64,000 nucleotides of DNA from a virus (taxonomy: Duplodnaviria > Caudoviricetes), in IMG/VR virus record IMGVR_UViG_3300021255_004427, positions 160,102 through 224,101 of that record; one strand, 5' to 3'. Position numbers and translations under genes: made by a program. The notes under the pieces were generated by a model. That model was not told the DNA's origin. It searched no databases and worked only from the letters and a program-made list of their open reading frames with translations. Position 1 is the first letter of the stretch; each line of letters begins with the position of its first letter. Positions 1-64,000 of the stretch are shown here, piece by piece.

Positions 1-432
1 TTCTTTGCGTGGGGGTCAGTAGTAGGAACTACGGAATCTCGAATTTATTCTACTAGGCATTGGGGAGATTCACCAGACAAGCCTAACGGCGCAAAGTCAT
101 TATTTGAAGACGGTGATTACTATACTTGGCGTTTTGTATGTGCCAGCGCTACTGGTATGGTTTGCTATCTGCAGGATACTCCGGTATTCTTAGGCGGTTA
201 TTTTTCTACGGTTCCCGCTAAGGAAATTCCACTTAAACCGAATTCTGCTAACTATATCTATTTCCATAGAAATAGTGATGATTACAAGGTAGTAGACGTA
301 GAGGTAACACAGTCGCCGCGAAATGATGTGGACGGTTTTAACCGTATCTACCTTACCAAGGTGGTAACCAACGCTGACGGTCCTGTATCACAAGAATATA
401 ATCAGATAGATAATTATCATAAGAAAAAGTAA
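1..432 (+). CDS. C-terminal part of a probable virion/tail protein (starts before the window)
   Basis: Frame 1 is open from base 1 (FFAWGSVVG...) through the 157..432 ORF; late-gene context. Confidence 0.6.
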   Translation, partial: FFAWGSVVGTTESRIYSTRHWGDSPDKPNGAKSLFEDGDYYTWRFVCASATGMVCYLQDTPVFLGGYFSTVPAKEIPLKPNSANYIYFHRNSDDYKVVDVEVTQSPRNDVDGFNRIYLTKVVTNADGPVSQEYNQIDNYHKKK

Positions 433-442
433 AGTTTTGACA

Positions 443-485
443 TCTAGTCACCGATGTAACCAAATCTCAAACACAAAGGTAATAT
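443..485 (+). promoter_or_regulatory. Putative phage late promoter motif, copy 1 (TCTA-N6-GATGTA-N18-AGGTAAT)
   Basis: TCTA 443-446, GATGTA 453-458, AGGTAAT 477-483; identical spacing in two other intergenic copies. Confidence 0.7.
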
Positions 486-563
486 ACCCCTTAGATGGGT
501 ACGACAAAATGGGCGGTCGTTTTTGGCCGCCATTGTTATGTCTGAAGAAAGGAAAAGGTAATC

Positions 564-1235
564 ATGGATACTAAAACCTACAACGTAAATCTTAAAGCTA
601 AGAAAACTTCTTGGGGAGGGCTTGCTTTTAACTTAAGTAAAAACGGAAAATTACTGGGCGGAGTTAATAAGCCTATGGACAGTGAAATGGCTTTGATTTT
701 GACTAATGAAAAACATTTAATGGATCAATTTTATAATCCGTACGAAAATTTGGAATATATTCCAGATGAATTTATCCTTGCGCCAGACTTAACTACTTGC
801 CAAGAAATGTTTGCGTACGGAACAAGTTTAAAATCAATCAATTTATCTTTATTTGACACGTCTAATATGACAAGCTTATATTGGATGTTTGCATGGTGTG
901 AATCTCTATTAGAAGTAGATGTAAGTAGCTTTAACACAAGCAAGGTAACACATTTCGGCGGAGTTTTTATGAATTGTCACGCCTTAAAATCGTTAGACCT
1001 AACCAGTTGGGATACATCAAATGGAAAGTTTTTTAGTAATATGTTTAGTCAATGCTACGAGTTAGAAGAGATTAAAGGAGTCATAGATATAACCAAAGCA
1101 GGCACTGGTTTTAGCGGAATGTTTGGAAACTGCGATAAGTTAAAACAGATTAAAATAAAAGCTACGCCAGACCAGCAACGATATTTCCGTAGCACAGCTG
1201 AGCTTAACTCCAGTACTGAAGTTATCTTTGTGTAA
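564..1235 (+). CDS. DUF285/BspA-like repeat protein with Lys-rich N-terminal adaptor
   Basis: Repeats FDTSNMTSLYWMFAWC, FNTSKVTHFGGVFMNC, WDTSNGKFFSNMFSQC; purine-rich RBS. Confidence 0.85.
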   Translation: MDTKTYNVNLKAKKTSWGGLAFNLSKNGKLLGGVNKPMDSEMALILTNEKHLMDQFYNPYENLEYIPDEFILAPDLTTCQEMFAYGTSLKSINLSLFDTSNMTSLYWMFAWCESLLEVDVSSFNTSKVTHFGGVFMNCHALKSLDLTSWDTSNGKFFSNMFSQCYELEEIKGVIDITKAGTGFSGMFGNCDKLKQIKIKATPDQQRYFRSTAELNSSTEVIFV

Positions 1236-1269
1236 CTCTTACACTTAAAGAAAGGGTAGATTAAATACT

Positions 1270-1947
1270 ATGGACAATAAAACCTACGAAGTAAAATTAA
1301 AAGCTCTCAAGACCAATCCTGAAATTAATTGCCAGTTAAACGCTATGAGAGGAAAAAAGAAAGTAAGCGTCTTAAACAAGAAGATGGAAACAGATTTGGA
1401 GAGTATTTTCTTGACGGATACTAATCATATCGTTGCCAAAATACTTACAGGTAAAAGTTCGTACACAGGTACAGCATTTGATGTTAGATTTCGTTCCACT
1501 TCTAACTTAACTAATTTAAGTTGTGCATTTAAAGCATGTACACAGGTTAAACAAATTGATGTAAGTGGAATAGATGTTTCAAATGTCAAAACGTTGGAAT
1601 ATACATTCGGTTATTGCCGTAAGTTAAAATCTATCGATTTATCTAATTGGAATACGTCTGCGGTAACCAATTTTCATTGTATGTTTTCTAATTGCTTGGC
1701 TCTTGAACGAGTTGATGGAGTAATCGATATGACATCCATGCCTCGTTCCATAAATAACGATACGATTGGTTTCTTTGAAGTTATGTTCGACTCTAATGCT
1801 ACAAATCTTCGCGGCGTAAAATTGAAAAATGTTCCGGATAACTTCATGGAAAATGTTACCATTCGTCGTGGAAGCAGTCCGACCATACATCCGGGATACC
1901 GCTGGTGCGGTTTTAACTCCCCTGACCAATTCGAAATAGTTTCCTGA
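1270..1947 (+). CDS. DUF285/BspA-like repeat protein with Lys-rich N-terminal adaptor
   Basis: IDVSNVKTLEYTFGYC, WNTSAVTNFHCMFSNC repeats; N-terminus MDNKTYEVKLKALK paralogous to 564. Confidence 0.85.
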   Translation: MDNKTYEVKLKALKTNPEINCQLNAMRGKKKVSVLNKKMETDLESIFLTDTNHIVAKILTGKSSYTGTAFDVRFRSTSNLTNLSCAFKACTQVKQIDVSGIDVSNVKTLEYTFGYCRKLKSIDLSNWNTSAVTNFHCMFSNCLALERVDGVIDMTSMPRSINNDTIGFFEVMFDSNATNLRGVKLKNVPDNFMENVTIRRGSSPTIHPGYRWCGFNSPDQFEIVS

Positions 1948-1949
1948 GT

Positions 1950-1992
1950 TCTACGTACTGATGTAGCTGAACTTCGTATCCATAGGTAATAT
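1950..1992 (+). promoter_or_regulatory. Putative phage late promoter motif, copy 2
   Basis: TCTA 1950-1953, GATGTA 1960-1965, AGGTAAT 1984-1990, followed by a GGCGGC..GCCGCC hairpin. Confidence 0.7.
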
Positions 1993-2083
1993 GTCCCATG
2001 TAAGGTGGCGCGAGGCGGCCATGTTCTTGCCGCCCGCACTATCTCTCACACATAAAACTTTATTTTCAAAGGAGAAATGAGAA

Positions 2084-3073
2084 ATGTCTCTTACAAACCT
2101 CTCTCAGATTAAAGGTCTGAAAAATCTTCGCGGCGATGTAGACTTGCTCTTAAAGTCCTATGATGCTGCAAAAGTTGTAACTCAAATCGCTAAAGCAGAG
2201 GGCGAAGGCAACTACAATGTTGAGGAACTGCTCGAAGCATTGAAGTCCAAACTGGACGCTATCGCTGGCACAGGTGAAGGCCAGTCTCTCGACGCCCTCA
2301 AAAAGGCTATTGACGACCTGAAGAATAAGCCTATTAAAGCTTACACGGGCAACGCCGAAGAACCGGTAAAAGAGTATAAGCTCTTCGAACTGCCGGAAGA
2401 TGCTCTCCTTAAGAGTGACGAGCTGGACATCACGGCTTATCAGAATGCCTTGGATGCACTGGTAGCTAAGCTGGCCGCCAATAAAGACCTTATCAATGCG
2501 GTTAAGGAACTGGTCGGCGAGCAGAGCGCTCAGGAACAGATTGCTGCCGCCATTAAGGCTATGGAAGATGCCTTAGCTCTTAAGGCTGACCAGGCCGACG
2601 TAGACAAGACCAGCGCTGCCGCTCAGGTACTTGATACTAAGGTTAAGGCTCTCGAAGAAGGTGCTGTGGCTGAAGTTCAGGACGTAGTAGCCCTGGGCGA
2701 CCTTCAGGTAGCTCTCCCGATGACTAAGGAAGCTAACGACCGTCTGGTTCGTGTTTACGTTAACGGCGCTGTTTACTACGAAGGTGACGATTTCACCGTT
2801 GACCGCCAGAAAAAGGAAGTTAACTGGACGCTGACTGACTTCGAACTGACCAAGGCTATCGCCTCCAAGGTAACGGTTAAGTATTACGCTCCGTTGGGTT
2901 TGGGCGAAGAACCGTTTGACCCGTCGCTTATTCAGCTTGATGACTCTAAGATTGTCTTGACCCGTGAAGAGCCGGAAAAGAGCTTTAATGTAACCATCCC
3001 GGCCGACTGTACGCTGGAAGTAGTTCCGTCCGACCCGGAAGCTGTTGAAGTAACGGTAACGGAAGTAAAGTAA
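2084..3073 (+). CDS. Putative virion fibre/scaffold protein (coiled coil + VYVNG beta domain + C-terminal half Ig domain)
   Basis: Strong RBS AAAGGAG, biased codon usage, paralogous to 5019..6530 (MSLTNL.QIKG...LLKSYDAAKV). Confidence 0.7.
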   Translation: MSLTNLSQIKGLKNLRGDVDLLLKSYDAAKVVTQIAKAEGEGNYNVEELLEALKSKLDAIAGTGEGQSLDALKKAIDDLKNKPIKAYTGNAEEPVKEYKLFELPEDALLKSDELDITAYQNALDALVAKLAANKDLINAVKELVGEQSAQEQIAAAIKAMEDALALKADQADVDKTSAAAQVLDTKVKALEEGAVAEVQDVVALGDLQVALPMTKEANDRLVRVYVNGAVYYEGDDFTVDRQKKEVNWTLTDFELTKAIASKVTVKYYAPLGLGEEPFDPSLIQLDDSKIVLTREEPEKSFNVTIPADCTLEVVPSDPEAVEVTVTEVK

Positions 3074-3081
3074 GCAAAATA

Positions 3082-3122
3082 AAGTTGGCGGCGCCCTGAA
3101 AACAGGGCGTCCAAGCCAACTT
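3082..3122 (+). terminator. Long intergenic hairpin after the 2084 gene
   Basis: AAGTTGGC-GGCGCCCTG-AAAA-CAGGGCGTCC-AA-GCCAACTT; no clear U-tract, so may be a stability/processing hairpin. Confidence 0.5.
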
Positions 3123-3150
3123 AAAGTGTATTTCATTAGAAGGTGAATGA

Positions 3151-3825
3151 ATGGACTTCAGGAAGTTTTCAATAAAAACCAAGAGGATCTCAAAAGACGA
3201 AAAAGAAATCGGTATAAGCCTCAATGCATACAGGGAAGGTAAGATTGTTTCAAAGACAGGCTTAGATGTAGAAGTTTGTAACACTATTTTCTTTACGGAC
3301 ACCTGTCACAGCTTCCAGTACAATAATATATATTCTCTTGAGGAACTAAAGGTTCTCACTAGCATACCTAAATATAGAGTGAGTCCTAAGATTAAGGACG
3401 TTTCTTATATGTTCGGCAACTGCCGCAGCGTAGAGTCGATAGACACGTCTGCTTTTTATGGCATCCAGCCGAAGGACATGACGGGGATGTTCTTTTTCTG
3501 TCAAAATCTCAAATATCTAGACTTGACAGGGATAGATTTCTCCCAAGTCACGAGTTATAGAGTAATGTTTCATAGCTGCACTTCATTGCAGCGAATAGAC
3601 GGAGTGTTTGACTTATCAAATATCAAGAGCAATGACGATCTTGAAAATCTAAACAATATGTTCAAGAAATGCCCGTCTACGCTAAAAGTGAAGTTAAGAA
3701 ATATTCCAAGCAATTTCTATACCGCTATTAAACCTAAGAGAACAAGTGATTTTGGCAATGTGGTAGCGATGCCTTGTTCTCAGCGTATGGGATTGAAGCC
3801 TGAGCAGATAGAGATTGTTGAATAA
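3151..3825 (+). CDS. DUF285/BspA-like repeat protein with Lys-rich N-terminal adaptor
   Basis: DVSYMFGNC, DMTGMFFFC, IDFSQVTSYRVMFHSC repeats. Confidence 0.85.
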   Translation: MDFRKFSIKTKRISKDEKEIGISLNAYREGKIVSKTGLDVEVCNTIFFTDTCHSFQYNNIYSLEELKVLTSIPKYRVSPKIKDVSYMFGNCRSVESIDTSAFYGIQPKDMTGMFFFCQNLKYLDLTGIDFSQVTSYRVMFHSCTSLQRIDGVFDLSNIKSNDDLENLNNMFKKCPSTLKVKLRNIPSNFYTAIKPKRTSDFGNVVAMPCSQRMGLKPEQIEIVE

Positions 3826-3839
3826 TAACGGAGAACATA

Positions 3840-4856
3840 TTGACCATGAACAGACTCAAGACTTATGAGGTATTATTAAGGGCGTTAGATAATACCTCCC
3901 TAGCCACAATTGATATTAGTGTAAACAAAAAAGGAAAAAATATTTTCCAACGCACCAAGGGCGTAGAGGCAAATGGATTCCCTGTGCCTTACCTTAGTTT
4001 TATAGAAGAAAACAAGAGCCCATTTACGTTAAAGACAACGAATACTCAAAAAAACTGGAATGGAAAATTAGAATATTCTACGGACAAGAAGATATGGAAC
4101 GAATGGAACGGAGAGGAGATTTCTTCTTCTGATAACGGCGAATTATTTTTGCGAGGAGAAAACAATTCTCACATTGTAGACGCAGCAAAAAAAGCATCAG
4201 AGCAACCATTCGTGTTCAGTGACAACAATCGAATACAATGCATCGGAAACATCGAAACGTTACTTGACTGTAAAATGGTAATGAATGGGGAGCATCCGCG
4301 TATGGATGACAGGTGTTTTAGTGCGCTTTTCTACAAAGCAAAATCATTGACATCCGTATATGAATTAGAATTACCTGCAAAGCAATTGACGTACGCATGC
4401 TATAATGCTATGTTTTGCGACACATCAATCACGAAAACACCAAAAGAATTACCTGCCATTTCTTTAGCAGAAGGTTGTTACAGTGCTATGTTTCAAGGCT
4501 GTGCAGATTTAATTGAAGCGCCAAAAACACTACCTGCGAAACAAACTTTTACATATAGCTATTCCAGTATGTTTTCCCAGTGCAGCGCCTTGGTTAGTGC
4601 GCCCGAAATATTAGCTACGTCTATGGGAGTAGGTTGCTGTAACGCCATGTTTAGCGAGTGCGATTCGCTTATTACACCTCCTTCTAAGTTGCCTGCAACT
4701 AACCTGGGAAAAGGATGTTATACAGGCATGTTCATTGGGAGCTATAAGTTAAATGGAACAATCCACTGTCCTACATCTACGGCCAATGACCCCAACAGAC
4801 TTGACATTAACGTCGATATTCCAGCTAATACAGCTACCGTAGTATATGACTTATAA
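3840..4856 (+). CDS. LRR-like repeat protein (LPA..LA.GCY..MF..C repeats) with the same N-terminal adaptor
   Basis: Tandem ~24-aa repeats such as ELPAISLAEGCYSAMFQGC; N-terminus KTYEVLLRALD; alternative ATG at 3846. Confidence 0.8.
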   Translation: MTMNRLKTYEVLLRALDNTSLATIDISVNKKGKNIFQRTKGVEANGFPVPYLSFIEENKSPFTLKTTNTQKNWNGKLEYSTDKKIWNEWNGEEISSSDNGELFLRGENNSHIVDAAKKASEQPFVFSDNNRIQCIGNIETLLDCKMVMNGEHPRMDDRCFSALFYKAKSLTSVYELELPAKQLTYACYNAMFCDTSITKTPKELPAISLAEGCYSAMFQGCADLIEAPKTLPAKQTFTYSYSSMFSQCSALVSAPEILATSMGVGCCNAMFSECDSLITPPSKLPATNLGKGCYTGMFIGSYKLNGTIHCPTSTANDPNRLDINVDIPANTATVVYDL

Positions 4857-4878
4857 TCCCTAAAATACTTTCCTGTGT

Positions 4879-4921
4879 TCTACGGTTAGATGTAGCTAAT
4901 CTCGCTATCCACAGGTAATGT
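4879..4921 (+). promoter_or_regulatory. Putative phage late promoter motif, copy 3
   Basis: TCTA 4879-4882, GATGTA 4889-4894, AGGTAAT 4913-4919, followed by a hairpin. Confidence 0.7.
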
Positions 4922-5018
4922 ATACGATGTAAGAGTAAAGCTCAGACGGTCTGTTTTAAAAAGGCCGCCGACGCTGTCTCTTAGTTAAATTTCTATACTA
5001 TAAAAGGAGAAATGTGTA

Positions 5019-6530
5019 ATGTCTCTTACGAATCTTGCACAAATTAAGGGTGGTCTTCAGCTCCAGGCTGACGTACAGGCGCTTCTGAAGTCCTACGATG
5101 CTGCCAAGGTTTTGACGCAGATTGCTAAGGCTGTAGATGAAGGCGAAGAAGCCTCCAACTACAATGCCGAGGAACTGCTGGCAGAACTCAAGGCTAAGGT
5201 AGACGCCATCGCCGGCGAAGGCACTGAAGGCGAAGGTGTATCCCTGGCATCCCTGGCTGCCGCTATCGATGCTCTTAAGGACAAGAAGCTCAAGGATATG
5301 GTCCGCGTTGAGTTCGGTATCGCATCCGGCGTAGCTACTCTTCCGGCTGATTTCGACGCTAAGGTTCCCGCTTGCGACAAGACGAAGGCTCTGCCGGTTT
5401 ACACGGCTGACAACGAAGTCGTATTCAACGAGAACGGCGAACAGCTGACCATCGTTCCGGAAACGGGCGTACTGAACGGCGTTCCTTCCGTAGTAGACGC
5501 TGAAGCATCTGCTAAGGCTGAAGACGGCAAAGTTGTCTACAAGGCAATGGGCGACTTCACGGGTAAGATTTTCCCTGTGGGCGAATGGAAGCTGGCCGAC
5601 CTGCCGACCGAAGCTCTTCTCGACAACAACGAGATGCAGCTCGTTGCTTACAAGACGGCTCTCGATAAGCTGGTAGTTGACCTGACCCGCGATGAAGACC
5701 TCATCAACCAGGTTAAGGAACTGGTAGGCGAAAAGGCTGTTAAGGATCAGCTCGATGCTGCTCTGGAAGCCGTTAACGAAGCTATCGCCGGCAAGGCTGA
5801 AAAGGCCGCTCTGGACGAAGTAGACGAAACAGTTAAGGCTATCGATGAACGCGTTAAGGCCATCGAAGACGTACAGGAAGAGATGGTTTCCGATAAGGTT
5901 GCCGTTTCCGGCCCCGTTACCGAATTCGCCCTGTCCAAGAAGCCGAACGCTAAGCTGGTCGAAATGGTTATCAACCACCTCGTATACCGCGAAGGCGAAG
6001 ACTTTACGGTTGACCGCGAAGCTCAGAAGGCAGTCTGGACACTGACGGCTGCTAATGATGGCTTCGATATCGATGCTGACCTGACGGACGCTGTTCGTAT
6101 CAACTATTTTTTTAAGGCCGCCGGTGAGGCCGTAACACCTGCACCGGCTCCTGCGGAAAACCCGACGGATGCTCCTGCTGGCGAAGGCTGGGAGGCAGTT
6201 GTAAACGTTCCTAAGGCTGCAACGACCCTCGACCTCCAGAAGGTTTTGACGGCTGAACAGCTCGCGGATATTACTGACGAAAACGCTGCCGGCCCGGAAT
6301 CTGATGGCGTAGGCCGTAAGATTCGTTGCTATGTAAACGGTGTAGAACTCAAATGGGACTACGAAAACACTGGCGATGAAGAAGTAGAGGCTGCTCTCGT
6401 AGCTTCTGGCCTGACCAAGGGTAAGGAATTCGTATTCGGTACTTACGAACTGGATAGCTCGAAGATCCTGAACTTCAGCTGCGGTTGGAGCGAAACCGGC
6501 TGCGACGTAAAAATCGTTTACCAGCCGTAA
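5019..6530 (+). CDS. Putative virion fibre/scaffold protein, paralogue of 2084
   Basis: Shared N-terminus and Y.EG.DFTVDR domain; extra ~100-aa insert, PAPAPA linker and different C-terminal domain. Confidence 0.7.
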   Translation: MSLTNLAQIKGGLQLQADVQALLKSYDAAKVLTQIAKAVDEGEEASNYNAEELLAELKAKVDAIAGEGTEGEGVSLASLAAAIDALKDKKLKDMVRVEFGIASGVATLPADFDAKVPACDKTKALPVYTADNEVVFNENGEQLTIVPETGVLNGVPSVVDAEASAKAEDGKVVYKAMGDFTGKIFPVGEWKLADLPTEALLDNNEMQLVAYKTALDKLVVDLTRDEDLINQVKELVGEKAVKDQLDAALEAVNEAIAGKAEKAALDEVDETVKAIDERVKAIEDVQEEMVSDKVAVSGPVTEFALSKKPNAKLVEMVINHLVYREGEDFTVDREAQKAVWTLTAANDGFDIDADLTDAVRINYFFKAAGEAVTPAPAPAENPTDAPAGEGWEAVVNVPKAATTLDLQKVLTAEQLADITDENAAGPESDGVGRKIRCYVNGVELKWDYENTGDEEVEAALVASGLTKGKEFVFGTYELDSSKILNFSCGWSETGCDVKIVYQP

Positions 6531-6545
6531 AACTAAATGCAGGTT

Positions 6546-6580
6546 AATAGAGTGCCCTGCCATGGGGCGCTCTATTTTAT
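6546..6580 (+). terminator. Rho-independent terminator
   Basis: AATAGAGTGCCC...GGGCGCTCTATT then TTAT. Confidence 0.7.
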
Positions 6581-6604
6581 CTTCTTTTTAGTAAAGGAGT
6601 AAAA

Positions 6605-7141
6605 ATGGCATACGATAAAACAAATGATTTGTTTCCAATTCAGAATGATGTTTTGACGACACTTCTGACAAATAATACGAAAATCTCCAAGTTAAATGGC
6701 CTAAAAACTGATGGCAAATCCATTGTTAAAGCGATTAACGAATTGTTGGGTAAGTTAAATACCGCCCTCAGCCAGGTAACTACAGCCAGTCAGGAAGCTA
6801 ATGAGGCAAAGGACGGCGTGGCTGGGGTTAAAACGGAAGTTCAGACAATGGTTACTGAAATCGTAACCCAGAAGATGACCGAAATTGTCTCTGGTGGCAT
6901 TCAGAACGATGAATTTACTTGCGAGGACAATCAGACGGTATTTAAATTATCCAAGGCACCTATCGATAAAGACAATATCTTGTTCTATATTAATGGGGTA
7001 AAGTACAGGAAAGTTGATTGTCGTTATGACGAATCGACAAATACTGTTGAGTGGGTTAATACGGACATTGATGAAAATCATCCGCATCCGTTCTACTTAA
7101 AAAACACAGATGTCGTGTCAGCCGTATATATGAGTAAGTAA
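6605..7141 (+). CDS. Putative virion protein with LKT..KSIVKAINEL motif and FYING beta domain
   Basis: LKTDGKSIVKAINEL resembles a phage tail-fibre motif; FKLSKAP..ILFYING resembles the domain in 2084 and 5019. Confidence 0.65.
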   Translation: MAYDKTNDLFPIQNDVLTTLLTNNTKISKLNGLKTDGKSIVKAINELLGKLNTALSQVTTASQEANEAKDGVAGVKTEVQTMVTEIVTQKMTEIVSGGIQNDEFTCEDNQTVFKLSKAPIDKDNILFYINGVKYRKVDCRYDESTNTVEWVNTDIDENHPHPFYLKNTDVVSAVYMSK

Positions 7142-7158
7142 TTGGAGGTTTTTACAAT

Positions 7159-8733
7159 ATGCTTTTAGATGCTAAGCAAATGGATCCTAAATTTGAGCTT
7201 TGGTATAAAGAGTTCATGAGAACTCGTTTTCCTGAAATCGTTGATTATGAGTTGGTCTTTAACGATAATGGATATGTGGCGGAACAGGACGAAAAAGGCC
7301 GCTACGTTGTAAATATGGATAAGGGTGTTAATCTATCGATAGATAAACTCCCACAAAAAGTTAACGCATTCTATAAGAACAAGGCTGCCGGAGAACTGAA
7401 TATCCATTGGGATGCAGCTGTTCGCAACTATAACCCAAACAAGAGTGGCGAGCAGGTTTTGCGCGCAGGCCTCGAAGTGGGCGTATATAATCCCATGAAC
7501 TTGACTCCGGAACTGGTTATGCTTATTGCCCGTAGCGAAAAGATTTCCTTGCAAAACTGGTGGAAGAATAGCGCCAAAGTTAAGGAAGTAAGCTATCTTA
7601 ATGGCACGAAGGCAGAAGACTTCGCTGTTTTGGAAGATTACTATATCACCGATATGACCCACGCTTTTGCTGGTGCAAGTGAAGTAGAAAGCCTTCCTGA
7701 ACTGGCTACCGAGAAAGATAATTCTCTTACCAGCCTGGCTTACGCCTTCGATGGCTGCGCAAAGCTGAAGGCTGTTCCGTCTATCGCAACCGTCGGCGTA
7801 ACCGATATTGAAGGCGCATTCCGTGGATGCGAATCCCTGACGGATCTAAGCGGTATGGATTTGAGCAATAGCTATATGATTGCTCACGCATTCAGTGGCT
7901 GTAAAAACCTGAAGAAGCTCCCGAATCTATCTGGTTTAGCTACGGCAACTCCGAGCAGCTTTGTCGACGCATTCCGTGGTTGCTCCAGCCTTCCTGCAGT
8001 GTTCCCTTATACGATTAACGTATCCAGCGTAACAAACCGCAATAACTTTGGCGGCATGTTTGAGGGCAGTTCCGTCAAGGAAATCACTGTTCGTTACGAC
8101 GGTGAAACTATTCCTGAATACATTTGCCCGCTCTTTATGGGTAACGCATTGGAAAAAATCACCATCGTGAATGCTCAGGGCGAAGTTCGTGAAGTCCGTA
8201 CCCAGGCAAATAACCCGTCTATGATTTCTTACTTAGCTGCAGGAGACAGCAAACTGATTGTTCCGGCAGGCGTTTCTTCCATGAAGGTTGCTCTGGTATC
8301 TGGCGTAAGCTATAGTTATAGCACAGTAGATATCAAACACATCGCCGTTAAAAATAATCCGTCCTCGATTAAGCGCGGCGAAGAAGAAGTAATCACTTCA
8401 AACAAGGCAGCTGGAGAACGCGGTCATTACTTCGACTACATGGGTAGCCAGGAACAGCATGGTGGTTTCCCGGCCATGTTTGATGCTCAATACGAAGACT
8501 ATAGCAATGGCCAGGTTTATTGCTGCGGCGTAGGCGGCGGCAAACAGCTCACCAAGTATTGCCATGCTTGGGGCGCATTGGAAAACAGCTTCGTACAGGA
8601 TACGGTAGCAGTTACTCCGGGTGAAGAACTGACGATTAGCGTCGGCAATGGTAGTGCTTCTGGTGACTGCACGTTCAATAAGAAACCGGGCAATGGCTTG
8701 TATAATGGCTACGTTTTAGTAGAGTTCCAGTAA
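7159..8733 (+). CDS. Tail-fibre/adhesin-like protein: Big_4-like domain, BspA/DUF285-like repeats, glycine-rich C-terminal domain
   Basis: LPQKVNAFY..IHW..SG; AF.GC..L repeats; VPAGVSSMKVAL...VAVTPGEELTISVG. Confidence 0.7.
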   Translation: MLLDAKQMDPKFELWYKEFMRTRFPEIVDYELVFNDNGYVAEQDEKGRYVVNMDKGVNLSIDKLPQKVNAFYKNKAAGELNIHWDAAVRNYNPNKSGEQVLRAGLEVGVYNPMNLTPELVMLIARSEKISLQNWWKNSAKVKEVSYLNGTKAEDFAVLEDYYITDMTHAFAGASEVESLPELATEKDNSLTSLAYAFDGCAKLKAVPSIATVGVTDIEGAFRGCESLTDLSGMDLSNSYMIAHAFSGCKNLKKLPNLSGLATATPSSFVDAFRGCSSLPAVFPYTINVSSVTNRNNFGGMFEGSSVKEITVRYDGETIPEYICPLFMGNALEKITIVNAQGEVREVRTQANNPSMISYLAAGDSKLIVPAGVSSMKVALVSGVSYSYSTVDIKHIAVKNNPSSIKRGEEEVITSNKAAGERGHYFDYMGSQEQHGGFPAMFDAQYEDYSNGQVYCCGVGGGKQLTKYCHAWGALENSFVQDTVAVTPGEELTISVGNGSASGDCTFNKKPGNGLYNGYVLVEFQ

Positions 8734-8756
8734 GCACTTGCGAAAATAGTACATTT

Positions 8757-8785
8757 TTGCATAAACATCCTTTTTATGGTATACT
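8757..8785 (+). promoter_or_regulatory. Sigma-A type promoter
   Basis: TTGCAT-17 nt-TATACT with extended TG. Confidence 0.7.
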
Positions 8786-8819
8786 ATTTCGGTATATTTA
8801 CAGAGAGGATGTTTTTGTT

Positions 8820-9041
8820 TTGGCAAAGAAGATCAACTATGACGAAAAAATTGCGACATTGGAGCAGAAAATCGAAAAGAAGGCTGCTCAAATTTCTGCC
8901 CTAAAAAACGAGCTCAAAAAGTTGGAAGCAGAAAGCCGCAAGGAAAAATATGAAAGCATTATCGAATTTATCGATAACAAAAAGTTGCCGCTGGATCAAG
9001 TCATGACAGCTCTTGAGATGGTAGCGGAAGATAACAAATAA
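8820..9041 (+). CDS. Small coiled-coil protein (moron-like, own promoter and terminator)
   Basis: RBS AGAGGA, TTG start, MAKKINYDEKIATLEQKIEKK...; hairpin plus T-tract at about 9050-9095. Confidence 0.75.
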   Translation: MAKKINYDEKIATLEQKIEKKAAQISALKNELKKLEAESRKEKYESIIEFIDNKKLPLDQVMTALEMVAEDNK

Positions 9042-9260
9042 CTGTATAGAAGAAGTCTGTGATTGGTTTTATCCTTTCGCGGGCTTCTTTTTTATTAATT
9101 GCCGCTTTTCTAACTGTGGGTAAACAGTAAGACAATAGCACAGTTACGATTCGAGACCGTAAAGTCAAATGCTCAACACAAAATAGCGTATCCACTTCAA
9201 GGTAATGTAACCAACGAAGAGCGGAATAGGCCGCTCTGGTATTAAGAAAGGCGGTTTTTA

Positions 9261-9875
9261 ATGTCTCACGTAGTAAGTAAATATGAACTGCAGCATGTAA
9301 CCGTGGATGAGCTCCGTCAGATGGCATCTGATTACCGGGAAAGCATCTGGGCACAGGCACAGTCTGCCGGCCATGAACCGAAGATCTACCTCCACTGGAC
9401 GGCTGGCCACTTTGGTCAGTTTTGGGATGATTATCATGTCCAGATAGATGAAGATGGTGAAATCTATGTCTATGGTGCTCTGGATGATGTTTTGGCCCAT
9501 ACTTGGCGCCGTAATACCGGTGCTATCGGTGTAACGCTCTTGTGTGGTTACCAGGCCAATACTTCCGACCTTGGTCCAGAAGCTCCGACCGAAGCACAGA
9601 TTGAATCCATGGCTCGTGCCGTAGAAGCATTGGCTGATGGCCTGTGGCTGACTATCAGCAAAGAATTCGTCGCTACCCATGGCGAGGCAGCAGACAACGA
9701 ATGCAATGACTGGTGTCATGAAGAGTATGGCCCGAAGTCAACCTGTGAACGCTGGGATTTGGAATACCTGCAGACAGATGAAAGCCCGAAATTCAATCCC
9801 TGGGCAGAAGATGGTTCCCGCGGCGGCGACGTAATCCGTGGTAAGGCTAACTGGTATCGCAATCAGCGCGGTTAA
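9261..9875 (+). CDS. Endolysin, N-acetylmuramoyl-L-alanine amidase (Amidase_2-like)
   Basis: IYLHWTAG, YHVQIDEDGEI, AHTWRRNTGAIGV, PTEAQIES, THGE motifs. Confidence 0.85.
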   Translation: MSHVVSKYELQHVTVDELRQMASDYRESIWAQAQSAGHEPKIYLHWTAGHFGQFWDDYHVQIDEDGEIYVYGALDDVLAHTWRRNTGAIGVTLLCGYQANTSDLGPEAPTEAQIESMARAVEALADGLWLTISKEFVATHGEAADNECNDWCHEEYGPKSTCERWDLEYLQTDESPKFNPWAEDGSRGGDVIRGKANWYRNQRG

Positions 9876-9889
9876 GAGAGGTAAACAAT

Positions 9890-10492
9890 ATGTCAGTATT
9901 TGACCTTTCCCATTGGCAACCGGCAAACCGTATCGAAGAGCTGGTCGAAGGCGGAAATTGCGACGGCGTTATCCTGAAGCTTGGGGAACGCAATGTAAAA
10001 ACCGGTGAAATTGAACTTGATCCGATGTTTATCACTCATGTAAACGAGGCGGTCCGTTTTGGCCTGCCCTATGGTATCTATATCATGGGCCGTGCAAATA
10101 ATGAAAATGAAGCTTTGGAAGAAGCTCAATGGGTAAACGATCGTGTAGCTGAACTCCTGAACGGACAGGAACCTGCACTGGGCACATGGTTTGACCTGGA
10201 ACGGCCAGAAGTAAAACGGGATGGCGTTTATGAAGATTATCGTTTTGCAATTCTCCACTTAAGTGATTGGTGGGGTGGCAGCCATAAAATCGGTATCTAC
10301 GCATCCTACTTATACTTTGAGGGCTATCTGGATATCGGTAATATGGCGGCAAACAGCATCCCCGTCTGGAATGCCCAGTATGGTTTTGTAGATTCCATGC
10401 GCCAAAACTATCCATATATCAAAACAGTCTTGTGGCAGTTTACGAAAAACGACGATTATCAGGATGAGAATGTGTGGTACGGCTGGTATTAA
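9890..10492 (+). CDS. GH25 lysozyme-type endolysin
   Basis: FDLSHWQ, GVILKLGE, WFDLE (DxE), VWNAQY, LWQFT. Confidence 0.85.
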   Translation: MSVFDLSHWQPANRIEELVEGGNCDGVILKLGERNVKTGEIELDPMFITHVNEAVRFGLPYGIYIMGRANNENEALEEAQWVNDRVAELLNGQEPALGTWFDLERPEVKRDGVYEDYRFAILHLSDWWGGSHKIGIYASYLYFEGYLDIGNMAANSIPVWNAQYGFVDSMRQNYPYIKTVLWQFTKNDDYQDENVWYGWY

Positions 10493-10511
10493 GCCGCCCG
10501 CAAAATAATAT

Positions 10512-10540
10512 AAGTGCCCCTAAGTGGGCGCTTATTTTGT
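10512..10540 (+). terminator. Rho-independent terminator
   Basis: AAGTGCCC-CTAAGT-GGGCGCTT-ATTTT. Confidence 0.6.
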
Positions 10541-10559
10541 AAAGAAAGGAAAAACAAGT

Positions 10560-11117
10560 ATGGATTTTCTAAAGAAACACAGTAAGACTATCATGGCCAT
10601 AATCATTGTAGTATTAATAGCTGCGCTCATAAGGTTAACTTTTTTTAAAAAAATACCCGAGCCGGAAATAGTAACCGTACCCGAGGTATCCCAAAAAAAT
10701 CTCCAACAGTATTTCCCTATGGAGACAAAAGCTACTGTGAAAGATATGACGCACCAAATCCAGCGTGCAAAAGAAACTCAGACTCCGCAATACCGCTATT
10801 ATACCGCGACACAGCAAGAGGCGGATAATAAGGCCAAAGAGTATGGTAATGTGCAGAAGGCAGACAAAATCGTAAAAGAGACACATAAAGTTGAAGTCAA
10901 GGATGATAACGGCAATAAGACCCATGTTATCGAAAATGACTACTATGCGATTAATCTCGAACGAAAACACCGCATTAAAACCGGCGCGGCAATGATTGAT
11001 CATGACGCTTATGTTACGGTCGGATATCAAAACCGGAATGTGGAATACAAGGCCTACTACGCACCTACAGCCAATAAGGCGGGAGTTGGTGTAGAGGTTA
11101 CAATTGCAAAATGGTGA
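10560..11117 (+). CDS. Membrane-anchored lysis-cassette protein, spanin candidate
   Basis: N-terminal TM (IMAIIIVVLIAALIRL), C-terminal amphipathic beta strands ending in Trp; follows the endolysins. Confidence 0.6.
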   Translation: MDFLKKHSKTIMAIIIVVLIAALIRLTFFKKIPEPEIVTVPEVSQKNLQQYFPMETKATVKDMTHQIQRAKETQTPQYRYYTATQQEADNKAKEYGNVQKADKIVKETHKVEVKDDNGNKTHVIENDYYAINLERKHRIKTGAAMIDHDAYVTVGYQNRNVEYKAYYAPTANKAGVGVEVTIAKW

Positions 11118-11129
11118 GGAAAGAATACT

Positions 11130-11693
11130 ATGCTTAGAAGAATACCAGGATTAAGTAAAATGTTTAACGGCGGGACGCGTACAGTGGGTGATATGCCAAA
11201 CCTTTTCCAGTTTCCGGAGTATGCGCCAGGAGACGCATTAAAACAGTATAAAGGTGGCGGCTCGTATCTGTTTAACGCTAAACTGAGGGAAGGGATTCCT
11301 CTCGACGCACAGGACAAGGCACTACAAAGAGGCTTAGATCGTGACCTGAACGCTCTACCAGACTATCAGGAGCCGACATTCAGGTCGTATGATTTCCTTG
11401 ATCAGGAAAGTTTAAGCGAATTTTTAGAGCAGCATAAACCCGGCCATATGGTGCAGTATCCTGCTTACACATCATCCGCCAAAAGTCCTAATGCATACTA
11501 CGCTCCGAACGGAACGGGCATGCAGGCACTGATGAAAATTAATGGCAAACATGGAAAAGACTTAGCACACGTAGAATCCGCCTCAAACAATGAGCAGGAA
11601 GTGCTGTTTGGACGAAAATCTATGTTCAGGGTTAATAATATTGGGTATTCCCCTGAGATGAAGACTTATTTTGGCGAAATGGACGAAATATAA
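11130..11693 (+). CDS. Mono-ADP-ribosyltransferase (R-S-E, VIP2/Alt/Mod-like)
   Basis: ALKQY...YLFNAKLR helix, TFRSY (R), YTSSA (S), EQEVLF (ExE). Confidence 0.85.
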   Translation: MLRRIPGLSKMFNGGTRTVGDMPNLFQFPEYAPGDALKQYKGGGSYLFNAKLREGIPLDAQDKALQRGLDRDLNALPDYQEPTFRSYDFLDQESLSEFLEQHKPGHMVQYPAYTSSAKSPNAYYAPNGTGMQALMKINGKHGKDLAHVESASNNEQEVLFGRKSMFRVNNIGYSPEMKTYFGEMDEI

Positions 11694-12679
11694 TCCGCCA
11701 CCAAACTTTTATACTTGTCAAGAACAGAGCATGATATATGGCTAGGTATCTCGTATTGTGCTCCAAATATATTACCCGCAATGGAGGCAACGGTATCGCT
11801 GTCTCCATTTATATTTGCGGCGCGATTTATACAAGTATATATCCTATCGCCTGAGAGTATATGATAGAGAGCGAGGCCCAAAGCATTTGGTCCAATCCAG
11901 GCATCTCCAAAAGCGCCATAAAAAGTACGAAACGCAGATGTGCCTTTAGTATCGGCACACGTTATGGCGTTGTATACGTAGTTATACGTTTCATTGAGGG
12001 GAAGCGTCATAAGTTCTCCAATACGTTCAAGATAGGACTTGTAAAATTCCAGGGCTGATAACAGAGCCGTTTTTACATCCATGTTATCACGAAGCAAGAA
12101 AAAGATAATTAGCGAAAATACGCCCGCGCTGCGCCATGCTTCTTTATGACCATGCGTAATTGCCGCGCACCGCATGGATAACTCAAAAACATATTCCGGC
12201 GGCTCGTTAATCAGAAAGCCGAACGGGGCAGAGCGCATAACGGTGCCATTCCCCAGACTTTCGTTATACTGCTTATTAAGTGTCCCCATGCAACCGGAGC
12301 GCAGAGAGTCAATACAGGCATGGCCAGGAGCCCGCATAACATATAAATCATCTATTTTCCATAGCTCGCCTACGTGGGCTATTTTTTCGTCTATGGCTCC
12401 GGGGCCATACTGCGTATTAAACCAACGGAGATATGATTCGTACATAATTTGCACACGCTCATCCATCGATTTACCCTGACTGAGTGCTAACCCCTCAAGC
12501 GTAAACAATGTCATCTGGGTATCATCTGTGATGGCATCTCCTGGATTTAGCTCCTGCTTACCCTGCTCGCCATATTGCGATCTGATTTCGTCCAGGGACA
12601 TCATTTCTAGGTCAGAACCAAAGGCATCTCCATAGGCCCCGTATAAAATACATCGATACATTCTATCCTGTTTAGTCAC
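11666..12679 (-). CDS. ADP-ribosylglycohydrolase (DraG/ARH family)
   Basis: GAYGDAFG, TDDTQMTL, GNGTVMRSAP, ITHGH, GDSDTVASIAG. Confidence 0.92.
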   Translation of the reverse strand: MTKQDRMYRCILYGAYGDAFGSDLEMMSLDEIRSQYGEQGKQELNPGDAITDDTQMTLFTLEGLALSQGKSMDERVQIMYESYLRWFNTQYGPGAIDEKIAHVGELWKIDDLYVMRAPGHACIDSLRSGCMGTLNKQYNESLGNGTVMRSAPFGFLINEPPEYVFELSMRCAAITHGHKEAWRSAGVFSLIIFFLLRDNMDVKTALLSALEFYKSYLERIGELMTLPLNETYNYVYNAITCADTKGTSAFRTFYGAFGDAWIGPNALGLALYHILSGDRIYTCINRAANINGDSDTVASIAGNIFGAQYEIPSHISCSVLDKYKSLVADYISSISPK

Positions 12680-12751
12680 CTTACCACCGCCCTTCTAAGC
12701 TACACGCTTGCCTGATTTAAAATAATTATATCACGCTGAAAGAGAAAACAA

Positions 12752-12778
12752 AAGCACCGGGGCTTTGCCCCGGCGCTT
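12752..12778 (-). terminator. Rho-independent terminator after the 12799 gene
   Basis: Minus strand AAGCGCCGGGGC-AAA-GCCCCGGTGCTT-TTGTTTT. Confidence 0.7.
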
Positions 12779-12798
12779 CCGTATTGTGAGTATGTGGT

Positions 12799-13044
12799 TC
12801 AGATGTAGACATCCTGTCTGTAAAGATCCTCTTGTCCAAATGGGTCGGCAATGCCATTTTCTTCCAATTGTTCCAGGCGGCACATATTCTTGTAGCGCAA
12901 ATCCTGGTTCTCTAAGAGCAGCTGTGTTATATCCTCCCGTTCCCTGAGAGTCAGGTAACGGAATGTGTCAGCCACGAGCAAGCGAATATCTTCTGTTGAC
13001 AACTGTGTAATTAGGTCCATAATCTTCTCTCTGGAGTCCTGCAC
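12799..13044 (-). CDS. Hypothetical protein divergent from the repressor
   Basis: GGAGG RBS before GTG at 13044 (MQDSREKIMDL...). Confidence 0.6.
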   Translation of the reverse strand: MQDSREKIMDLITQLSTEDIRLLVADTFRYLTLREREDITQLLLENQDLRYKNMCRLEQLEENGIADPFGQEDLYRQDVYI

Positions 13045-13236
13045 AAAAATCCCTCCGTTTGTGCGCATGGCGCGGGTTAGCGCTATTGCGTAATCGAATT
13101 TAGCAACTCGGCGAAGGCTATATATGTGAAATCGGATTACACATATATGGTAGCACGTCTGCGCCAAAAAATCAATGTGTAACTTGCGGAAAACGATTAA
13201 ACAAACAAAACTGTCACCCCTTTTTCGATAATAAGC

Positions 13237-13331
13237 TTGCAGTGTGCGCCACCGTATGCTAAAATGAAATCAACTTCAAAATAACATGCGAATATGCAAC
13301 AGCTTGCATAACTGATTGTAACTTGTTGCAT
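13237..13331 (+). promoter_or_regulatory. Sigma-A promoter plus two operator-like palindromes upstream of the XRE gene
   Basis: TTGCAG-17-TAAAAT (13237-13265); TATGCAA-N4-TTGCATA (13293-13310) and TGTAA-N4-TTGCA (13317-13330). Confidence 0.6.
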
Positions 13332-13357
13332 GAGATTTGTCAATAGGGGGTGAAACC

Positions 13358-13771
13358 TTGAATTTTGCAGAAAAATTAAAAGCGCTCCGAAAGAAGAAGG
13401 GGTGGACGCAAAGGGAGGTAGCAGAAAAAATTGGTGTTTCTCCGAGAACTTACGCGTCTTATGAATTGGAGGGGCGAGAACCGAAAGATATAGACAAATA
13501 TTATGCCCTGGCCGAAACATTCGGAGTTTCAAGAGATTACTTTATAGAAGCGTCTAAAAATATTACAAGAATTAATATTGTCGATATGTTTCATGGAATA
13601 GGGGGTACATCCGATAGAGATAGAAATCATAAAATAGCAAAAAATCTCACAAGCGAACTTGTAACACTCTTCATGGAGCGGCGTTTAAGCTCTACAGTTC
13701 GCGATGAAATAGCTAAAAGAGTTATGGACGCATATTGGGAAGCCAGAAAGGAGGACGAGTCATGCTTATAG
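13358..13771 (+). CDS. XRE-family HTH transcriptional regulator (repressor candidate)
   Basis: LKALRKKKGWTQREVAEKIGVSPRTYASYELEGREP; RBS GGGGGTG, TTG start. Confidence 0.9.
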   Translation: MNFAEKLKALRKKKGWTQREVAEKIGVSPRTYASYELEGREPKDIDKYYALAETFGVSRDYFIEASKNITRINIVDMFHGIGGTSDRDRNHKIAKNLTSELVTLFMERRLSSTVRDEIAKRVMDAYWEARKEDESCL

Positions 13772-14238
13772 ATGATTATAAAAAACTCTTAAAAAGTTTT
13801 TACATTGACTATTTTATGCATGTAAGAACATCCATGCGCGAAGCGTTTAGCGAGCTTAAAATGAAGACCCAGATAACACTTGAAAAAAATAGGGTTGACC
13901 AAAATGAGCTTATGCGTAAAATGGCTACAGGCGAAATGCTTAGCGAAGAGCAAGAAAAAGCAATGAAAGAAATTCTGAATATTGTAAATAAAACCGATGA
14001 GACAAAAATGATCGATATTTGGATTCTTGTAAGAAAGAGGAAAAAAGTTAAGAAATTAAATTTTATAACATATATTGGGTATGGAGAAGAGGCAGTAAAC
14101 GAAGCAAAAAACATTCTTGGGGATAATGCGGAAATTGTAAGAAAAGATGGAACTACGTATATAAAAAACAAAAAAACTAATGAAACAATATATGTTTATC
14201 CGTTGCGGGAAGTCGTTTGCCCCTTTGAAAATAAATAG
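13762..14238 (+). CDS. Hypothetical protein coupled to the XRE gene
   Basis: RBS AGGAGG, overlaps XRE stop; AT-rich. Confidence 0.7.
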   Translation: MLIDDYKKLLKSFYIDYFMHVRTSMREAFSELKMKTQITLEKNRVDQNELMRKMATGEMLSEEQEKAMKEILNIVNKTDETKMIDIWILVRKRKKVKKLNFITYIGYGEEAVNEAKNILGDNAEIVRKDGTTYIKNKKTNETIYVYPLREVVCPFENK

Positions 14239-14549
14239 AAGTCGCCCCCACTTCAAACGCGAAGCGTTAAGTGGGGGCGCTCGGTAAAACATAGATATGA
14301 TGAAATGGTCAGGTAAAAAATCTTACAGCCAGTATCGCGGCAGTCATTAAGACCAGGTAAACGAGCAGTGCAGTGGAAAGATCGGAGTCACTTCTTGCAT
14401 CCTTAAAAGTGATTGATGTTATCAACCATAATATAATCACTTCTACAAAGATGAAAGAGAAAATGCCGAAAGGAAGAGAGGCGGCATTTTTCTCTCTAAT
14501 CTAAAGAGGCTGATAATTAAGAAAAAGGAGAATAGTATAAAAAGAGATA

Positions 14550-14613
14550 ATATTGTAAATATATCCAACTGTGGTTAACGACAATTACACACAGTTGGAT
14601 ATATTTACAATAT
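14550..14613. repeat. Perfect 24-bp inverted repeat with 16-nt spacer upstream of the recombinase
   Basis: ATATTGTAAATATATCCAACTGTG (14550-14573) / CACAGTTGGATATATTTACAATAT (14590-14613). Confidence 0.9.
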
Positions 14614-14665
14614 GAAAACCATATACGGCTTTCAAGATGCATACCCCTTCAAAATGCAGAATATT

Positions 14666-14694
14666 TTGCTATTGCCTACTACTTGTAGTATAAT
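14666..14694 (+). promoter_or_regulatory. Sigma-A promoter of the recombinase
   Basis: TTGCTA-17-TATAAT. Confidence 0.7.
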
Positions 14695-14715
14695 ATTTTA
14701 AAGGTGGTGATTTGT

Positions 14716-15702
14716 ATGGCCAGCATAGCTCCAGTACAAACTGAATTGGGATTTAAAACTCCCATGGATGAGAACCTGGTAACTCCAGATTACTTTGTGG
14801 CTTATTACCTGCAGTTCTTGCCGCGTTATATTGCTAACGGGCGCCCTACTGATGATACGCTGCGGGATTACAAAATTCATATAGACAGCTTTTTAAGATG
14901 GTGCGATGAACATAACCGGCATCCGTTATCCATTCATGATTACCAAATGCGTATGTATATGGAATGGATGGTAAACCGCGAATACACCGATAACACCATC
15001 GCTATTAAACTGTCGGCAATTCGAGGGTTTTATCAGGCGGCGCTAAAAATCGGCCTCATAGAATTAAACCCGTGCGAAGATTTAAAAGCTGATAGAAAGC
15101 TTGTCTGGGATGAGAAATTCCGCTTTTATTCTACGGAGCAAATAGAGATAATGAATGACTATATCAAAAATACCGCAATAAATGATTTTATTCGCTATAG
15201 AGATATGGCCATATTGTATCTGATGGGTGTTGAAGGTTTGCGCAACGTAGAAGTTCACCGCCTTTGCGATGAAGATATTAACTGGGAATACGGTTCTATA
15301 CTTATCAGAGGTAAGGAGCATGGCGGAATTATTTACCCATCTGAAGAAACTCTGGAGGTTCTCAGACGCTATATAGAAGCGCGGCCAGAAAATAAAAAAG
15401 AGGGGGCTTTCACCCCCACTATCACATCTGACCATCGTCATAAATACAGAAGAATCTCTAGAAATGGTATACGCAATATCATGAATCGGATACTCGAAGG
15501 CTGCCAATTAAAACATCCAGGATACTCCTGCCATATTCTGCGACATAGCTGCGGTACAAACCTTTATAATGAGACGAAAGACTTGCGGCTTGTGCAAGAA
15601 CAACTTCGCCATAATGATCCGCAGATGACGGCCAGATATAGCCATGTTCATGAGCGTATGACCAGAAGGGCGACTTCTCGGTTGGCGCCGGAGATAGATT
15701 AA
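14716..15702 (+). CDS. Tyrosine recombinase/integrase (XerC/D-like)
   Basis: GLRNVEV (R), IRGK (K), HILRH (HxxR), LRHND..MTARY (H, Y). Confidence 0.92.
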   Translation: MASIAPVQTELGFKTPMDENLVTPDYFVAYYLQFLPRYIANGRPTDDTLRDYKIHIDSFLRWCDEHNRHPLSIHDYQMRMYMEWMVNREYTDNTIAIKLSAIRGFYQAALKIGLIELNPCEDLKADRKLVWDEKFRFYSTEQIEIMNDYIKNTAINDFIRYRDMAILYLMGVEGLRNVEVHRLCDEDINWEYGSILIRGKEHGGIIYPSEETLEVLRRYIEARPENKKEGAFTPTITSDHRHKYRRISRNGIRNIMNRILEGCQLKHPGYSCHILRHSCGTNLYNETKDLRLVQEQLRHNDPQMTARYSHVHERMTRRATSRLAPEID

Positions 15703-15727
15703 CTAATAGGATTGGAGGAAAACGGAA

Positions 15728-16129
15728 ATGAAGTATATTTTAGAAATCGAATCCCATAAAGACCCGGAAGAAATTGAATGGCTGCGCAAATATATCGGTA
15801 GGGAAAACGTTTTTTGTTTTGATGACGACACTATATATGGAAACGACTATAATACTAAGGATTTTTCCGAACAATTTGGATATCCTAACGGAAGGAAAGG
15901 CTTAAAATGTACAGCGAAACTGATTAGAGTTGGTCGTACGGAAAATATTGATCACTGGTTTGCTATTTTGTGGAATGAATATCGGACTATAATCAAATTT
16001 GAAATAGATACAACAAAAACTGCCAGCCGATACAAACCTAGCAGTTATGGTTGGTATGAAGACGAATACGCAGTCTATCGAGGTCGCTCTGCAGACGGGA
16101 GTGGCTTTACAGGTAATCCATTCATTTAG
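15728..16129 (+). CDS. Hypothetical protein
   Basis: RBS GGAGG, 133-aa ORF. Confidence 0.7.
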   Translation: MKYILEIESHKDPEEIEWLRKYIGRENVFCFDDDTIYGNDYNTKDFSEQFGYPNGRKGLKCTAKLIRVGRTENIDHWFAILWNEYRTIIKFEIDTTKTASRYKPSSYGWYEDEYAVYRGRSADGSGFTGNPFI

Positions 16130-16132
16130 AAC

Positions 16133-16162
16133 AAAAAAGCGAGCGTTATCCGCTCGCTTTTT
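16133..16162. terminator. Bidirectional terminator at the convergent strand switch
   Basis: AAAAAAGCGAGCG-TTATC-CGCTCGCTTTTT. Confidence 0.85.
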
Positions 16163-16163
16163 C

Positions 16164-17882
16164 TTATTCGAGTCGCCCCTTAATCTGTGCATCCAACAGG
16201 TCAAGGTTGTAATACGACGTATAAAGAACCTTACCATTTTCCGGTGTGTTTGCTGAAGCCTTCATCGTGCAGGCGTGAGAAACATTATTGGTGTTGATAA
16301 CGAGAAGGTCAACATCGTTAAGCTTCTGTGTATCGAAGCTCTTACCGTTTCCTATATCCTTAAACTTTGGATGACGGGCGATTACTTTTGCACGCCAGCT
16401 ATCTGTTCCGCCGGCCACAGCAATCTTGAGATTAATGTTGGCAAAAGTGTCTTCTTCTGCTGCTACAGGCTTCTTCTCAGTAACAACAACAGACTCCTCT
16501 TCAATATCCTGCACAGACAGTGCCTCAAGCTCTTTTGTCTTTTTGCGCAGTTCCTCGCGGAGCTCGGAGATTTTATCCGACAGGGCAATCTTTTCACTGA
16601 TCGCGTCCTGATATTTACGAACATAATCTTCTTTCTGCTTGGAAAGCTCGTCAAACTTACTTCTCAGATTACTGTAATCTGTAGAGAGCTTAACCAGTTC
16701 TTTATTCTGCTTCCGGTTTGCACCATTTACTGAGCGTTTCTGATTGGCTACGCTTTTAGATAAAACATCTTGCGACTTTAAAAGCTCTTCAATTTTATTA
16801 GAAAGAGTATTATTTTTACGAGCCAGGTCTGTTTTTTCCGCTTTTAATACGGAAAATTCATTATTTCGAATGGCAATCTCTCGTTCAAGATTTGTTACTT
16901 TGTCCGAGAGGCTCGTTATCTTACTATTGTTCTTTGTGATAACATCCTTAAGTTTCTGGATCTTGTTCAGATTCCGTTCAGCTTCGTACCGGTAATACCA
17001 TATTGGCTTGAGCTGCGGATGAATATGCGCAGCAACGTATTCCACGGCTGTACTATATGTAAAATCATCTTTTTCCCATTCGCTAACAAAAGGATCTGAA
17101 GGAACAGACATTACGAGCTCTTTTTTTATGAGCTCAAGGGTTTTGTTGATGTCATCAGTGTTGATAATACCATCCATAATATCGGTGGCACATTTGCAGA
17201 CTTCTTCGTAAAAATCATTTTCGTTTTCTAACGAATAAATACATTCCGTAGCGACTCTCATTTCAATTGCGCGAGTTAAAGAATCTATATGTATATGCCT
17301 TCGATTGTAAAAACTGATTATATCGTAAACTAAAGCAAAGCAAAATAAATCCTTTTCTGCAGAAATAAAATACTGATCATGGTCTTGTAACAATGTGGAA
17401 TATTTTTCCTCAATTTCTTCCAAGCCATTATAAGGAGGAAGCTCGCTAATATGCTCATTAACGATGTGTTCAAATTGGCGCTCTTCTTTTGTTCCGTCAA
17501 TATCAAACATCAATTGCCATATCTGATAAACAAATGCTAATCGTATGCACTTTAAAACATCGGGAAGTTGACAACTGTCATTTTGATCGAGGAGCCCCAT
17601 AGCAAGAAGTGTATAATATGCACCTTGAATGCGGCAATGTAAAAAGAAGTTTGGCGTGCGCTCAAAATACTCTTTCTTAATGGTATCCTCGTTTGCGTTT
17701 AAAAGCTCGAGAAGTTCGTCTGTTTTTCCGCTTTTTTCTAGCTCTATGGCCTGTTGTAAAATTTTAAAAGAACGCCCCTTGCTAATGTCTGGTATGAGCT
17801 TATCTTTTAGTCTGTTTGAATTGTTCTGATAAATATCTGTTAATATTGGTGCAGATCTAATGCTATATTCCATGTTAACCAC
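16164..17882 (-). CDS. Coiled-coil protein with C-terminal DUF2325-like domain
   Basis: KIAVAGG...VDLLVINTNNVSHAC pattern; long central coiled coil; own TTGATT-18-TATAAT promoter (17905-17934). Confidence 0.7.
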   Translation of the reverse strand: MVNMEYSIRSAPILTDIYQNNSNRLKDKLIPDISKGRSFKILQQAIELEKSGKTDELLELLNANEDTIKKEYFERTPNFFLHCRIQGAYYTLLAMGLLDQNDSCQLPDVLKCIRLAFVYQIWQLMFDIDGTKEERQFEHIVNEHISELPPYNGLEEIEEKYSTLLQDHDQYFISAEKDLFCFALVYDIISFYNRRHIHIDSLTRAIEMRVATECIYSLENENDFYEEVCKCATDIMDGIINTDDINKTLELIKKELVMSVPSDPFVSEWEKDDFTYSTAVEYVAAHIHPQLKPIWYYRYEAERNLNKIQKLKDVITKNNSKITSLSDKVTNLEREIAIRNNEFSVLKAEKTDLARKNNTLSNKIEELLKSQDVLSKSVANQKRSVNGANRKQNKELVKLSTDYSNLRSKFDELSKQKEDYVRKYQDAISEKIALSDKISELREELRKKTKELEALSVQDIEEESVVVTEKKPVAAEEDTFANINLKIAVAGGTDSWRAKVIARHPKFKDIGNGKSFDTQKLNDVDLLVINTNNVSHACTMKASANTPENGKVLYTSYYNLDLLDAQIKGRLE

Positions 17883-17952
17883 CTCTAACCTATACTCAAC
17901 TTAAATTATACATAAAATAAGAATAAAAAATCAAGCAAAATATTCAAAAATC

Positions 17953-17988
17953 AAAAATAACCGCTCTGGGAAACCCGTAGAGCGGTTA
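17953..17988 (-). terminator. Rho-independent terminator
   Basis: TAACCGCTCT...AGAGCGGTTA followed by TTTTT on the minus strand. Confidence 0.7.
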
Positions 17989-18105
17989 TAGACATTTAGG
18001 CATATAATTATATACAAAAAGTTTTTCGTGGGCATTGTGGGCGAATCTGAGGGGCAGATTTTTCGTCCCTCATCCAAAATATCGAAAAACGGAAAGTGAC
18101 CGGGG

Positions 18106-18570
18106 TTATGCCGCACTCTTCCCTGTTTGCAATGACACTTTGTCCTGGCCATAATCAATATAGCCAATCTTTGGTCCAAGCTGATCCTGCCATGCTCTTA
18201 TGAATGAACGTGTCGCAACGAAGCTGGAGCCGATTCTTGCCGATGCCTGTCCAACAGTCAGCTTCTCACCCATAATAAGATCGTAGAGAATTTTCCACTT
18301 CTGCTCGCGAGATTTCTGTTCTGCTGCCAGTTTAGATTCGTTGAAGTCCGCTTTTGTGTCTACGAGGCGATATACCTTCTTAACATTATCTACGACCCAT
18401 CCTTTTGATTTGAATGTGCGCTGGATTTCTCCGCTTTTTAGCGGTTCGCCATCGTACGTAGCAATTTCGCCGGCACGACGTTTAAATTTCTTCGGGTTCT
18501 TTACTTCAGGATGGCGCTCGCACCAGTCCATTTCAGCCTTCTTAGTCCAAAAGTATGTTGTTGCTGCCAA
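18106..18570 (-). CDS. Hypothetical protein, possible C-terminal HTH
   Basis: GGAGG RBS; LTVGQASARIGSS HTH-like; TTGATT-17-TAAAAT promoter at 18658-18686. Confidence 0.6.
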   Translation of the reverse strand: MAATTYFWTKKAEMDWCERHPEVKNPKKFKRRAGEIATYDGEPLKSGEIQRTFKSKGWVVDNVKKVYRLVDTKADFNESKLAAEQKSREQKWKILYDLIMGEKLTVGQASARIGSSFVATRSFIRAWQDQLGPKIGYIDYGQDKVSLQTGKSAA

Positions 18571-18791
18571 TATTAAATTCCTCCAATCATAAACAATTGT
18601 ATGTGTATAATAAACTACTTACGAATAACAATGGGGTCTGCCCCACTTCTTAAATGTATTTTACTACTTACTTATCTAAAAATCAAGTATGTAGCGGAGT
18701 TTTCTTTAACTGTGTCATTGTATCACTGTTTACCCACAGTTAACCTATAAAAAATAAAGCCGCCCACGAGGGGCGACCACTGAAGATATTT

Positions 18792-21700
18792 TTATTGCAT
18801 GCAAAGCTGCATGACCTTATTGCTTGCTTCATTTGCCTTTTGCTGATATTCTTTGTACTGGGCATACTCTTGCGGCCTATTCTGCGCCGCCCACTGAATA
18901 ACCCATGTTTTGCCAGATGCGTTAGGATCGTTCTGAATTGCAGACTCCCAACCGGCGAATAGAGTATCTGCTTTTTTCGTGTAATCATCCATGATTTTTT
19001 CGTACTGTTTTATCTGAGCGCGCTTTTCTTTTTCAGCTGCTTCATTGAAAACAGGTTCAGGGTTAACACCCTTATTATTTGTCTTTTCTATCTGCTTACC
19101 TACAGATGTCTCTTTTGATACATTTATCGAGTTTAACAGCTTCCATACAGTTTTGGGGTCTACAAACGAGCCGTTTTTATCTTGCACGCGTAAAATGAAA
19201 TTATCATTGCACGTCGCGCAGATTTCCCCTTTGCTTATGTTTTGCTTGTTAGCGTCTTTGCTGAGTTTGTCTTCGCTAAGCCCTGCGAAGATGTATGTGT
19301 AACCAGAATGTCTGCTTGTCATCTTAATGTACTTGCCAATAGCCTCATCAGATAATATTCCGGCTCCATCACAATCTTCTGGTGCATGAACACTAATTTC
19401 CGCACTGCACTTGAATACCAACGCATTAGATACGACTCCTACGCCAGAACCAGCATTTGCAACGCCAAAATCTTGAATCCAGTATACGTTATTCAAATCT
19501 TTTGTTGGTATTGGGAAATCCATACCTTCTTCTTGATTTGCAAGCTGTGACAATCCAGTATTTGCAGCATCGATAATCTGGTAGGCCTGAACGACAGCTG
19601 GGAAAAATTCCGGATCGCTGCTCGCCTCTTCGAGGGCTTTTCTCCATTCCCAGTTATACATGCGGGTACTGTTATTGTTCCCGTTGCTACTGTTACTACT
19701 GTCGTCATTGTTCATGGGGGCGCTCATAAGTTTAGCCAGCCCATCGCTCCATTTTTTATATGCCGTAACAGGCGCAATGGAATTCCCATTAAAGGTATAT
19801 TGCTCTGAGAGCTTTTTTAGCTCTTTAACGCCGGCCTCTATCTGTCCTTCTATTGCGCCGCTATTCGTACCGAATAATCCTTGGGCGGGGTCACCATTAC
19901 TGATAACCGCAATAACTGCCATCGCGAGAAGTGGGTCGATTTTATTTTCGCCGGCAATACGTTGAAGCGTTTGCTCATATCCATTGAGCTTCAGATTTTT
20001 AACAGCTTCTTCCGCCCTTGCCTTACCATTGGATAAACCTGCAGATATTGATTCTTTTGCTTTTGGCCACCAAATCTTCATCTCTTGCTTCTTTTTATCA
20101 CCAGTAGTATTTGAAGAACTGTTATTGCCAGTTCCACTATTGTCTTTTGGGTCGTATTTCCCAGCAAGAACATCATCCATGAACTGCTTGTGTCCATCAA
20201 TAGATGATTTATAATCACCTGGATTAATAGAAACTGTAGGTGTAAGACCGGATGAGCCTGGTCCATTTGCCAGCTGGTAAGAGGATAACTTTTCCGGAGA
20301 TTTGTCATCGGAATTAATATCCTGCCGCCAGTTAATCTGCGGCTTTTGCTGCTCTACCGGAGTGAGCTTCCATCCCATCTTGACACCATCATCCCACTGA
20401 TCTTTAAATGGACGTTCGTTCTGGTCTCTCGTGCTAGTAGTCTTATAGTTAAGCTGATAATCCAGTTTTTTATCATGCATTTGTTCGATGCGCAGGAAGT
20501 TTATGTAGTCTTCCATATTCATCATACCAGCCTGAATATCGTCCTGAATATTGGCAAGGTTGGCGCCGACCTCATTAAGAATATCGTATGTGGCTCCAAT
20601 GATAGGCTCGTAACGCGAACAGGAAAGGCATTGATCAAGCTGCATAACTTGCCCATCTTCCAGAAGATTATCTTTTAAACACCGGATACATACGTATTTG
20701 GAGCGATGGTCTGTTCCTCCCCAATAGACACAATTGACGTGCATTCTCTTACCAATTGCAAAAGTGTATCTGAGTACGGTCGACAACACGTTTTCTAACT
20801 TAACAAGGCGCTTCTCGGTAAAATCTGATAATGTCAATATTGCCGAGGCGAGTTCTTTTGTTTCCATGTGATCTCTCGTATATGGAAGTCTGTACTGTTT
20901 TACTCGAGGCGCGTGGTTTTCCAATTCTTCTATTTTAAGATCGACGGGGAATGGGTCATTATTATTTAACGGTTTTCCTGCGCTGGGCACTTTGACCTCG
21001 CTAATGGAATTTTGTGGATCAAACGGTCTTTGCGCAAGTTTTTGTGCCTGATCTGTTGTAAACGCATTACCATTAATCCCCATTAAGTCCTGCATGGTTT
21101 GACTGGTCATAATACCGTAGTCGCCAGTCTGGTCCATATTATTCATACCATTAACGGCAGTGGTTTCTACAACAGTGTTAGGGATATTCCCCTGCACGTA
21201 AACAAAGTCTGGATAAACCGGTTCGCAGTACGTTTTTCCTTTTGGATTAATCTCCACCCAGCCAACATGATCGGCTATGTTATTATTTGCCGGCCCGAGG
21301 GCTTTATTCATTGCTCCGCCCGCAGGATTTGTGCCGCCTTCAGCCTGAGACTGTGCATTGAAGTTTGGCTTGATGCCATCATGGGAGGTTGTCGGTATCC
21401 ACCAATCGCATACGCCGCCGTCTGCAAGTACGGTTTCCAAATCCCAATGGTAATCATCACCATTTTTATTGCGTGAGCCTCCCTGGTTTGGGTCATTAAT
21501 TATAAGCCCCTGGTTATCCAGCTTTGCATAAACAATATAATGGCCGCCGCCAGTAAAGAGTCCATCACCATGGGCTGCAATAACAGGAAATCCTGCTTTC
21601 AATGCTTCTCTTACAGGGGCCGGATCATTTACATATTTGAATTCTACGCCGTATGACGGGCCTCTGTCCTGAAATGCGGTATGGTCTGTGCCCTGTCCTA

Positions 21701-21971
21701 ACACTCTATGGCCAGACTGAACAAAATCATCTGCAACCATGTCCGGCGTTACGTTTTTCCCGTACCATGCACATACCATAGCAAAGGAGGTTGGGCCGCA
21801 GCCGGAAGTACAAACTGTAGACCCATCACTACCATAAGGATGGTCCGCCCAGCGTTTATCCCACTGATGGTACAGGGGAACTCCCGACGAATTTCCCTGT
21901 GAACTAGGGGCATTGGTGTTTTGCTTATTGTCTTCTGGCTTGGTAGATGTATTATTATTCGTATCCGGCAA
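18792..21971 (-). CDS. Multidomain cell-wall-hydrolase-like protein: peptidase C39-like + degenerate SLT-like + degenerate M23-like
   Basis: YHQWDKRW..SGCGPTSFAMV..GHYIV..INDP; IDPLLAMAVIAVISNG; SVHAPEDC..IGKYIKM..YTYIFAGLS..VDPK. Confidence 0.75.
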   Translation of the reverse strand: MPDTNNNTSTKPEDNKQNTNAPSSQGNSSGVPLYHQWDKRWADHPYGSDGSTVCTSGCGPTSFAMVCAWYGKNVTPDMVADDFVQSGHRVLGQGTDHTAFQDRGPSYGVEFKYVNDPAPVREALKAGFPVIAAHGDGLFTGGGHYIVYAKLDNQGLIINDPNQGGSRNKNGDDYHWDLETVLADGGVCDWWIPTTSHDGIKPNFNAQSQAEGGTNPAGGAMNKALGPANNNIADHVGWVEINPKGKTYCEPVYPDFVYVQGNIPNTVVETTAVNGMNNMDQTGDYGIMTSQTMQDLMGINGNAFTTDQAQKLAQRPFDPQNSISEVKVPSAGKPLNNNDPFPVDLKIEELENHAPRVKQYRLPYTRDHMETKELASAILTLSDFTEKRLVKLENVLSTVLRYTFAIGKRMHVNCVYWGGTDHRSKYVCIRCLKDNLLEDGQVMQLDQCLSCSRYEPIIGATYDILNEVGANLANIQDDIQAGMMNMEDYINFLRIEQMHDKKLDYQLNYKTTSTRDQNERPFKDQWDDGVKMGWKLTPVEQQKPQINWRQDINSDDKSPEKLSSYQLANGPGSSGLTPTVSINPGDYKSSIDGHKQFMDDVLAGKYDPKDNSGTGNNSSSNTTGDKKKQEMKIWWPKAKESISAGLSNGKARAEEAVKNLKLNGYEQTLQRIAGENKIDPLLAMAVIAVISNGDPAQGLFGTNSGAIEGQIEAGVKELKKLSEQYTFNGNSIAPVTAYKKWSDGLAKLMSAPMNNDDSSNSSNGNNNSTRMYNWEWRKALEEASSDPEFFPAVVQAYQIIDAANTGLSQLANQEEGMDFPIPTKDLNNVYWIQDFGVANAGSGVGVVSNALVFKCSAEISVHAPEDCDGAGILSDEAIGKYIKMTSRHSGYTYIFAGLSEDKLSKDANKQNISKGEICATCNDNFILRVQDKNGSFVDPKTVWKLLNSINVSKETSVGKQIEKTNNKGVNPEPVFNEAAEKEKRAQIKQYEKIMDDYTKKADTLFAGWESAIQNDPNASGKTWVIQWAAQNRPQEYAQYKEYQQKANEASNKVMQLCMQ

Positions 21972-22259
21972 TTAAAACGCCTCCTCAATCTCACGGTCAA
22001 GGAGTGTTTCTGCCTGATAAGAACGGGTTGCCTCTCTCATAGCTTCTTCATATTCGCGCTGGCTTTCCATTTTCTCCAAGTGGGAATAATCCCATTCCGC
22101 CCGCCGCTTAGCTTCTTTCATTTCTTTATATGTCTTTCTTGATACAACCAGACCATCCGTATCATCACGATAATAGAACTGACCATACGTGATATACTCA
22201 CCTGTAATATGGTCACGTTCCCAAGTAAATGGCTGATCAACCTGATAAAGTCTTAGCAT
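21972..22259 (-). CDS. Hypothetical protein coupled to the 1059-aa gene
   Basis: RBS AAAGGA; stop abuts the next start. Confidence 0.7.
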   Translation of the reverse strand: MLRLYQVDQPFTWERDHITGEYITYGQFYYRDDTDGLVVSRKTYKEMKEAKRRAEWDYSHLEKMESQREYEEAMREATRSYQAETLLDREIEEAF

Positions 22260-22393
22260 GCGTTATTATCCTTTCTCTAGCTACGAATTTTAGAGGCTGC
22301 TAAAAGTCTCCAGAATTTGCTTGTGTCTTACGTACGTTCCGGTATTACGCCGCCCGCACAAGTAGGACACAAGCAAACAAGCAGATTTTTAGG

Positions 22394-23599
22394 TTAGGAT
22401 GCCTTAAAATTATAAACGGGTTTAATAATCTCTAAAATATCCGCGGTATCCTTTACATCTTCCAGGATGTTATCGATACTTTTATAAGCCATAGGAGCTT
22501 CATCCAATGTGCCCTCATTTACAGATGTCGTATAGATGCCGTTATTCTCCATGGTCTTTTTATACTCGTCCATACTGAGTTTTTCGCGGGCGGCCTTACG
22601 TGACATTATACGGCCAGCGCCATGCGGTGCAGAATAGTTCCACTCCTCAACACCTTTGCCTATGCCGATAATGCAGCCATCCCGCATATTCATCGGGATA
22701 AGGACCTTTTCTCCCTTGCGGGCCGAAATTGCGCCTTTACGGAGTATCATCTCATCCACGTTGATATAGTTGTGGATTGTGGAGAACTGCTCCTCTACAG
22801 TATACCTGCAATGCTTCACAATGATTTCTGCCATCAGCTTGCGGCTCTCGTCAGCAAACTCCTGACAGATTACAATATCGTGCAAATAGTCATTCATATA
22901 CTCGCCGTAAAGATAGGCTAGGTCGTCAGGAATATCGGACTTATGTTTCTGCCAGGTGAGTTCCTTTAGTGCACCCTGAATCTCCTGACGCCGCCCCTGC
23001 TCTTTATACGTGCGAATGAGTTCGTCGCGGGCCTTGATGTATTCTTCCTTCCCTTGATGCAGTTCAATGGCAAGATTCTGATAGTATTCTGCCACCTGTT
23101 TGCCTAAATTACGGCTGCCGGAATGAATAATAAGATAGTATTCCCCAGAGGAACTTTTGTCCAGCTCTACGAAATGATTGCCTCCTCCCAGTGTACCTAG
23201 ACTTCTTTCCAGACGTTTAGTGTCCCGCAGATTACGGAAGCACTTGAGTCGGGTCAGGTCAAATCGCTTCTGCCTGCCGTCCCAGACATTAAATCCGGAC
23301 GGAATGTAATGACAGGCTTCGTCCAGTGTTGAGAAGTCAATGATTTTATCCTTGAGCTTGCTGGTAAGCATTCCACAGCCGATGTCTACTCCAACTAAAT
23401 TAGCACAAACCTTGTCCGTAATGGTCATGGTCGTTCCAATTGTGCAGCCAGCCCCGGCATGAACATCCGGCATGATGCGTATTTTGCTGCCGCGAGTAAG
23501 CTCGTAATCACACATGCGTTTTATCTGTTCTCTTGCCTCATCCTCAATAATGGATGCGTAAGAGACAGCTTCGCCAATTTTACCCTTAATAAGTTCCAA
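22394..23599 (-). CDS. rtcB: RtcB-family RNA ligase
   Basis: MPDVHAG, VGVDIGCG, LGTLGGGNHFVE, IHSGSR, HNY, SAPHGAGR, DEAPMAYK. Confidence 0.95.
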   Translation of the reverse strand: MELIKGKIGEAVSYASIIEDEAREQIKRMCDYELTRGSKIRIMPDVHAGAGCTIGTTMTITDKVCANLVGVDIGCGMLTSKLKDKIIDFSTLDEACHYIPSGFNVWDGRQKRFDLTRLKCFRNLRDTKRLERSLGTLGGGNHFVELDKSSSGEYYLIIHSGSRNLGKQVAEYYQNLAIELHQGKEEYIKARDELIRTYKEQGRRQEIQGALKELTWQKHKSDIPDDLAYLYGEYMNDYLHDIVICQEFADESRKLMAEIIVKHCRYTVEEQFSTIHNYINVDEMILRKGAISARKGEKVLIPMNMRDGCIIGIGKGVEEWNYSAPHGAGRIMSRKAAREKLSMDEYKKTMENNGIYTTSVNEGTLDEAPMAYKSIDNILEDVKDTADILEIIKPVYNFKAS

Positions 23600-23692
23600 G
23601 ATAAATCCCTCCTGCTGAAAATATGGTTAAAGCCCTCTAGCATCCGCCCGCATTGCTGCAGGCGGATATACAAAGCTTTAACAGCCTTATGG

Positions 23693-26600
23693 TCAAGCGA
23701 TGAGAGATACGCAGTTGTCGACAGGAATCTGCACAAACTGGAGCTTGGGGCGTTCGCTAAACTGCAAACGCTTTTCTGCCAGCTTAAGAATCTTGTCCTT
23801 TGCTACTTCCGTCCCATCTTTAGGAGAATTCCCTGCTTCAGAATCCTTGGTAAGGCTGAAGTTATTGGTATCTACCTTGATATGCTCGTTATTCACGATA
23901 CTCTTGGCGATCTTCATTGTGATATCTGTATCCTCGGTCATGGACTGCAGTGCAGATTCGGAGAAGTCGCCTTCGATAGACTTGGATGCCGTAAGCTTCT
24001 GACTGATGGCGCCCAGGATGTCCTCCTGAACCGAATTCTCATAGTACATGAAGTATACGGATACGGGATGTTCCTGATTGATACGATTTGAACGCTGGGA
24101 AGCCTGACGGATTTTAGTGAGTTCCGTGCCGGTTTCATAGAAGATAATCGTCGTGTAATCCAAAAGATTTACACCGACATCCACTTCAGCCGGGTTCATA
24201 ATAACCGCATCTACCTCACCTTCTTTGGCGAGATTGGTTAACCACTTCTGACGTTTTGCCGGAGCCATCTTCGGCATGACAATGGCGTTAACATCATTAT
24301 CACGAAGAAGTTCGGATAAACGAGAGGCAATATTAAGCGACTGGGAAAACTCAACATAGATGAGCATCTTCTCGCCTTCATCCTTATGCTTCTTGGCAAT
24401 GCGGATAAGTTCAGTCTCTTTATTGCGGATTGTCTTATCCGAGAGTTCTATGGACTCACCGTTATCAACACGGCGAGTATCAAGGCCGAACGGCTGGTCA
24501 AGGAACATATTCGCGGTAAGAACAGCGTGTTTTACTGCCCGGCGCGTCTGATTGCGCACACCGCCGTTTGCGGTAGTCACCAATTCGCTTACTCTTTCCA
24601 GGATAGAATTATAAGCCGTGGCCAGCTCGTCATCCATCTTGACGCCAACCGGTGTTTCCGTATACTCGCAAAGGTCTTCGCGGATATCTTCCTTCTTAAC
24701 AGCTACAAGATTATTGATGAGGAAGTCCGCAACAAGTACCTGGGAAATCCCCGGCAATTCTTTGCGCTCCTTTTTCTTTCTTATGCCGTTAAGAGACTGC
24801 CGCCCGCGACTATCCGTAAACAGTGTCCCTGTATGAATTTCCTTGCGTTCGACAACGCCATAATCGTTATTGAACTTCGTGATATCGTCATGAGTGTATC
24901 CACGTTCGAGCATCTTCTTTGTCTGAGTACGGAAAAGCAAGTGGAACAAACCTTTGGCATAACCATTGGAAAGTGTACCGGTCAGACAAATCGTCTTCCA
25001 ACAAGCGCCGATAACCGTACCAAATGCTTCGCCGCGCTTCGAGTCAGAAGCAAGCTGATGCACTTCATCGCAAATAAGATAATCAAAGCAATGGTTCATG
25101 TGCTTGCGGATATAATGCGCAATAGAGTAACGGCGCGGATAAATACTGGAGGAGCCGTGCGCTTCATAATCCAGAATAGCCTTGAGCTGTTTATTAAGTG
25201 TACTGCTCCAGGTGCGTGGCGCGTGTTCATCGATGTTTGCCTGTGCCATCTCGAGCTCTTCTTTGTAAGAAGCGATATTCTTACGCTGAATCCAGCCGAG
25301 CCCTTGAACATTCACCCAATTCATTTCACTTACCCAGCCGTTTTTGGCAATAATGCTTTCCGGCTCTTCTTTAACGCGACGCGCCACAGTCCACAGATGA
25401 GCTCCGCAGCCACTTGCCACCAATCCTCTTTCATTGATAACTCTGACGCATTTAGCGTTGTTATTGTTTTTGGAAAAGAAGTCGCGATGACTGGAAAGAT
25501 CACTTGCTTCGGCATTACCGCCATTAAGCGTACGCTTTTCGGTTGTTATGATCGGGCGGCCACAATGCGGACATACATAACATTTACGATAGTTATCCCA
25601 AACAACACCAGGGCGCTCTTCGTAGCTGCTTTTAATCGTGTTTTCCGACATTACGATCCAGAGCGGGCGGAGACGCAATGGGCTCTTGATAAACTTTGTT
25701 GCCTCTAAAAATTCTTTGAGATCGGATACGACGCGGACGTCGGCCAGCGGGTTTAAACCATGAATAGTTTCGACCCATTCCGGAATAGTTTTTGACGGAA
25801 CCATCACTAGAGCAGAATAATTAGCCTTACGTGCATGGGAAGATACTACGCCAATGGCCATAGTGGTTTTTCCCGATCCGGTCTGCCCGGAGATAATAAC
25901 ATTATCCTGAGTATCCAGACTGGTTACTGCAGACTGGATAACTTCCTTCTGCACGCGATACGGCACAAAGTCTTTGGAATAATACGTTGCTACTTCAAAG
26001 AAGTCATCGACCTTCTTGCTGAACTTCATTGTGTTGGGGTCAAACAACGGCTTAAATTCCTCCTGTGCACGGTTAGCCAGTGTCTGGCCAAAGGCTTCTT
26101 GATAAGAATCAATACCCGTTACCTTGAGAAGTTCCGGGCTGGAAGAGTTGCAGCCGTCTATGGAAATCAAACCGCTCTTCAAACCATCAGTAATCCATGA
26201 GCGAATATCATGTTCGCGAATCTGATATGCAATGATGGTGCGGAAACCATAATGATTGAATACATCTTCCTGCATATTAAAGCTGGAAGAATAAAACATG
26301 CTATGGTTGCGAAGAGATTCCCTTGCGATATACTCAGACCATTCCTTAAGTACAGGGATGGTTGTATTATCTACGATAGCTTCATATATGGCATCAGATA
26401 CGCTCTGGGGGATAATATCCGGCGTATAAACGCTTTCGATATTGAAATCGGATCTGGAGAATGTATTGTAGATTGCTGCTACACCGCTCATGCCCTCCAG
26501 AGCTTTCTTACGGGAAAATACGAGATGAACGAAACCATCACGGCCCTTGTAGGATTGAACGTCCATAACGTGTTTATCAAAACCAATGCGGGGACCGTTA

Positions 26601-26854
26601 CTTCTGATAACCAAATACCGGTAAGCATTAAAAGCATGAGATACGGTTTTCGCATCGGCACCTCGGAGCAAAACCGAGAAAAACATCAGGCTTTCAAACT
26701 GACGGCAAACACTAATAGCGTCCGAATAGCCGTTAATGATAATAGGGTCTCCTCCTCTATCACTAGCTAAAGAAATACTGCAAGATGTTAACATATTCGA
26801 TATCCATCCTTTCCTTTTTGCCGCCAATTTGACCAAGCGGCTTTTAACTGGCAA
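23693..26854 (-). CDS. Large SF2 (SNF2-like) helicase with zinc-ribbon insert
   Basis: GQTGSGKT, CPHCG, CDEVHQ, LTGT, VDVGVNLL, RQASQRSNRINQ. Confidence 0.85.
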   Translation of the reverse strand: MPVKSRLVKLAAKRKGWISNMLTSCSISLASDRGGDPIIINGYSDAISVCRQFESLMFFSVLLRGADAKTVSHAFNAYRYLVIRSNGPRIGFDKHVMDVQSYKGRDGFVHLVFSRKKALEGMSGVAAIYNTFSRSDFNIESVYTPDIIPQSVSDAIYEAIVDNTTIPVLKEWSEYIARESLRNHSMFYSSSFNMQEDVFNHYGFRTIIAYQIREHDIRSWITDGLKSGLISIDGCNSSSPELLKVTGIDSYQEAFGQTLANRAQEEFKPLFDPNTMKFSKKVDDFFEVATYYSKDFVPYRVQKEVIQSAVTSLDTQDNVIISGQTGSGKTTMAIGVVSSHARKANYSALVMVPSKTIPEWVETIHGLNPLADVRVVSDLKEFLEATKFIKSPLRLRPLWIVMSENTIKSSYEERPGVVWDNYRKCYVCPHCGRPIITTEKRTLNGGNAEASDLSSHRDFFSKNNNNAKCVRVINERGLVASGCGAHLWTVARRVKEEPESIIAKNGWVSEMNWVNVQGLGWIQRKNIASYKEELEMAQANIDEHAPRTWSSTLNKQLKAILDYEAHGSSSIYPRRYSIAHYIRKHMNHCFDYLICDEVHQLASDSKRGEAFGTVIGACWKTICLTGTLSNGYAKGLFHLLFRTQTKKMLERGYTHDDITKFNNDYGVVERKEIHTGTLFTDSRGRQSLNGIRKKKERKELPGISQVLVADFLINNLVAVKKEDIREDLCEYTETPVGVKMDDELATAYNSILERVSELVTTANGGVRNQTRRAVKHAVLTANMFLDQPFGLDTRRVDNGESIELSDKTIRNKETELIRIAKKHKDEGEKMLIYVEFSQSLNIASRLSELLRDNDVNAIVMPKMAPAKRQKWLTNLAKEGEVDAVIMNPAEVDVGVNLLDYTTIIFYETGTELTKIRQASQRSNRINQEHPVSVYFMYYENSVQEDILGAISQKLTASKSIEGDFSESALQSMTEDTDITMKIAKSIVNNEHIKVDTNNFSLTKDSEAGNSPKDGTEVAKDKILKLAEKRLQFSERPKLQFVQIPVDNCVSLIA

Positions 26855-28343
26855 CGGCTATACTTTTATACACGCCGTCTCCAGAGAAAACATTTATTTC
26901 GATAAGATTATTCTCAATAGTTGTGGTCGTTTCCGTAGCGTTATCCGGGTCGGAATAATCGTTCTGCACGGTGCTCACATGCCCCTTATACACCCGCCCG
27001 CGGATAACATGCTTATGGCCATTTCCTTCGTCGATAATTCCGTCCAGTTTTCCGGAAGCAATCATCTGGCCAATCTGCCCCTTCTTCAATGGGAGCAATG
27101 GTTTAATCTTTGTCTTTGGCGGAGTTTTATAGACTCCGTGAATATTGGATTCACTGAGCACGATTTCCAAAATGGCCTTATCCATCATGCTGCCCGTAAC
27201 GAGATGAAGCTCCCCTTTGTCATTCGACGGGATGGTTTTTATCGCTTCGGCGATCATATCGTCCGTAATCTCTTCTACGGGTTTGATGTTCATAAGGGCT
27301 TTGAAGTTTTCTTCCCGCTCTTCCTCTGTCATGTTCTGCGTATATCGCAGGGCCACCAAGGTATACTGTGCTTTAAAAACAGGGTCGGGTAACTTCAGGC
27401 TCCATAAGAATTTGTGCGTAGAACGCAAGGCCAGAATCTCTTTGGACCGCCACATAAAATCAGGGACCAACGCGAGAATAAGCCCGCCTTCTCGCATATA
27501 TTTACCAATGCGGGACATATCCTTGTTGAAGTCACTGGGTTTTACTACTTCTGTCGTGCGGGATTCATCGTGATAGCATAACTTCTCAGTAAAACGGTGC
27601 ACAGCAATATCCAGAGAATGGTTGGAAAAACGGAAGGATTCTGTCGGGCCGATAGCAACCTTAGTAAAACACTTGCGTACATCCAGGTCAATTCGATCCC
27701 CTTCATTGCTGTGATACGTAGCATACAGCCGTTGCGGTACTGCGCCTTCTTCTGAGGTTTCCATCCCTTTAATCTCTTTGGATAAGCCGACCATATACTC
27801 AATGTTCGACAATAGAATGTTATGTGTGCGCTGGCCAATAACTTTCTTTATAACAGACTTGATAATATCCTTACCGGCATCATGTCCAAAACGAGGCTCG
27901 TCTTCATGTTTGTAGTTCGGGCAGAGGTAAACCCGGCACTGCATAAAATCACGAGATTCTTCTTTGTCATTGCGAGAATTGCGGCGTATCTGGTAGGTGA
28001 TATCATCTTCTTTTTCCGCAACAGTATCCATGAACGATTTGAACATGTCCAGAACAAAATCGTCCATTTCCTTGAGTTTCTTTAAATCGCAAATACTCTT
28101 CGCGCCTTTAATTAGGCGATTCGCAAGCCCCTCAAGCGTTGCCACATCTTCGCTGACAGAATATAAACACTTGATTTCATCCATGGCTTTGGATATGTCG
28201 TGTTCCTGCAGCAATATGTCTTTATATTTGCGGGCGGCAAGTTCTTCGTTGTTCGGTGCTTTAAGTACTGCTTTTACATCACTGATAACAATCTGCATTT
28301 TATCTGCCAAAATATGCCCCGCCGTAGATTCGTGGTAAGCCAA
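26844..28343 (-). CDS. DUF6094-like / degenerate SAM-methyltransferase-fold partner of the helicase
   Basis: YMREGGLILALVP; C-terminal PLLPLKKGQIGQMIASGKLDGII..HVIRG; overlaps the helicase start. Confidence 0.6.
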   Translation of the reverse strand: MAYHESTAGHILADKMQIVISDVKAVLKAPNNEELAARKYKDILLQEHDISKAMDEIKCLYSVSEDVATLEGLANRLIKGAKSICDLKKLKEMDDFVLDMFKSFMDTVAEKEDDITYQIRRNSRNDKEESRDFMQCRVYLCPNYKHEDEPRFGHDAGKDIIKSVIKKVIGQRTHNILLSNIEYMVGLSKEIKGMETSEEGAVPQRLYATYHSNEGDRIDLDVRKCFTKVAIGPTESFRFSNHSLDIAVHRFTEKLCYHDESRTTEVVKPSDFNKDMSRIGKYMREGGLILALVPDFMWRSKEILALRSTHKFLWSLKLPDPVFKAQYTLVALRYTQNMTEEEREENFKALMNIKPVEEITDDMIAEAIKTIPSNDKGELHLVTGSMMDKAILEIVLSESNIHGVYKTPPKTKIKPLLPLKKGQIGQMIASGKLDGIIDEGNGHKHVIRGRVYKGHVSTVQNDYSDPDNATETTTTIENNLIEINVFSGDGVYKSIAVAS

Positions 28344-28403
28344 CTATATCACTCCTTTTACTTTCGATAATAATGGGCAGAAGACACCCTCTGCCCAGTT
28401 TTC

Positions 28404-29243
28404 TTAGCTCGCTTTCTTGCGACGCTGTTCGTAGTTCTGTTTTATTTCCTGCTGTTTCTCAGGGGACAATGCGCGGTATCTGTCTCCCACAGGAAGGTCT
28501 AGTTCGCTTCTGGGGATATACACCTTATTTTCACGAGACAAACGGATAGTATCCAAATGCTTTGCTGTATGCGAGATACGTTCCATCTGCTCGCGAATAA
28601 CCCCGGCCAATGTTGCCAACGGCTTTAAGTCTTCCTGTGCGTTCTTAAATGCCTGCCGTTTTACTTCTAAATGATGGCCAAGTTGGTAAAGCTTAAAACC
28701 TTCATAAGCATTGCGCTTGGGCATCCGAAGTTCATGCAGGAAATCCTGTAACTCCCTGTCTGCTTCAGACACCTTGGAAGAACAGTATGAATACTGCGCT
28801 TCTACATTTTCCATCATTTCAATGAAGTCTTTTAGAACTTTTCGATAGCCCAGTATAGGGGCCATTTTGGGGTTATTGACGATGTAATATTCCGGATTTT
28901 CCTGCTCAGCGGTAAAACGATACTGGGCAAGCCCGGATTTTTTAGCCTGAGCCTTTACCGAAAGCTTCGGCGACGGTTTTTCTTGCTGCGGCCCTGTTTT
29001 TTCTGCAGGCATCACAGTATTTGTCTGGATAACCTTAAATGTGGTTTCTGGTCTTGTTTCAGCCGCTTTCTGCATGCGTTCATCCAGAGATATGTTGCTG
29101 TCCGCTGCAACCTGCTCTCTATTTTTTGCTTCCATCTCTTTGATCTTGTCAAAGAGTTGGTCCGTGCTGGAACGGCACGCTTTTGATCCATTGTTTGCTA
29201 ACAGCTTTTTTACATCTAACCTACGTTTCTTTCCGTATTTCAT
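28404..29243 (-). CDS. Hypothetical coiled-coil protein
   Basis: 279-aa ORF, RBS GGAGGG, TTTACT-17-TAAAAT promoter at 29306-29334. Confidence 0.65.
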   Translation of the reverse strand: MKYGKKRRLDVKKLLANNGSKACRSSTDQLFDKIKEMEAKNREQVAADSNISLDERMQKAAETRPETTFKVIQTNTVMPAEKTGPQQEKPSPKLSVKAQAKKSGLAQYRFTAEQENPEYYIVNNPKMAPILGYRKVLKDFIEMMENVEAQYSYCSSKVSEADRELQDFLHELRMPKRNAYEGFKLYQLGHHLEVKRQAFKNAQEDLKPLATLAGVIREQMERISHTAKHLDTIRLSRENKVYIPRSELDLPVGDRYRALSPEKQQEIKQNYEQRRKKAS

Positions 29244-29313
29244 GGGGGCATTTACCCCTCCCTTCTTTGGATAGGTTGAATTTATTTGTGCTCTACCTGT
29301 CCTTTATTTTATC

Positions 29314-29334
29314 ACAAAACATGTAAGAAGTAAA
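29314..29334. promoter_or_regulatory. Repeated operator-like 21-mer, copy A
   Basis: ACAAAACATGTAAGAAGTAAA; exact reverse complement at 61987-62007. Confidence 0.65.
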
Positions 29335-29340
29335 CACTAC

Positions 29341-29529
29341 TTACATGATTTTAACTACGCCGGGAATATTAAGTAGTTCGGCGATGCGCTCTTTTTCATG
29401 CTCGTGGCGGCATTTTCCACATACATATCCATAGGTTACAAAATCTGTGCCCTGGATTTGGTTTTCTTCCGTTGCTTCAATTTCTTTCCCGCAGATCTTA
29501 CATTTGCAAATCATAGCTTTGTCTGTCAT
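29341..29529 (-). CDS. Small zinc-ribbon protein
   Basis: CKICG...CGKC. Confidence 0.6.
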   Translation of the reverse strand: MTDKAMICKCKICGKEIEATEENQIQGTDFVTYGYVCGKCRHEHEKERIAELLNIPGVVKIM

Positions 29530-29546
29530 AAAAATCATCCCTTCTT

Positions 29547-29918
29547 TTATAAACTTTCTCTTTTTAAGGCCACGCCGCGCCGGCCCAACTTGATACCGTA
29601 TTGAATGCAGTCTTCCGCAAACAACTTGAATGCGTCCTCGAATGCATCTACAATTATGTCTTTCTCTTCTTCGCTAAAATCCGGAAGCATACGAATTATG
29701 TTGATGAGGCCGTCCTTGGACTGTACTGATAATGGCGACAACGCCTTATTGATATCAATATTTTCCACAGCTTCCTCCTGTGGCCGAAAGGCCACTATAC
29801 GTTTTCTAAATTCCTCAATGGGTAAAAGTTCCACCAATCCTTCCACCTGCCCTAAATAAAAAATAAGCCGCCCAGAAACGGGCGGCCGGTTATTATGCTG
29901 CGGCAATCTCCGCGGCAT
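29547..29918 (-). CDS. Hypothetical protein (true start probably near 29840)
   Basis: ORF in operon orientation filling the gap. Confidence 0.5.
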   Translation of the reverse strand: MPRRLPQHNNRPPVSGRLIFYLGQVEGLVELLPIEEFRKRIVAFRPQEEAVENIDINKALSPLSVQSKDGLINIIRMLPDFSEEEKDIIVDAFEDAFKLFAEDCIQYGIKLGRRGVALKRESL

Positions 29919-30582
29919 GGTCTTTCAGATCATGGGCCAGGATTAGCTGAGCCCAGGACTCAAACTTATTAAAATTGCGTAACAGATCTTTTGGGGTCAT
30001 CCATATACCAGCAAGGGTATCTGTCTCCCGAATTGACACCTTACCGCACTCATCTGCATCGATAACCATGTTATATACCAGACCGAAGTGATCCGGCGTG
30101 GTGCTCTTAAGATCGCGCACTGTGCCGTGCTCAATTATCTTAATTGCGGTCTTCGGAATATTGTCCAGAACGAGTTCTTCATTCAGCTCACGATTAAGGC
30201 TGTTAAGCATCATGCTCTGAACACCGCTGCGGTTGTCATCGCAGGGATTGACATGACCGCCAAAGCCTAAAGACATTTTGCCTTCCAGTCTTTTATCACC
30301 CTTAAGACGCTGGGAGACAAAATACTCGCCCTTCGTGTTGGATACGAGAACATACGGGATGGCCTGTACAACGCCAATGTTGCCTTCAGCATCAGCTCGC
30401 TCGATAAACTTACCGTAAGGCAAAACCGCGCAGAACACGGACTTGGGAGTCTGTTTTTTGTTCCACGCGGTGAAACCATCATCTATAATCCCCGTCTGGG
30501 GGAACGGCACGACGTATACACGCTCATTGCCGTATTTTTCCTTTAGCTCTTCGTACCTTTGCTGTGTAATGTCCTTACGCAT
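29893..30582 (-). CDS. NUDIX-fold phosphoesterase
   Basis: QAIPYVLV, SLGFGGHVN, RELNEEL, FESWAQ. Confidence 0.8.
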   Translation of the reverse strand: MRKDITQQRYEELKEKYGNERVYVVPFPQTGIIDDGFTAWNKKQTPKSVFCAVLPYGKFIERADAEGNIGVVQAIPYVLVSNTKGEYFVSQRLKGDKRLEGKMSLGFGGHVNPCDDNRSGVQSMMLNSLNRELNEELVLDNIPKTAIKIIEHGTVRDLKSTTPDHFGLVYNMVIDADECGKVSIRETDTLAGIWMTPKDLLRNFNKFESWAQLILAHDLKDHAAEIAAA

Positions 30583-30845
30583 CAGTCGAACTTCAGCTGG
30601 GACTTGAAACCGAGCTTGTTCGTCTCAGCAATTTCGATAGCTTCGCCGGTCTGCGGGTTGCGGCCGGTACGTGCATTGGTGTGCTTCTTGAAGAACTTAC
30701 CATAGCCGATAAAACGCACTTCTTCGCCCGCTTCTACCTTTTCTGCAATAGTCTTCCAGAATGCATTCAGAACGGCCTTGGTATCCTTCGTGCATACACC
30801 CGTGTTTTCAGCAATCTGGCTAGTGAGTTCATTAATTCCGATCAT
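30582..30845 (-). CDS. hup: HU-family DNA-binding protein
   Basis: VRFIGYGKF...ARTGRNPQTGEAIEI. Confidence 0.92.
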   Translation of the reverse strand: MIGINELTSQIAENTGVCTKDTKAVLNAFWKTIAEKVEAGEEVRFIGYGKFFKKHTNARTGRNPQTGEAIEIAETNKLGFKSQLKFD

Positions 30846-30874
30846 TTTTACATTTTCCTCTCTTGATTGAAAAA

Positions 30875-31246
30875 TTACTTTAAGAAATAGCTGGTAGCAA
30901 AACGTACCTTGCTGGGCTTAATCTTAAGTTTAGCCCCCAAGCACTGCAGCAAGCAGTCCGAACAAACTGGGTCGTACCGATGCGGAAGCTCCATAGCTTT
31001 GCGGACAAAACCGCAATCGCTTTTTGCATTAAGCCGGTAGTATGATTTTGGCGGCTCAAAATACTTCCAGACACAATCCAGTTGTACCTTGCGTCCCGTT
31101 GCGACATGCACGAACGTAGCTCCATTAGCGCTATCCCGGCGAAATACATCCGATGGTTCATCCATCAGAGCCCGCCGGAGGTCGCCACAGTCCGCGCCAT
31201 CTATGTTGCGATTGCCGTATTCTGCGATAAGGTCAATGGTTTCCAT
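30875..31246 (-). CDS. Hypothetical Cys-rich protein
   Basis: ORF in operon; VCSDCL. Confidence 0.55.
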   Translation of the reverse strand: METIDLIAEYGNRNIDGADCGDLRRALMDEPSDVFRRDSANGATFVHVATGRKVQLDCVWKYFEPPKSYYRLNAKSDCGFVRKAMELPHRYDPVCSDCLLQCLGAKLKIKPSKVRFATSYFLK

Positions 31247-31258
31247 ACAGACACCACC

Positions 31259-31672
31259 TTAATCATCGCAGTTATGGCAGATAAAAGTGTTTGAGGTTTC
31301 ACCCGTGAACGGGTCAAGCATGGTTGTGAGATCACCACAATTGCCACAAACCTTCTGCCCGCATTCGCCGCAGGTATAGATATTTTCGCTTTCCTTGCCG
31401 CAGATTGAACATACACCTTTTTCACTTGCCGGCTTCTCATCATCCTCTGTATCTTTATTGACCAGACGAGAGAGCTCATTAAGTGAAAGTTCCGGGTGCT
31501 CATCCTTGACAACGGGCTTTGCCGTTTCGTTTTGCGTTTTGCTATTCTCTTTACTCAGGCACATGCGACAGTTAAATTCTAACTGCCCCAGCTGCGCCAG
31601 CGTTTGGAAATGCTGGACATATCTGCAAACCTGATTATGTAGACATACCCTGCAATCTTTCGCTTCTGACAT
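31259..31672 (-). CDS. Multi-zinc-finger hypothetical protein
   Basis: CRVCLHNQVC, CSICG, CGECG, CGNCG, CHNC. Confidence 0.7.
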   Translation of the reverse strand: MSEAKDCRVCLHNQVCRYVQHFQTLAQLGQLEFNCRMCLSKENSKTQNETAKPVVKDEHPELSLNELSRLVNKDTEDDEKPASEKGVCSICGKESENIYTCGECGQKVCGNCGDLTTMLDPFTGETSNTFICHNCDD

Positions 31673-31713
31673 AATATTAACACCTTCTTACATCTTTTGT
31701 CAAGAAAAATTAG

Positions 31714-32880
31714 TTAAGCTGTCCACAGACCGAATCTCTTACTGACAAATTGTTTGGCAATAAAAGCTTCGTCCGGGTCATCTATGGATTCCAAAATGCG
31801 GCGGATACCAGGCATAGCAGCTTGTTGCTTGGCCATGATGGCCGCATCCACACCATCTATGATATCCTTTAGTGCATAATGCGAATAAGACATTGTATGG
31901 GATTCTACAAAGGGTTTGAGGTACTCCTTCATATCCTTGCCTAAATCGGCAATATCCCGATTGTCCGGCAGTACAACAATTTTGCTGTTGTGTACCCCTG
32001 CAGATACCAGTGCTTCCATAGCTTTTACCATGCCTGCCCGCCCCGCCTTATCATTATCGTAACATACAATGGGGCTGAAACCATGTTCCTTTATGTACTT
32101 GATATGACTTTCGGAAAGCGAGCTTGTCATGGTGGCTACCGCATTTGGTATGCCGTATTTATCCGCAATAATCGCATCTACTTGCCCTTCTACAATGAAA
32201 AGGGATTTATTCCTGCGATTTACGAAATTGATCCCATAGAAATTATCTTTCTTCTTAAACCATTTTGAGGCACTGGTGTTTTTATACTTACCTCCGGTCT
32301 CCTGCGCTTTTTGTGTAAAAGCCCTGTTTGAAAAACCGATAACTTCTCCAATGGCATTAAAGATGGGAAACGTTATTCGCTCCCCATCAAATCCTAAATG
32401 CCATTTTTTTATATCATTGTCGTTCAGGCCGCGGAAATACAGATAGTTCCTTACAAAATCGGTAAGGTTCTTTTCATATTTCTTGCAGTCAGCCATGTTC
32501 TTTTGGAATACGGAATCTGTTTTCCTTTCTTCCATAGGGATGCCGTAATAGTCTGCGACCATTTTAACGGCCTGCGGAAAGCTCAGCACTTGTCCAGTTT
32601 CGTTGTAGTGCATCCATCGGGCAAAAGCGATATTATCGCTGCCGCCTAACTGGTCACCACCCACAGCGTCATGATGGCAGCCATAACAGCACCATGACTC
32701 AATACCATTGGCATTATTGGTATATACAGTGAAAGACGCTGTACCGTCATCATGGCTGGGGTTAGGACACTTTCCTTGCAAAATACCAGAACCGGCCGGG
32801 GAAAGTCTGGTGTAACGGCTGGCAAGTCCCTGGACTCCCAGCCTCTTTATCGTATCAATGAAACCAGGAGATAGGGACAT
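31714..32880 (-). CDS. dnaG: DNA primase (CHC2 zinc finger + TOPRIM)
   Basis: CPNPSHDDGTASF..CYGC, RITFPI, KYKNT, IVEGQVD, CYDNDKAG. Confidence 0.92.
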   Translation of the reverse strand: MSLSPGFIDTIKRLGVQGLASRYTRLSPAGSGILQGKCPNPSHDDGTASFTVYTNNANGIESWCCYGCHHDAVGGDQLGGSDNIAFARWMHYNETGQVLSFPQAVKMVADYYGIPMEERKTDSVFQKNMADCKKYEKNLTDFVRNYLYFRGLNDNDIKKWHLGFDGERITFPIFNAIGEVIGFSNRAFTQKAQETGGKYKNTSASKWFKKKDNFYGINFVNRRNKSLFIVEGQVDAIIADKYGIPNAVATMTSSLSESHIKYIKEHGFSPIVCYDNDKAGRAGMVKAMEALVSAGVHNSKIVVLPDNRDIADLGKDMKEYLKPFVESHTMSYSHYALKDIIDGVDAAIMAKQQAAMPGIRRILESIDDPDEAFIAKQFVSKRFGLWTA

Positions 32881-32883
32881 AAC

Positions 32884-33492
32884 TTATGCCGCCTCCTCTG
32901 CCGCCTTATTAGCCTTTTTACGTGGCTTTGCAATGCTTACCTGCAAGCCATCCTTCTTTTCGATATGAACGCCATGGATGACATTGCCATTGCCATCCAC
33001 GAAGTAGTGGCCGGACTCGTCCTTGCTCAGAAGGGAGCGCAGCTTAGTTTTGTTGATTGCCACTTTATCTTCGGCGCATTGGCCAAAGAGTTCGCTTTCA
33101 CGCAGATATTTGATAAGCTCAGCATCGTCTTCGATTTCCACGGAACCGACGTCTTCCTTGAGCTGCACATTGCCATGCAAAAGGGGATAAGACCCTTTCT
33201 TGCCTTTGAGTTTGTTCATGGTGTACGTTTTGAGCTGCTCGGTACGATACTCTACAAAATTGCGGAGGCGGCCATTAAGACGCTCCTCATAATCTTCAAG
33301 CATCTCCTTTAGCTCAGCCTTCTTGGCTTTAATGAGCTTATCGTTTTCTTCCATCTTTGCCTTGGCCCAGAGAACTTTGGCCAGGGCATCATCAGCTGCA
33401 TCATCATCCTCAAAAGCGGGAATGACGACTTCTTCGGTGGAAACTACTTTTTCGGTTTCCTTTTCGGACATAAAATCCAAAAGCATGCCCAT
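32884..33492 (-). CDS. Mu Gam-like host-nuclease inhibitor
   Basis: Coiled coil then KGSYPLLHGNVQLK and INKTKLR pattern. Confidence 0.7.
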   Translation of the reverse strand: MGMLLDFMSEKETEKVVSTEEVVIPAFEDDDAADDALAKVLWAKAKMEENDKLIKAKKAELKEMLEDYEERLNGRLRNFVEYRTEQLKTYTMNKLKGKKGSYPLLHGNVQLKEDVGSVEIEDDAELIKYLRESELFGQCAEDKVAINKTKLRSLLSKDESGHYFVDGNGNVIHGVHIEKKDGLQVSIAKPRKKANKAAEEAA

Positions 33493-33509
33493 GAAAAATC
33501 AGTCCTTTC

Positions 33510-35264
33510 TTACTCCAGGATGCGCTCAGCGTATCCCTTTTTCTTCGTTACAATCTTTTCGGCAATCTCGTCCCAGCTGTGCCGCATGAGCAGCTGGAAT
33601 ACAAACACGTTTTTGTGAATAGAATCTGCGCGCTGTATACGCCCATGCCTCTGCGTCTGTTTTGCCGCAGAGTCGGCCAGCTCGAATTCAATCATGTATT
33701 TCGTAGAACTAAGATTTAAACCGGCCTCCCCACTGTCTGTCAGGAGAAGAATATCGTGTTTATCCAGTGTCTTATGTCTCCGCAACGCTTCGGTGCGTTC
33801 TTCTGCGGAAGAACTCCCCAGAATACAGTCTACTTCAATGTTTTTGAGCGTTGCAGACTTCTTAAACTCCCGCTTAAGGATATCCTGAATATGGATAAAC
33901 TTAGAGAAAATACAAACCTTTTCTCCGGAAGCGATGATTTTTTCGACCAGTGCTACACAGGTTGAAATCTTACTGGATTCGCTGCCGGTGATATACTTCT
34001 TGGCCATATTTGACTCAGACATCTGCAGGAGTTCTTCGGTGTCTGCCTGCATCTGTGCAAAGGATTGGCGGGCGGCGATGCCATTTTCAAGTGCTTTGAA
34101 TTCGGCATTGTTAGCTAACTGCGCCGGAGTAAATCTGCCATACATAGCTTTCTTTTTCTCCGACAAATCCTCAATCTCTTTCATGAGGATATCATATGCC
34201 GCTGCCTGCTCTTCTGTTGGTTCACAGTACACCTGTCTTACAATCTGCTGCGGCAGCTGATCTGCAATCTGTTCAAAGGTTCGTTTAAAGATATGCGGCT
34301 CAACTATTTTAGCAAGCTGTTCTTCATTCTGCGAACCGGATACTCGGCCATACCAAAACTTAAGATATGTACGATCAAAGTCCCTTTCGCTCGGGAATAA
34401 ATCCGGTTTTACAAACGAGAATATCCCGAACAAATCCTTTGGGTTCTTTCTGATAGGGGTGGCAGTGGCACCAAAACGATACTTTGCATCGTTAAACTCA
34501 TACAATGCCTTTGACCGCTTTGTCGTATTGCTTTTAATACAGTCTACCTCATCCACATACCAGAACTGGATATTCTGTTTATGAAGCATAAAACGCACAT
34601 ATTCATCTGTGATAACCTCGTAGTTGACCACAAAGATATCATACTTGTCGATATCGAAAGCCTCGATGAATGCCTGCCGGCGCTCCTCTTTTATGCTATC
34701 GATTTCTTTTTTGAGCTTATTAATGCTCTTTGCATTTTTGGATAAATCCTCGGAGAGTTTTTCCAGCTTCTTTTCGCGGCTCTTAATACGAGTATTAAAT
34801 CCTTTGGTAAGAGCCTTGAAGGTAAACAGGGGATTGACCCTTAGGTTGGTAAATTTGCTCACCTCATCCATCCACTGATTCTTAAGTGCTGCTTTGACTA
34901 CAAATACCCCCTTAAGGTCAGGTGTCTTCTGACGCAGCTCTAAGAACGCCCCGAGGCCGATTGGAGTCTTGCCCGCTCCGCATGGGAGCTGTATTACTCC
35001 ATACCCCTTATCGGAGCAAAATGCAATCGCCTGCCGTTGGTAGTCATACGGCTTAAGCTTTAAAAGCTCTCCCGTTTCTGGATTGTTGAACTTATCGTTG
35101 ATTTTCTGCGCCTCTACAGACGAACAGTACCAACTTTTTTTCTTCTCATCGTAAAACTTTTCTGGGAGACTACTAAGGAACTTCGCGTATTCCATGTATT
35201 CTGGTATCGAATTCCCCGTGTACTTGATATAGTAGTATTCGCCATTTTTCTCGAGTTCGATCAT
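33510..35264 (-). CDS. SNF2-family helicase
   Basis: PYDYQ, PCGAGKT, VDEVD, TATPI, GEAGLNL, QRHGRIQR. Confidence 0.88.
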   Translation of the reverse strand: MIELEKNGEYYYIKYTGNSIPEYMEYAKFLSSLPEKFYDEKKKSWYCSSVEAQKINDKFNNPETGELLKLKPYDYQRQAIAFCSDKGYGVIQLPCGAGKTPIGLGAFLELRQKTPDLKGVFVVKAALKNQWMDEVSKFTNLRVNPLFTFKALTKGFNTRIKSREKKLEKLSEDLSKNAKSINKLKKEIDSIKEERRQAFIEAFDIDKYDIFVVNYEVITDEYVRFMLHKQNIQFWYVDEVDCIKSNTTKRSKALYEFNDAKYRFGATATPIRKNPKDLFGIFSFVKPDLFPSERDFDRTYLKFWYGRVSGSQNEEQLAKIVEPHIFKRTFEQIADQLPQQIVRQVYCEPTEEQAAAYDILMKEIEDLSEKKKAMYGRFTPAQLANNAEFKALENGIAARQSFAQMQADTEELLQMSESNMAKKYITGSESSKISTCVALVEKIIASGEKVCIFSKFIHIQDILKREFKKSATLKNIEVDCILGSSSAEERTEALRRHKTLDKHDILLLTDSGEAGLNLSSTKYMIEFELADSAAKQTQRHGRIQRADSIHKNVFVFQLLMRHSWDEIAEKIVTKKKGYAERILE

Positions 35265-35344
35265 TTCTGGTAATTCACTTCCTTTTTGCAAGAAAAGCCC
35301 CGTCACCAGACGAGGCCTCTCTAGGTAGTGTTAATTAGATTTCC

Positions 35345-35818
35345 TCACTGTACGCTAAGCGTATACAGTGTACCTCTTCCTGCGGACACATTATGTTCTT
35401 CGCTCTCATAATGCATCTTATTCGCGGACAGAGCTTCGTACGCAATCTCTAAGGCCAGCATGGCATCTCTGGAAACGCCGCATTGAGTTGAAAGTGCGTC
35501 TGTCATTTTATCAAATACGTCACCGCCGGAGGATAATGCTTTCGCATACGGAGCTATAACCCAGTAAATGTTCGCATTCGGCATTGGGGAAATCTTATTA
35601 AAGATATACTCCCTTTCACGGAGCTTTATCATGGAAGATACAATTTCTTCCCAATCGACTCCGTATGCTTCGCATTCAGCCAACGTTTCTTCGCTGGCTG
35701 CGGGCGAACCATTATCGCCGCAATTCGCGAAATAGAACATAAAACTGTCAAGCTCCTCCTCGCTCAGTCCGTTCAGAAACTCCACTTTCTTTGCTAACAC
35801 TTCGATTTCCTTCACCAA
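35345..35818 (-). CDS. Hypothetical protein
   Basis: RBS AGGAGG, 157-aa ORF. Confidence 0.65.
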   Translation of the reverse strand: MVKEIEVLAKKVEFLNGLSEEELDSFMFYFANCGDNGSPAASEETLAECEAYGVDWEEIVSSMIKLREREYIFNKISPMPNANIYWVIAPYAKALSSGGDVFDKMTDALSTQCGVSRDAMLALEIAYEALSANKMHYESEEHNVSAGRGTLYTLSVQ

Positions 35819-35866
35819 TTTAGGGCTTCCTCCTTGTTGTCCCCCAGGTTAAGGAAGTATATGGAA

Positions 35867-37195
35867 TTATGCTTTCATGGTCATCGTGTTCAGTATTGAA
35901 TGCGTTGTGTCAACTGTTACCTCGGACATTTTACGCATAGCGCGTCCTTGATTTGAGGGGGTAACGTTATCCATAAGAATACTGTAAACCTGACTGTTAA
36001 AGCGATCCATCACAGCCTCAACTCTACCCTTTACAGTCTTTTTGAAAGCTTTGTAATCTTTGATGTTCTCTGCAAAGACTTGCTGATCTCTTTTTAGCTT
36101 TTCGTTTTCGTCGGACAATTTTTTTATCTGACCTTCAACGATTTTCATAGCTTCGAGCTTTTCATTTTGCTCAGATATCTGCTTCTTTTGCTGAGAAACA
36201 TTTTCGCGCACATTGGACAGCTCTTTTCCCTGTTGAGCTATCTTTTCTTTTAACTGGTCGATCTGTTTTAGCAGTTCCAGTTTTTCTTTGTGAAAGTGCG
36301 CCTGTTGCCTGCGGTCATAATTTAATATGCCGCCAAGCAAAGATTCAAGAGACTTCCCTTCAAGACCTTCATCAGCCTGAGTATCGTAAAATTCACATTC
36401 TCTAGTACTGGAGCCGTCCTCTTTAAGGAATTTTTTCACATTCCCTTCTAAGGCGTCCGTCTCCTTCTTAGAGACCTCTAATATAGTAACATTCCCTTGG
36501 TCGCTTGTCAAGTCCTTTTGGGGACTATAGTCACCCTGTAACCTTTCAAAGTCCACATTTATCACAGATTCGTTAGCACTGTTTCTGGTTTTGTGAACAC
36601 AGAATAAGCACTTTCGATCCTCAAATCTGCCCTTATAGGATAATAGCCCTATATCTACCAGATTCTTCAAAAACATATTAACAACGCTTTTTGATTCACG
36701 AGTGTATGCCATTAACCGGGGTCTTTCTATGGTATGATAAATTTCATAATCCTTTGTTGCGATTAAAATGGTATCCAAAATGGTTAATATTTTCATAATG
36801 GCGACTTTTCCTTCGTAGCCGTCATATCCTATTTTTTTCGCGTTGTTAACGACTTCGTCAATAGTCACTTGCTCTAGTTTGCGAAAATTCTTTTCCGTAA
36901 ACTTGTAATTGATAAAATCTTCTTCCGACTGGATTTTTGTGAATGTCATAGTAGACTTTTCGCGTCTAATGCCTCGTTGACTAAGATCCAGCTCGGGAAT
37001 AATCATTTTGCCTGTAAAAGGCAATATTCTACGAACATACATAGCCTTTCGGTCATTAGAGATAACATTGTTCTTATCGAATACTTCGTACAGGGTTTTG
37101 TTTGTTAGAAACGTTTTTTTACCGGGGACTAAATGGGCCGCTACAACATTAGCTAATGCGTCGACATTCATTTTATTTTCCATCACAAATCTCAT
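35867..37195 (-). CDS. Hypothetical protein, possible winged helix plus coiled coil
   Basis: KSVVNMFLKNLVDIGLLSY wHTH-like segment; C-terminal coiled coil. Confidence 0.55.
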   Translation of the reverse strand: MRFVMENKMNVDALANVVAAHLVPGKKTFLTNKTLYEVFDKNNVISNDRKAMYVRRILPFTGKMIIPELDLSQRGIRREKSTMTFTKIQSEEDFINYKFTEKNFRKLEQVTIDEVVNNAKKIGYDGYEGKVAIMKILTILDTILIATKDYEIYHTIERPRLMAYTRESKSVVNMFLKNLVDIGLLSYKGRFEDRKCLFCVHKTRNSANESVINVDFERLQGDYSPQKDLTSDQGNVTILEVSKKETDALEGNVKKFLKEDGSSTRECEFYDTQADEGLEGKSLESLLGGILNYDRRQQAHFHKEKLELLKQIDQLKEKIAQQGKELSNVRENVSQQKKQISEQNEKLEAMKIVEGQIKKLSDENEKLKRDQQVFAENIKDYKAFKKTVKGRVEAVMDRFNSQVYSILMDNVTPSNQGRAMRKMSEVTVDTTHSILNTMTMKA

Positions 37196-37228
37196 CCTCT
37201 CAGTTTATGTCCCCGAAGCTATAAGTGA

Positions 37229-39208
37229 TTAAGCACACACATCCATATACTGGCTATCGATTTGCTTGATAAATGGTGAAGGGGCTATCGCCCGCGTTCT
37301 TCCGTTCTGCATAATGGTCTGCGTGCTGCAAATAACAAGATATTCTTCTGCCCTTGTCATTGCGACATAAAAGAGTCTTCGTTCCTCTTCCACGTCTTTT
37401 TCACCTTTACATCTCCAACTCGGGATAATCCCCTCATTTGCCCCGATAATGAACACCATGCGAAACTCCAATCCCTTTGACGCATGCATAGTCATTAATG
37501 TCACTTTGTTTTCCGAGTCCTGAGAATCTTTGTCAGCGGCATTGGTGAGTAGATCTTCAAGAAATTCGCCCATTTCGAGATAAGTACTTGCAATATTTTC
37601 CAGTTCCCTAATGTTCTTGACTCTATCCTGGTAAGCTTCTTCGTTTTTTTCAGACTTCTTCAAGAAGTTTAAATAATCGAAAGTAACCAGGACTTTTTCA
37701 ATTACATCTTTAGGTCTGGCTTCGCTATCTTCTAACCACTGACTAATAGCTTCGAGTTTACCAATGAACGCTGTAAGCTTGGCTTTTCTGGAAACTTCTT
37801 CCTTAATTTTGTTCAAGCACATAATCGCTACGTTCAAATCTATCATAGCATGAGACTTGAAATTTTGCAATAGCAAATCGGTAATTAGCTCAATTGACTT
37901 ATCACCTAATCCGCTTGCATGGGCTTCCAAAACCCTTCTCAAACTACTTGTGTTAGCCGGGTTGTGGATAAAATCTAGGAAGCTGAGAATATCCCGAATT
38001 TCCTTACGACGATAGAAGGATACTCCGCCAACCATGGTATACGGCACCTTCAGTTTTAGGAAAGCATCCTCGATATTACGAGACTGATACGATGTGCGAT
38101 ATAAAATCGCAATGTCGCCATATTTCATGGCGCCGTTGTTTACTAACTTACTTATGGTAGAAGCTACAAACTGAGCCTGTGCTTCTGGTGTAAGTTTTTC
38201 GGCATATACAATCTTCTCACCCACAGCATTCTCGGAGAAAATATGTTTCTCGTCCGGGCGATGATTATACCGAATAAGGCTTTGTGCTGCGTTTACAATT
38301 GTTTGAGTAGAACGATAGTTCTGTTCTAAAAAGAAATTCTTATGCTTCACCTTATTGACCGTGCCAAAAAGCTTGTCAATATCTGCGCCGCGGAAGCCAT
38401 ATATGCACTGATCCGAATCCCCAATGAGGCAAAGATTCTTTGTCTTAGGATTCGTTAAAAGGAACAAGAATTTCACATCGAGCACTGAGGAATCCTGACA
38501 TTCGTCGGCCAGTATATATTTAAACCGTTCGTGGATAATTTCGCGCACTTCGGCGTTCTTCTCCAGAATGGTAGTCATGTTAAAAAGCAAGTCGTCAAAA
38601 TCCATGGCATTCTGCTGACGCAGACGCGCCTGATACTTCATATACACTTGCACAGCGTTCTTGCTGGAAGGAGCATCGCCATATTTAATATTGGCCTGTT
38701 CCGGCGTAAGGTGTTCTCCTTTGAATTTAGAAATCCACCAAAGCGATACTGCCGGCTTATCATTAAGCTCCATGGATTTATGGATCTTACTGACGATTGC
38801 TTCCTGATCATCAGGGTCTATGATCGAAAAGGTGTCTTTATACCCAAGATACGAGCAGAAGCGGCGCAGCTGCCTTGCACAAAAACTGTGGTACGTGCTC
38901 ACGGTTACGCCACGGGCCTCATCACCAATAGCCTTCATGACTCTGGTGTGTACTTCGTTTGCAGCTTTCTTAGTGAAAGAAAACGCAAGGATATTGGTAG
39001 GTTTGACACCGCATTCGATCATATATGCAATCTTCTTTACGAGGGTCGCGGTTTTTCCCGCTCCTGGTCCGGCGCTAACCATTGAAAAACCCTCATAATC
39101 TTGTGCTACCTGTCTCTGTGCCGGATTTAATCCGTCCAGAATCTTCTCCTTACGCTCATTAATTTGCTGCGCAGGAGTACAAAAATCATCTTCATTCATG
39201 AAGCCCAA
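37229..39208 (-). CDS. pcrA: UvrD/PcrA-family SF1 helicase
   Basis: AGPGAGKT, DECQD, GDSDQCIYGFRGA, LEQNYRS, TMHASKGLEF, EERRLFYVAMTRA. Confidence 0.95.
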   Translation of the reverse strand: MGFMNEDDFCTPAQQINERKEKILDGLNPAQRQVAQDYEGFSMVSAGPGAGKTATLVKKIAYMIECGVKPTNILAFSFTKKAANEVHTRVMKAIGDEARGVTVSTYHSFCARQLRRFCSYLGYKDTFSIIDPDDQEAIVSKIHKSMELNDKPAVSLWWISKFKGEHLTPEQANIKYGDAPSSKNAVQVYMKYQARLRQQNAMDFDDLLFNMTTILEKNAEVREIIHERFKYILADECQDSSVLDVKFLFLLTNPKTKNLCLIGDSDQCIYGFRGADIDKLFGTVNKVKHKNFFLEQNYRSTQTIVNAAQSLIRYNHRPDEKHIFSENAVGEKIVYAEKLTPEAQAQFVASTISKLVNNGAMKYGDIAILYRTSYQSRNIEDAFLKLKVPYTMVGGVSFYRRKEIRDILSFLDFIHNPANTSSLRRVLEAHASGLGDKSIELITDLLLQNFKSHAMIDLNVAIMCLNKIKEEVSRKAKLTAFIGKLEAISQWLEDSEARPKDVIEKVLVTFDYLNFLKKSEKNEEAYQDRVKNIRELENIASTYLEMGEFLEDLLTNAADKDSQDSENKVTLMTMHASKGLEFRMVFIIGANEGIIPSWRCKGEKDVEEERRLFYVAMTRAEEYLVICSTQTIMQNGRTRAIAPSPFIKQIDSQYMDVCA

Positions 39209-39265
39209 TGCTTCAACCTCCTATCTCAATCTATATTAAAGGCGGACGAAAATCCGCCCGCCTGC

Positions 39266-39460
39266 TTACTTACCCACGTTAATGTGTACGTCCGGGCCAT
39301 TATCCCAGTATTCAGGTTTCTTATCATCCGATTTTACGGAGCCGCCCAAACCGACAGTCAGTGCTTCGGTTACTTTCGTGCATTCCTGGCCGGTGATGCC
39401 AAAAGTCTCAATGGTCACTTCATTCGTACCGTTTTTGATAGTGAATTCTACTTCTTTCAT
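39266..39460 (-). CDS. DUF2997-family small protein
   Basis: FTIKNGTNEVTIETFGITGQECTKVTEAL...KPEY; GGAGGA RBS. Confidence 0.75.
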   Translation of the reverse strand: MKEVEFTIKNGTNEVTIETFGITGQECTKVTEALTVGLGGSVKSDDKKPEYWDNGPDVHINVGK

Positions 39461-39532
39461 ACTATTTCGTTCCTCCAATCTAACAAAAGATATAATAAGG
39501 GCGGCGCCGTAACACCGCCCACATCAACAGAA

Positions 39533-39934
39533 TCAGCCTGCCAGCGCGAAACGCATAACGACGTCACCGTTTTCTTTCACTTCGCGGCGTACCGGAATCA
39601 TGTTCTGTGCCTTGGCGATCTGCTCAATCTTAACCTGGCTGTACTCACGAGTGAGTTTCTTCACAAAATCGTGCGCATCCAAACCACGGTAATCTTCGCC
39701 GCCGACGGTCATAGCCACCTTGTTGTCTTTCTTCTGAACAAAGTTGAAGCGCAGGTTGCTCGGCGTGCCGGCAATCAACAAAGCTGCATTGTTCTGGCCA
39801 AAAGAAGGTACACCCGGCAAATCCTTGAGCATCTTTACCGTATAGCGTTTATCCATGCGGCGAAGTGCTTCTTTTACCAGCGGCACCTGAACATCTTCCA
39901 GAGCCTTGACATTGATAGTTGCGTAATGAGACAT
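39533..39934 (-). CDS. DUF1257 (Ycf35-like) protein
   Basis: MSHYATI..LVKEAL..LTREYS..AKAQ..ENGDVVM. Confidence 0.7.
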   Translation of the reverse strand: MSHYATINVKALEDVQVPLVKEALRRMDKRYTVKMLKDLPGVPSFGQNNAALLIAGTPSNLRFNFVQKKDNKVAMTVGGEDYRGLDAHDFVKKLTREYSQVKIEQIAKAQNMIPVRREVKENGDVVMRFALAG

Positions 39935-40290
39935 TAAGCATTCATTCCTTTCTTTTCATTAAAAGATTGTTTTATTAAGAGCAACAGGTCTTTCCTGTCT
40001 GTCTTAAACTGATTTGGTTCATCCTCCTGAAACTGACAGTTCTCCATGAGTCTGTATCCATACTGCAGGGTGCTCAGTGAGGTTAAAACGGAGTTTGCGA
40101 TTAACGCTTTTAAGAAGGGGTACTTATCACATATAGGAGTTAACGCTTCAATATGTTCATTCACCTGCATAAGTACCTGTTCGGCTTCTGATACCATGGC
40201 GTCCATTTCCGCCACAGTTAATCCCATGGCCTCACACGTTTCCCTTTCCTCCTGAAAAGTCTTTTTAGTTTCTTCGTTTAGTACAAACAA
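39934..40290 (-). CDS. Hypothetical protein
   Basis: TAATG overlap with the DUF1257 gene. Confidence 0.6.
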   Translation of the reverse strand: MFVLNEETKKTFQEERETCEAMGLTVAEMDAMVSEAEQVLMQVNEHIEALTPICDKYPFLKALIANSVLTSLSTLQYGYRLMENCQFQEDEPNQFKTDRKDLLLLIKQSFNEKKGMNA

Positions 40291-40316
40291 ACAGGCATCA
40301 TCACCTTTCTAGAGTG

Positions 40317-41951
40317 TCACGCCGAACAAGCCCGGAGAGCCTGCTTCATACGTTTTTCCGCTTTCGCATCAAGCGGCGCGGATTTTTTATTTTCAGAAGA
40401 AGTAGACGGAATGTTATGCTCCTTGGCATATTTTTCCAATTCTTCAACTTCTTCAGGGTTAGCTTTATATACCGGCGTAACCTGGCTTACACCGTCCAGA
40501 ATAAGGAACTGTGTAATCTCGCTGTTACGCAAGAAAGCCTGACGGACAATATTCTTTACTGCCGTCTTAATTTCGGCGCCGGTAAATTTTTCGGTAATGC
40601 GGGCGGCATAGTCCAACAGATCGTTAGAAACAGTTTTTCCCTTTTCGCTAAAATAGATATTCAGAATATCCTTGCGTTCAGCTTCCGTGGGGAAGGAAAA
40701 ATACCATTTGGTATCCAATCGGCCTGCACGGGTAAGTGCAGCTGGAAGCTTCGAAATATCATTTGCAGTAAGGATATAAAACTGCTGCGTATTGGAGTTA
40801 AGGTTCTGAAGCACCACATCAAACACGCGTTTAATCGTTCCGCCATCACTTATCGTAGCAGAACTGTCGCAGCCACTGAACTGTTTATCTGCCTCGTCAA
40901 TTAACACGACACAACGGCCAATGGATCTTATGGTGTCAAATGCGGCTCGGGCCGTCTGCTCTGATTGACCAACAATACCGCCCATAATCTTAGATAAGTC
41001 AAAAATGATGAGTGGTACACCAAAATAATCCGCGATAGCTTCTGCCATGGCCGTCTTGCCTGTACCCGGCTGTCCGGCAGCTAAATAGCCCTGGCATTCA
41101 TCTACGCCAAATGCTTTTGCCTCCGGAGTCATGCAACGCTTCGCTTCCCGAATCCACTGTTTGAGCATATTGTGACCGCCGACAGTTTCCAGCGTCTTCT
41201 GAGGCTCCACATAAGTTAAGACATTGCTCTGCTTAACTACTTCAATGCGCACATTGTTGATTACTTTTGCAGATAAAGTGCCTGTTTTTTCCCAGGAATC
41301 ATCCAATGCGTGCTTGAGCTGAAGAGTGGTAAGACCGGTAGCCGCCCGCGCAGCTCCCAGAGCTTCTTCCTTTTTAACCATGCGTCCGGTTTTCTTAAGC
41401 CACTGGCAAATCTGCAGGAAGTTCTCCTGCTCATTCATCAGCGGAAGCTCTATCGTTGTAGTGAAGTCTCGGAGCATTTCCGGCACGTTTCTGGATGGCG
41501 AAATCATTACAAGCGGATGATATGCCCCCTGTTCATGGATTTTTCTTGCACATAAGTCAAATACCGCCCGCTGAGTAACTGTTGATGTAAAAACGTCTTC
41601 CGCGTTGCGAATAACGAGCATTACATTTTCAGGTGCATCCCTGAGCATGGAAAAAGCAGCATTGATATTGGGAAGCATTTCCGGATATTGGAATCCACCT
41701 CCTTCTTCTGCAAACATATCATCCAGATTCTGATTCTGCGCAAGCATGGAGCGGCGCAGCGTAATCGGATCCATGTGGAAACCTCCGGTATTTGCCACAT
41801 AGTAATAATACTTGGACAAATCCATTTTTGCCGCAATGTGTACGGCTGCCTTTTCCGCTAACTCCTCCTCTCTGGTAGCTATCCAAATCAAGGGAGTTTT
41901 TATGCGATAGAGGTGTTCAAGTTCTTGGCTAAGATTTTCTAAATATTTCAA
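40317..41951 (-). CDS. Ycf46-like AAA+ ATPase (degenerate N-terminal + active C-terminal AAA)
   Basis: PLIWIATREE, VGGHNMLKQW, GQPGTGKT, LIDEADK, TANDISKLP..TRAGRLD. Confidence 0.85.
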   Translation of the reverse strand: MKYLENLSQELEHLYRIKTPLIWIATREEELAEKAAVHIAAKMDLSKYYYYVANTGGFHMDPITLRRSMLAQNQNLDDMFAEEGGGFQYPEMLPNINAAFSMLRDAPENVMLVIRNAEDVFTSTVTQRAVFDLCARKIHEQGAYHPLVMISPSRNVPEMLRDFTTTIELPLMNEQENFLQICQWLKKTGRMVKKEEALGAARAATGLTTLQLKHALDDSWEKTGTLSAKVINNVRIEVVKQSNVLTYVEPQKTLETVGGHNMLKQWIREAKRCMTPEAKAFGVDECQGYLAAGQPGTGKTAMAEAIADYFGVPLIIFDLSKIMGGIVGQSEQTARAAFDTIRSIGRCVVLIDEADKQFSGCDSSATISDGGTIKRVFDVVLQNLNSNTQQFYILTANDISKLPAALTRAGRLDTKWYFSFPTEAERKDILNIYFSEKGKTVSNDLLDYAARITEKFTGAEIKTAVKNIVRQAFLRNSEITQFLILDGVSQVTPVYKANPEEVEELEKYAKEHNIPSTSSENKKSAPLDAKAEKRMKQALRACSA

Positions 41952-42771
41952 ATTCGTTTACCTCCTCTTCTTCATTGGTTTTGTCGATAAAGTAACTGAT
42001 GTAGTTTTCCTGGTATCTGTCGTAGATGTCCTGGCATTTTTCCAGTTGTTCGGTCGTGCCAGTATAAATGACATTTTGAACAATCATTTTGATGTCACTG
42101 CCATCTACTTTTGCCTCTCCATTTACTTCAGTGATTTTTTCACCTTCATTGTCCAGGATTACTACTTTTATTACATCGTTTTTCTTCTTACCAAATTCTG
42201 CGATGTATGGACCGCTAGGTGAGTGCATCTGCATAATAAGGCCATCGTCTCCCTCATGGAACTTTACACTGGAGCTTATTGCAATCAGCTTGTTGCCAAT
42301 AAAGGCGAACGACGGATATTTATACTCCTTCTTCATACAAATAAAGTTGCAGCTAGTTTCAATCAGAGTATTTAGAAGGTACTCTGCGATAGTATCTGCA
42401 TATCTGGCAAATGCGTTATCTCCTAACAAGGACGTGTCGTTCTCTCGAGAGTAAATAAACGCGCCGAATATGATATCCATCGGAATATTGCAGCATGCTT
42501 TGACTGCCGGTTCATTCTTGGGGAGCACCAGCTGACCTTCGAGTTTTGCCGCCTCGTCAGTAGCACCTTTCTTAAACCGATATTTTATCGGAATAAACAC
42601 AGTTTTGCCTGATGGGGCATAATAGGCTACTGTTCCATTTTTCCCATATATAGGAAATTCTACATCATGAAGGCGCCCGGGGTCAATAGTAAATGTGATT
42701 CCATCCTGTTCTTTTATGTACAAAATCTCTAACCTCCTTTCTTTTGGGACTTTCTGAGTGCTATTAGGCAC
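41929..42771 (-). CDS. Hypothetical protein
   Basis: 280-aa ORF overlapping both neighbours. Confidence 0.65.
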   Translation of the reverse strand: MPNSTQKVPKERRLEILYIKEQDGITFTIDPGRLHDVEFPIYGKNGTVAYYAPSGKTVFIPIKYRFKKGATDEAAKLEGQLVLPKNEPAVKACCNIPMDIIFGAFIYSRENDTSLLGDNAFARYADTIAEYLLNTLIETSCNFICMKKEYKYPSFAFIGNKLIAISSSVKFHEGDDGLIMQMHSPSGPYIAEFGKKKNDVIKVVILDNEGEKITEVNGEAKVDGSDIKMIVQNVIYTGTTEQLEKCQDIYDRYQENYISYFIDKTNEEEEVNEFEIFRKS

Positions 42772-43312
42772 AATAGGCCTTTCTCAAATCATCCTGAAAT
42801 ATATTTACTTCTTGCCATCTACTGTCAGTCCTATGCCAAAACTTTTGATTAGAACTGCCGATAACATGAGTTACGCCGGGAACATCCACTTCGTCGAAGA
42901 TGCGTTTCTTAGCGTTATAAGTGCCGTCAATGATTACATTAACCAATGGCAACACATCCGGATAGCTCGTCTTAATGACATCCATGACATAGTGTGTGAT
43001 CAGTACAGTGTGGTAACCATTGTCTTTTAACAGCGTCAAAAATAAGACCAGTTCTTCATACTGATCTAAAGGTTCGCCGCCAACGACAGTTACGTATTTA
43101 TTGCCCGCATTTTTAACATCCTCCAGAAGTTCTGCGGGAGATACTTCGGGAAAGTACTTTGGGTCCCACAAATCAACATTAAAGCACCCCGGACAGGGGT
43201 GGCCCGAAAGGGCCATTCTGCAACCTGCCAGGAATACTTCAGTTCGCTTATCCTCATTTGGAGATAAGCCAGCGGTAGTTGACTGCGGGCGTACTGATGC
43301 TACTCTTAGCAT
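42764..43312 (-). CDS. NrdG-like radical SAM protein
   Basis: FLAGC..HPCPGCFN..W, VVGGEPLDQ, IIDGTY, GSSNQ. Confidence 0.85.
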   Translation of the reverse strand: MLRVASVRPQSTTAGLSPNEDKRTEVFLAGCRMALSGHPCPGCFNVDLWDPKYFPEVSPAELLEDVKNAGNKYVTVVGGEPLDQYEELVLFLTLLKDNGYHTVLITHYVMDVIKTSYPDVLPLVNVIIDGTYNAKKRIFDEVDVPGVTHVIGSSNQKFWHRTDSRWQEVNIFQDDLRKAYCA

Positions 43313-43313
43313 G

Positions 43314-44054
43314 TTACGCTGCAGCTCCCTCCTGTTTTTTCTTCTGCGCCATGAGTGCTGCCTTGCACTTTGCCACAGCTTCAACGATATTGTCCGGTGT
43401 AAGCATTGCGTTGCGGTCATTATAAGCGAGCTTGGCAACCTCATTGTAATCCTGCTTCTGGTACTTTTGCAGGAATGCGTTGATGAACTTCACTTCTTCT
43501 GCATGCCGTGCCCATGCATCATTTGTCCATTCATTAAACATCATTTCCCTGAACCACTGCCCGTTGTGTGCTGCAGCCTCAATAGCCTTCTGTTCACGGC
43601 TCTGAGTCTTACCAGCGGAAAGTTCCAGCGCAAAACCAAAACTGTAGGCAGCTTTTTTCAGTGCATCCGTGGAAGCGGATTTTGTTACCATATCTTCCTT
43701 GGTCGGGTCGTATACGGCAGATCCAAAACCTTCTCGCTCAATTTCCACAACCTGGCCGATTTCCTCATCCAGGAGTTTAACTGTAATCGTACACTTAACT
43801 TCTACGACCGGTTTCGGGAAGTAATCCTCATATTCCTCCGATTTGTATTTTTTCTTCTTACACGGCGGGAATGTTCTTACAACCGGGTCGCTGTAATGGA
43901 CGCTAAAAAACGGGCCGAAAGCCTTTTTCAGAAGAACGAGCATAGAAGTGCCGCTGATATAATCCACCGTGGTTTGCCCCTTCTTAAGTGGCTCGATAAT
44001 ACGGCGATCAAGCGGTTTACTTACAATTTCCTCCAGTTGGTCAACTCTTGACAT
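43314..44054 (-). CDS. Rad52/Rad22 (Sak-like) single-strand annealing protein
   Basis: DYISG..LLKKAFG, REGFG, KSASTDALKKAAYSFGFALEL. Confidence 0.85.
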   Translation of the reverse strand: MSRVDQLEEIVSKPLDRRIIEPLKKGQTTVDYISGTSMLVLLKKAFGPFFSVHYSDPVVRTFPPCKKKKYKSEEYEDYFPKPVVEVKCTITVKLLDEEIGQVVEIEREGFGSAVYDPTKEDMVTKSASTDALKKAAYSFGFALELSAGKTQSREQKAIEAAAHNGQWFREMMFNEWTNDAWARHAEEVKFINAFLQKYQKQDYNEVAKLAYNDRNAMLTPDNIVEAVAKCKAALMAQKKKQEGAAA

Positions 44055-44124
44055 GTTTATTTCCTCCAGAAATATATATTATGCCCCGCCCCGTATCAGA
44101 GACAGGGCATGTACACAAAGAGAT

Positions 44125-45213
44125 TTAAGCTGCGTGCTTGCGGAACATGGAGAGCGCAATGCTGGTTGCCTTCTGGAATTCAGATGCGCGTTTTACAAAG
44201 TAAGCCGCGCCACGCAAAGCGTTTGCGTGCTGATAAAGGTCAACCTTATGCCCCTTTACATATTCGTAGTTTGCTACGGCCACAGACGCTGCCAGCTTCT
44301 TATCCTTCTCGGTTCCCTCACTCGAAAGCATGGCGTTTTCCTGTACACGCTTGATAAGGCCGGTGTCTTTGTTGGTCAGGTTTTCATACGCTACATGGTA
44401 GCCATAAGCGATGGTTTCAATCTTCTGCAGAAGCAGCATATTTTTCGCAATCATGGTGTCTACCACGGCATCGCTCATACCAACTTCAAGCGTGATTTCA
44501 GACATCAGCTTTTCAATTTCCGCTTTGTCCTCCAGGAAGGTTTTGCTCGGAGAAAGAAGCAGGCTGTTGATAAAGGTGTCATCTACCGCATTGCTATGTT
44601 CGGTGATAATTTCTCCTTCTACAGGAGACTTGGCGGCAGACTTGCGGCTACGACGCGTTTTCTTGGGCTTCGCCACTTCAACTTCAACCTGAGGTTCTTC
44701 CTCGGCAACTGCCTTTTCGGCGCTTTCCTCAGACTTTGCCGAATTATTATCCGTGTCAACGCTGACCGTTACGTCTGCCTCGATTTTTGCTTTGGGAGCA
44801 ATATCTTCTGCAGCTGCCCTTACTGCGACATGAGCCTCCTGTTCGAACCGTTCTTCAGCCGTAACTGCCTCGGCTTCGGCAGCCATCTCTGCTTCAGCCT
44901 CGGTTACGGGCTCAGCTTCTTTAACTGCAGGGGCCTTTTCTGCAGTTTCTGCCTTCTGTGCTTCCTTGGCCTTGATTTCTTCTTCAACCATAGCATCGAC
45001 TTCGGAGATTATATCTTCCGGCTTTTCTTCTGCCGGCGCCTCGGCCTTCGCTTCTTTTGCCGGTTTAGCTTCTTCTGTTACCGGAGCTGCCTCCTTTTTT
45101 TCCGGTGCCGGATCGCTAAAGATATCTGCAAAGTCCAAGCCTCCGTCTGCACCCCCTTCAGGGATATCAGAAAAGATGGATTCAAAATCGAAATCAACAT
45201 TAGTGTTTGCCAT
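44125..45213 (-). CDS. Hypothetical protein with long acidic low-complexity N-terminus
   Basis: E/A/P/K-rich region plus helical C-terminus; biased codon usage. Confidence 0.65.
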   Translation of the reverse strand: MANTNVDFDFESIFSDIPEGGADGGLDFADIFSDPAPEKKEAAPVTEEAKPAKEAKAEAPAEEKPEDIISEVDAMVEEEIKAKEAQKAETAEKAPAVKEAEPVTEAEAEMAAEAEAVTAEERFEQEAHVAVRAAAEDIAPKAKIEADVTVSVDTDNNSAKSEESAEKAVAEEEPQVEVEVAKPKKTRRSRKSAAKSPVEGEIITEHSNAVDDTFINSLLLSPSKTFLEDKAEIEKLMSEITLEVGMSDAVVDTMIAKNMLLLQKIETIAYGYHVAYENLTNKDTGLIKRVQENAMLSSEGTEKDKKLAASVAVANYEYVKGHKVDLYQHANALRGAAYFVKRASEFQKATSIALSMFRKHAA

Positions 45214-45244
45214 AGTTCATACTTCCTTTCTGTTTTGAAATACA

Positions 45245-45967
45245 TTATTTGACAAAAAGATTGCTATTAGGATAGCATCTTTTATATTCAGCCATTGCAT
45301 TGGCAATGTCTTCTTTAAATTCATTTAGCATGGCCATTGCCCGTTCCGATGAAACCGACCTATATTCTCCCAGTTCATTTGGGCTGTAAGTAGGCATAGT
45401 TGGAATGCAATGTACGCTTTGCCATGTTCCTCTTATTTTACTTATGGGCTTGCCTCTAAAATAGACATTAGAGGCGACATTCCCCATAAGCAGCAGCATG
45501 GGTGGATGAAACAAATCCACGGCATACCGCATATAGGTCTTACACAGTTCAATTTCTTTCTTTAGTGGAGCTCTGGGGACTTCCTCTCCGCCGACAGTTT
45601 TTGTTGGACAATAAGGAACCGTGTTCATCCACAAAATCTTATTGAAATTGACACCATGCGACTCGAAGCATGTTTTTAGAAAACTTCTTACATTTTCATT
45701 TCCCTCGAACATGTCAATAGACCTATTTAGTTTTGCCTGAGCATCCGCAGGGTAATCCATTACAACCACGAGAGCTGCGTCACTATCCCCGGTTACACGG
45801 GTTTTGGTGTTACACTTCAGGTTTGGCAGCGAACCGGCCTCAATAAACCGGTTTAATTGCAGCTTGCCCAAATCTCTTATTGCTTCACGGACATATCCCA
45901 TCGGATTTAACAGTGCCTCAGGCGAACTTAAAACAATGTCTTGGATTTGTTTTTGTTTATCATCCAA
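45245..45967 (-). CDS. Uracil-DNA glycosylase family 4-like protein (motifs altered)
   Basis: NTVPYCP..RAPLKKEIELC, LLLMGNVA, ISKIRGTW, PTYSP. Confidence 0.75.
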   Translation of the reverse strand: MDDKQKQIQDIVLSSPEALLNPMGYVREAIRDLGKLQLNRFIEAGSLPNLKCNTKTRVTGDSDAALVVVMDYPADAQAKLNRSIDMFEGNENVRSFLKTCFESHGVNFNKILWMNTVPYCPTKTVGGEEVPRAPLKKEIELCKTYMRYAVDLFHPPMLLLMGNVASNVYFRGKPISKIRGTWQSVHCIPTMPTYSPNELGEYRSVSSERAMAMLNEFKEDIANAMAEYKRCYPNSNLFVK

Positions 45968-45978
45968 TGTATAATCCC

Positions 45979-46698
45979 CTAGCCTGCTAGTTTTTCCAAA
46001 ACCTCATTAAGCATACGGATTCTATCTGAAGGCTCTGCGAGCTTTAGCTTCGCCTCCAGCTCTTCAACCTTGGCTTTTAGCGCGACGTTTTCTGCCTCTA
46101 AAGCCTGGTTTTTCTTATTTAAGAATCGCATGCGATCATCGATTTCGGCCACCTTAATTTCATCCTGTGCAAGAGCCTGGACCCAGGACATGACCATATC
46201 CTGCTCCAGCACGACGAATACACTGCCTGCGGGGTTACCCTTACTAAAGCGTTCCGCCCGCGTAACAACTGCACCCTCGTCTTCGTTAAAGGCGAATTTT
46301 AGATGCCAAAAATCCTGATTCTTTTTCAACGCTTCCGTATGGAGTTTATTAAGCCATTCACGTTTAATACTGAAAGACTTGCACCCACGAGCCCTTTCGG
46401 GTTCCTGAGTTTTTAGTTCTTCCATTAAACGGTACGCTCCTATGACGATATTTTCGTCGCCTTTCTCCTTTGCGGTTGCGCCGCTGTTAATGGTCATTCT
46501 TGATGAGAGAATTTCCACGTTGCGATCATGGTTGGCCTTTTCAAAGCCAGAGCCCATGCGCTTATCTGCTTTTGCTGCCGGCCGGCGTAAAGGAGTCCGT
46601 TTCTTGGGCTCCTTATAGCTCATACCGTTAGAGCAGAAGATACATTTGCTGCGATCACTTAAACAATCGTCGTAGCCAAATCTGCATTCTTCACTCAC
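45979..46698 (-). CDS. PD-(D/E)XK nuclease, Holliday-junction resolvase-like
   Basis: GSGFEK, NSGA..KGD, EELKT, SFSIKREWLNKL. Confidence 0.7.
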   Translation of the reverse strand: MSEECRFGYDDCLSDRSKCIFCSNGMSYKEPKKRTPLRRPAAKADKRMGSGFEKANHDRNVEILSSRMTINSGATAKEKGDENIVIGAYRLMEELKTQEPERARGCKSFSIKREWLNKLHTEALKKNQDFWHLKFAFNEDEGAVVTRAERFSKGNPAGSVFVVLEQDMVMSWVQALAQDEIKVAEIDDRMRFLNKKNQALEAENVALKAKVEELEAKLKLAEPSDRIRMLNEVLEKLAG

Positions 46699-47927
46699 GC
46701 AGCATCATCTACCTTTTCAACGCCTGCAGAGGTCATTTCCTTAGCCAGTTCCTTCTCGGCCTTTTCGATTTCGGTAATTTCCTCTTCCGACATATTCTCT
46801 ACATCGCCAGTGATGCCATCCAGCATACTTACCAATGTATCGAACTTGGTCGGGTTGGCAATCATATCTTCCTTGAAGCGCTGCTTTCCCTGCCACTTAA
46901 ATTCCGGATCCACGGAGCCATCATCGAAATGCAACGACAGCCATGCACCGCGGGCATCAATAATACCACGGTTAATGAGCTGCTGCAACGTAGAGAAGTA
47001 TTTCTCAATGCCAAAACCGTACTCGATGTAGTAAACCAGATTTACATACGGGTTGCGGTCAATGACGCAATGATTTTTGGTAACACGAATTTTGATCTTC
47101 TTACCCGTTTCTTTGGTAATCGGATCGCTATCATCCGGAGAGAGCGAGCTGAACTCCAGAGTCATCATATTGTTGTAGCGGATAGCCTTGCCGCCGACAA
47201 TTAAGTTCGGGTTACCGTATGGCCCTGCCGAGAGCGACGTGGAGTAGTGCTGAACAATCAGCATAGTTGTACTTCTCTGAGCGCACAACGGAATTAACTT
47301 CTTAACAAGTTTGGAGTTGAATCTTGCCTGAACAGCCATAGTGTCTTCTTCAAAGTTCTTGGTAGCTTCTTGCATAGGCACCAGCATCTTCAAAGAGTTG
47401 ATAACGCACATATCGATATCATTCTCGCGAATGGTTTTGATAATGGCATTACCGATAGCTTCTGCGCCGAAAACTTGCTTTTTAGTCTTCGGGTCAGTGG
47501 TACTTAGGCAGAAGAATCGATCCATATCGATGCCGTACAGAGATTCTACCTGGTCAAGATCCATGGAATCTTCAGATTCTACCCATAACGCAATAAATTC
47601 CGGGTTAATCTTCATCTGGTAACCAATCGCCGCTAATGCAAAGCCGGTTTTTCCTGTGTCGGAATCCCCCGCGATAAGCACCATCCGCCCGATAGGCAGA
47701 CCGCCCGTTGCTTCATTAAATGCAGCAATCGGCGTAGCAAAGTACTTAATGGTCATGCGTTCACGCACAGCCTGACTCTTTGTTGGCCGCCCAGCCACAA
47801 TGCCGCTCTGTTTGCTCATTTCTTCAAACAGGGTATCCAGATTCTGGAGCCGCTCTGCAAGACTCTGCCGGCTTTTTTCCGGAACTTCCGATACAGCATC
47901 ATTAGCTTTCTTCTTACTTTTTGCCAT
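46695..47927 (-). CDS. recA: RecA/UvsX-like recombinase
   Basis: GGLPIGRMVLIAGDSDTGKT, MAVQAR, GGKAIRY, RVTKNH, GAW..WQGK. Confidence 0.9.
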   Translation of the reverse strand: MAKSKKKANDAVSEVPEKSRQSLAERLQNLDTLFEEMSKQSGIVAGRPTKSQAVRERMTIKYFATPIAAFNEATGGLPIGRMVLIAGDSDTGKTGFALAAIGYQMKINPEFIALWVESEDSMDLDQVESLYGIDMDRFFCLSTTDPKTKKQVFGAEAIGNAIIKTIRENDIDMCVINSLKMLVPMQEATKNFEEDTMAVQARFNSKLVKKLIPLCAQRSTTMLIVQHYSTSLSAGPYGNPNLIVGGKAIRYNNMMTLEFSSLSPDDSDPITKETGKKIKIRVTKNHCVIDRNPYVNLVYYIEYGFGIEKYFSTLQQLINRGIIDARGAWLSLHFDDGSVDPEFKWQGKQRFKEDMIANPTKFDTLVSMLDGITGDVENMSEEEITEIEKAEKELAKEMTSAGVEKVDDAA

Positions 47928-48007
47928 AGTAAACCTCTCTTATTAAATTTTTGAAATATATTGCGTCCGCCCCGTTTATGATAGGGGCGGGGCGACGCAA
48001 AACTCGA

Positions 48008-49822
48008 CTAACATCCAGCATACTTACGCGACCATTGGGTGAACTTCTCTGCTTCTTTAACGTAGTCTACGTCTTTTTCCAGTTCAGAAATGTCTTTCAT
48101 GTTGCAAATCAGGCGGGTATCTTCCGTCTCTGCCCTAACGTCCCACGTTTTGAGCCATCTCACATAATCCGGAAGGTCGGGAGTAAATGCCCAGGACAAG
48201 TCAATAACCACTCTATTGTTGGCCTCATCAGTACAACCATGATCTCGTATTAGATGACGCATGAAAAGCGGCGCATGAATATAGCTGAACACCCGTTTGA
48301 GAGAAATTTGTTTATTTCGGCCAAACTGCATTTTCTTCAAAAGGCTCGGTAGGGCGGTTCTTACCCGCCCCGGCCTGATTCGAATGCCGGTGTCACTATA
48401 CCTCTGGCAATTCACCCAATCATTGTCACGAAAAGAGGCCATGATATAGTCAGCTTCTTTTGGATTTTGGAGTTCGATATCAACATGCCCATCCCGGACT
48501 TGCCCGCATAAATAAATCAAAGCAGCTATTAAAGACCGCTTCTGATTGCGCGTCTGCCGGTTCTTCCCTGAGGAATCCTTCTTAAACCGCAGCCTCTGAT
48601 ACTCCCTACCTCCTGTGTCGTCCTCTTTAGGGGACTTGCGGGCGGCTTCTTTGATTTCCTTCACTGCATCATGCAACCATACACATTGCTTCTTTAGCTC
48701 TTTTATGTCTCCCTTGTTGCAAAGAAGCTTATTTCCTTCTATGCGAGACCGGACATTGTACTGTCGAAGCCAATGCGGATAGTATTTTAAATCATCCAGA
48801 TTGCCCCAAGACATATCAATAGCTATCTCAGTATCGTTGTCAGAAGGGCATTCAAAATGCTCAATAATGGCCGTCATAAAGTTCGGTGCATAAATGAAGC
48901 CAAAGGTATGCCGCAAAGACAGCTTCTCAGCCTCTCCGCACCTCAGCGCTTTTACGGCGTTTTTTAGGGCGTTCTTAACAACGCCCGTAGACAAACGTAT
49001 CCCGCCTTTTATTATGTTCGCATGTATGCCATCATTCTGTCTAAAGAACGACATAGCCCTTTCAATATCAGCTGGTAACATATGCCGGGTAAGATCAACA
49101 TAGTTGTTCTTGATTACACCATGCATATAGATAAGACTGCGTACGATAGAGCGCTTATACTCTCTGGTTATCTGCGGCCCCTGATGATTCGGGATATCCT
49201 TGTTGAAAACAAGTTTATTGTGCAGCAGTACCCCGTCGCTTTCGTACAGCATCCCGCTGTGTATGTCCTTCACAAACAACTCTTTCATATCATTGGCATC
49301 GCAAACCAGTTGATTATCCTGCACTTCTGCCTTCACATCCCAGATTTTCAGCCATTTCGGGAATTCCTGCCAATCTGCAGGATTAGCCCAAGGGGCCAAA
49401 CATATAACATATGTTTTTCTGTCCTCTGACTCTTTTCCGAAAATATCAGAAACATAGTGCATGAAATCCGGGGCATACAAATAGTTCAGCACATTCTTGA
49501 TAGTCATTTTGTATGTATTTTCAAAGCACATACTGTTTGCCAGTTGCAACTGGACGCCATTATTTTTCCCGGGATAAAGACGCATTCCCCCTTTTATCAT
49601 CTGAGTTCTTACAAAGTTGCAGCTCCGATTAAAAGTCTTTATTGCGTCTATGGTGAATTTGCCGAGATTCCGCGTGATATCAACACAGCCGTTATTCAGA
49701 GTACCGTGAATATACATCATTCCAATAAAGAATGCCTTTTTGAATTCGTCAGTTTCCCTTTTTTCGGCATTTGTTTCACCGGGAATAACCAGCTTGTGGT
49801 ATTCCAACTCTACCACCCCCAT
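48008..49822 (-). CDS. Protein with three tandem ~190-aa repeats
   Basis: KKAFFIGMMYIHG / KRSIVRSLIYMHG / KRSLIAALIYLCG; each with G.RL, (Y/H)AP.FM and WL..(W/Y).V. Confidence 0.7.
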   Translation of the reverse strand: MGVVELEYHKLVIPGETNAEKRETDEFKKAFFIGMMYIHGTLNNGCVDITRNLGKFTIDAIKTFNRSCNFVRTQMIKGGMRLYPGKNNGVQLQLANSMCFENTYKMTIKNVLNYLYAPDFMHYVSDIFGKESEDRKTYVICLAPWANPADWQEFPKWLKIWDVKAEVQDNQLVCDANDMKELFVKDIHSGMLYESDGVLLHNKLVFNKDIPNHQGPQITREYKRSIVRSLIYMHGVIKNNYVDLTRHMLPADIERAMSFFRQNDGIHANIIKGGIRLSTGVVKNALKNAVKALRCGEAEKLSLRHTFGFIYAPNFMTAIIEHFECPSDNDTEIAIDMSWGNLDDLKYYPHWLRQYNVRSRIEGNKLLCNKGDIKELKKQCVWLHDAVKEIKEAARKSPKEDDTGGREYQRLRFKKDSSGKNRQTRNQKRSLIAALIYLCGQVRDGHVDIELQNPKEADYIMASFRDNDWVNCQRYSDTGIRIRPGRVRTALPSLLKKMQFGRNKQISLKRVFSYIHAPLFMRHLIRDHGCTDEANNRVVIDLSWAFTPDLPDYVRWLKTWDVRAETEDTRLICNMKDISELEKDVDYVKEAEKFTQWSRKYAGC

Positions 49823-50173
49823 TTAGCCTGCGGTCTTAGGCGAGTTATCTCTAATTAAGTCTTCGAATTCTTCAATAATTGCCTCATATCTAATTATTCG
49901 CTGTTTATCCTCTTCATTCTTGCCGTCTCTTTTTAAGACTTGCTGCTGTTGACGCAACACTCCAATTATCCCCTTAAACATAGGAACAAGGACGTAAGGA
50001 TCGCAGTAGTGACTCCCTTGCTGTGTCTTGGCGACATTAAGGGTTTCATCTACGAGGATACTTGCGACAATTTGATTTTTAGCCCGGCCCTCAAAAGGGA
50101 CGACCGATTGGATCGTCCCAATGTAATTGATAAGGCCAGACCGGATTTGTTCGAGATCGTTACTATAGGCCAT
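49823..50173 (-). CDS. Hypothetical protein
   Basis: Coupled to the gyrA stop. Confidence 0.65.
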   Translation of the reverse strand: MAYSNDLEQIRSGLINYIGTIQSVVPFEGRAKNQIVASILVDETLNVAKTQQGSHYCDPYVLVPMFKGIIGVLRQQQQVLKRDGKNEEDKQRIIRYEAIIEEFEDLIRDNSPKTAG

Positions 50174-52668
50174 TAAGCCGCAGCTCCTTCCTCTTCACTA
50201 GAATCCGGTTCTTCTGATGGTGCCAATGTGATTGATGCAATCTCAGCACCATCAGCAAGGTTAATTGCCTTTGTGCCATGTCCGTTGCGGCTCTGGATAC
50301 TGAAGTCCTTAACCGGCATGCGAATAATCATATCGTTCGTAGTTACGACGAATAAGGTCTCGTTTTCCTCAACCTTTACGACCGATAAAGCATGTCCGCT
50401 CTTGTCGGTGGGCTTATACAGCATGACACCCTTGCCGCCACGGTTTTCTCTTGCAGGAATATCGCTTACATTGCAGCGCTTACACAACCCTTTGTCGGAG
50501 ATAACAAGAAGGATGTCTTCATCTGCTACAGATACGGCCGAAATGATATAGTCATCATCTGATTTAAATCGCATTGCGATATTGCCACGGGCTGTGCGGC
50601 TGCAAACAGAAATGTTCTCCATTGCCGTTCTCATGGCAAATCCATTTCTGGTTACTGTTACGACGTTGCCTTCGCCCGTTGTCAGTATGACGCTCGCCAG
50701 GCCATCACCTTCAGCGAAGTTAATAACCTTAAGGCCGTTCTTACGGATATTCATGTTTTCAAGACTGATACGCTTCGCCAGCCCCTTCTTTGTTACCATC
50801 AAGAGCTGATGTGTCGTATCATTGTGTTCAAGAGAGAATACCTTAACAACTTTTTCCTCATCTTCAAAGGTGACGTAGTTGTTGAGGTATTTACCCATGG
50901 CTGCTTTGGACACAATCGGAATATGGAATGCCGGGATTGCGTATGCTTTCCCCTTATCCGTGATGACAATGATATCGTCTTTATTGCTCATATAGAGAAC
51001 TTCTTCAACGAAATCGTCTTCACGGAGTTTTACGCCATTTCCTTTTCCGCCGCGCCCCTGCTGACCATAATCACGGGATCTAATAGCCTTGACCATGCCG
51101 TTATGGGTGTAGAACACCACGAGGTTTTCATCCTCGATGAGGTCACGGTCTTCCACCTCATTGCATTTTTCAGCAATCTCGGTGCGTCTATGGTCGCCTT
51201 TAAAGTAGCCGCGGGCAATATAATCATCAATGTCCTGAATGAAAGCATTGACTAATGCTACGCGGTTACAAAGAAGTTCTTTGCACGTAAGAATCTTGTT
51301 CTTAAGTACTTCTGCTTCTTCGATAAGTGCATTCACATCAAAGGAATTTAAGGAACCCAATTGGCGGGCGTAAAGACCTTTTGCCTGAGCCTCAGAGAAT
51401 CCAAATACAGACACGAGGTTAGCAATAGTCGTTTCGCGGTCTTTTGATGCGCGAATTGTCTTAATTACTTCCTCGATCTGCGAATTGGCGTTAATGTATC
51501 CCTGAACCAGTTCGAGTCTCTTGGCGTACTGTTCCATATCGTATCTGACAACCCGGGCTTTTGATTGCAGCTGACTCTTAATATAGAGTTCAATGATCTG
51601 CAAGAGATTCATATTTTCGACCGGGCGGCCATCAACCAGCATAACATTATTAATGGAGAAAGAACTCTCCATTTTTGTTTGCTTAAAGATGTTGTTTAAG
51701 ACGATATCGGGATTGCCGTTCTTCTTAAGCTCGACACAGATGGCGATTCTTCCTTTTTCAGATCTATCTACCACATCTGCCACGTTATCCTTGAACACCT
51801 TATCAGCATCTTCATTATACACCTTGGCGCCTAAATCTTCAACAAGAGATTTCTTATTGATGCCATACGGAATTTCCGTAAACACAATAGTGGTACGGCC
51901 TCCGGCTTCTTTCAGCTCATACTTTCCTCTGATTTTTACTGTGCCCTTGCCAGTACGGTAAGCCTTGCGGGCTTCTTCCGGATTAACAATCACAGCTCCC
52001 GTCGGAAAGTCCGGTGCTTTCACGATGTTAATAACATTGTCTAATTTTGGCTGCTCTTTATTGACCACGCAGTTAAGAACATACTTTATAGCTTTAAAAA
52101 TGTCTCCTGCATAGTGTGGAGCCATTGAAGAAGCCATAGCCGTGGCAATACCAGTTGTTCCATTGCAAAGCCCGGCAGGAAAAATCCCCGGCAGGTATTT
52201 AGGTTCTTTCTCACTATCGTCGAAGTTTGGAATCATATCGACAGCGTTCTTATCTAATCCTTCCAGCATGGACTCACCAATTTTGGAAAGCTTGCACTCT
52301 GTATATCGCATTGCTGCCGGCGGGTCTCCATCCACCGATCCATTATTCCCTTGGAACGTAATAAGAGGATACCTCTTCGTCCAAGCTTCCGAAAGACCAA
52401 CCAGGGCATCGTATGCACTCTGGTCGCCGTGCGGATTATATTTTCCAATTACATCCCCGACTACACGCGCGCACTTTTTGGGTACAGCCGAGTTTTTTAA
52501 CCCCATCTCGTGCATTGCGTAAAGGGTATATCGTTGCGAGGGCTTAAGACCGTCCTGTACCTTTGTCAATGCACGAGAGAGGATAACTTCCTCCGCGTAA
52601 GTAAGGTACAAAGACTTAATAATATCCTCGGCACGAATATCGACTATTCTAGTATTTGTTTCGCTCAT
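50173..52668 (-). CDS. gyrA: DNA gyrase subunit A
   Basis: DGLKPSQR, ARVVGDVIGKYNPHGD, AAMRYTE, GyrA box QGRGGKG, beta-pinwheel repeats. Confidence 0.95.
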   Translation of the reverse strand: MSETNTRIVDIRAEDIIKSLYLTYAEEVILSRALTKVQDGLKPSQRYTLYAMHEMGLKNSAVPKKCARVVGDVIGKYNPHGDQSAYDALVGLSEAWTKRYPLITFQGNNGSVDGDPPAAMRYTECKLSKIGESMLEGLDKNAVDMIPNFDDSEKEPKYLPGIFPAGLCNGTTGIATAMASSMAPHYAGDIFKAIKYVLNCVVNKEQPKLDNVINIVKAPDFPTGAVIVNPEEARKAYRTGKGTVKIRGKYELKEAGGRTTIVFTEIPYGINKKSLVEDLGAKVYNEDADKVFKDNVADVVDRSEKGRIAICVELKKNGNPDIVLNNIFKQTKMESSFSINNVMLVDGRPVENMNLLQIIELYIKSQLQSKARVVRYDMEQYAKRLELVQGYINANSQIEEVIKTIRASKDRETTIANLVSVFGFSEAQAKGLYARQLGSLNSFDVNALIEEAEVLKNKILTCKELLCNRVALVNAFIQDIDDYIARGYFKGDHRRTEIAEKCNEVEDRDLIEDENLVVFYTHNGMVKAIRSRDYGQQGRGGKGNGVKLREDDFVEEVLYMSNKDDIIVITDKGKAYAIPAFHIPIVSKAAMGKYLNNYVTFEDEEKVVKVFSLEHNDTTHQLLMVTKKGLAKRISLENMNIRKNGLKVINFAEGDGLASVILTTGEGNVVTVTRNGFAMRTAMENISVCSRTARGNIAMRFKSDDDYIISAVSVADEDILLVISDKGLCKRCNVSDIPARENRGGKGVMLYKPTDKSGHALSVVKVEENETLFVVTTNDMIIRMPVKDFSIQSRNGHGTKAINLADGAEIASITLAPSEEPDSSEEEGAAA

Positions 52669-52698
52669 TTTGCTACCTTAACTCCCAACTTTTTGAAA

Positions 52699-53085
52699 TT
52701 ATGCTGCAAATGTAGTCGCCATGATCATTTCTTTTCGTGGCGCCACATTTGAACCCAGACATGTTTCAAGCATTTGTTCTGCAAGAACGGCATCTTCTAC
52801 GGTGATTCTGCGGAGAATTCGCGTCTTGGGGTTCATGCTCGTTTCCCAAAGTTGTTCTGCGCTCATTTCACCCAAACCCTTAAATCTCGAAATCGTCCAG
52901 CCATTAAGTTCCTCGCGGGCGGCATCCAGTTCTGCGGTTGTATAGAACCACTTATCTTTTTGCCCTTTCTTGACCGCTCTAAATAAAGGCGGCTGAGGTA
53001 CATATATATGGCCGTCCTCAATGAGCTGTGGTGCATGTCTCCAAATATGACCGATATGTAAGATAATGATATGTCCACCGTCGGC
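52699..53085 (-). CDS. gyrB: DNA gyrase subunit B, exon 2
   Basis: ADGGHI..PPLF..RFKGLGEM..QLWETSMNP. Confidence 0.9.
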   Translation of the reverse strand, partial: ADGGHIIILHIGHIWRHAPQLIEDGHIYVPQPPLFRAVKKGQKDKWFYTTAELDAAREELNGWTISRFKGLGEMSAEQLWETSMNPKTRILRRITVEDAVLAEQMLETCLGSNVAPRKEMIMATTFAA

Positions 53086-54345
53086 CGATAACACCCTATC
53101 TTTCGATATATTTTAAATAACTCTGATAAACTTTATACTTTCTGGGTAAGTATACTTTTGCATTGTCATAAAGGCATCCCAGCATACCTCTCAACTGCTT
53201 GTTCCCACCTATATTAACGCCATACACATTTTTAGAACGGAATATTTTTGCATCTCCTTTTCCTAAAAATGATAGTATTCCTTTTAATACATCGGCAGTC
53301 CCCGTAAAACCTATGGAAAATGTCGTGTAATCGTACTTTTTCCTGGTCGTTTTTGAAATGCAGCCATCACCATCAAGATAACCGCGAACAAAATGTCTTA
53401 GTAAGTGCTCGGGAACCTGATTATTGTCGGGGAATTTTAAGATATAAGTCTTGCTTTCCGCAACACCTTTGTTCTTAATGTCATTAACGGTTTTCTGGCT
53501 GACCAACTCTATCTTGGAGTAATTTCCAGTAGAGTTATATCCGCTTCCATGATAAGTTCGAATAGGATTTGTTGCCTTAATATCTTTTTTAAACTTTTCA
53601 AGATGTGTTATATCCTCGGCGCTTAATGTGATGCCTAACCTATCAGCGCCGTCTTTTCTTAACTGAATGTATCCATCGGCATAGATGAACCCTAACCAGT
53701 ATGCTTTCTCTTCTGTGTCGATGTTTTCAAAAAAGTCTTCATCGTGATGATAGCGCCTGCTGGTATAGTCTGTTGACCTGACTTCAATACCAGCTTGTTT
53801 TATGGCTTTTGACATCCATTTTCTATCATGGTGCAACATCTTTTCAAGTTCTCGAAGTGTATATCCTGCGTTGTATAATTCCACAACGCGATCTTTTTCT
53901 TCTTGTGGGATTTTTGGTTTTCCTGCCAAAGGCCTCCTCCTTCCCTTGAAGATATGATTTATTGTTTATCAGAGTTGGGACTAGACTATATTTTCATCCG
54001 TTCTGGATGGGTGGTCTTTTGCGTCGGGATTTTCACCCTAAATACCGCTACGGGGCGCTACCCCCTAGTCGTTACACGTTTCTGTCTAAAATGACAGGTT
54101 AGCACGGTATCCCCTGCTACCCACGATTGGTTACGTGGAGCCGTAGGTTCTGTTCTATATATAGGAGTGTCTTCGCTTGTGGACCGCATACGCGGGGCAA
54201 TAATTGTCCATATTGCCAATCTTATTCAACTCCAACCGTTAGCCTAGTTACTACCAGACACCCTAGATTTCTAGGTTAGCCACCTAATAATCTCCCACAT
54301 TCCTGTGGGGACGACTGTTACTTAAGCTGCGAGGTTTAAGTTCCA
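53086..54345 (-). mobile_element. Group I intron (1260 nt) with homing endonuclease
   Basis: 5' exon ends in U, intron ends in G; P1 UGAU^UG/CAGUCG with U.G; P GCTAACGGT, Q ATACCGTGCTAA, R GTGTAACGACTAG, S AAAATATAGTCTAG; splicing restores ADADADGGHI. Confidence 0.9.
53096..53929 (-). CDS. Intron-encoded LAGLIDADG homing endonuclease with N-terminal HTH
   Basis: EKAYWLGFIYADGYI and RHFVRGYLDGDGCI; RBS GGAGGAGG. Confidence 0.9.
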   Translation of the reverse strand: MAGKPKIPQEEKDRVVELYNAGYTLRELEKMLHHDRKWMSKAIKQAGIEVRSTDYTSRRYHHDEDFFENIDTEEKAYWLGFIYADGYIQLRKDGADRLGITLSAEDITHLEKFKKDIKATNPIRTYHGSGYNSTGNYSKIELVSQKTVNDIKNKGVAESKTYILKFPDNNQVPEHLLRHFVRGYLDGDGCISKTTRKKYDYTTFSIGFTGTADVLKGILSFLGKGDAKIFRSKNVYGVNIGGNKQLRGMLGCLYDNAKVYLPRKYKVYQSYLKYIER

Positions 54346-55890
54346 ATCAGCGTCGGCAAACAGCATTATCTTGTCATAATTGAGATTGTCAATATTGAAA
54401 TCATCATCTACGCCAGTACCAATAGCAGCATAGAATATACCGAGCTTATCATTATTAAGAATCTCTTTTGCAGACATGCCATCTTTAACAGCATTTTTCA
54501 CCTTGCCAAAGATGGGGAGAATGGCTTGTGTTTCAGGGTCACGTCCGGTCTTAGCTGACCCGGCCGCGGAGTCTCCCTCTACTGCCCATAACTCCGCCTC
54601 CAATGGGTTTTTGGTGTGGCAACCGGCCAGCTTACCTAAGGTCTTGAGTTTTGGATTTGCACCCTTACCATTTCTGACGCGCTCTCTGGCTTCTTTTGCC
54701 TTGATACGCATCTTACGATACAGAAGTGCCTTTTCCAGAATGACTTCTGCTTCCTTTGGATTCGCTTCAAGATAATCGTAGAACACATCCTGCAATGCAT
54801 TTGCAATAATGGTTCTTACCTTAGGCATATCCAGTTTGGTTTTGGACTGCCGGTCGAATGTAGGTTTTTTATATCGCACTGCGATAATACCTACGATGCC
54901 GCGGTTGGTATCGTTGAGCTCGAAATCCTTCTTTTCTTTGATCTTCTTTTTCTCGATACCGTATTTGCGGATAGCATCGCAGACGCCTTGGATGAAGCCC
55001 TGGACATGCGTACCGCCGTCTTCGGTGTCGATAGAATTTACAAAGCTTTTAAGGGATTGCTCTTCTCTGGTTGTATAACCGAAAGAAATATCGAACGACA
55101 AGTCGCGGGGCAAATCTTTCGCCGGCACTGTCTTATTTAAGTGAATCTTGGTTTCGACAGCCAGTTCTTTCCCTTTAAGAAGCTGATCAAGGTATGCCTT
55201 CAGTCCATCTGTATAACAGAAGCTTTTCTTTCCGAGCTTTCCTTCCGGATTGACAATTGCCACATTCACCTTGAGTTCGTTATTGAGGAAGGCCATTTGC
55301 TGGCACATTTCCATAAGGCTCATAGGATTAACGACAATATCTTCAAACATGGTGTCATCCAATTTGTAGGTGATTGTTGTGCCATGTTCGTTTTCGCCGC
55401 AAGTTCCTACGACGCTCTGGCGTTCGGTGTATATGCCTTTTGCGAAAGCAACACGGTAAATCTTGCCGCCCGCCCGCACTTCTGATTTAAAACTTTCCGA
55501 CAGGGCATTCACAACGGAACTACCCATGCCGTTCTTGCCTCCGGTATCTTCCTTGTAGCCATTGTCGCCTGAAAATTTTCCGCCCGCACTAAGTACAGTC
55601 AGAGCGACTTCCATTTGGCTGTATCCCTTATGCAGGGGATCGTCACAGGGAGCTACCGGGATACCACGTCCGTTATCCCGAACGGTGATAAAGTTGTTAC
55701 GCATATCATATGCGATATCAATTTGTGTACAGAAGCCTGCTTTTGCTTCGTCGACTGAGTTAGCCAGAATCTCAGAGAAGCAGGCCAGCTGCGGATAAGC
55801 CCCGGAAATATATACATCCGGGTTTTCCCTGACTGAATCAGGAAAATTATTGACCTTGATGGTCGTTTGGCTGTTAAGATCTACTGCCAC
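54346..55890 (-). CDS. gyrB: DNA gyrase subunit B, exon 1
   Basis: EILANSVDE, DNGRGIP, AGGKF, SVVNALS, VEGDSAAG, KIMLFADAD. Confidence 0.92.
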
Positions 55891-56017
55891 TTTCTTTAAA
55901 CCACCTTTTGCTAATTTGTACCCTTATTATGGGGCCGACACAAAAGACGTTCGAACGAACATCCTCTCTGCCAGCCCCATATAAGGGGCTAGTTAATCCA
56001 ACCAATTTATAGTTGGA

Positions 56018-56527
56018 TTAGAACGGCCAATCTTCAGAACCGCCCGTAACTACCGGTGCAGCGGGAGCGCTCGGGGCAGCCGGTGCAGCAGGTGCTGCCG
56101 GAGCAACAGGGCCTGCGCTGGGAGCTGCCGGCGCGGCAGACGTATCTTCACCGCGTTCGTTGGAGGTGCGCTGAATGTAGAAGTCATAAGCAGAGAAGCC
56201 CATACCGGTCCAGGATACGGAGCCGTCTACGTTCTCCTTCTTGCGGGACGGGGTCAAACGGCCTTCAAAAATGAGCCCCTTGCCCTTAACATTGAACTTT
56301 TTCAGCGCTTCACACTTTTTGCCCCAAACCGTAACTTCGTAAATTTCGGACTTATAGTTGCCGTTTTCGTCTTTCTGGGCGGTCTGCACATTCAACTTCA
56401 TGACGCCGTGCATCTTTTTTTCATCACCGTCGTTGAACACAACGAAGCGTTTTGCGGGGTCGTCAAAATAGGGAACCGTGCCGGAAAGGAGTACTTTATT
56501 CAGATCTGCCATAGTTATATACCTCAT
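56018..56527 (-). CDS. ssb: Single-stranded DNA-binding protein
   Basis: LNKVLLSG, VTVWGK, EGRL, Pro/Ala linker, C-terminal EDWPF. Confidence 0.88.
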   Translation of the reverse strand: MRYITMADLNKVLLSGTVPYFDDPAKRFVVFNDGDEKKMHGVMKLNVQTAQKDENGNYKSEIYEVTVWGKKCEALKKFNVKGKGLIFEGRLTPSRKKENVDGSVSWTGMGFSAYDFYIQRTSNERGEDTSAAPAAPSAGPVAPAAPAAPAAPSAPAAPVVTGGSEDWPF

Positions 56528-56589
56528 TTCTTTCTGCCGCGTTTTATGCGGCCTACAAATTAATTCTTAATTGTTGAAAGCACCTATGA

Positions 56590-57375
56590 TTAGGCTGCCT
56601 TACGGAACAATTCGTTAACCTTGCCTGCAATGTAAGCACTAATCATGCGCACAACAGGCGGATTGTAGATGTTGCGATCCTGATAGTTGGTAAACATACC
56701 ATCGCTGGCCTCAGTGATGCGGGCATTGAGCCAATCAACATCAATCTTGCCGGACTGAACACCGTTCACGCATACCTGCCGCAACAGTTTTGCGGACTGC
56801 AGCATTTCGTTATTGGCCTTCATAGCATCCGTCCAGGTATCATCCACTTCACTCGGAGTGAGGTGCTTATTCTTCCATTCATCGGACGTAATGTCAATTG
56901 CCGGTTTTTCGGGCACTGCAGGTGCTGCCGGAGCTTTTGCTTCTGCCGGTGCGGGAGCCGGAGCTGCCGTGGGAATCTGTGCACGCGGATTCATATTGAC
57001 AAGGGTCGGAGCGTCATTGCCAAGATCCAGCATCGGTGCGTCTGCCGGGAGAGAAATTCCATTGTTTTCGGCCGCAGCTTTCTCTGCCTTATTGGGTACG
57101 GAGAGGATGTCATTTACAGCCTGCTCTTCTTTAGAGCTCAACGGCTTGCCCTTAAGCTCTTCTTTCTTAGTGGTTTTGGCTTTTGTGGCCGGCTTCACCG
57201 TTTTTCCTGCCTGTTCTGCTGCGCCTTTAACCAAATCGGTGAGCTGTACGCCGGTTGCAGAAATCGTTTTAGCGATTTCCAGGGCCAACATTGCATGCTG
57301 GTACGGGTCTTTTACTTTACTCAGGTCATTGCCTGCGGTATCGAGGAAAATCTGGATAGCCATTTCATTACTCAT
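56590..57375 (-). CDS. Hypothetical protein
   Basis: 261-aa ORF with PAPA linker. Confidence 0.65.
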   Translation of the reverse strand: MSNEMAIQIFLDTAGNDLSKVKDPYQHAMLALEIAKTISATGVQLTDLVKGAAEQAGKTVKPATKAKTTKKEELKGKPLSSKEEQAVNDILSVPNKAEKAAAENNGISLPADAPMLDLGNDAPTLVNMNPRAQIPTAAPAPAPAEAKAPAAPAVPEKPAIDITSDEWKNKHLTPSEVDDTWTDAMKANNEMLQSAKLLRQVCVNGVQSGKIDVDWLNARITEASDGMFTNYQDRNIYNPPVVRMISAYIAGKVNELFRKAA

Positions 57376-57393
57376 TGTTACATGTCCCCTTTC

Positions 57394-58785
57394 TTACGCC
57401 GCTTGAGGCATATCGATATATTCGGTCTCAAGCTTTTTGGTTTCTACAGACTCTTTCGTGATTTTTACGAGAGCCATTTGTCCCTCTTTGGCCTGCTCTG
57501 CGATTTGCGGCAGGTCGAACATCGTATCCAAAAGGATACCTTCGATAATGGTACGAAGCGAACGTGCGCCTGTACCGGTTTTGATTGCTTTTTCTGCAAT
57601 CTTCTTAAGTGCCTCGCGGTCAATCTTCAACTTGCAGTTATCCATGCTGAATAGCACTGCGAATTGCTTAATGATGGCATCTTTCGGCTCAGTAAGGATA
57701 CGAACCAAATCATCTTCCTTGAGCTGATGAAGTTTGCACATAATTGGCAAACGGCCAAGCATTTCCGGAATGATGCCGTATTCACGCATATCTTCCGGTG
57801 TAGCTTCGTCAATAAGGCGGTTGAATTTGTCTGCCTCATCACTAATAGCATCCAATCCGAGCTTGTCTTCATGGCAATAGCCAAAGCCATTGTTTTCATC
57901 AATTCGCTTGGAGATGATCTTTTCGATACCTTCAAAGGCGCCGCCACAAACAAACAAAATATTTGTGGTGTCAATTTCTGTAGTAGGTGCGTCCGGATGC
58001 TTACGCATGCCCTGCGTGAAGTGCACTTTTGTACCTTCGATGATTTTCAAAAGGGCCTGCTGTACACCTTCCTGACCGGGGTCGGCTGACGTAGAACGAT
58101 TGGTGCCAGATTTGCGCGCAATCTTATCAAATTCATCGAGGAAAATGATGCCGCGTTCAGTTTTTTCGCGGTTTTTCCCGGCCTCCTCATAAAGCTGGCG
58201 GACACATGTTTCAGGATCTGAGCCTACATAACCGGCACGGGTTAACGTACTGGTGTCAACCACCGTAAAAGGTACACCAAGACGCCTTGCAATCGCCTTT
58301 AGGATAGCGGTTTTGCCTGTGCCTGTTGGGCCGAGCATTAAAATATTGCTCTTAGCCAGCTGTGAAAGGCCGTCAGTCTTCTTACCTGTTTCCAGTTCCT
58401 TACATTTTTGTGCTTCAAAGAAAGCAAGGCGCTTGTAGTGGTTATATACAGCCACGGAAAGAACTCTCTTGGCACTATCCTGGCCAACGATGTACTTATC
58501 CAGATGTTCTTTGATTTTTGCCGGCGATTCTTTTGACACAATCTCAAAAAGCTGTCGTGCGCCTTCTTTCTGCATCTGGAGTTTTGCCGCAGCCGCCTGT
58601 TCTTCTGCTAACACATTTCCTTCAGGATATGCCGTTCCGGGCTGCTGGTTCTGTACAGCCATCTTTGCTACCATTTTTGTCCCACAAGAAAAGCAAAGAG
58701 CAGTTCCGGTTTTTTCATCGAAGAATAACATCTTGTTTTCCAGTTCTTCATTCGGAATCTCTTTGCCACATGCACTACATTTCAT
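57394..58785 (-). CDS. clpX: Clp protease ATP-binding subunit ClpX
   Basis: N-terminal zinc finger, VAVYNHYKR, KSNILMLGPTGTGKT, AGYVG, GVQQALLKIIEG, RKHP, TGARSLR. Confidence 0.95.
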   Translation of the reverse strand: MKCSACGKEIPNEELENKMLFFDEKTGTALCFSCGTKMVAKMAVQNQQPGTAYPEGNVLAEEQAAAAKLQMQKEGARQLFEIVSKESPAKIKEHLDKYIVGQDSAKRVLSVAVYNHYKRLAFFEAQKCKELETGKKTDGLSQLAKSNILMLGPTGTGKTAILKAIARRLGVPFTVVDTSTLTRAGYVGSDPETCVRQLYEEAGKNREKTERGIIFLDEFDKIARKSGTNRSTSADPGQEGVQQALLKIIEGTKVHFTQGMRKHPDAPTTEIDTTNILFVCGGAFEGIEKIISKRIDENNGFGYCHEDKLGLDAISDEADKFNRLIDEATPEDMREYGIIPEMLGRLPIMCKLHQLKEDDLVRILTEPKDAIIKQFAVLFSMDNCKLKIDREALKKIAEKAIKTGTGARSLRTIIEGILLDTMFDLPQIAEQAKEGQMALVKITKESVETKKLETEYIDMPQAA

Positions 58786-58808
58786 ATATTAAATCACCTC
58801 GTTTTCTC

Positions 58809-59375
58809 TTAGGCCGCCGCTTTTCCCGGCGTCCAGATTTTACGCTGTTTATTGCCAACGATTTCGTCGATAATGCCATACTCAAGCGCTTCTTCGGCTG
58901 ACATCCAATGGTCGCGGAACGTATCGTTCTTATATTCTTCCGTCGTCTTACCACAGTTAAAAGCAATCATTTCGGCCAGAACATCGTTAAGACGTTCCGT
59001 CTCTTTCAAGCTAATAAGCATGTCCTGGACATTGCCTTGCATGCCGCTGGAAGCCTGATGAATCATCACTCGCGAATGCGGCAGCCCCATGCGCTTTGCG
59101 CCGCAGGAAAGAATTGCCGCGCCCATGCTCGCACACATATGCGTATTTACGGTAAATACCATGCTGCGAAGGCTGTTCATGGTGTCGATAATGGAAAGGC
59201 CAGCGCCGATTTCGCCACCTGGGCTGTTAATGTAGAGCCAGATTGGCTTCTGTCCTTCATCATCCATTGCCTGTAATTCACTGCACACCTCTGCTGCCAT
59301 TGCGCTGTTGATGTCGGTGTCAATGCGTACGATTCGATTATCGTAGAGTTTTTCTTTTACTTTGATTAGTACCAA
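58809..59375 (-). CDS. clpP: Clp protease proteolytic subunit ClpP
   Basis: LYINSPGG, CASMGA, MIHQ, RDHWMSAEEALEYGIID. Confidence 0.95.
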   Translation of the reverse strand: MVLIKVKEKLYDNRIVRIDTDINSAMAAEVCSELQAMDDEGQKPIWLYINSPGGEIGAGLSIIDTMNSLRSMVFTVNTHMCASMGAAILSCGAKRMGLPHSRVMIHQASSGMQGNVQDMLISLKETERLNDVLAEMIAFNCGKTTEEYKNDTFRDHWMSAEEALEYGIIDEIVGNKQRKIWTPGKAAA

Positions 59376-59419
59376 AACTATTGCCCCCTTTTATTGATGG
59401 AATTTGGAGTTAATAATAG

Positions 59420-59528
59420 CCCACCAATAAGAGGTGGGAAATGGAGATAAGGCGCGCCCGAAGGCGCAAGGAAAACAAGACAATGCACCCCGAAGGGGTG
59501 CGAAGGGCTCGAAGAGCCCAATTGCCTC
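59420..59528 (-). ncRNA. Candidate structured RNA (four hairpins, three-way junction) upstream of clpP
   Basis: GGGCUC-UUC-GAGCCC and GCACCCC-UUC-GGGGUGC closed by GAGGCAAU/AUUGUCUU; GCGCC-UUCG-GGCGC; CCCACC/GGUGGG. Confidence 0.5.
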
Positions 59529-60075
59529 ATTCTTCCTCGTTTTCCTCATTCTTTCTCTTTCGCTTCTTCGGCGGCGTATAGCCGGGAAGGAAGGAAAGAT
59601 TGAAAAGACGGAGGGATTTTGTGATTTGAATGGCAAGCTCCACCGAGATAGCGTTCCGAAGCTTTGCACTTCTTCGCGTGCCATCATTGGCAATCTCGGC
59701 AATAGAGCCCTCAACCTTAATACAGCCTTTGATACGCTGAGTTTCATCCATGATGGGGTTCCCGTCCAAATCCCTATCCGTATAGAAGATCAAGAGAGAA
59801 TACCCTTTCGTGTCCGACAAGTCCTGTATGAGCATCTTCTGGGCTGTCTTGGTATTGAGGACATACAGTTTTTCAAAAGTCTGTATATCTACTTCTTCAG
59901 CTACCTTACGCCAGTAGCCAAGAACTACTGTCGCTTCTCCGCTTGTGTTGGCGTCTATAGCCTCCGGAAATTTTTTCCAGTCGATAAGCTTATCTACTGT
60001 ATCAGCCCCGCATACATATTCTGTTTTGGGGCAATTTTCAGTATCGGCTTTATCGATTTTGAAAACATCAAACAA
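59527..60075 (-). CDS. Hypothetical protein
   Basis: RBS AGGTGG, 182-aa ORF. Confidence 0.6.
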   Translation of the reverse strand: MFDVFKIDKADTENCPKTEYVCGADTVDKLIDWKKFPEAIDANTSGEATVVLGYWRKVAEEVDIQTFEKLYVLNTKTAQKMLIQDLSDTKGYSLLIFYTDRDLDGNPIMDETQRIKGCIKVEGSIAEIANDGTRRSAKLRNAISVELAIQITKSLRLFNLSFLPGYTPPKKRKRKNEENEEE

Positions 60076-60094
60076 TATGTATCCACCTTACCTT

Positions 60095-60724
60095 TTAGGA
60101 GAGGATTGTTACTTTAGCTGTGCGCCGGCCAATTTTATTGGCCAGACTATCCGCGCCTTCACCGGCAAACAAATCAATGATATTGCCTTTGATGGCGCCG
60201 CCAGTATCGCATGCTGTATAAACACCGTTATACTGACGCATTTCTTCATCCTTGAAGTTGATTCTTACTTTTGAGCCTAATGGAATCACTCTTGGGTCTA
60301 CTGCAATAGCTCTTGCTGATTCCAGTGTATGACCGGCAAGATTTGTGCCATTGGCTGTTATGCCGTAGCCGGGGTGACTTGCGCCTTTATTACAGTCGCT
60401 TTCAGATAAGGTATATGCTGTCACTTCTACCTCAAAATCGCCTGAGTATCCCCTATTTACTTCCCGGCGGAGTTCCTCTATCGTTTCCTTAAGAGATTCA
60501 TTTTCTCTTTGCAAACCTTGGTTCTGGTTCTGCAGGTCGCCGATTTGCTTGCGATACTCCTGAACCGATGCCGTATACACATCTGCCTCTTCTTTAGCCT
60601 GGGAAGCAATCACTGCTGCTTCTGCTTTGGCTTTAGTGCCGGCATGATATGTGTATGCGCCGCCCGCCATAATACTCATCAGTACAATTCCTGCAGATAC
60701 CTTCTTAATCGTTTTACTGTTCAT
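60095..60724 (-). CDS. 3D-domain cell-wall protein with signal/TM and coiled coil
   Basis: VTAYT, GITANG, IAVDPRVIPLGSKV, DTGGAIKGNIIDLF. Confidence 0.9.
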   Translation of the reverse strand: MNSKTIKKVSAGIVLMSIMAGGAYTYHAGTKAKAEAAVIASQAKEEADVYTASVQEYRKQIGDLQNQNQGLQRENESLKETIEELRREVNRGYSGDFEVEVTAYTLSESDCNKGASHPGYGITANGTNLAGHTLESARAIAVDPRVIPLGSKVRINFKDEEMRQYNGVYTACDTGGAIKGNIIDLFAGEGADSLANKIGRRTAKVTILS

Positions 60725-60782
60725 TCTCGTCCTTCTTTCTCAGGCCGGAATTTAACCGGCCACACGCGTCAATACGGCAAAA

Positions 60783-61382
60783 TTAGATATCGAGCTGTAC
60801 AATAGCGTACACATTCTCGACGGGGATTTTCAGCCGTTCAGCTTCATCCCGCACATGTTTTTCAATAGCAGCTTTGTTGGGCTGTCCGGGTTCATCGCAG
60901 CTTTCAAAATCGAAGCAGCCTAAAATATTTTCCTTGCCGCATGCTGCAAGGGTAGGCTCACCGTCAATCTGTACAGCTGTTTTGGTGCCGGCTGCTTTAT
61001 TACGGATATCCATAAGAAGCGTGGTATCATCCGTGAAGAATGCTTCAGTATAACCATCTTCCAGTGAATCACGATAAACCAGCGCGGTTTCGCCTTCTTC
61101 CACAACGATTGTCCCCTGATAGGTGTACTGTGATTTTGAACGTAGGTCGCTGCCGGTCTTATATACGATTACAGCGAAGGGGCCTTCCATACGATCATGT
61201 TTCAAGGCTTTTGGCGCGCTTTTCTTGTAACGCACCTCGTTATCCTTGATGGTATAATGCTTTTCGCCATGAGCATCATAGCGCTGCGCAACCTTCTTGA
61301 TTTTAAGCATTTCACGCAGTTTACGCTGTTCAATCTCAAATTTAGATGGTTTCGGAAGCAATGGGTTAAGTTCGATTTTCAA
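60783..61382 (-). CDS. Hypothetical protein
   Basis: 199-aa ORF in operon orientation. Confidence 0.6.
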   Translation of the reverse strand: MKIELNPLLPKPSKFEIEQRKLREMLKIKKVAQRYDAHGEKHYTIKDNEVRYKKSAPKALKHDRMEGPFAVIVYKTGSDLRSKSQYTYQGTIVVEEGETALVYRDSLEDGYTEAFFTDDTTLLMDIRNKAAGTKTAVQIDGEPTLAACGKENILGCFDFESCDEPGQPNKAAIEKHVRDEAERLKIPVENVYAIVQLDI

Positions 61383-61424
61383 GTTCTTACACCGCTTTCT
61401 CTTTTTTTGAAGTATTCAATTGTC

Positions 61425-61979
61425 TTAAGCCCCTTTAAGAAGAAGCTTAGTGAATTCGTCGAAGTGGCTCTCTGTATCTGGAGTATTTAATTCCATCCAT
61501 TTGTCTGTGTCTACATCCAAAGCGTATGTGCAATACTTGCGCATAACATTGAACCTGTATGGCTTGTATTCAAAGTCTCCAGTTTTATGGTTCATTACAA
61601 ACCGTTTTTGGTTGATGACAATTATAGCCACATTTCTGTGTCTTGCTATACGCTTTAGGTTCGACATGAAGTACCACAAATCCCCGCGAACATAGGTTAC
61701 GTCGTCAATCACAACAATATCTAGATACTTGCAGGCCATATCCATTAAAGCAAGCTCGTGATCGTTGTTGATGTCGAATGAGAACCATATGTTATTTTCC
61801 TTAATTGCGGCTTCCCCAAGCTTACTGGCTGCGTCTATAAAGTATGCAAGTGCTCCTTGTCGCGTTTGCATTTCCCTTATATATGACAATATGCCGCTTG
61901 TTTTGCCGGAATTAGGAGAGCCGTGGACTTCCGTTACATGCCCCTTCAGACTATTGATGTCAGGAAGCATTTTTGCCAC
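61425..61979 (-). CDS. Minimal RecA-fold P-loop ATPase (RadB-like)
   Basis: GHVTEVHGSPNSGKTS, YFIDA, IVVIDD, IIVINQ. Confidence 0.75.
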   Translation of the reverse strand: MAKMLPDINSLKGHVTEVHGSPNSGKTSGILSYIREMQTRQGALAYFIDAASKLGEAAIKENNIWFSFDINNDHELALMDMACKYLDIVVIDDVTYVRGDLWYFMSNLKRIARHRNVAIIVINQKRFVMNHKTGDFEYKPYRFNVMRKYCTYALDVDTDKWMELNTPDTESHFDEFTKLLLKGA

Positions 61980-61986
61980 CTCTCGT

Positions 61987-62051
61987 TTTACTTCTTACAT
62001 GTTTTGTTTTTTTGATAAGCCTATTATAACGTAAGTAGTGCCGTGCGTCAA
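61987..62051 (-). promoter_or_regulatory. Sigma-A promoter plus operator-like 21-mer copy B
   Basis: TTGACG-17-TATAAT (62051-62023); 21-mer at 61987-62007 lies between promoter and start codon. Confidence 0.7.
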
Positions 62052-62200
62052 GAGTTGGATGTTTTCTTTACTTTTCTGATGCCAGCATATAAACTGCTGA
62101 CAAATACGGCTGCAGCCACCGCACAAAACGATGCCACAGCCACAAAAACTATTCCAACAGCAGAGCTACAAACGTATATAGCTTTTCTTCGATTAAGCAC
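62048..62200 (-). CDS. 50-aa single-pass membrane protein (not in ORF track)
   Basis: GGAG RBS, GTG overlapping the thyX stop; MLNRRKAIYVCSSAVGIVFVAVASFCAVAAAVFVSSLYAGIRKVKKTSNS. Confidence 0.55.
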   Translation of the reverse strand: MLNRRKAIYVCSSAVGIVFVAVASFCAVAAAVFVSSLYAGIRKVKKTSNS

Positions 62201-62909
62201 TCTTTTTCTCCAGCAATCGATATGCCCTTCTAAGGTCTTCCATTGTAGGTTCCTTGCCGCAGGTCATTGTACCTTCCGGGCAATAGCCTTTTACGCACTT
62301 CGGACCAGCATGGCGGAACAATACCGGCGCGGCTTCTTTACACAAACGCAGCATCTCATTGGCTACCTGCCTATGCTCTGCCTGTGCGCGTGTGCAACAG
62401 CGTTCGTTAAAATAATGCCAAAGCTGACGCACGTTCATGGTAACAATCATGCGTGTTTCGCATGAGTTCGGTAAAATGCTGCGGGCATCTTCGTTGGCGA
62501 TACCTACTTCTCTCATTTTATGATAAGCGTTCTTGATGTCAGCTTCGACGGAACGATATGCAATACGAGCCACGTCATTAGCTTTAATGGCGGGCGGCAT
62601 AATTGTCTCGAAATTTTCCTCCGAGCAATATCTCTGACTGCGAACAGAGAAGCTGGTGCCAACCCGATGCCTTGTAATCTGGGCCAAAAACGCGCGGCTT
62701 ACACCTTCAATAGCAAAGGTAAAAGAGGCATGTTCGAAAGGACTCCCGTGGCCATAGCTTTCCAGCTTGCCTACGAATTTTTCAACGTTATCCGGCGTGA
62801 GCGAATCCATAAGAGATTCGATATCGACTTTTTGCGAGTAGCAAAGCTTAGCCGCTGCCGCGACCACCTTTTCCGGTTCCGGCGTATGCGCTAAAAGCGT
62901 TACTTTCAT
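62193..62909 (-). CDS. thyX: FAD-dependent thymidylate synthase
   Basis: GHGSPFEH, RHRVGTSFSVRSQRY, EDARSILP. Confidence 0.95.
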   Translation of the reverse strand: MKVTLLAHTPEPEKVVAAAAKLCYSQKVDIESLMDSLTPDNVEKFVGKLESYGHGSPFEHASFTFAIEGVSRAFLAQITRHRVGTSFSVRSQRYCSEENFETIMPPAIKANDVARIAYRSVEADIKNAYHKMREVGIANEDARSILPNSCETRMIVTMNVRQLWHYFNERCCTRAQAEHRQVANEMLRLCKEAAPVLFRHAGPKCVKGYCPEGTMTCGKEPTMEDLRRAYRLLEKKSA

Positions 62910-62938
62910 TTAAGAAAATCTCTCCTTTTTCTAAAAAC

Positions 62939-63217
62939 TTATACCCCAACTCCGCCAAAAAGCGGGTTAATAACATCTATTACAATGGGCAGTCCATGAC
63001 CTTTTGAGCCAATGCAGTTATAGTCTACCCATTCCAGCGCATCCATTTCATCCATGCCTTCTTCCATCAGGCATTGAATCATGGTTGTTCTATCATATAT
63101 GGCGATTCCATCGGAGGAAACTCCGACGAATGCCTTGGAATAACTAGGATTTGTATATAAGATGGTCTCTTCAAAACCTGTTTCGATTAATGCGTCTTTT
63201 ACTTCCTGCTCTGTCAT
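62939..63217 (-). CDS. Hypothetical protein
   Basis: GGAGG RBS, 92-aa ORF. Confidence 0.65.
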   Translation of the reverse strand: MTEQEVKDALIETGFEETILYTNPSYSKAFVGVSSDGIAIYDRTTMIQCLMEEGMDEMDALEWVDYNCIGSKGHGLPIVIDVINPLFGGVGV

Positions 63218-63234
63218 ATACTCGGCCTCCAGGA

Positions 63235-63972
63235 TTAACGGTATCGGTTATTTCTGCTATATCCTTTGCTGTTGCTGCCGTTATTTGATTTACGTCTGCG
63301 CCACCACTTATAGAAAGCATAAATAACGCCGATAATGATAGCCCACTCAATCAGCCATACAAATAGGCCAAGAAGACCAGAAAACGGGGAATAAAATCCG
63401 CCCGCACCGGCCGGGGCATATCCGCCACCAAAATAACCAGGGGCACCGTTATAGACATGCCACGGAGAACTAAGCATCGAACCTAAGAACATGCCTGCAG
63501 CAAAGTGACCAATGCCGCCCCATCCGCTGCCGGTGTTATTATAATAGGAGTTATTGGCACCACCATACCATGGACGGGAATTTGCAGTATTGCTGATTGC
63601 CTGCTCCTTTTCCTGGGTTTGCCTAGATTTATAACCAGAGGTATTACCGCCAGCAGAAGTTACTTTGCCGCCGTCCTTTGTGCTATAAGAGCTACCGCTT
63701 GTAGATGAGCTTTCCTTTTTCTTGTAGCCATTTGTATTGCCACTGCTCTTGGAAGCGGGCTTGGATGCCGCTGGCTTGGAAGAAGACTTATAACCGGACG
63801 TATTACCTTTTACCGATGCTTTGGGCATAGACGTTTTTGGCGCCGAACTGCTTCGGCTGTAACCGGATGTCCGGCCGCCGCCAGAGCTCTTTGCCTCACT
63901 TACGTTACCAGCAATGATGCCGCAGCTGAAAACAGCCACGGCTAATGCTGCGATAATCTTTTTCTTCAGCAT
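63235..63972 (-). CDS. Exported Ser/Gly/Lys-rich membrane protein
   Basis: Signal peptide (..SEA/K), G(N/R)T(S/N)GY repeats, C-terminal TM followed by RRRK. Confidence 0.7.
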   Translation of the reverse strand: MLKKKIIAALAVAVFSCGIIAGNVSEAKSSGGGRTSGYSRSSSAPKTSMPKASVKGNTSGYKSSSKPAASKPASKSSGNTNGYKKKESSSTSGSSYSTKDGGKVTSAGGNTSGYKSRQTQEKEQAISNTANSRPWYGGANNSYYNNTGSGWGGIGHFAAGMFLGSMLSSPWHVYNGAPGYFGGGYAPAGAGGFYSPFSGLLGLFVWLIEWAIIIGVIYAFYKWWRRRKSNNGSNSKGYSRNNRYR

Positions 63973-64000
63973 TACACTTCCTCCACAATGAATTCGGAGA

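Follow-up and report, generated by a model that had tools for sequence, protein, structure and literature searches.

Several described systems join proteins through incomplete domains or through modular docking. In chaperone-usher pili (Fim, Pap and Caf1) subunits are linked by donor-strand complementation and donor-strand exchange, and the type V pili of Bacteroidia also use strand exchange. SpyTag/SpyCatcher, SnoopTag and DogTag are engineered split Ig-like domains that are locked by an isopeptide bond. Among phages, the long tail fibre of the T2/S16 type, gp37, is capped at its tip by the adhesin gp38, and branched RBP complexes are formed by TSP1-4 of CBA120, through T4 gp10-like domains, and by gp63.1 and gp66 of G7C. 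In adaptors of the CBA120/T4 gp10-like kind, the anchor protein carries XD domains to which other RBPs bind with their N-terminal domains. Branched RBP complexes with conserved N-terminal anchors are also among the systems described for Klebsiella phages (anchor-branch RBPs, PMC6872550).

Here we analyse a 64,000-nt stretch of the genome of an uncultured jumbo phage (Caudoviricetes; the window; positions 160,102 to 224,101 of IMG/VR record IMGVR_UViG_3300021255_004427), in which a fibre gene is flanked by genes for four repeat proteins, called heads below. We consider it probable that fibre and heads are joined by a split Ig-like domain in plug-and-socket fashion, strands A-D coming from the fibre tail and strands E-G from the head, so that exchangeable heads dock on one fibre.

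The fibre gene and the head genes around it

All five ORFs, encoding fibre protein 2084 and heads 564, 1270, 3151 and 3840, are present as earlier described. The locus contains the following features:

427..531, + strand: conserved element with a GC hairpin, upstream of the unit of heads 1 and 2 (copies at 1934-2040 and 4863-4975)
564..1235, + strand: head 1 (564), module aa 1-38 (nt 564-677) and DUF285 LRR body; from Pfam and profile search
1270..1947, + strand: head 2 (1270), module (nt 1270-1383) and DUF285 LRR body; the head used in the complex with the tail
2084..3073, + strand: fibre protein P0003 (2084), 329 aa; from the ORF, an AF2 model and 13 aligned orthologues
2084..2353, + strand: N-terminal ~90 aa of P0003, common to the paralogous fibre at 5019 (64% identity)
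2666..2893, + strand: folded beta-sandwich domain of P0003, aa 195-270 (pLDDT 75-88)
2918..3070, + strand: the 'plug', the acidic tail of P0003 (aa 279-329), predicted to provide the shared Ig-like domain with strands A-D
3084..3120, + strand: strong RNA hairpin (-31.5 kcal/mol, z -5.6), located in the spacer that separates head 3 from the fibre gene
3151..3825, + strand: head 3 (3151), diverged module (nt 3151-3264) and DUF285 LRR body; from Pfam, profile and BLASTP
3846..4856, + strand: head 4 (3840/3846), second-subtype module (nt 3846-3959) and BspA/LRR_5-like repeat body

The N-terminal ~190 aa of P0003 are helical in the AF2 model. Gene context suggests that P0003 is a virion protein; it is probably trimeric, and the ~90 residues shared with the paralogous fibre presumably form its virion anchor. 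The protein ends in ...IQLDDSKIVLTREEPEKSFNVTIPADCTLEVVPSDPEAVEVTVTEVK (nt 2930-3070), and its last 48 aa contain 11 acidic and 4 basic residues. This tail is the best-conserved segment of the fibre orthologues (n=13, down to 49% identity), is C-terminal in every one of them and occurs exactly once in this genome. No isolated phage relative was found among 50,697 phage records, which were searched by megablast with positions 1-9000 and by tblastn with the fibre.

The four heads open with a homologous basic module of ~38 aa. Heads 564, 1270 and 3151 are DUF285 paralogues over their full length; Pfam assigns all three to DUF285 (PF03382) with more than 25 bits (62.5, 48.0 and 30.7 bits, respectively), and the BLASTP alignment of 1270 with 3151 starts at residue 1 (E 4e-26). 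Head 3840 has no Pfam match, DUF285 included, and phrog_9915 alone was matched; its orthologue P0083 reaches LRR_5 at 19.9 bits, under the cut-off. Database entry P0078 starts head 4 at ATG 3846 rather than at TTG 3840, which is also a possible start. A Foldseek search of the PDB with the AF2 model of head 1270 returned weak LRR rows alone (E >= 0.12). The heads probably bind host receptors.

A module profile made from other phages only, when searched against the 663 ORFs of the window, recovered heads 564 (E 5e-17), 1270 (E 1.5e-12) and 3840 (E 2.9e-11), and matched 3151 weakly, at the correct position (E 0.07). The DUF285-type and 3840-type modules show no significant pairwise BLAST similarity; compared profile to profile, they align over 41 columns in register from the N-terminus (95% probability, E 3.7e-8). 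Database searches with the module profile found 32 proteins, with the module at the extreme N-terminus in each. The bodies behind it are of at least four kinds (DUF285, LRR_5-like, DUF6273 and others of no known type). This genome has four modules. Thus, three observations of the preliminary description hold, namely the acidic end of the fibre, the homologous basic openings of the four heads (that of 3151 by a weak profile match) and a repeat family in 3840 that differs from the others.

Every gene of the set has its own RBS. Two of the heads lie upstream of the fibre gene, in a separate transcription unit, before which the element at 427..531 and, by extension, its copies may act as promoters. 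Downstream of the fibre gene, in-frame stops occur in the 77-nt spacer, and the head that follows uses another frame; the hairpin in this spacer may be an attenuator or a stabiliser. The arrangement bears on the idea that tail and module belong to a decayed or mis-called single gene and are joined by frameshift, readthrough or assembly error. What speaks for such a gene are homopolymer frameshifts in the heads of related phages (A6 in L005/L006, G7 in L012). It is close to refuted by the separate RBS and start codon of each head and the two heads upstream, by the stops and the strong hairpin in the spacer, by an identical stop residue in 13 fibre orthologues from many samples, and by the N-terminal position of the module in 32 of 32 proteins. 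A frameshift fusion had already been rejected in the preliminary description, and that exclusion holds.

Predicted joint between the fibre tail and the head module

Taken alone, the two pieces are largely unstructured in the AF2 models. In the fibre monomer, tail residues 272-329 are without secondary structure (pLDDT 35-62). In the head 1270 monomer the body is predicted with pLDDT >90, residues 1-19 are without secondary structure (pLDDT 55-66), and the sole element of the module is an F-G-like hairpin (20-27/30-38), the first strand of the head being unpaired.

We predicted the 1:1 complex of tail residues 270-329 with full-length head 1270, one of the four heads and of the DUF285 subtype. 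The runs gave ipSAE values of 0.77, 0.76 and 0.74, compared to 0.00-0.03 for the controls. In a benchmark, which is a rough guide here as own alignments were used, 58 of 80 solved complexes reach 0.76, as do 2 of 110 mismatched pairs. Contacts agreed between runs to at least 96%, with a partner pLDDT of at least 78; when an unrelated protein was supplied as chain 1, the pLDDT of the tail dropped to 44.

The topology was read from the reported lowest-error contacts rather than from coordinates, and the tail contributes residues 279-328 to the interface. Three antiparallel ladders of constant index sum are predicted. In the B-E ladder, head residues 6, 8 and 10 pair with tail residues 303, 301 and 299; in the D-E ladder, head 8-13 pairs with tail 325-320; and in the C-F ladder, head 22-24 pairs with tail 314-312. 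The first two ladders place the first strand of the head between two strands of the tail, in one sheet. Together, the three pairings give the ABED/CFG arrangement of an Ig-like beta-sandwich, strand A and the pairing of strand G being presumed, and the predicted chain ends adjoin where a D-E hairpin would close. Head 1270 and the tail therefore look, in the model, like one Ig-like domain (ABED/CFG) cut at its D-E hairpin.

Sequence conservation coincides with this interface. The invariant or near-invariant positions of the alignments, K4, Y6, V8 and K11 in the module and F301, V303, V313 and E322 in the tail, are predicted contact residues. K11 and E322, on the neighbouring strands E and D, may form a surface salt bridge, as the alternating residue pattern suggests. 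The modules carry net charges of +4 to +7 and the tails of -5 to -9, except for the tail of L005, which has a net charge of 0. A PDB sequence search with tail and module gave nothing under E 0.6; neither piece has a solved sequence relative from which the predicted fold could have been taken.

These predictions suggest the following mechanism. The last ~48 residues of the fibre would be part of an Ig-like domain, namely its strands A, B, C and D, which would not fold alone. Every neighbouring head would supply strands E, F and G at its start, followed by a receptor-binding body, three of these being DUF285 LRRs and one a BspA/LRR_5-like repeat. On meeting, head and tail would form a single beta-sandwich of seven strands (sheets ABED and CFG) in which the chain break falls at the D-E hairpin, and the opposite charges of acidic tail and basic module would aid the fit. 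The non-covalent joint would hold a head at the distal end of each fibre chain, and one phage could make several kinds of head for one fibre. Since the same module is found on different bodies, heads may be gained, lost or swapped as gene cassettes with the fibre unchanged. By module homology, all four heads probably dock on the fibre tail; for the three other than 1270 this extends the modelled case, and the 3840-subtype module is linked to the modelled one by profile-profile homology only.

The heads may also bind the tail through the module in a joint that is not a 1:1 Ig-like domain, by another form of beta-sheet augmentation such as an intertwined trimer in which three tails take up as many as three modules. 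Fibres are usually trimers, the long helical N-terminal half of P0003 resembles that of trimeric fibres, no Ig family is detectable by sequence, and the complex that we modelled was 1:1 only. We nevertheless regard such a joint as unlikely, given a confident 1:1 model with a complete, canonical ABED/CFG arrangement and adjacent chain ends, and given that the F-G hairpin is already present in the head monomer.

Related loci, Ig families and fused forms

Every related-phage fibre locus that we fetched (L001-L008 and L012-L014) has one to three modules beside the tail; the number of heads in the relatives varies from one to four, and at least four kinds of body occur among them. In L007, which has the most diverged tail (P0027), the partner module is also diverged and precedes an unrelated body of 549 aa. 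The tail search recovered three IMG/VR loci, and an alignment search with the subtype-B (3840-type) module returned one locus, which was among those already found. We also noted homopolymer frameshifts inside head genes of the relatives, at an A6 run in L005/L006 and at a G7 run in L012. In relatives, P0088 (147 aa) bears the same tail at a distance from all head genes.

This last protein is one reason to ask whether the module anchors the heads elsewhere, for example on the baseplate or on another fibre, with a different role for the tail, such as trimerisation, the binding of a chaperone or contact with the receptor. In that case two orphan amphipathic beta segments would have been paired by the modelling as an artefact. 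Head-tail binding is indeed a prediction, structure predictors are prone to pairing orphan strands, and two of the heads do not share the transcription unit of the fibre. An artefact would leave unexplained the low control scores (0.00-0.03) and the unfolded state of the tail with an unrelated partner (pLDDT 44), the coincidence of conserved residues with the predicted interface, and the presence of tail and module together in all related loci, at a ratio of 1:4 in this genome. We judge anchoring elsewhere to be quite improbable.

Gene order raises a further alternative. Genes directly after fibre genes often encode chaperones for the fibre C-terminus (Tfa of Mu and P2, gp38 and gp57A of T4), and the heads could be fibre assembly chaperones or caps (Tfa-/gp38-like) that bind the fibre C-terminus during folding, rather than all being virion adhesins. 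The downstream-of-fibre gene position is typical of such proteins, and the tail needs a partner to fold. A chaperone, however, has no need of interchangeable bodies, and here there are four heads, whose bodies (180-500 aa) are LRRs or of other binding types and differ among relatives in the manner of receptor-binding domains. We consider it very unlikely that the heads are chaperones only; the gp38 'chaperone' of T2 and S16 is itself an adhesin, and the chaperone reading therefore overlaps with docking of adhesins through a split Ig-like joint.

The preliminary description had assigned the split domain to the Big_2 type. Its division of strands, A-D in the tail and E-G in the head, is reproduced in the predicted complex with head 1270; kinship with Big_2 is not. 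In hmmscan searches of 10 tails, neither Big_2 (PF02368; gathering threshold 22.8 bits) nor another Ig family was matched at E values up to 10, Big_2 was not found anywhere in the 224-kb genome, and the 80-aa tail-module concatenate, for which an Ig-like match had been sought, hit neither Big_2 nor any Ig family. Of the other expectations raised there, charge complementarity is borne out (L005 apart), as is co-folding of the pair for head 1270, where ipSAE values of 0.74-0.77 stand against 0.03 for the best control.

A weak alignment of constant register links tail positions 12-54 with the first ~40 columns of DUF11-type Ig-like repeats, which are ~125 aa long (hhalign, 80%). The single stretches score at most 18 bits each and become significant only as a sum over 10-16 repeats. 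The module does not align to these repeats by hhalign, including their C-terminal part, and the concatenate gains nothing from it. Membership in DUF11/CARDB-like domains (PF01345, whole ~100-aa domain) was therefore rejected, the resemblance being limited to the A-B-C part. The DUF11, Big_12, Big_6 and MBG giants were likewise rejected as kin; their matches are summed weak stretches, and because Big_12 and DUF11 align in different registers, we take them as resemblance in strand pattern. An isopeptide lock of the Spy type was also discounted, as neither the alignments nor the contact list show a conserved Lys/Asn(Asp)/Glu triad where the two chains are predicted to meet.

Homologues with fused halves, which the preliminary description had called for, were not found. 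The tail profile recovered only three orthologous clusters and repeat giants from 1.84 billion representatives, and among the matches of the module profile, longer proteins included, the module is N-terminal throughout. The splitting of a once-whole domain is thus undocumented. A search of the ESM Atlas for look-alikes of the tail gave no usable match.

Comparison with known systems

Literature searches, of incomplete coverage, found no published description of a split-Ig joint of this kind, and none is described in the phiKZ structural atlas (PMC13250141). If the model is right, the joint would work like donor-strand complementation and would be a new form of modular RBP docking. Several exchangeable RBPs could be carried on one fibre by means of a 38-residue tag that folds only on its partner, which would account for the cassette-like turnover of RBP genes in this clade. 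A broader proposal, which we offer as speculation and think unlikely to hold in full, is that natural split Ig-like domains serve jumbo phages as a non-covalent tag-and-catcher of general use. The chains of a fibre trimer would take any tagged head, giving mixed sets of the four heads per particle; P0088 would show the same heads elsewhere; and frameshifts in or just after the tag (A6 in L005/L006, G7 in L012) would switch heads, so that host range becomes combinatorial with neither inversion nor a DGR.

As in chaperone-usher and type V pili, an incomplete Ig-like fold, unfolded alone, would be completed non-covalently by N-terminal strands of another chain. Three strands (E, F and G) would be donated in the phage joint, in contrast to one in pili, and the phage domain would be cut at the D-E hairpin. 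Chaperone-usher complementation proper, in which only strand G is missing, the extension is a single strand and a periplasmic chaperone and an usher take part, was rejected as a description of the joint, given the three donated strands. When the neighbouring genes were scanned against Pfam and PHROG, no chaperone or usher family was among the matches; the joint would do without a periplasmic chaperone, usher or protease, none of which is encoded nearby. Signal peptides are absent from the phage proteins, as their N-terminus is the module. Assembly would occur in the cytoplasm of the infected cell and would attach alternative heads, as opposed to pilus polymerisation, and the sequences are unrelated to those of pili. 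If confirmed, the joint would extend the known modes of virion assembly by a donor-strand complementation that uses three strands and no chaperone.

The branched RBP complexes dock complete folded domains, or short peptides on complete domains, whereas here one domain would be divided over two chains; PHROG, phage-record and PDB searches found no sequence similarity to those of CBA120, G7C or the Klebsiella phages. The heads would share with gp38 of T2/S16 separate encoding as an adhesin, a conserved N-terminal attachment, a place on the C-terminal tip of the fibre and a role in setting the receptor. T2/S16 phages have one adhesin per fibre type compared to four here, gp38 is not known to attach through a shared Ig fold, and the sequences are unrelated.

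If real, the joint could serve as a split-domain connector, small, natural and non-covalent, with which to retarget phages or tailocins and to assemble proteins. In this it would resemble the Spy-type systems, in which a bacterial Ig-like domain in two self-reassembling pieces serves as a modular connector. Those systems are man-made and closed by an isopeptide bond, whereas the phage joint would be natural and shows no isopeptide triad.

Gene block and its control elements

The virus record comprises 224,101 bp, is ~95% complete and has the window as its final 64 kb. Contigs of close relatives measure 326–340 kb, indicating that the source is a jumbo phage known from metagenomes only; no match to it was found among 50,697 deposited phage genomes. 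Every gene in 564–8733 lies on the + strand.

Genes of the block
564–1235 and 1270–1947, +, two DUF285 LRR proteins (heads)
2084–3073, +, fibre-like protein, 329 aa
3151–3825, +, third DUF285 protein (head)
3846 or 3840 to 4856, +, protein of 336/338 aa whose repeat is of another kind, BspA/LRR_5-like (fourth head)
5019–6530, +, paralogous fibre, 503 aa
6605–8733, +, 178-aa protein and 524-aa LRR protein

In relatives, large tail-type proteins (Collar, Laminin_G_3) are encoded upstream of the block and amidase and GH25 lysis genes downstream, and from gene context alone we infer that the products of the block belong to the virion tail. The two fibres have their first ~90 residues (64% identity; 2084–2353 and 5019–5300), a helical middle and a beta domain in common and differ in their C-termini; both probably use one anchor site on the virion. 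The GC content of the head genes is 35–40% versus 50–53% in the two fibre genes, consistent with heads being exchanged cassettes with a separate history.

Three units are each headed by a conserved element of ~110 nt that includes a GC hairpin.

Copies of the upstream element
427–531, before the unit starting at 564
1934–2040, before the unit starting at 2084
4863–4975, before the unit starting at 5019

It consists of GATGTAGC...AGGTAAT(A/G)T, then a GGCGG...CCGCC hairpin and then the RBS, and does not match the sigma-70 consensus. It probably serves the phage as a late promoter or a leader, and its placement suggests three co-regulated units. In the spacer that separates the fibre gene from head 3151 (3074–3150), one hairpin is of very high stability (−31.5 kcal/mol, z −5.6) and a second small stem overlaps the 3151 RBS; the two together could determine how much head is made relative to fibre.

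At its start the 524-aa LRR protein has MLLDAKQMDPKFELWYKEFM, and in a relative the same N-terminus is found on another body, of 415 aa (L003:12965–14766). Both proteins come after the conserved 178-aa protein, and this N-terminus is a possible second tag system.

Acidic fibre tail and basic head module

The preliminary description proposed a Big_2-like Ig domain split between the fibre tail, as its first half, and the head N-termini, as its last three strands. The fibre C-terminus is indeed as described, with 47–48 residues at nt 2930–3070 (11 acidic, 4 basic), and this tail is the most conserved segment in 13 orthologues (identity down to 49%), always C-terminal. The four heads also start alike (K-x-Y-x-V-x-(L/V)-K-A-L ... 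L-N ... G-K). Heads 564, 1270 and 3151 are paralogues end to end, while the fourth has only this module in common with them. Its kinship went undetected by pairwise BLAST; a module profile from other phages matches it with E 2.9e-11, and profile-to-profile comparison aligns the two module subtypes in register from the N-terminus with 95% probability. Of the four modules, that of 3151 has diverged furthest (E 0.07 against the outside profile). Complementary charge likewise held, the modules being net +4 to +7 and the tails net −5 to −9, except the L005 tail (net 0).

A profile search with the module recovered 32 proteins, all 32 with the module at the extreme N-terminus. It is followed by bodies of DUF285, LRR_5-like, DUF6273 or unknown type, one of them in an L007 protein of 549 aa. 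This genome has exactly one tail and four modules; in all related fibre loci one to three modules adjoin the tail. That the pieces stem from a broken single gene is scarcely credible: a simple tail-module fusion is excluded by the separate RBSs, as had been argued, and by in-frame stops in the 77-nt spacer. When the tail profile was searched exhaustively, the matches were limited to three orthologous clusters, and in none was the tail followed by the module. One cluster, P0088 (147 aa; L009–L011:8001–8444), joins an unrelated N-terminal domain to the same C-terminal tail; in related jumbo phages it lies among replication genes, with those for PIF1 helicase, RNase H and PhoH next to it and the fibre locus far away, and it is not present in this genome.

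The L007 protein (P0082; L007:8237–9886) is the only head beside the most diverged fibre. It lacks an LRR and matches a polysaccharide lyase weakly, below threshold, from which the tag may carry enzymes too. Head genes of relatives are broken by homopolymer frameshifts (L005:5822–6546, L006:1325–2049, L012:7663–7740). In L005 and L006, and so in two samples, an A6 run right behind the module turns it into a separate ORF of 40 aa; in L012 a G7 run lies within the module. The breaks reflect either errors of assembly or the switching of single heads on and off.

Predicted complex of head 1270 and the tail

AF2 models of the single chains used alignments of 13 rows (fibre) and 24 rows (head 1270). 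The fibre alone has a confident beta domain (195–270) and a tail (272–329) without secondary structure at pLDDT 35–62. Head 1270 alone has an LRR body at pLDDT >90, residues 1–19 without secondary structure (pLDDT 55–66) and a hairpin, 20–27/30–38.

We modelled one pair of the four, full-length head 1270 with tail 270–329. The complex gave ipSAE values of 0.77, 0.76 and 0.74 (best of three controls, 0.03), at least 96% contact agreement among runs and partner pLDDT of at least 78; with an unrelated protein substituted for the head, the tail remained at pLDDT 44. Of 80 solved complexes, 58 attain the ipSAE mark, as do 2 of 110 mismatched pairs; these rates are approximate here because the alignments were self-built. 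No solved structure is related in sequence to tail or module, so memory at the sequence level is unlikely to explain the high score. The model supports, at the level of prediction, binding of the tail by head 1270; an artefactual model, with the module docking at some other site, appears quite unlikely.

The predicted interface joins head 1–47 to tail 279–328, and the lowest-error pairs line up as three antiparallel ladders, the index sum being constant within each.

Ladders in the predicted complex
Ladder 1: head 6, 8, 10 with tail 303, 301, 299
Ladder 2: head 8, 9, 10, 11, 13 with tail 325, 324, 323, 322, 320
Ladder 3: head 22, 23, 24 with tail 314, 313, 312

The ladders place the first head strand in-plane between tail strands 299–304 and 320–326, and tail 309–315 pairs with the second head strand. 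Together with the head's own hairpin, the predicted order is ABED/CFG, an Ig-like sandwich with strands A–D from the tail and E–G from the head, the split originally proposed. The head N-terminus adjoins the fibre C-terminus at the would-be D-E turn, and contact residues (Y6, V8, K11 and F301, V303, E322) are conserved residues of both pieces. Real binding with another geometry or stoichiometry is unlikely, if the least so of the alternatives.

Fold assignment and comparison with known systems

Membership in Big_2 did not hold up: neither Big_2 nor any other Ig family was found in the tail, an 80-aa tail-module concatenate or the genome. In constant register, the tail resembles DUF11-type Ig repeats over their first ~40 columns, each stretch being weak, and the module has no counterpart in these repeats. 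We therefore describe the domain as Ig-like by predicted topology and the tail as half a domain by sequence pattern, rather than as a member of a named family.

We consider it reasonably probable that the fibre tip takes up exchangeable receptor-binding heads by donor complementation, with three strands donated by the module; we infer the trimer geometry, presence on the virion and the binding of receptors. Slightly less plausible than an artefactual model is that the heads are chaperones or caps. Donor-strand complementation is already known, and so are modular receptor-binding proteins whose N-terminal anchors are conserved; as far as literature searches show, a 4+3 division of one domain between a fibre and its alternative heads is a novel variation on these.
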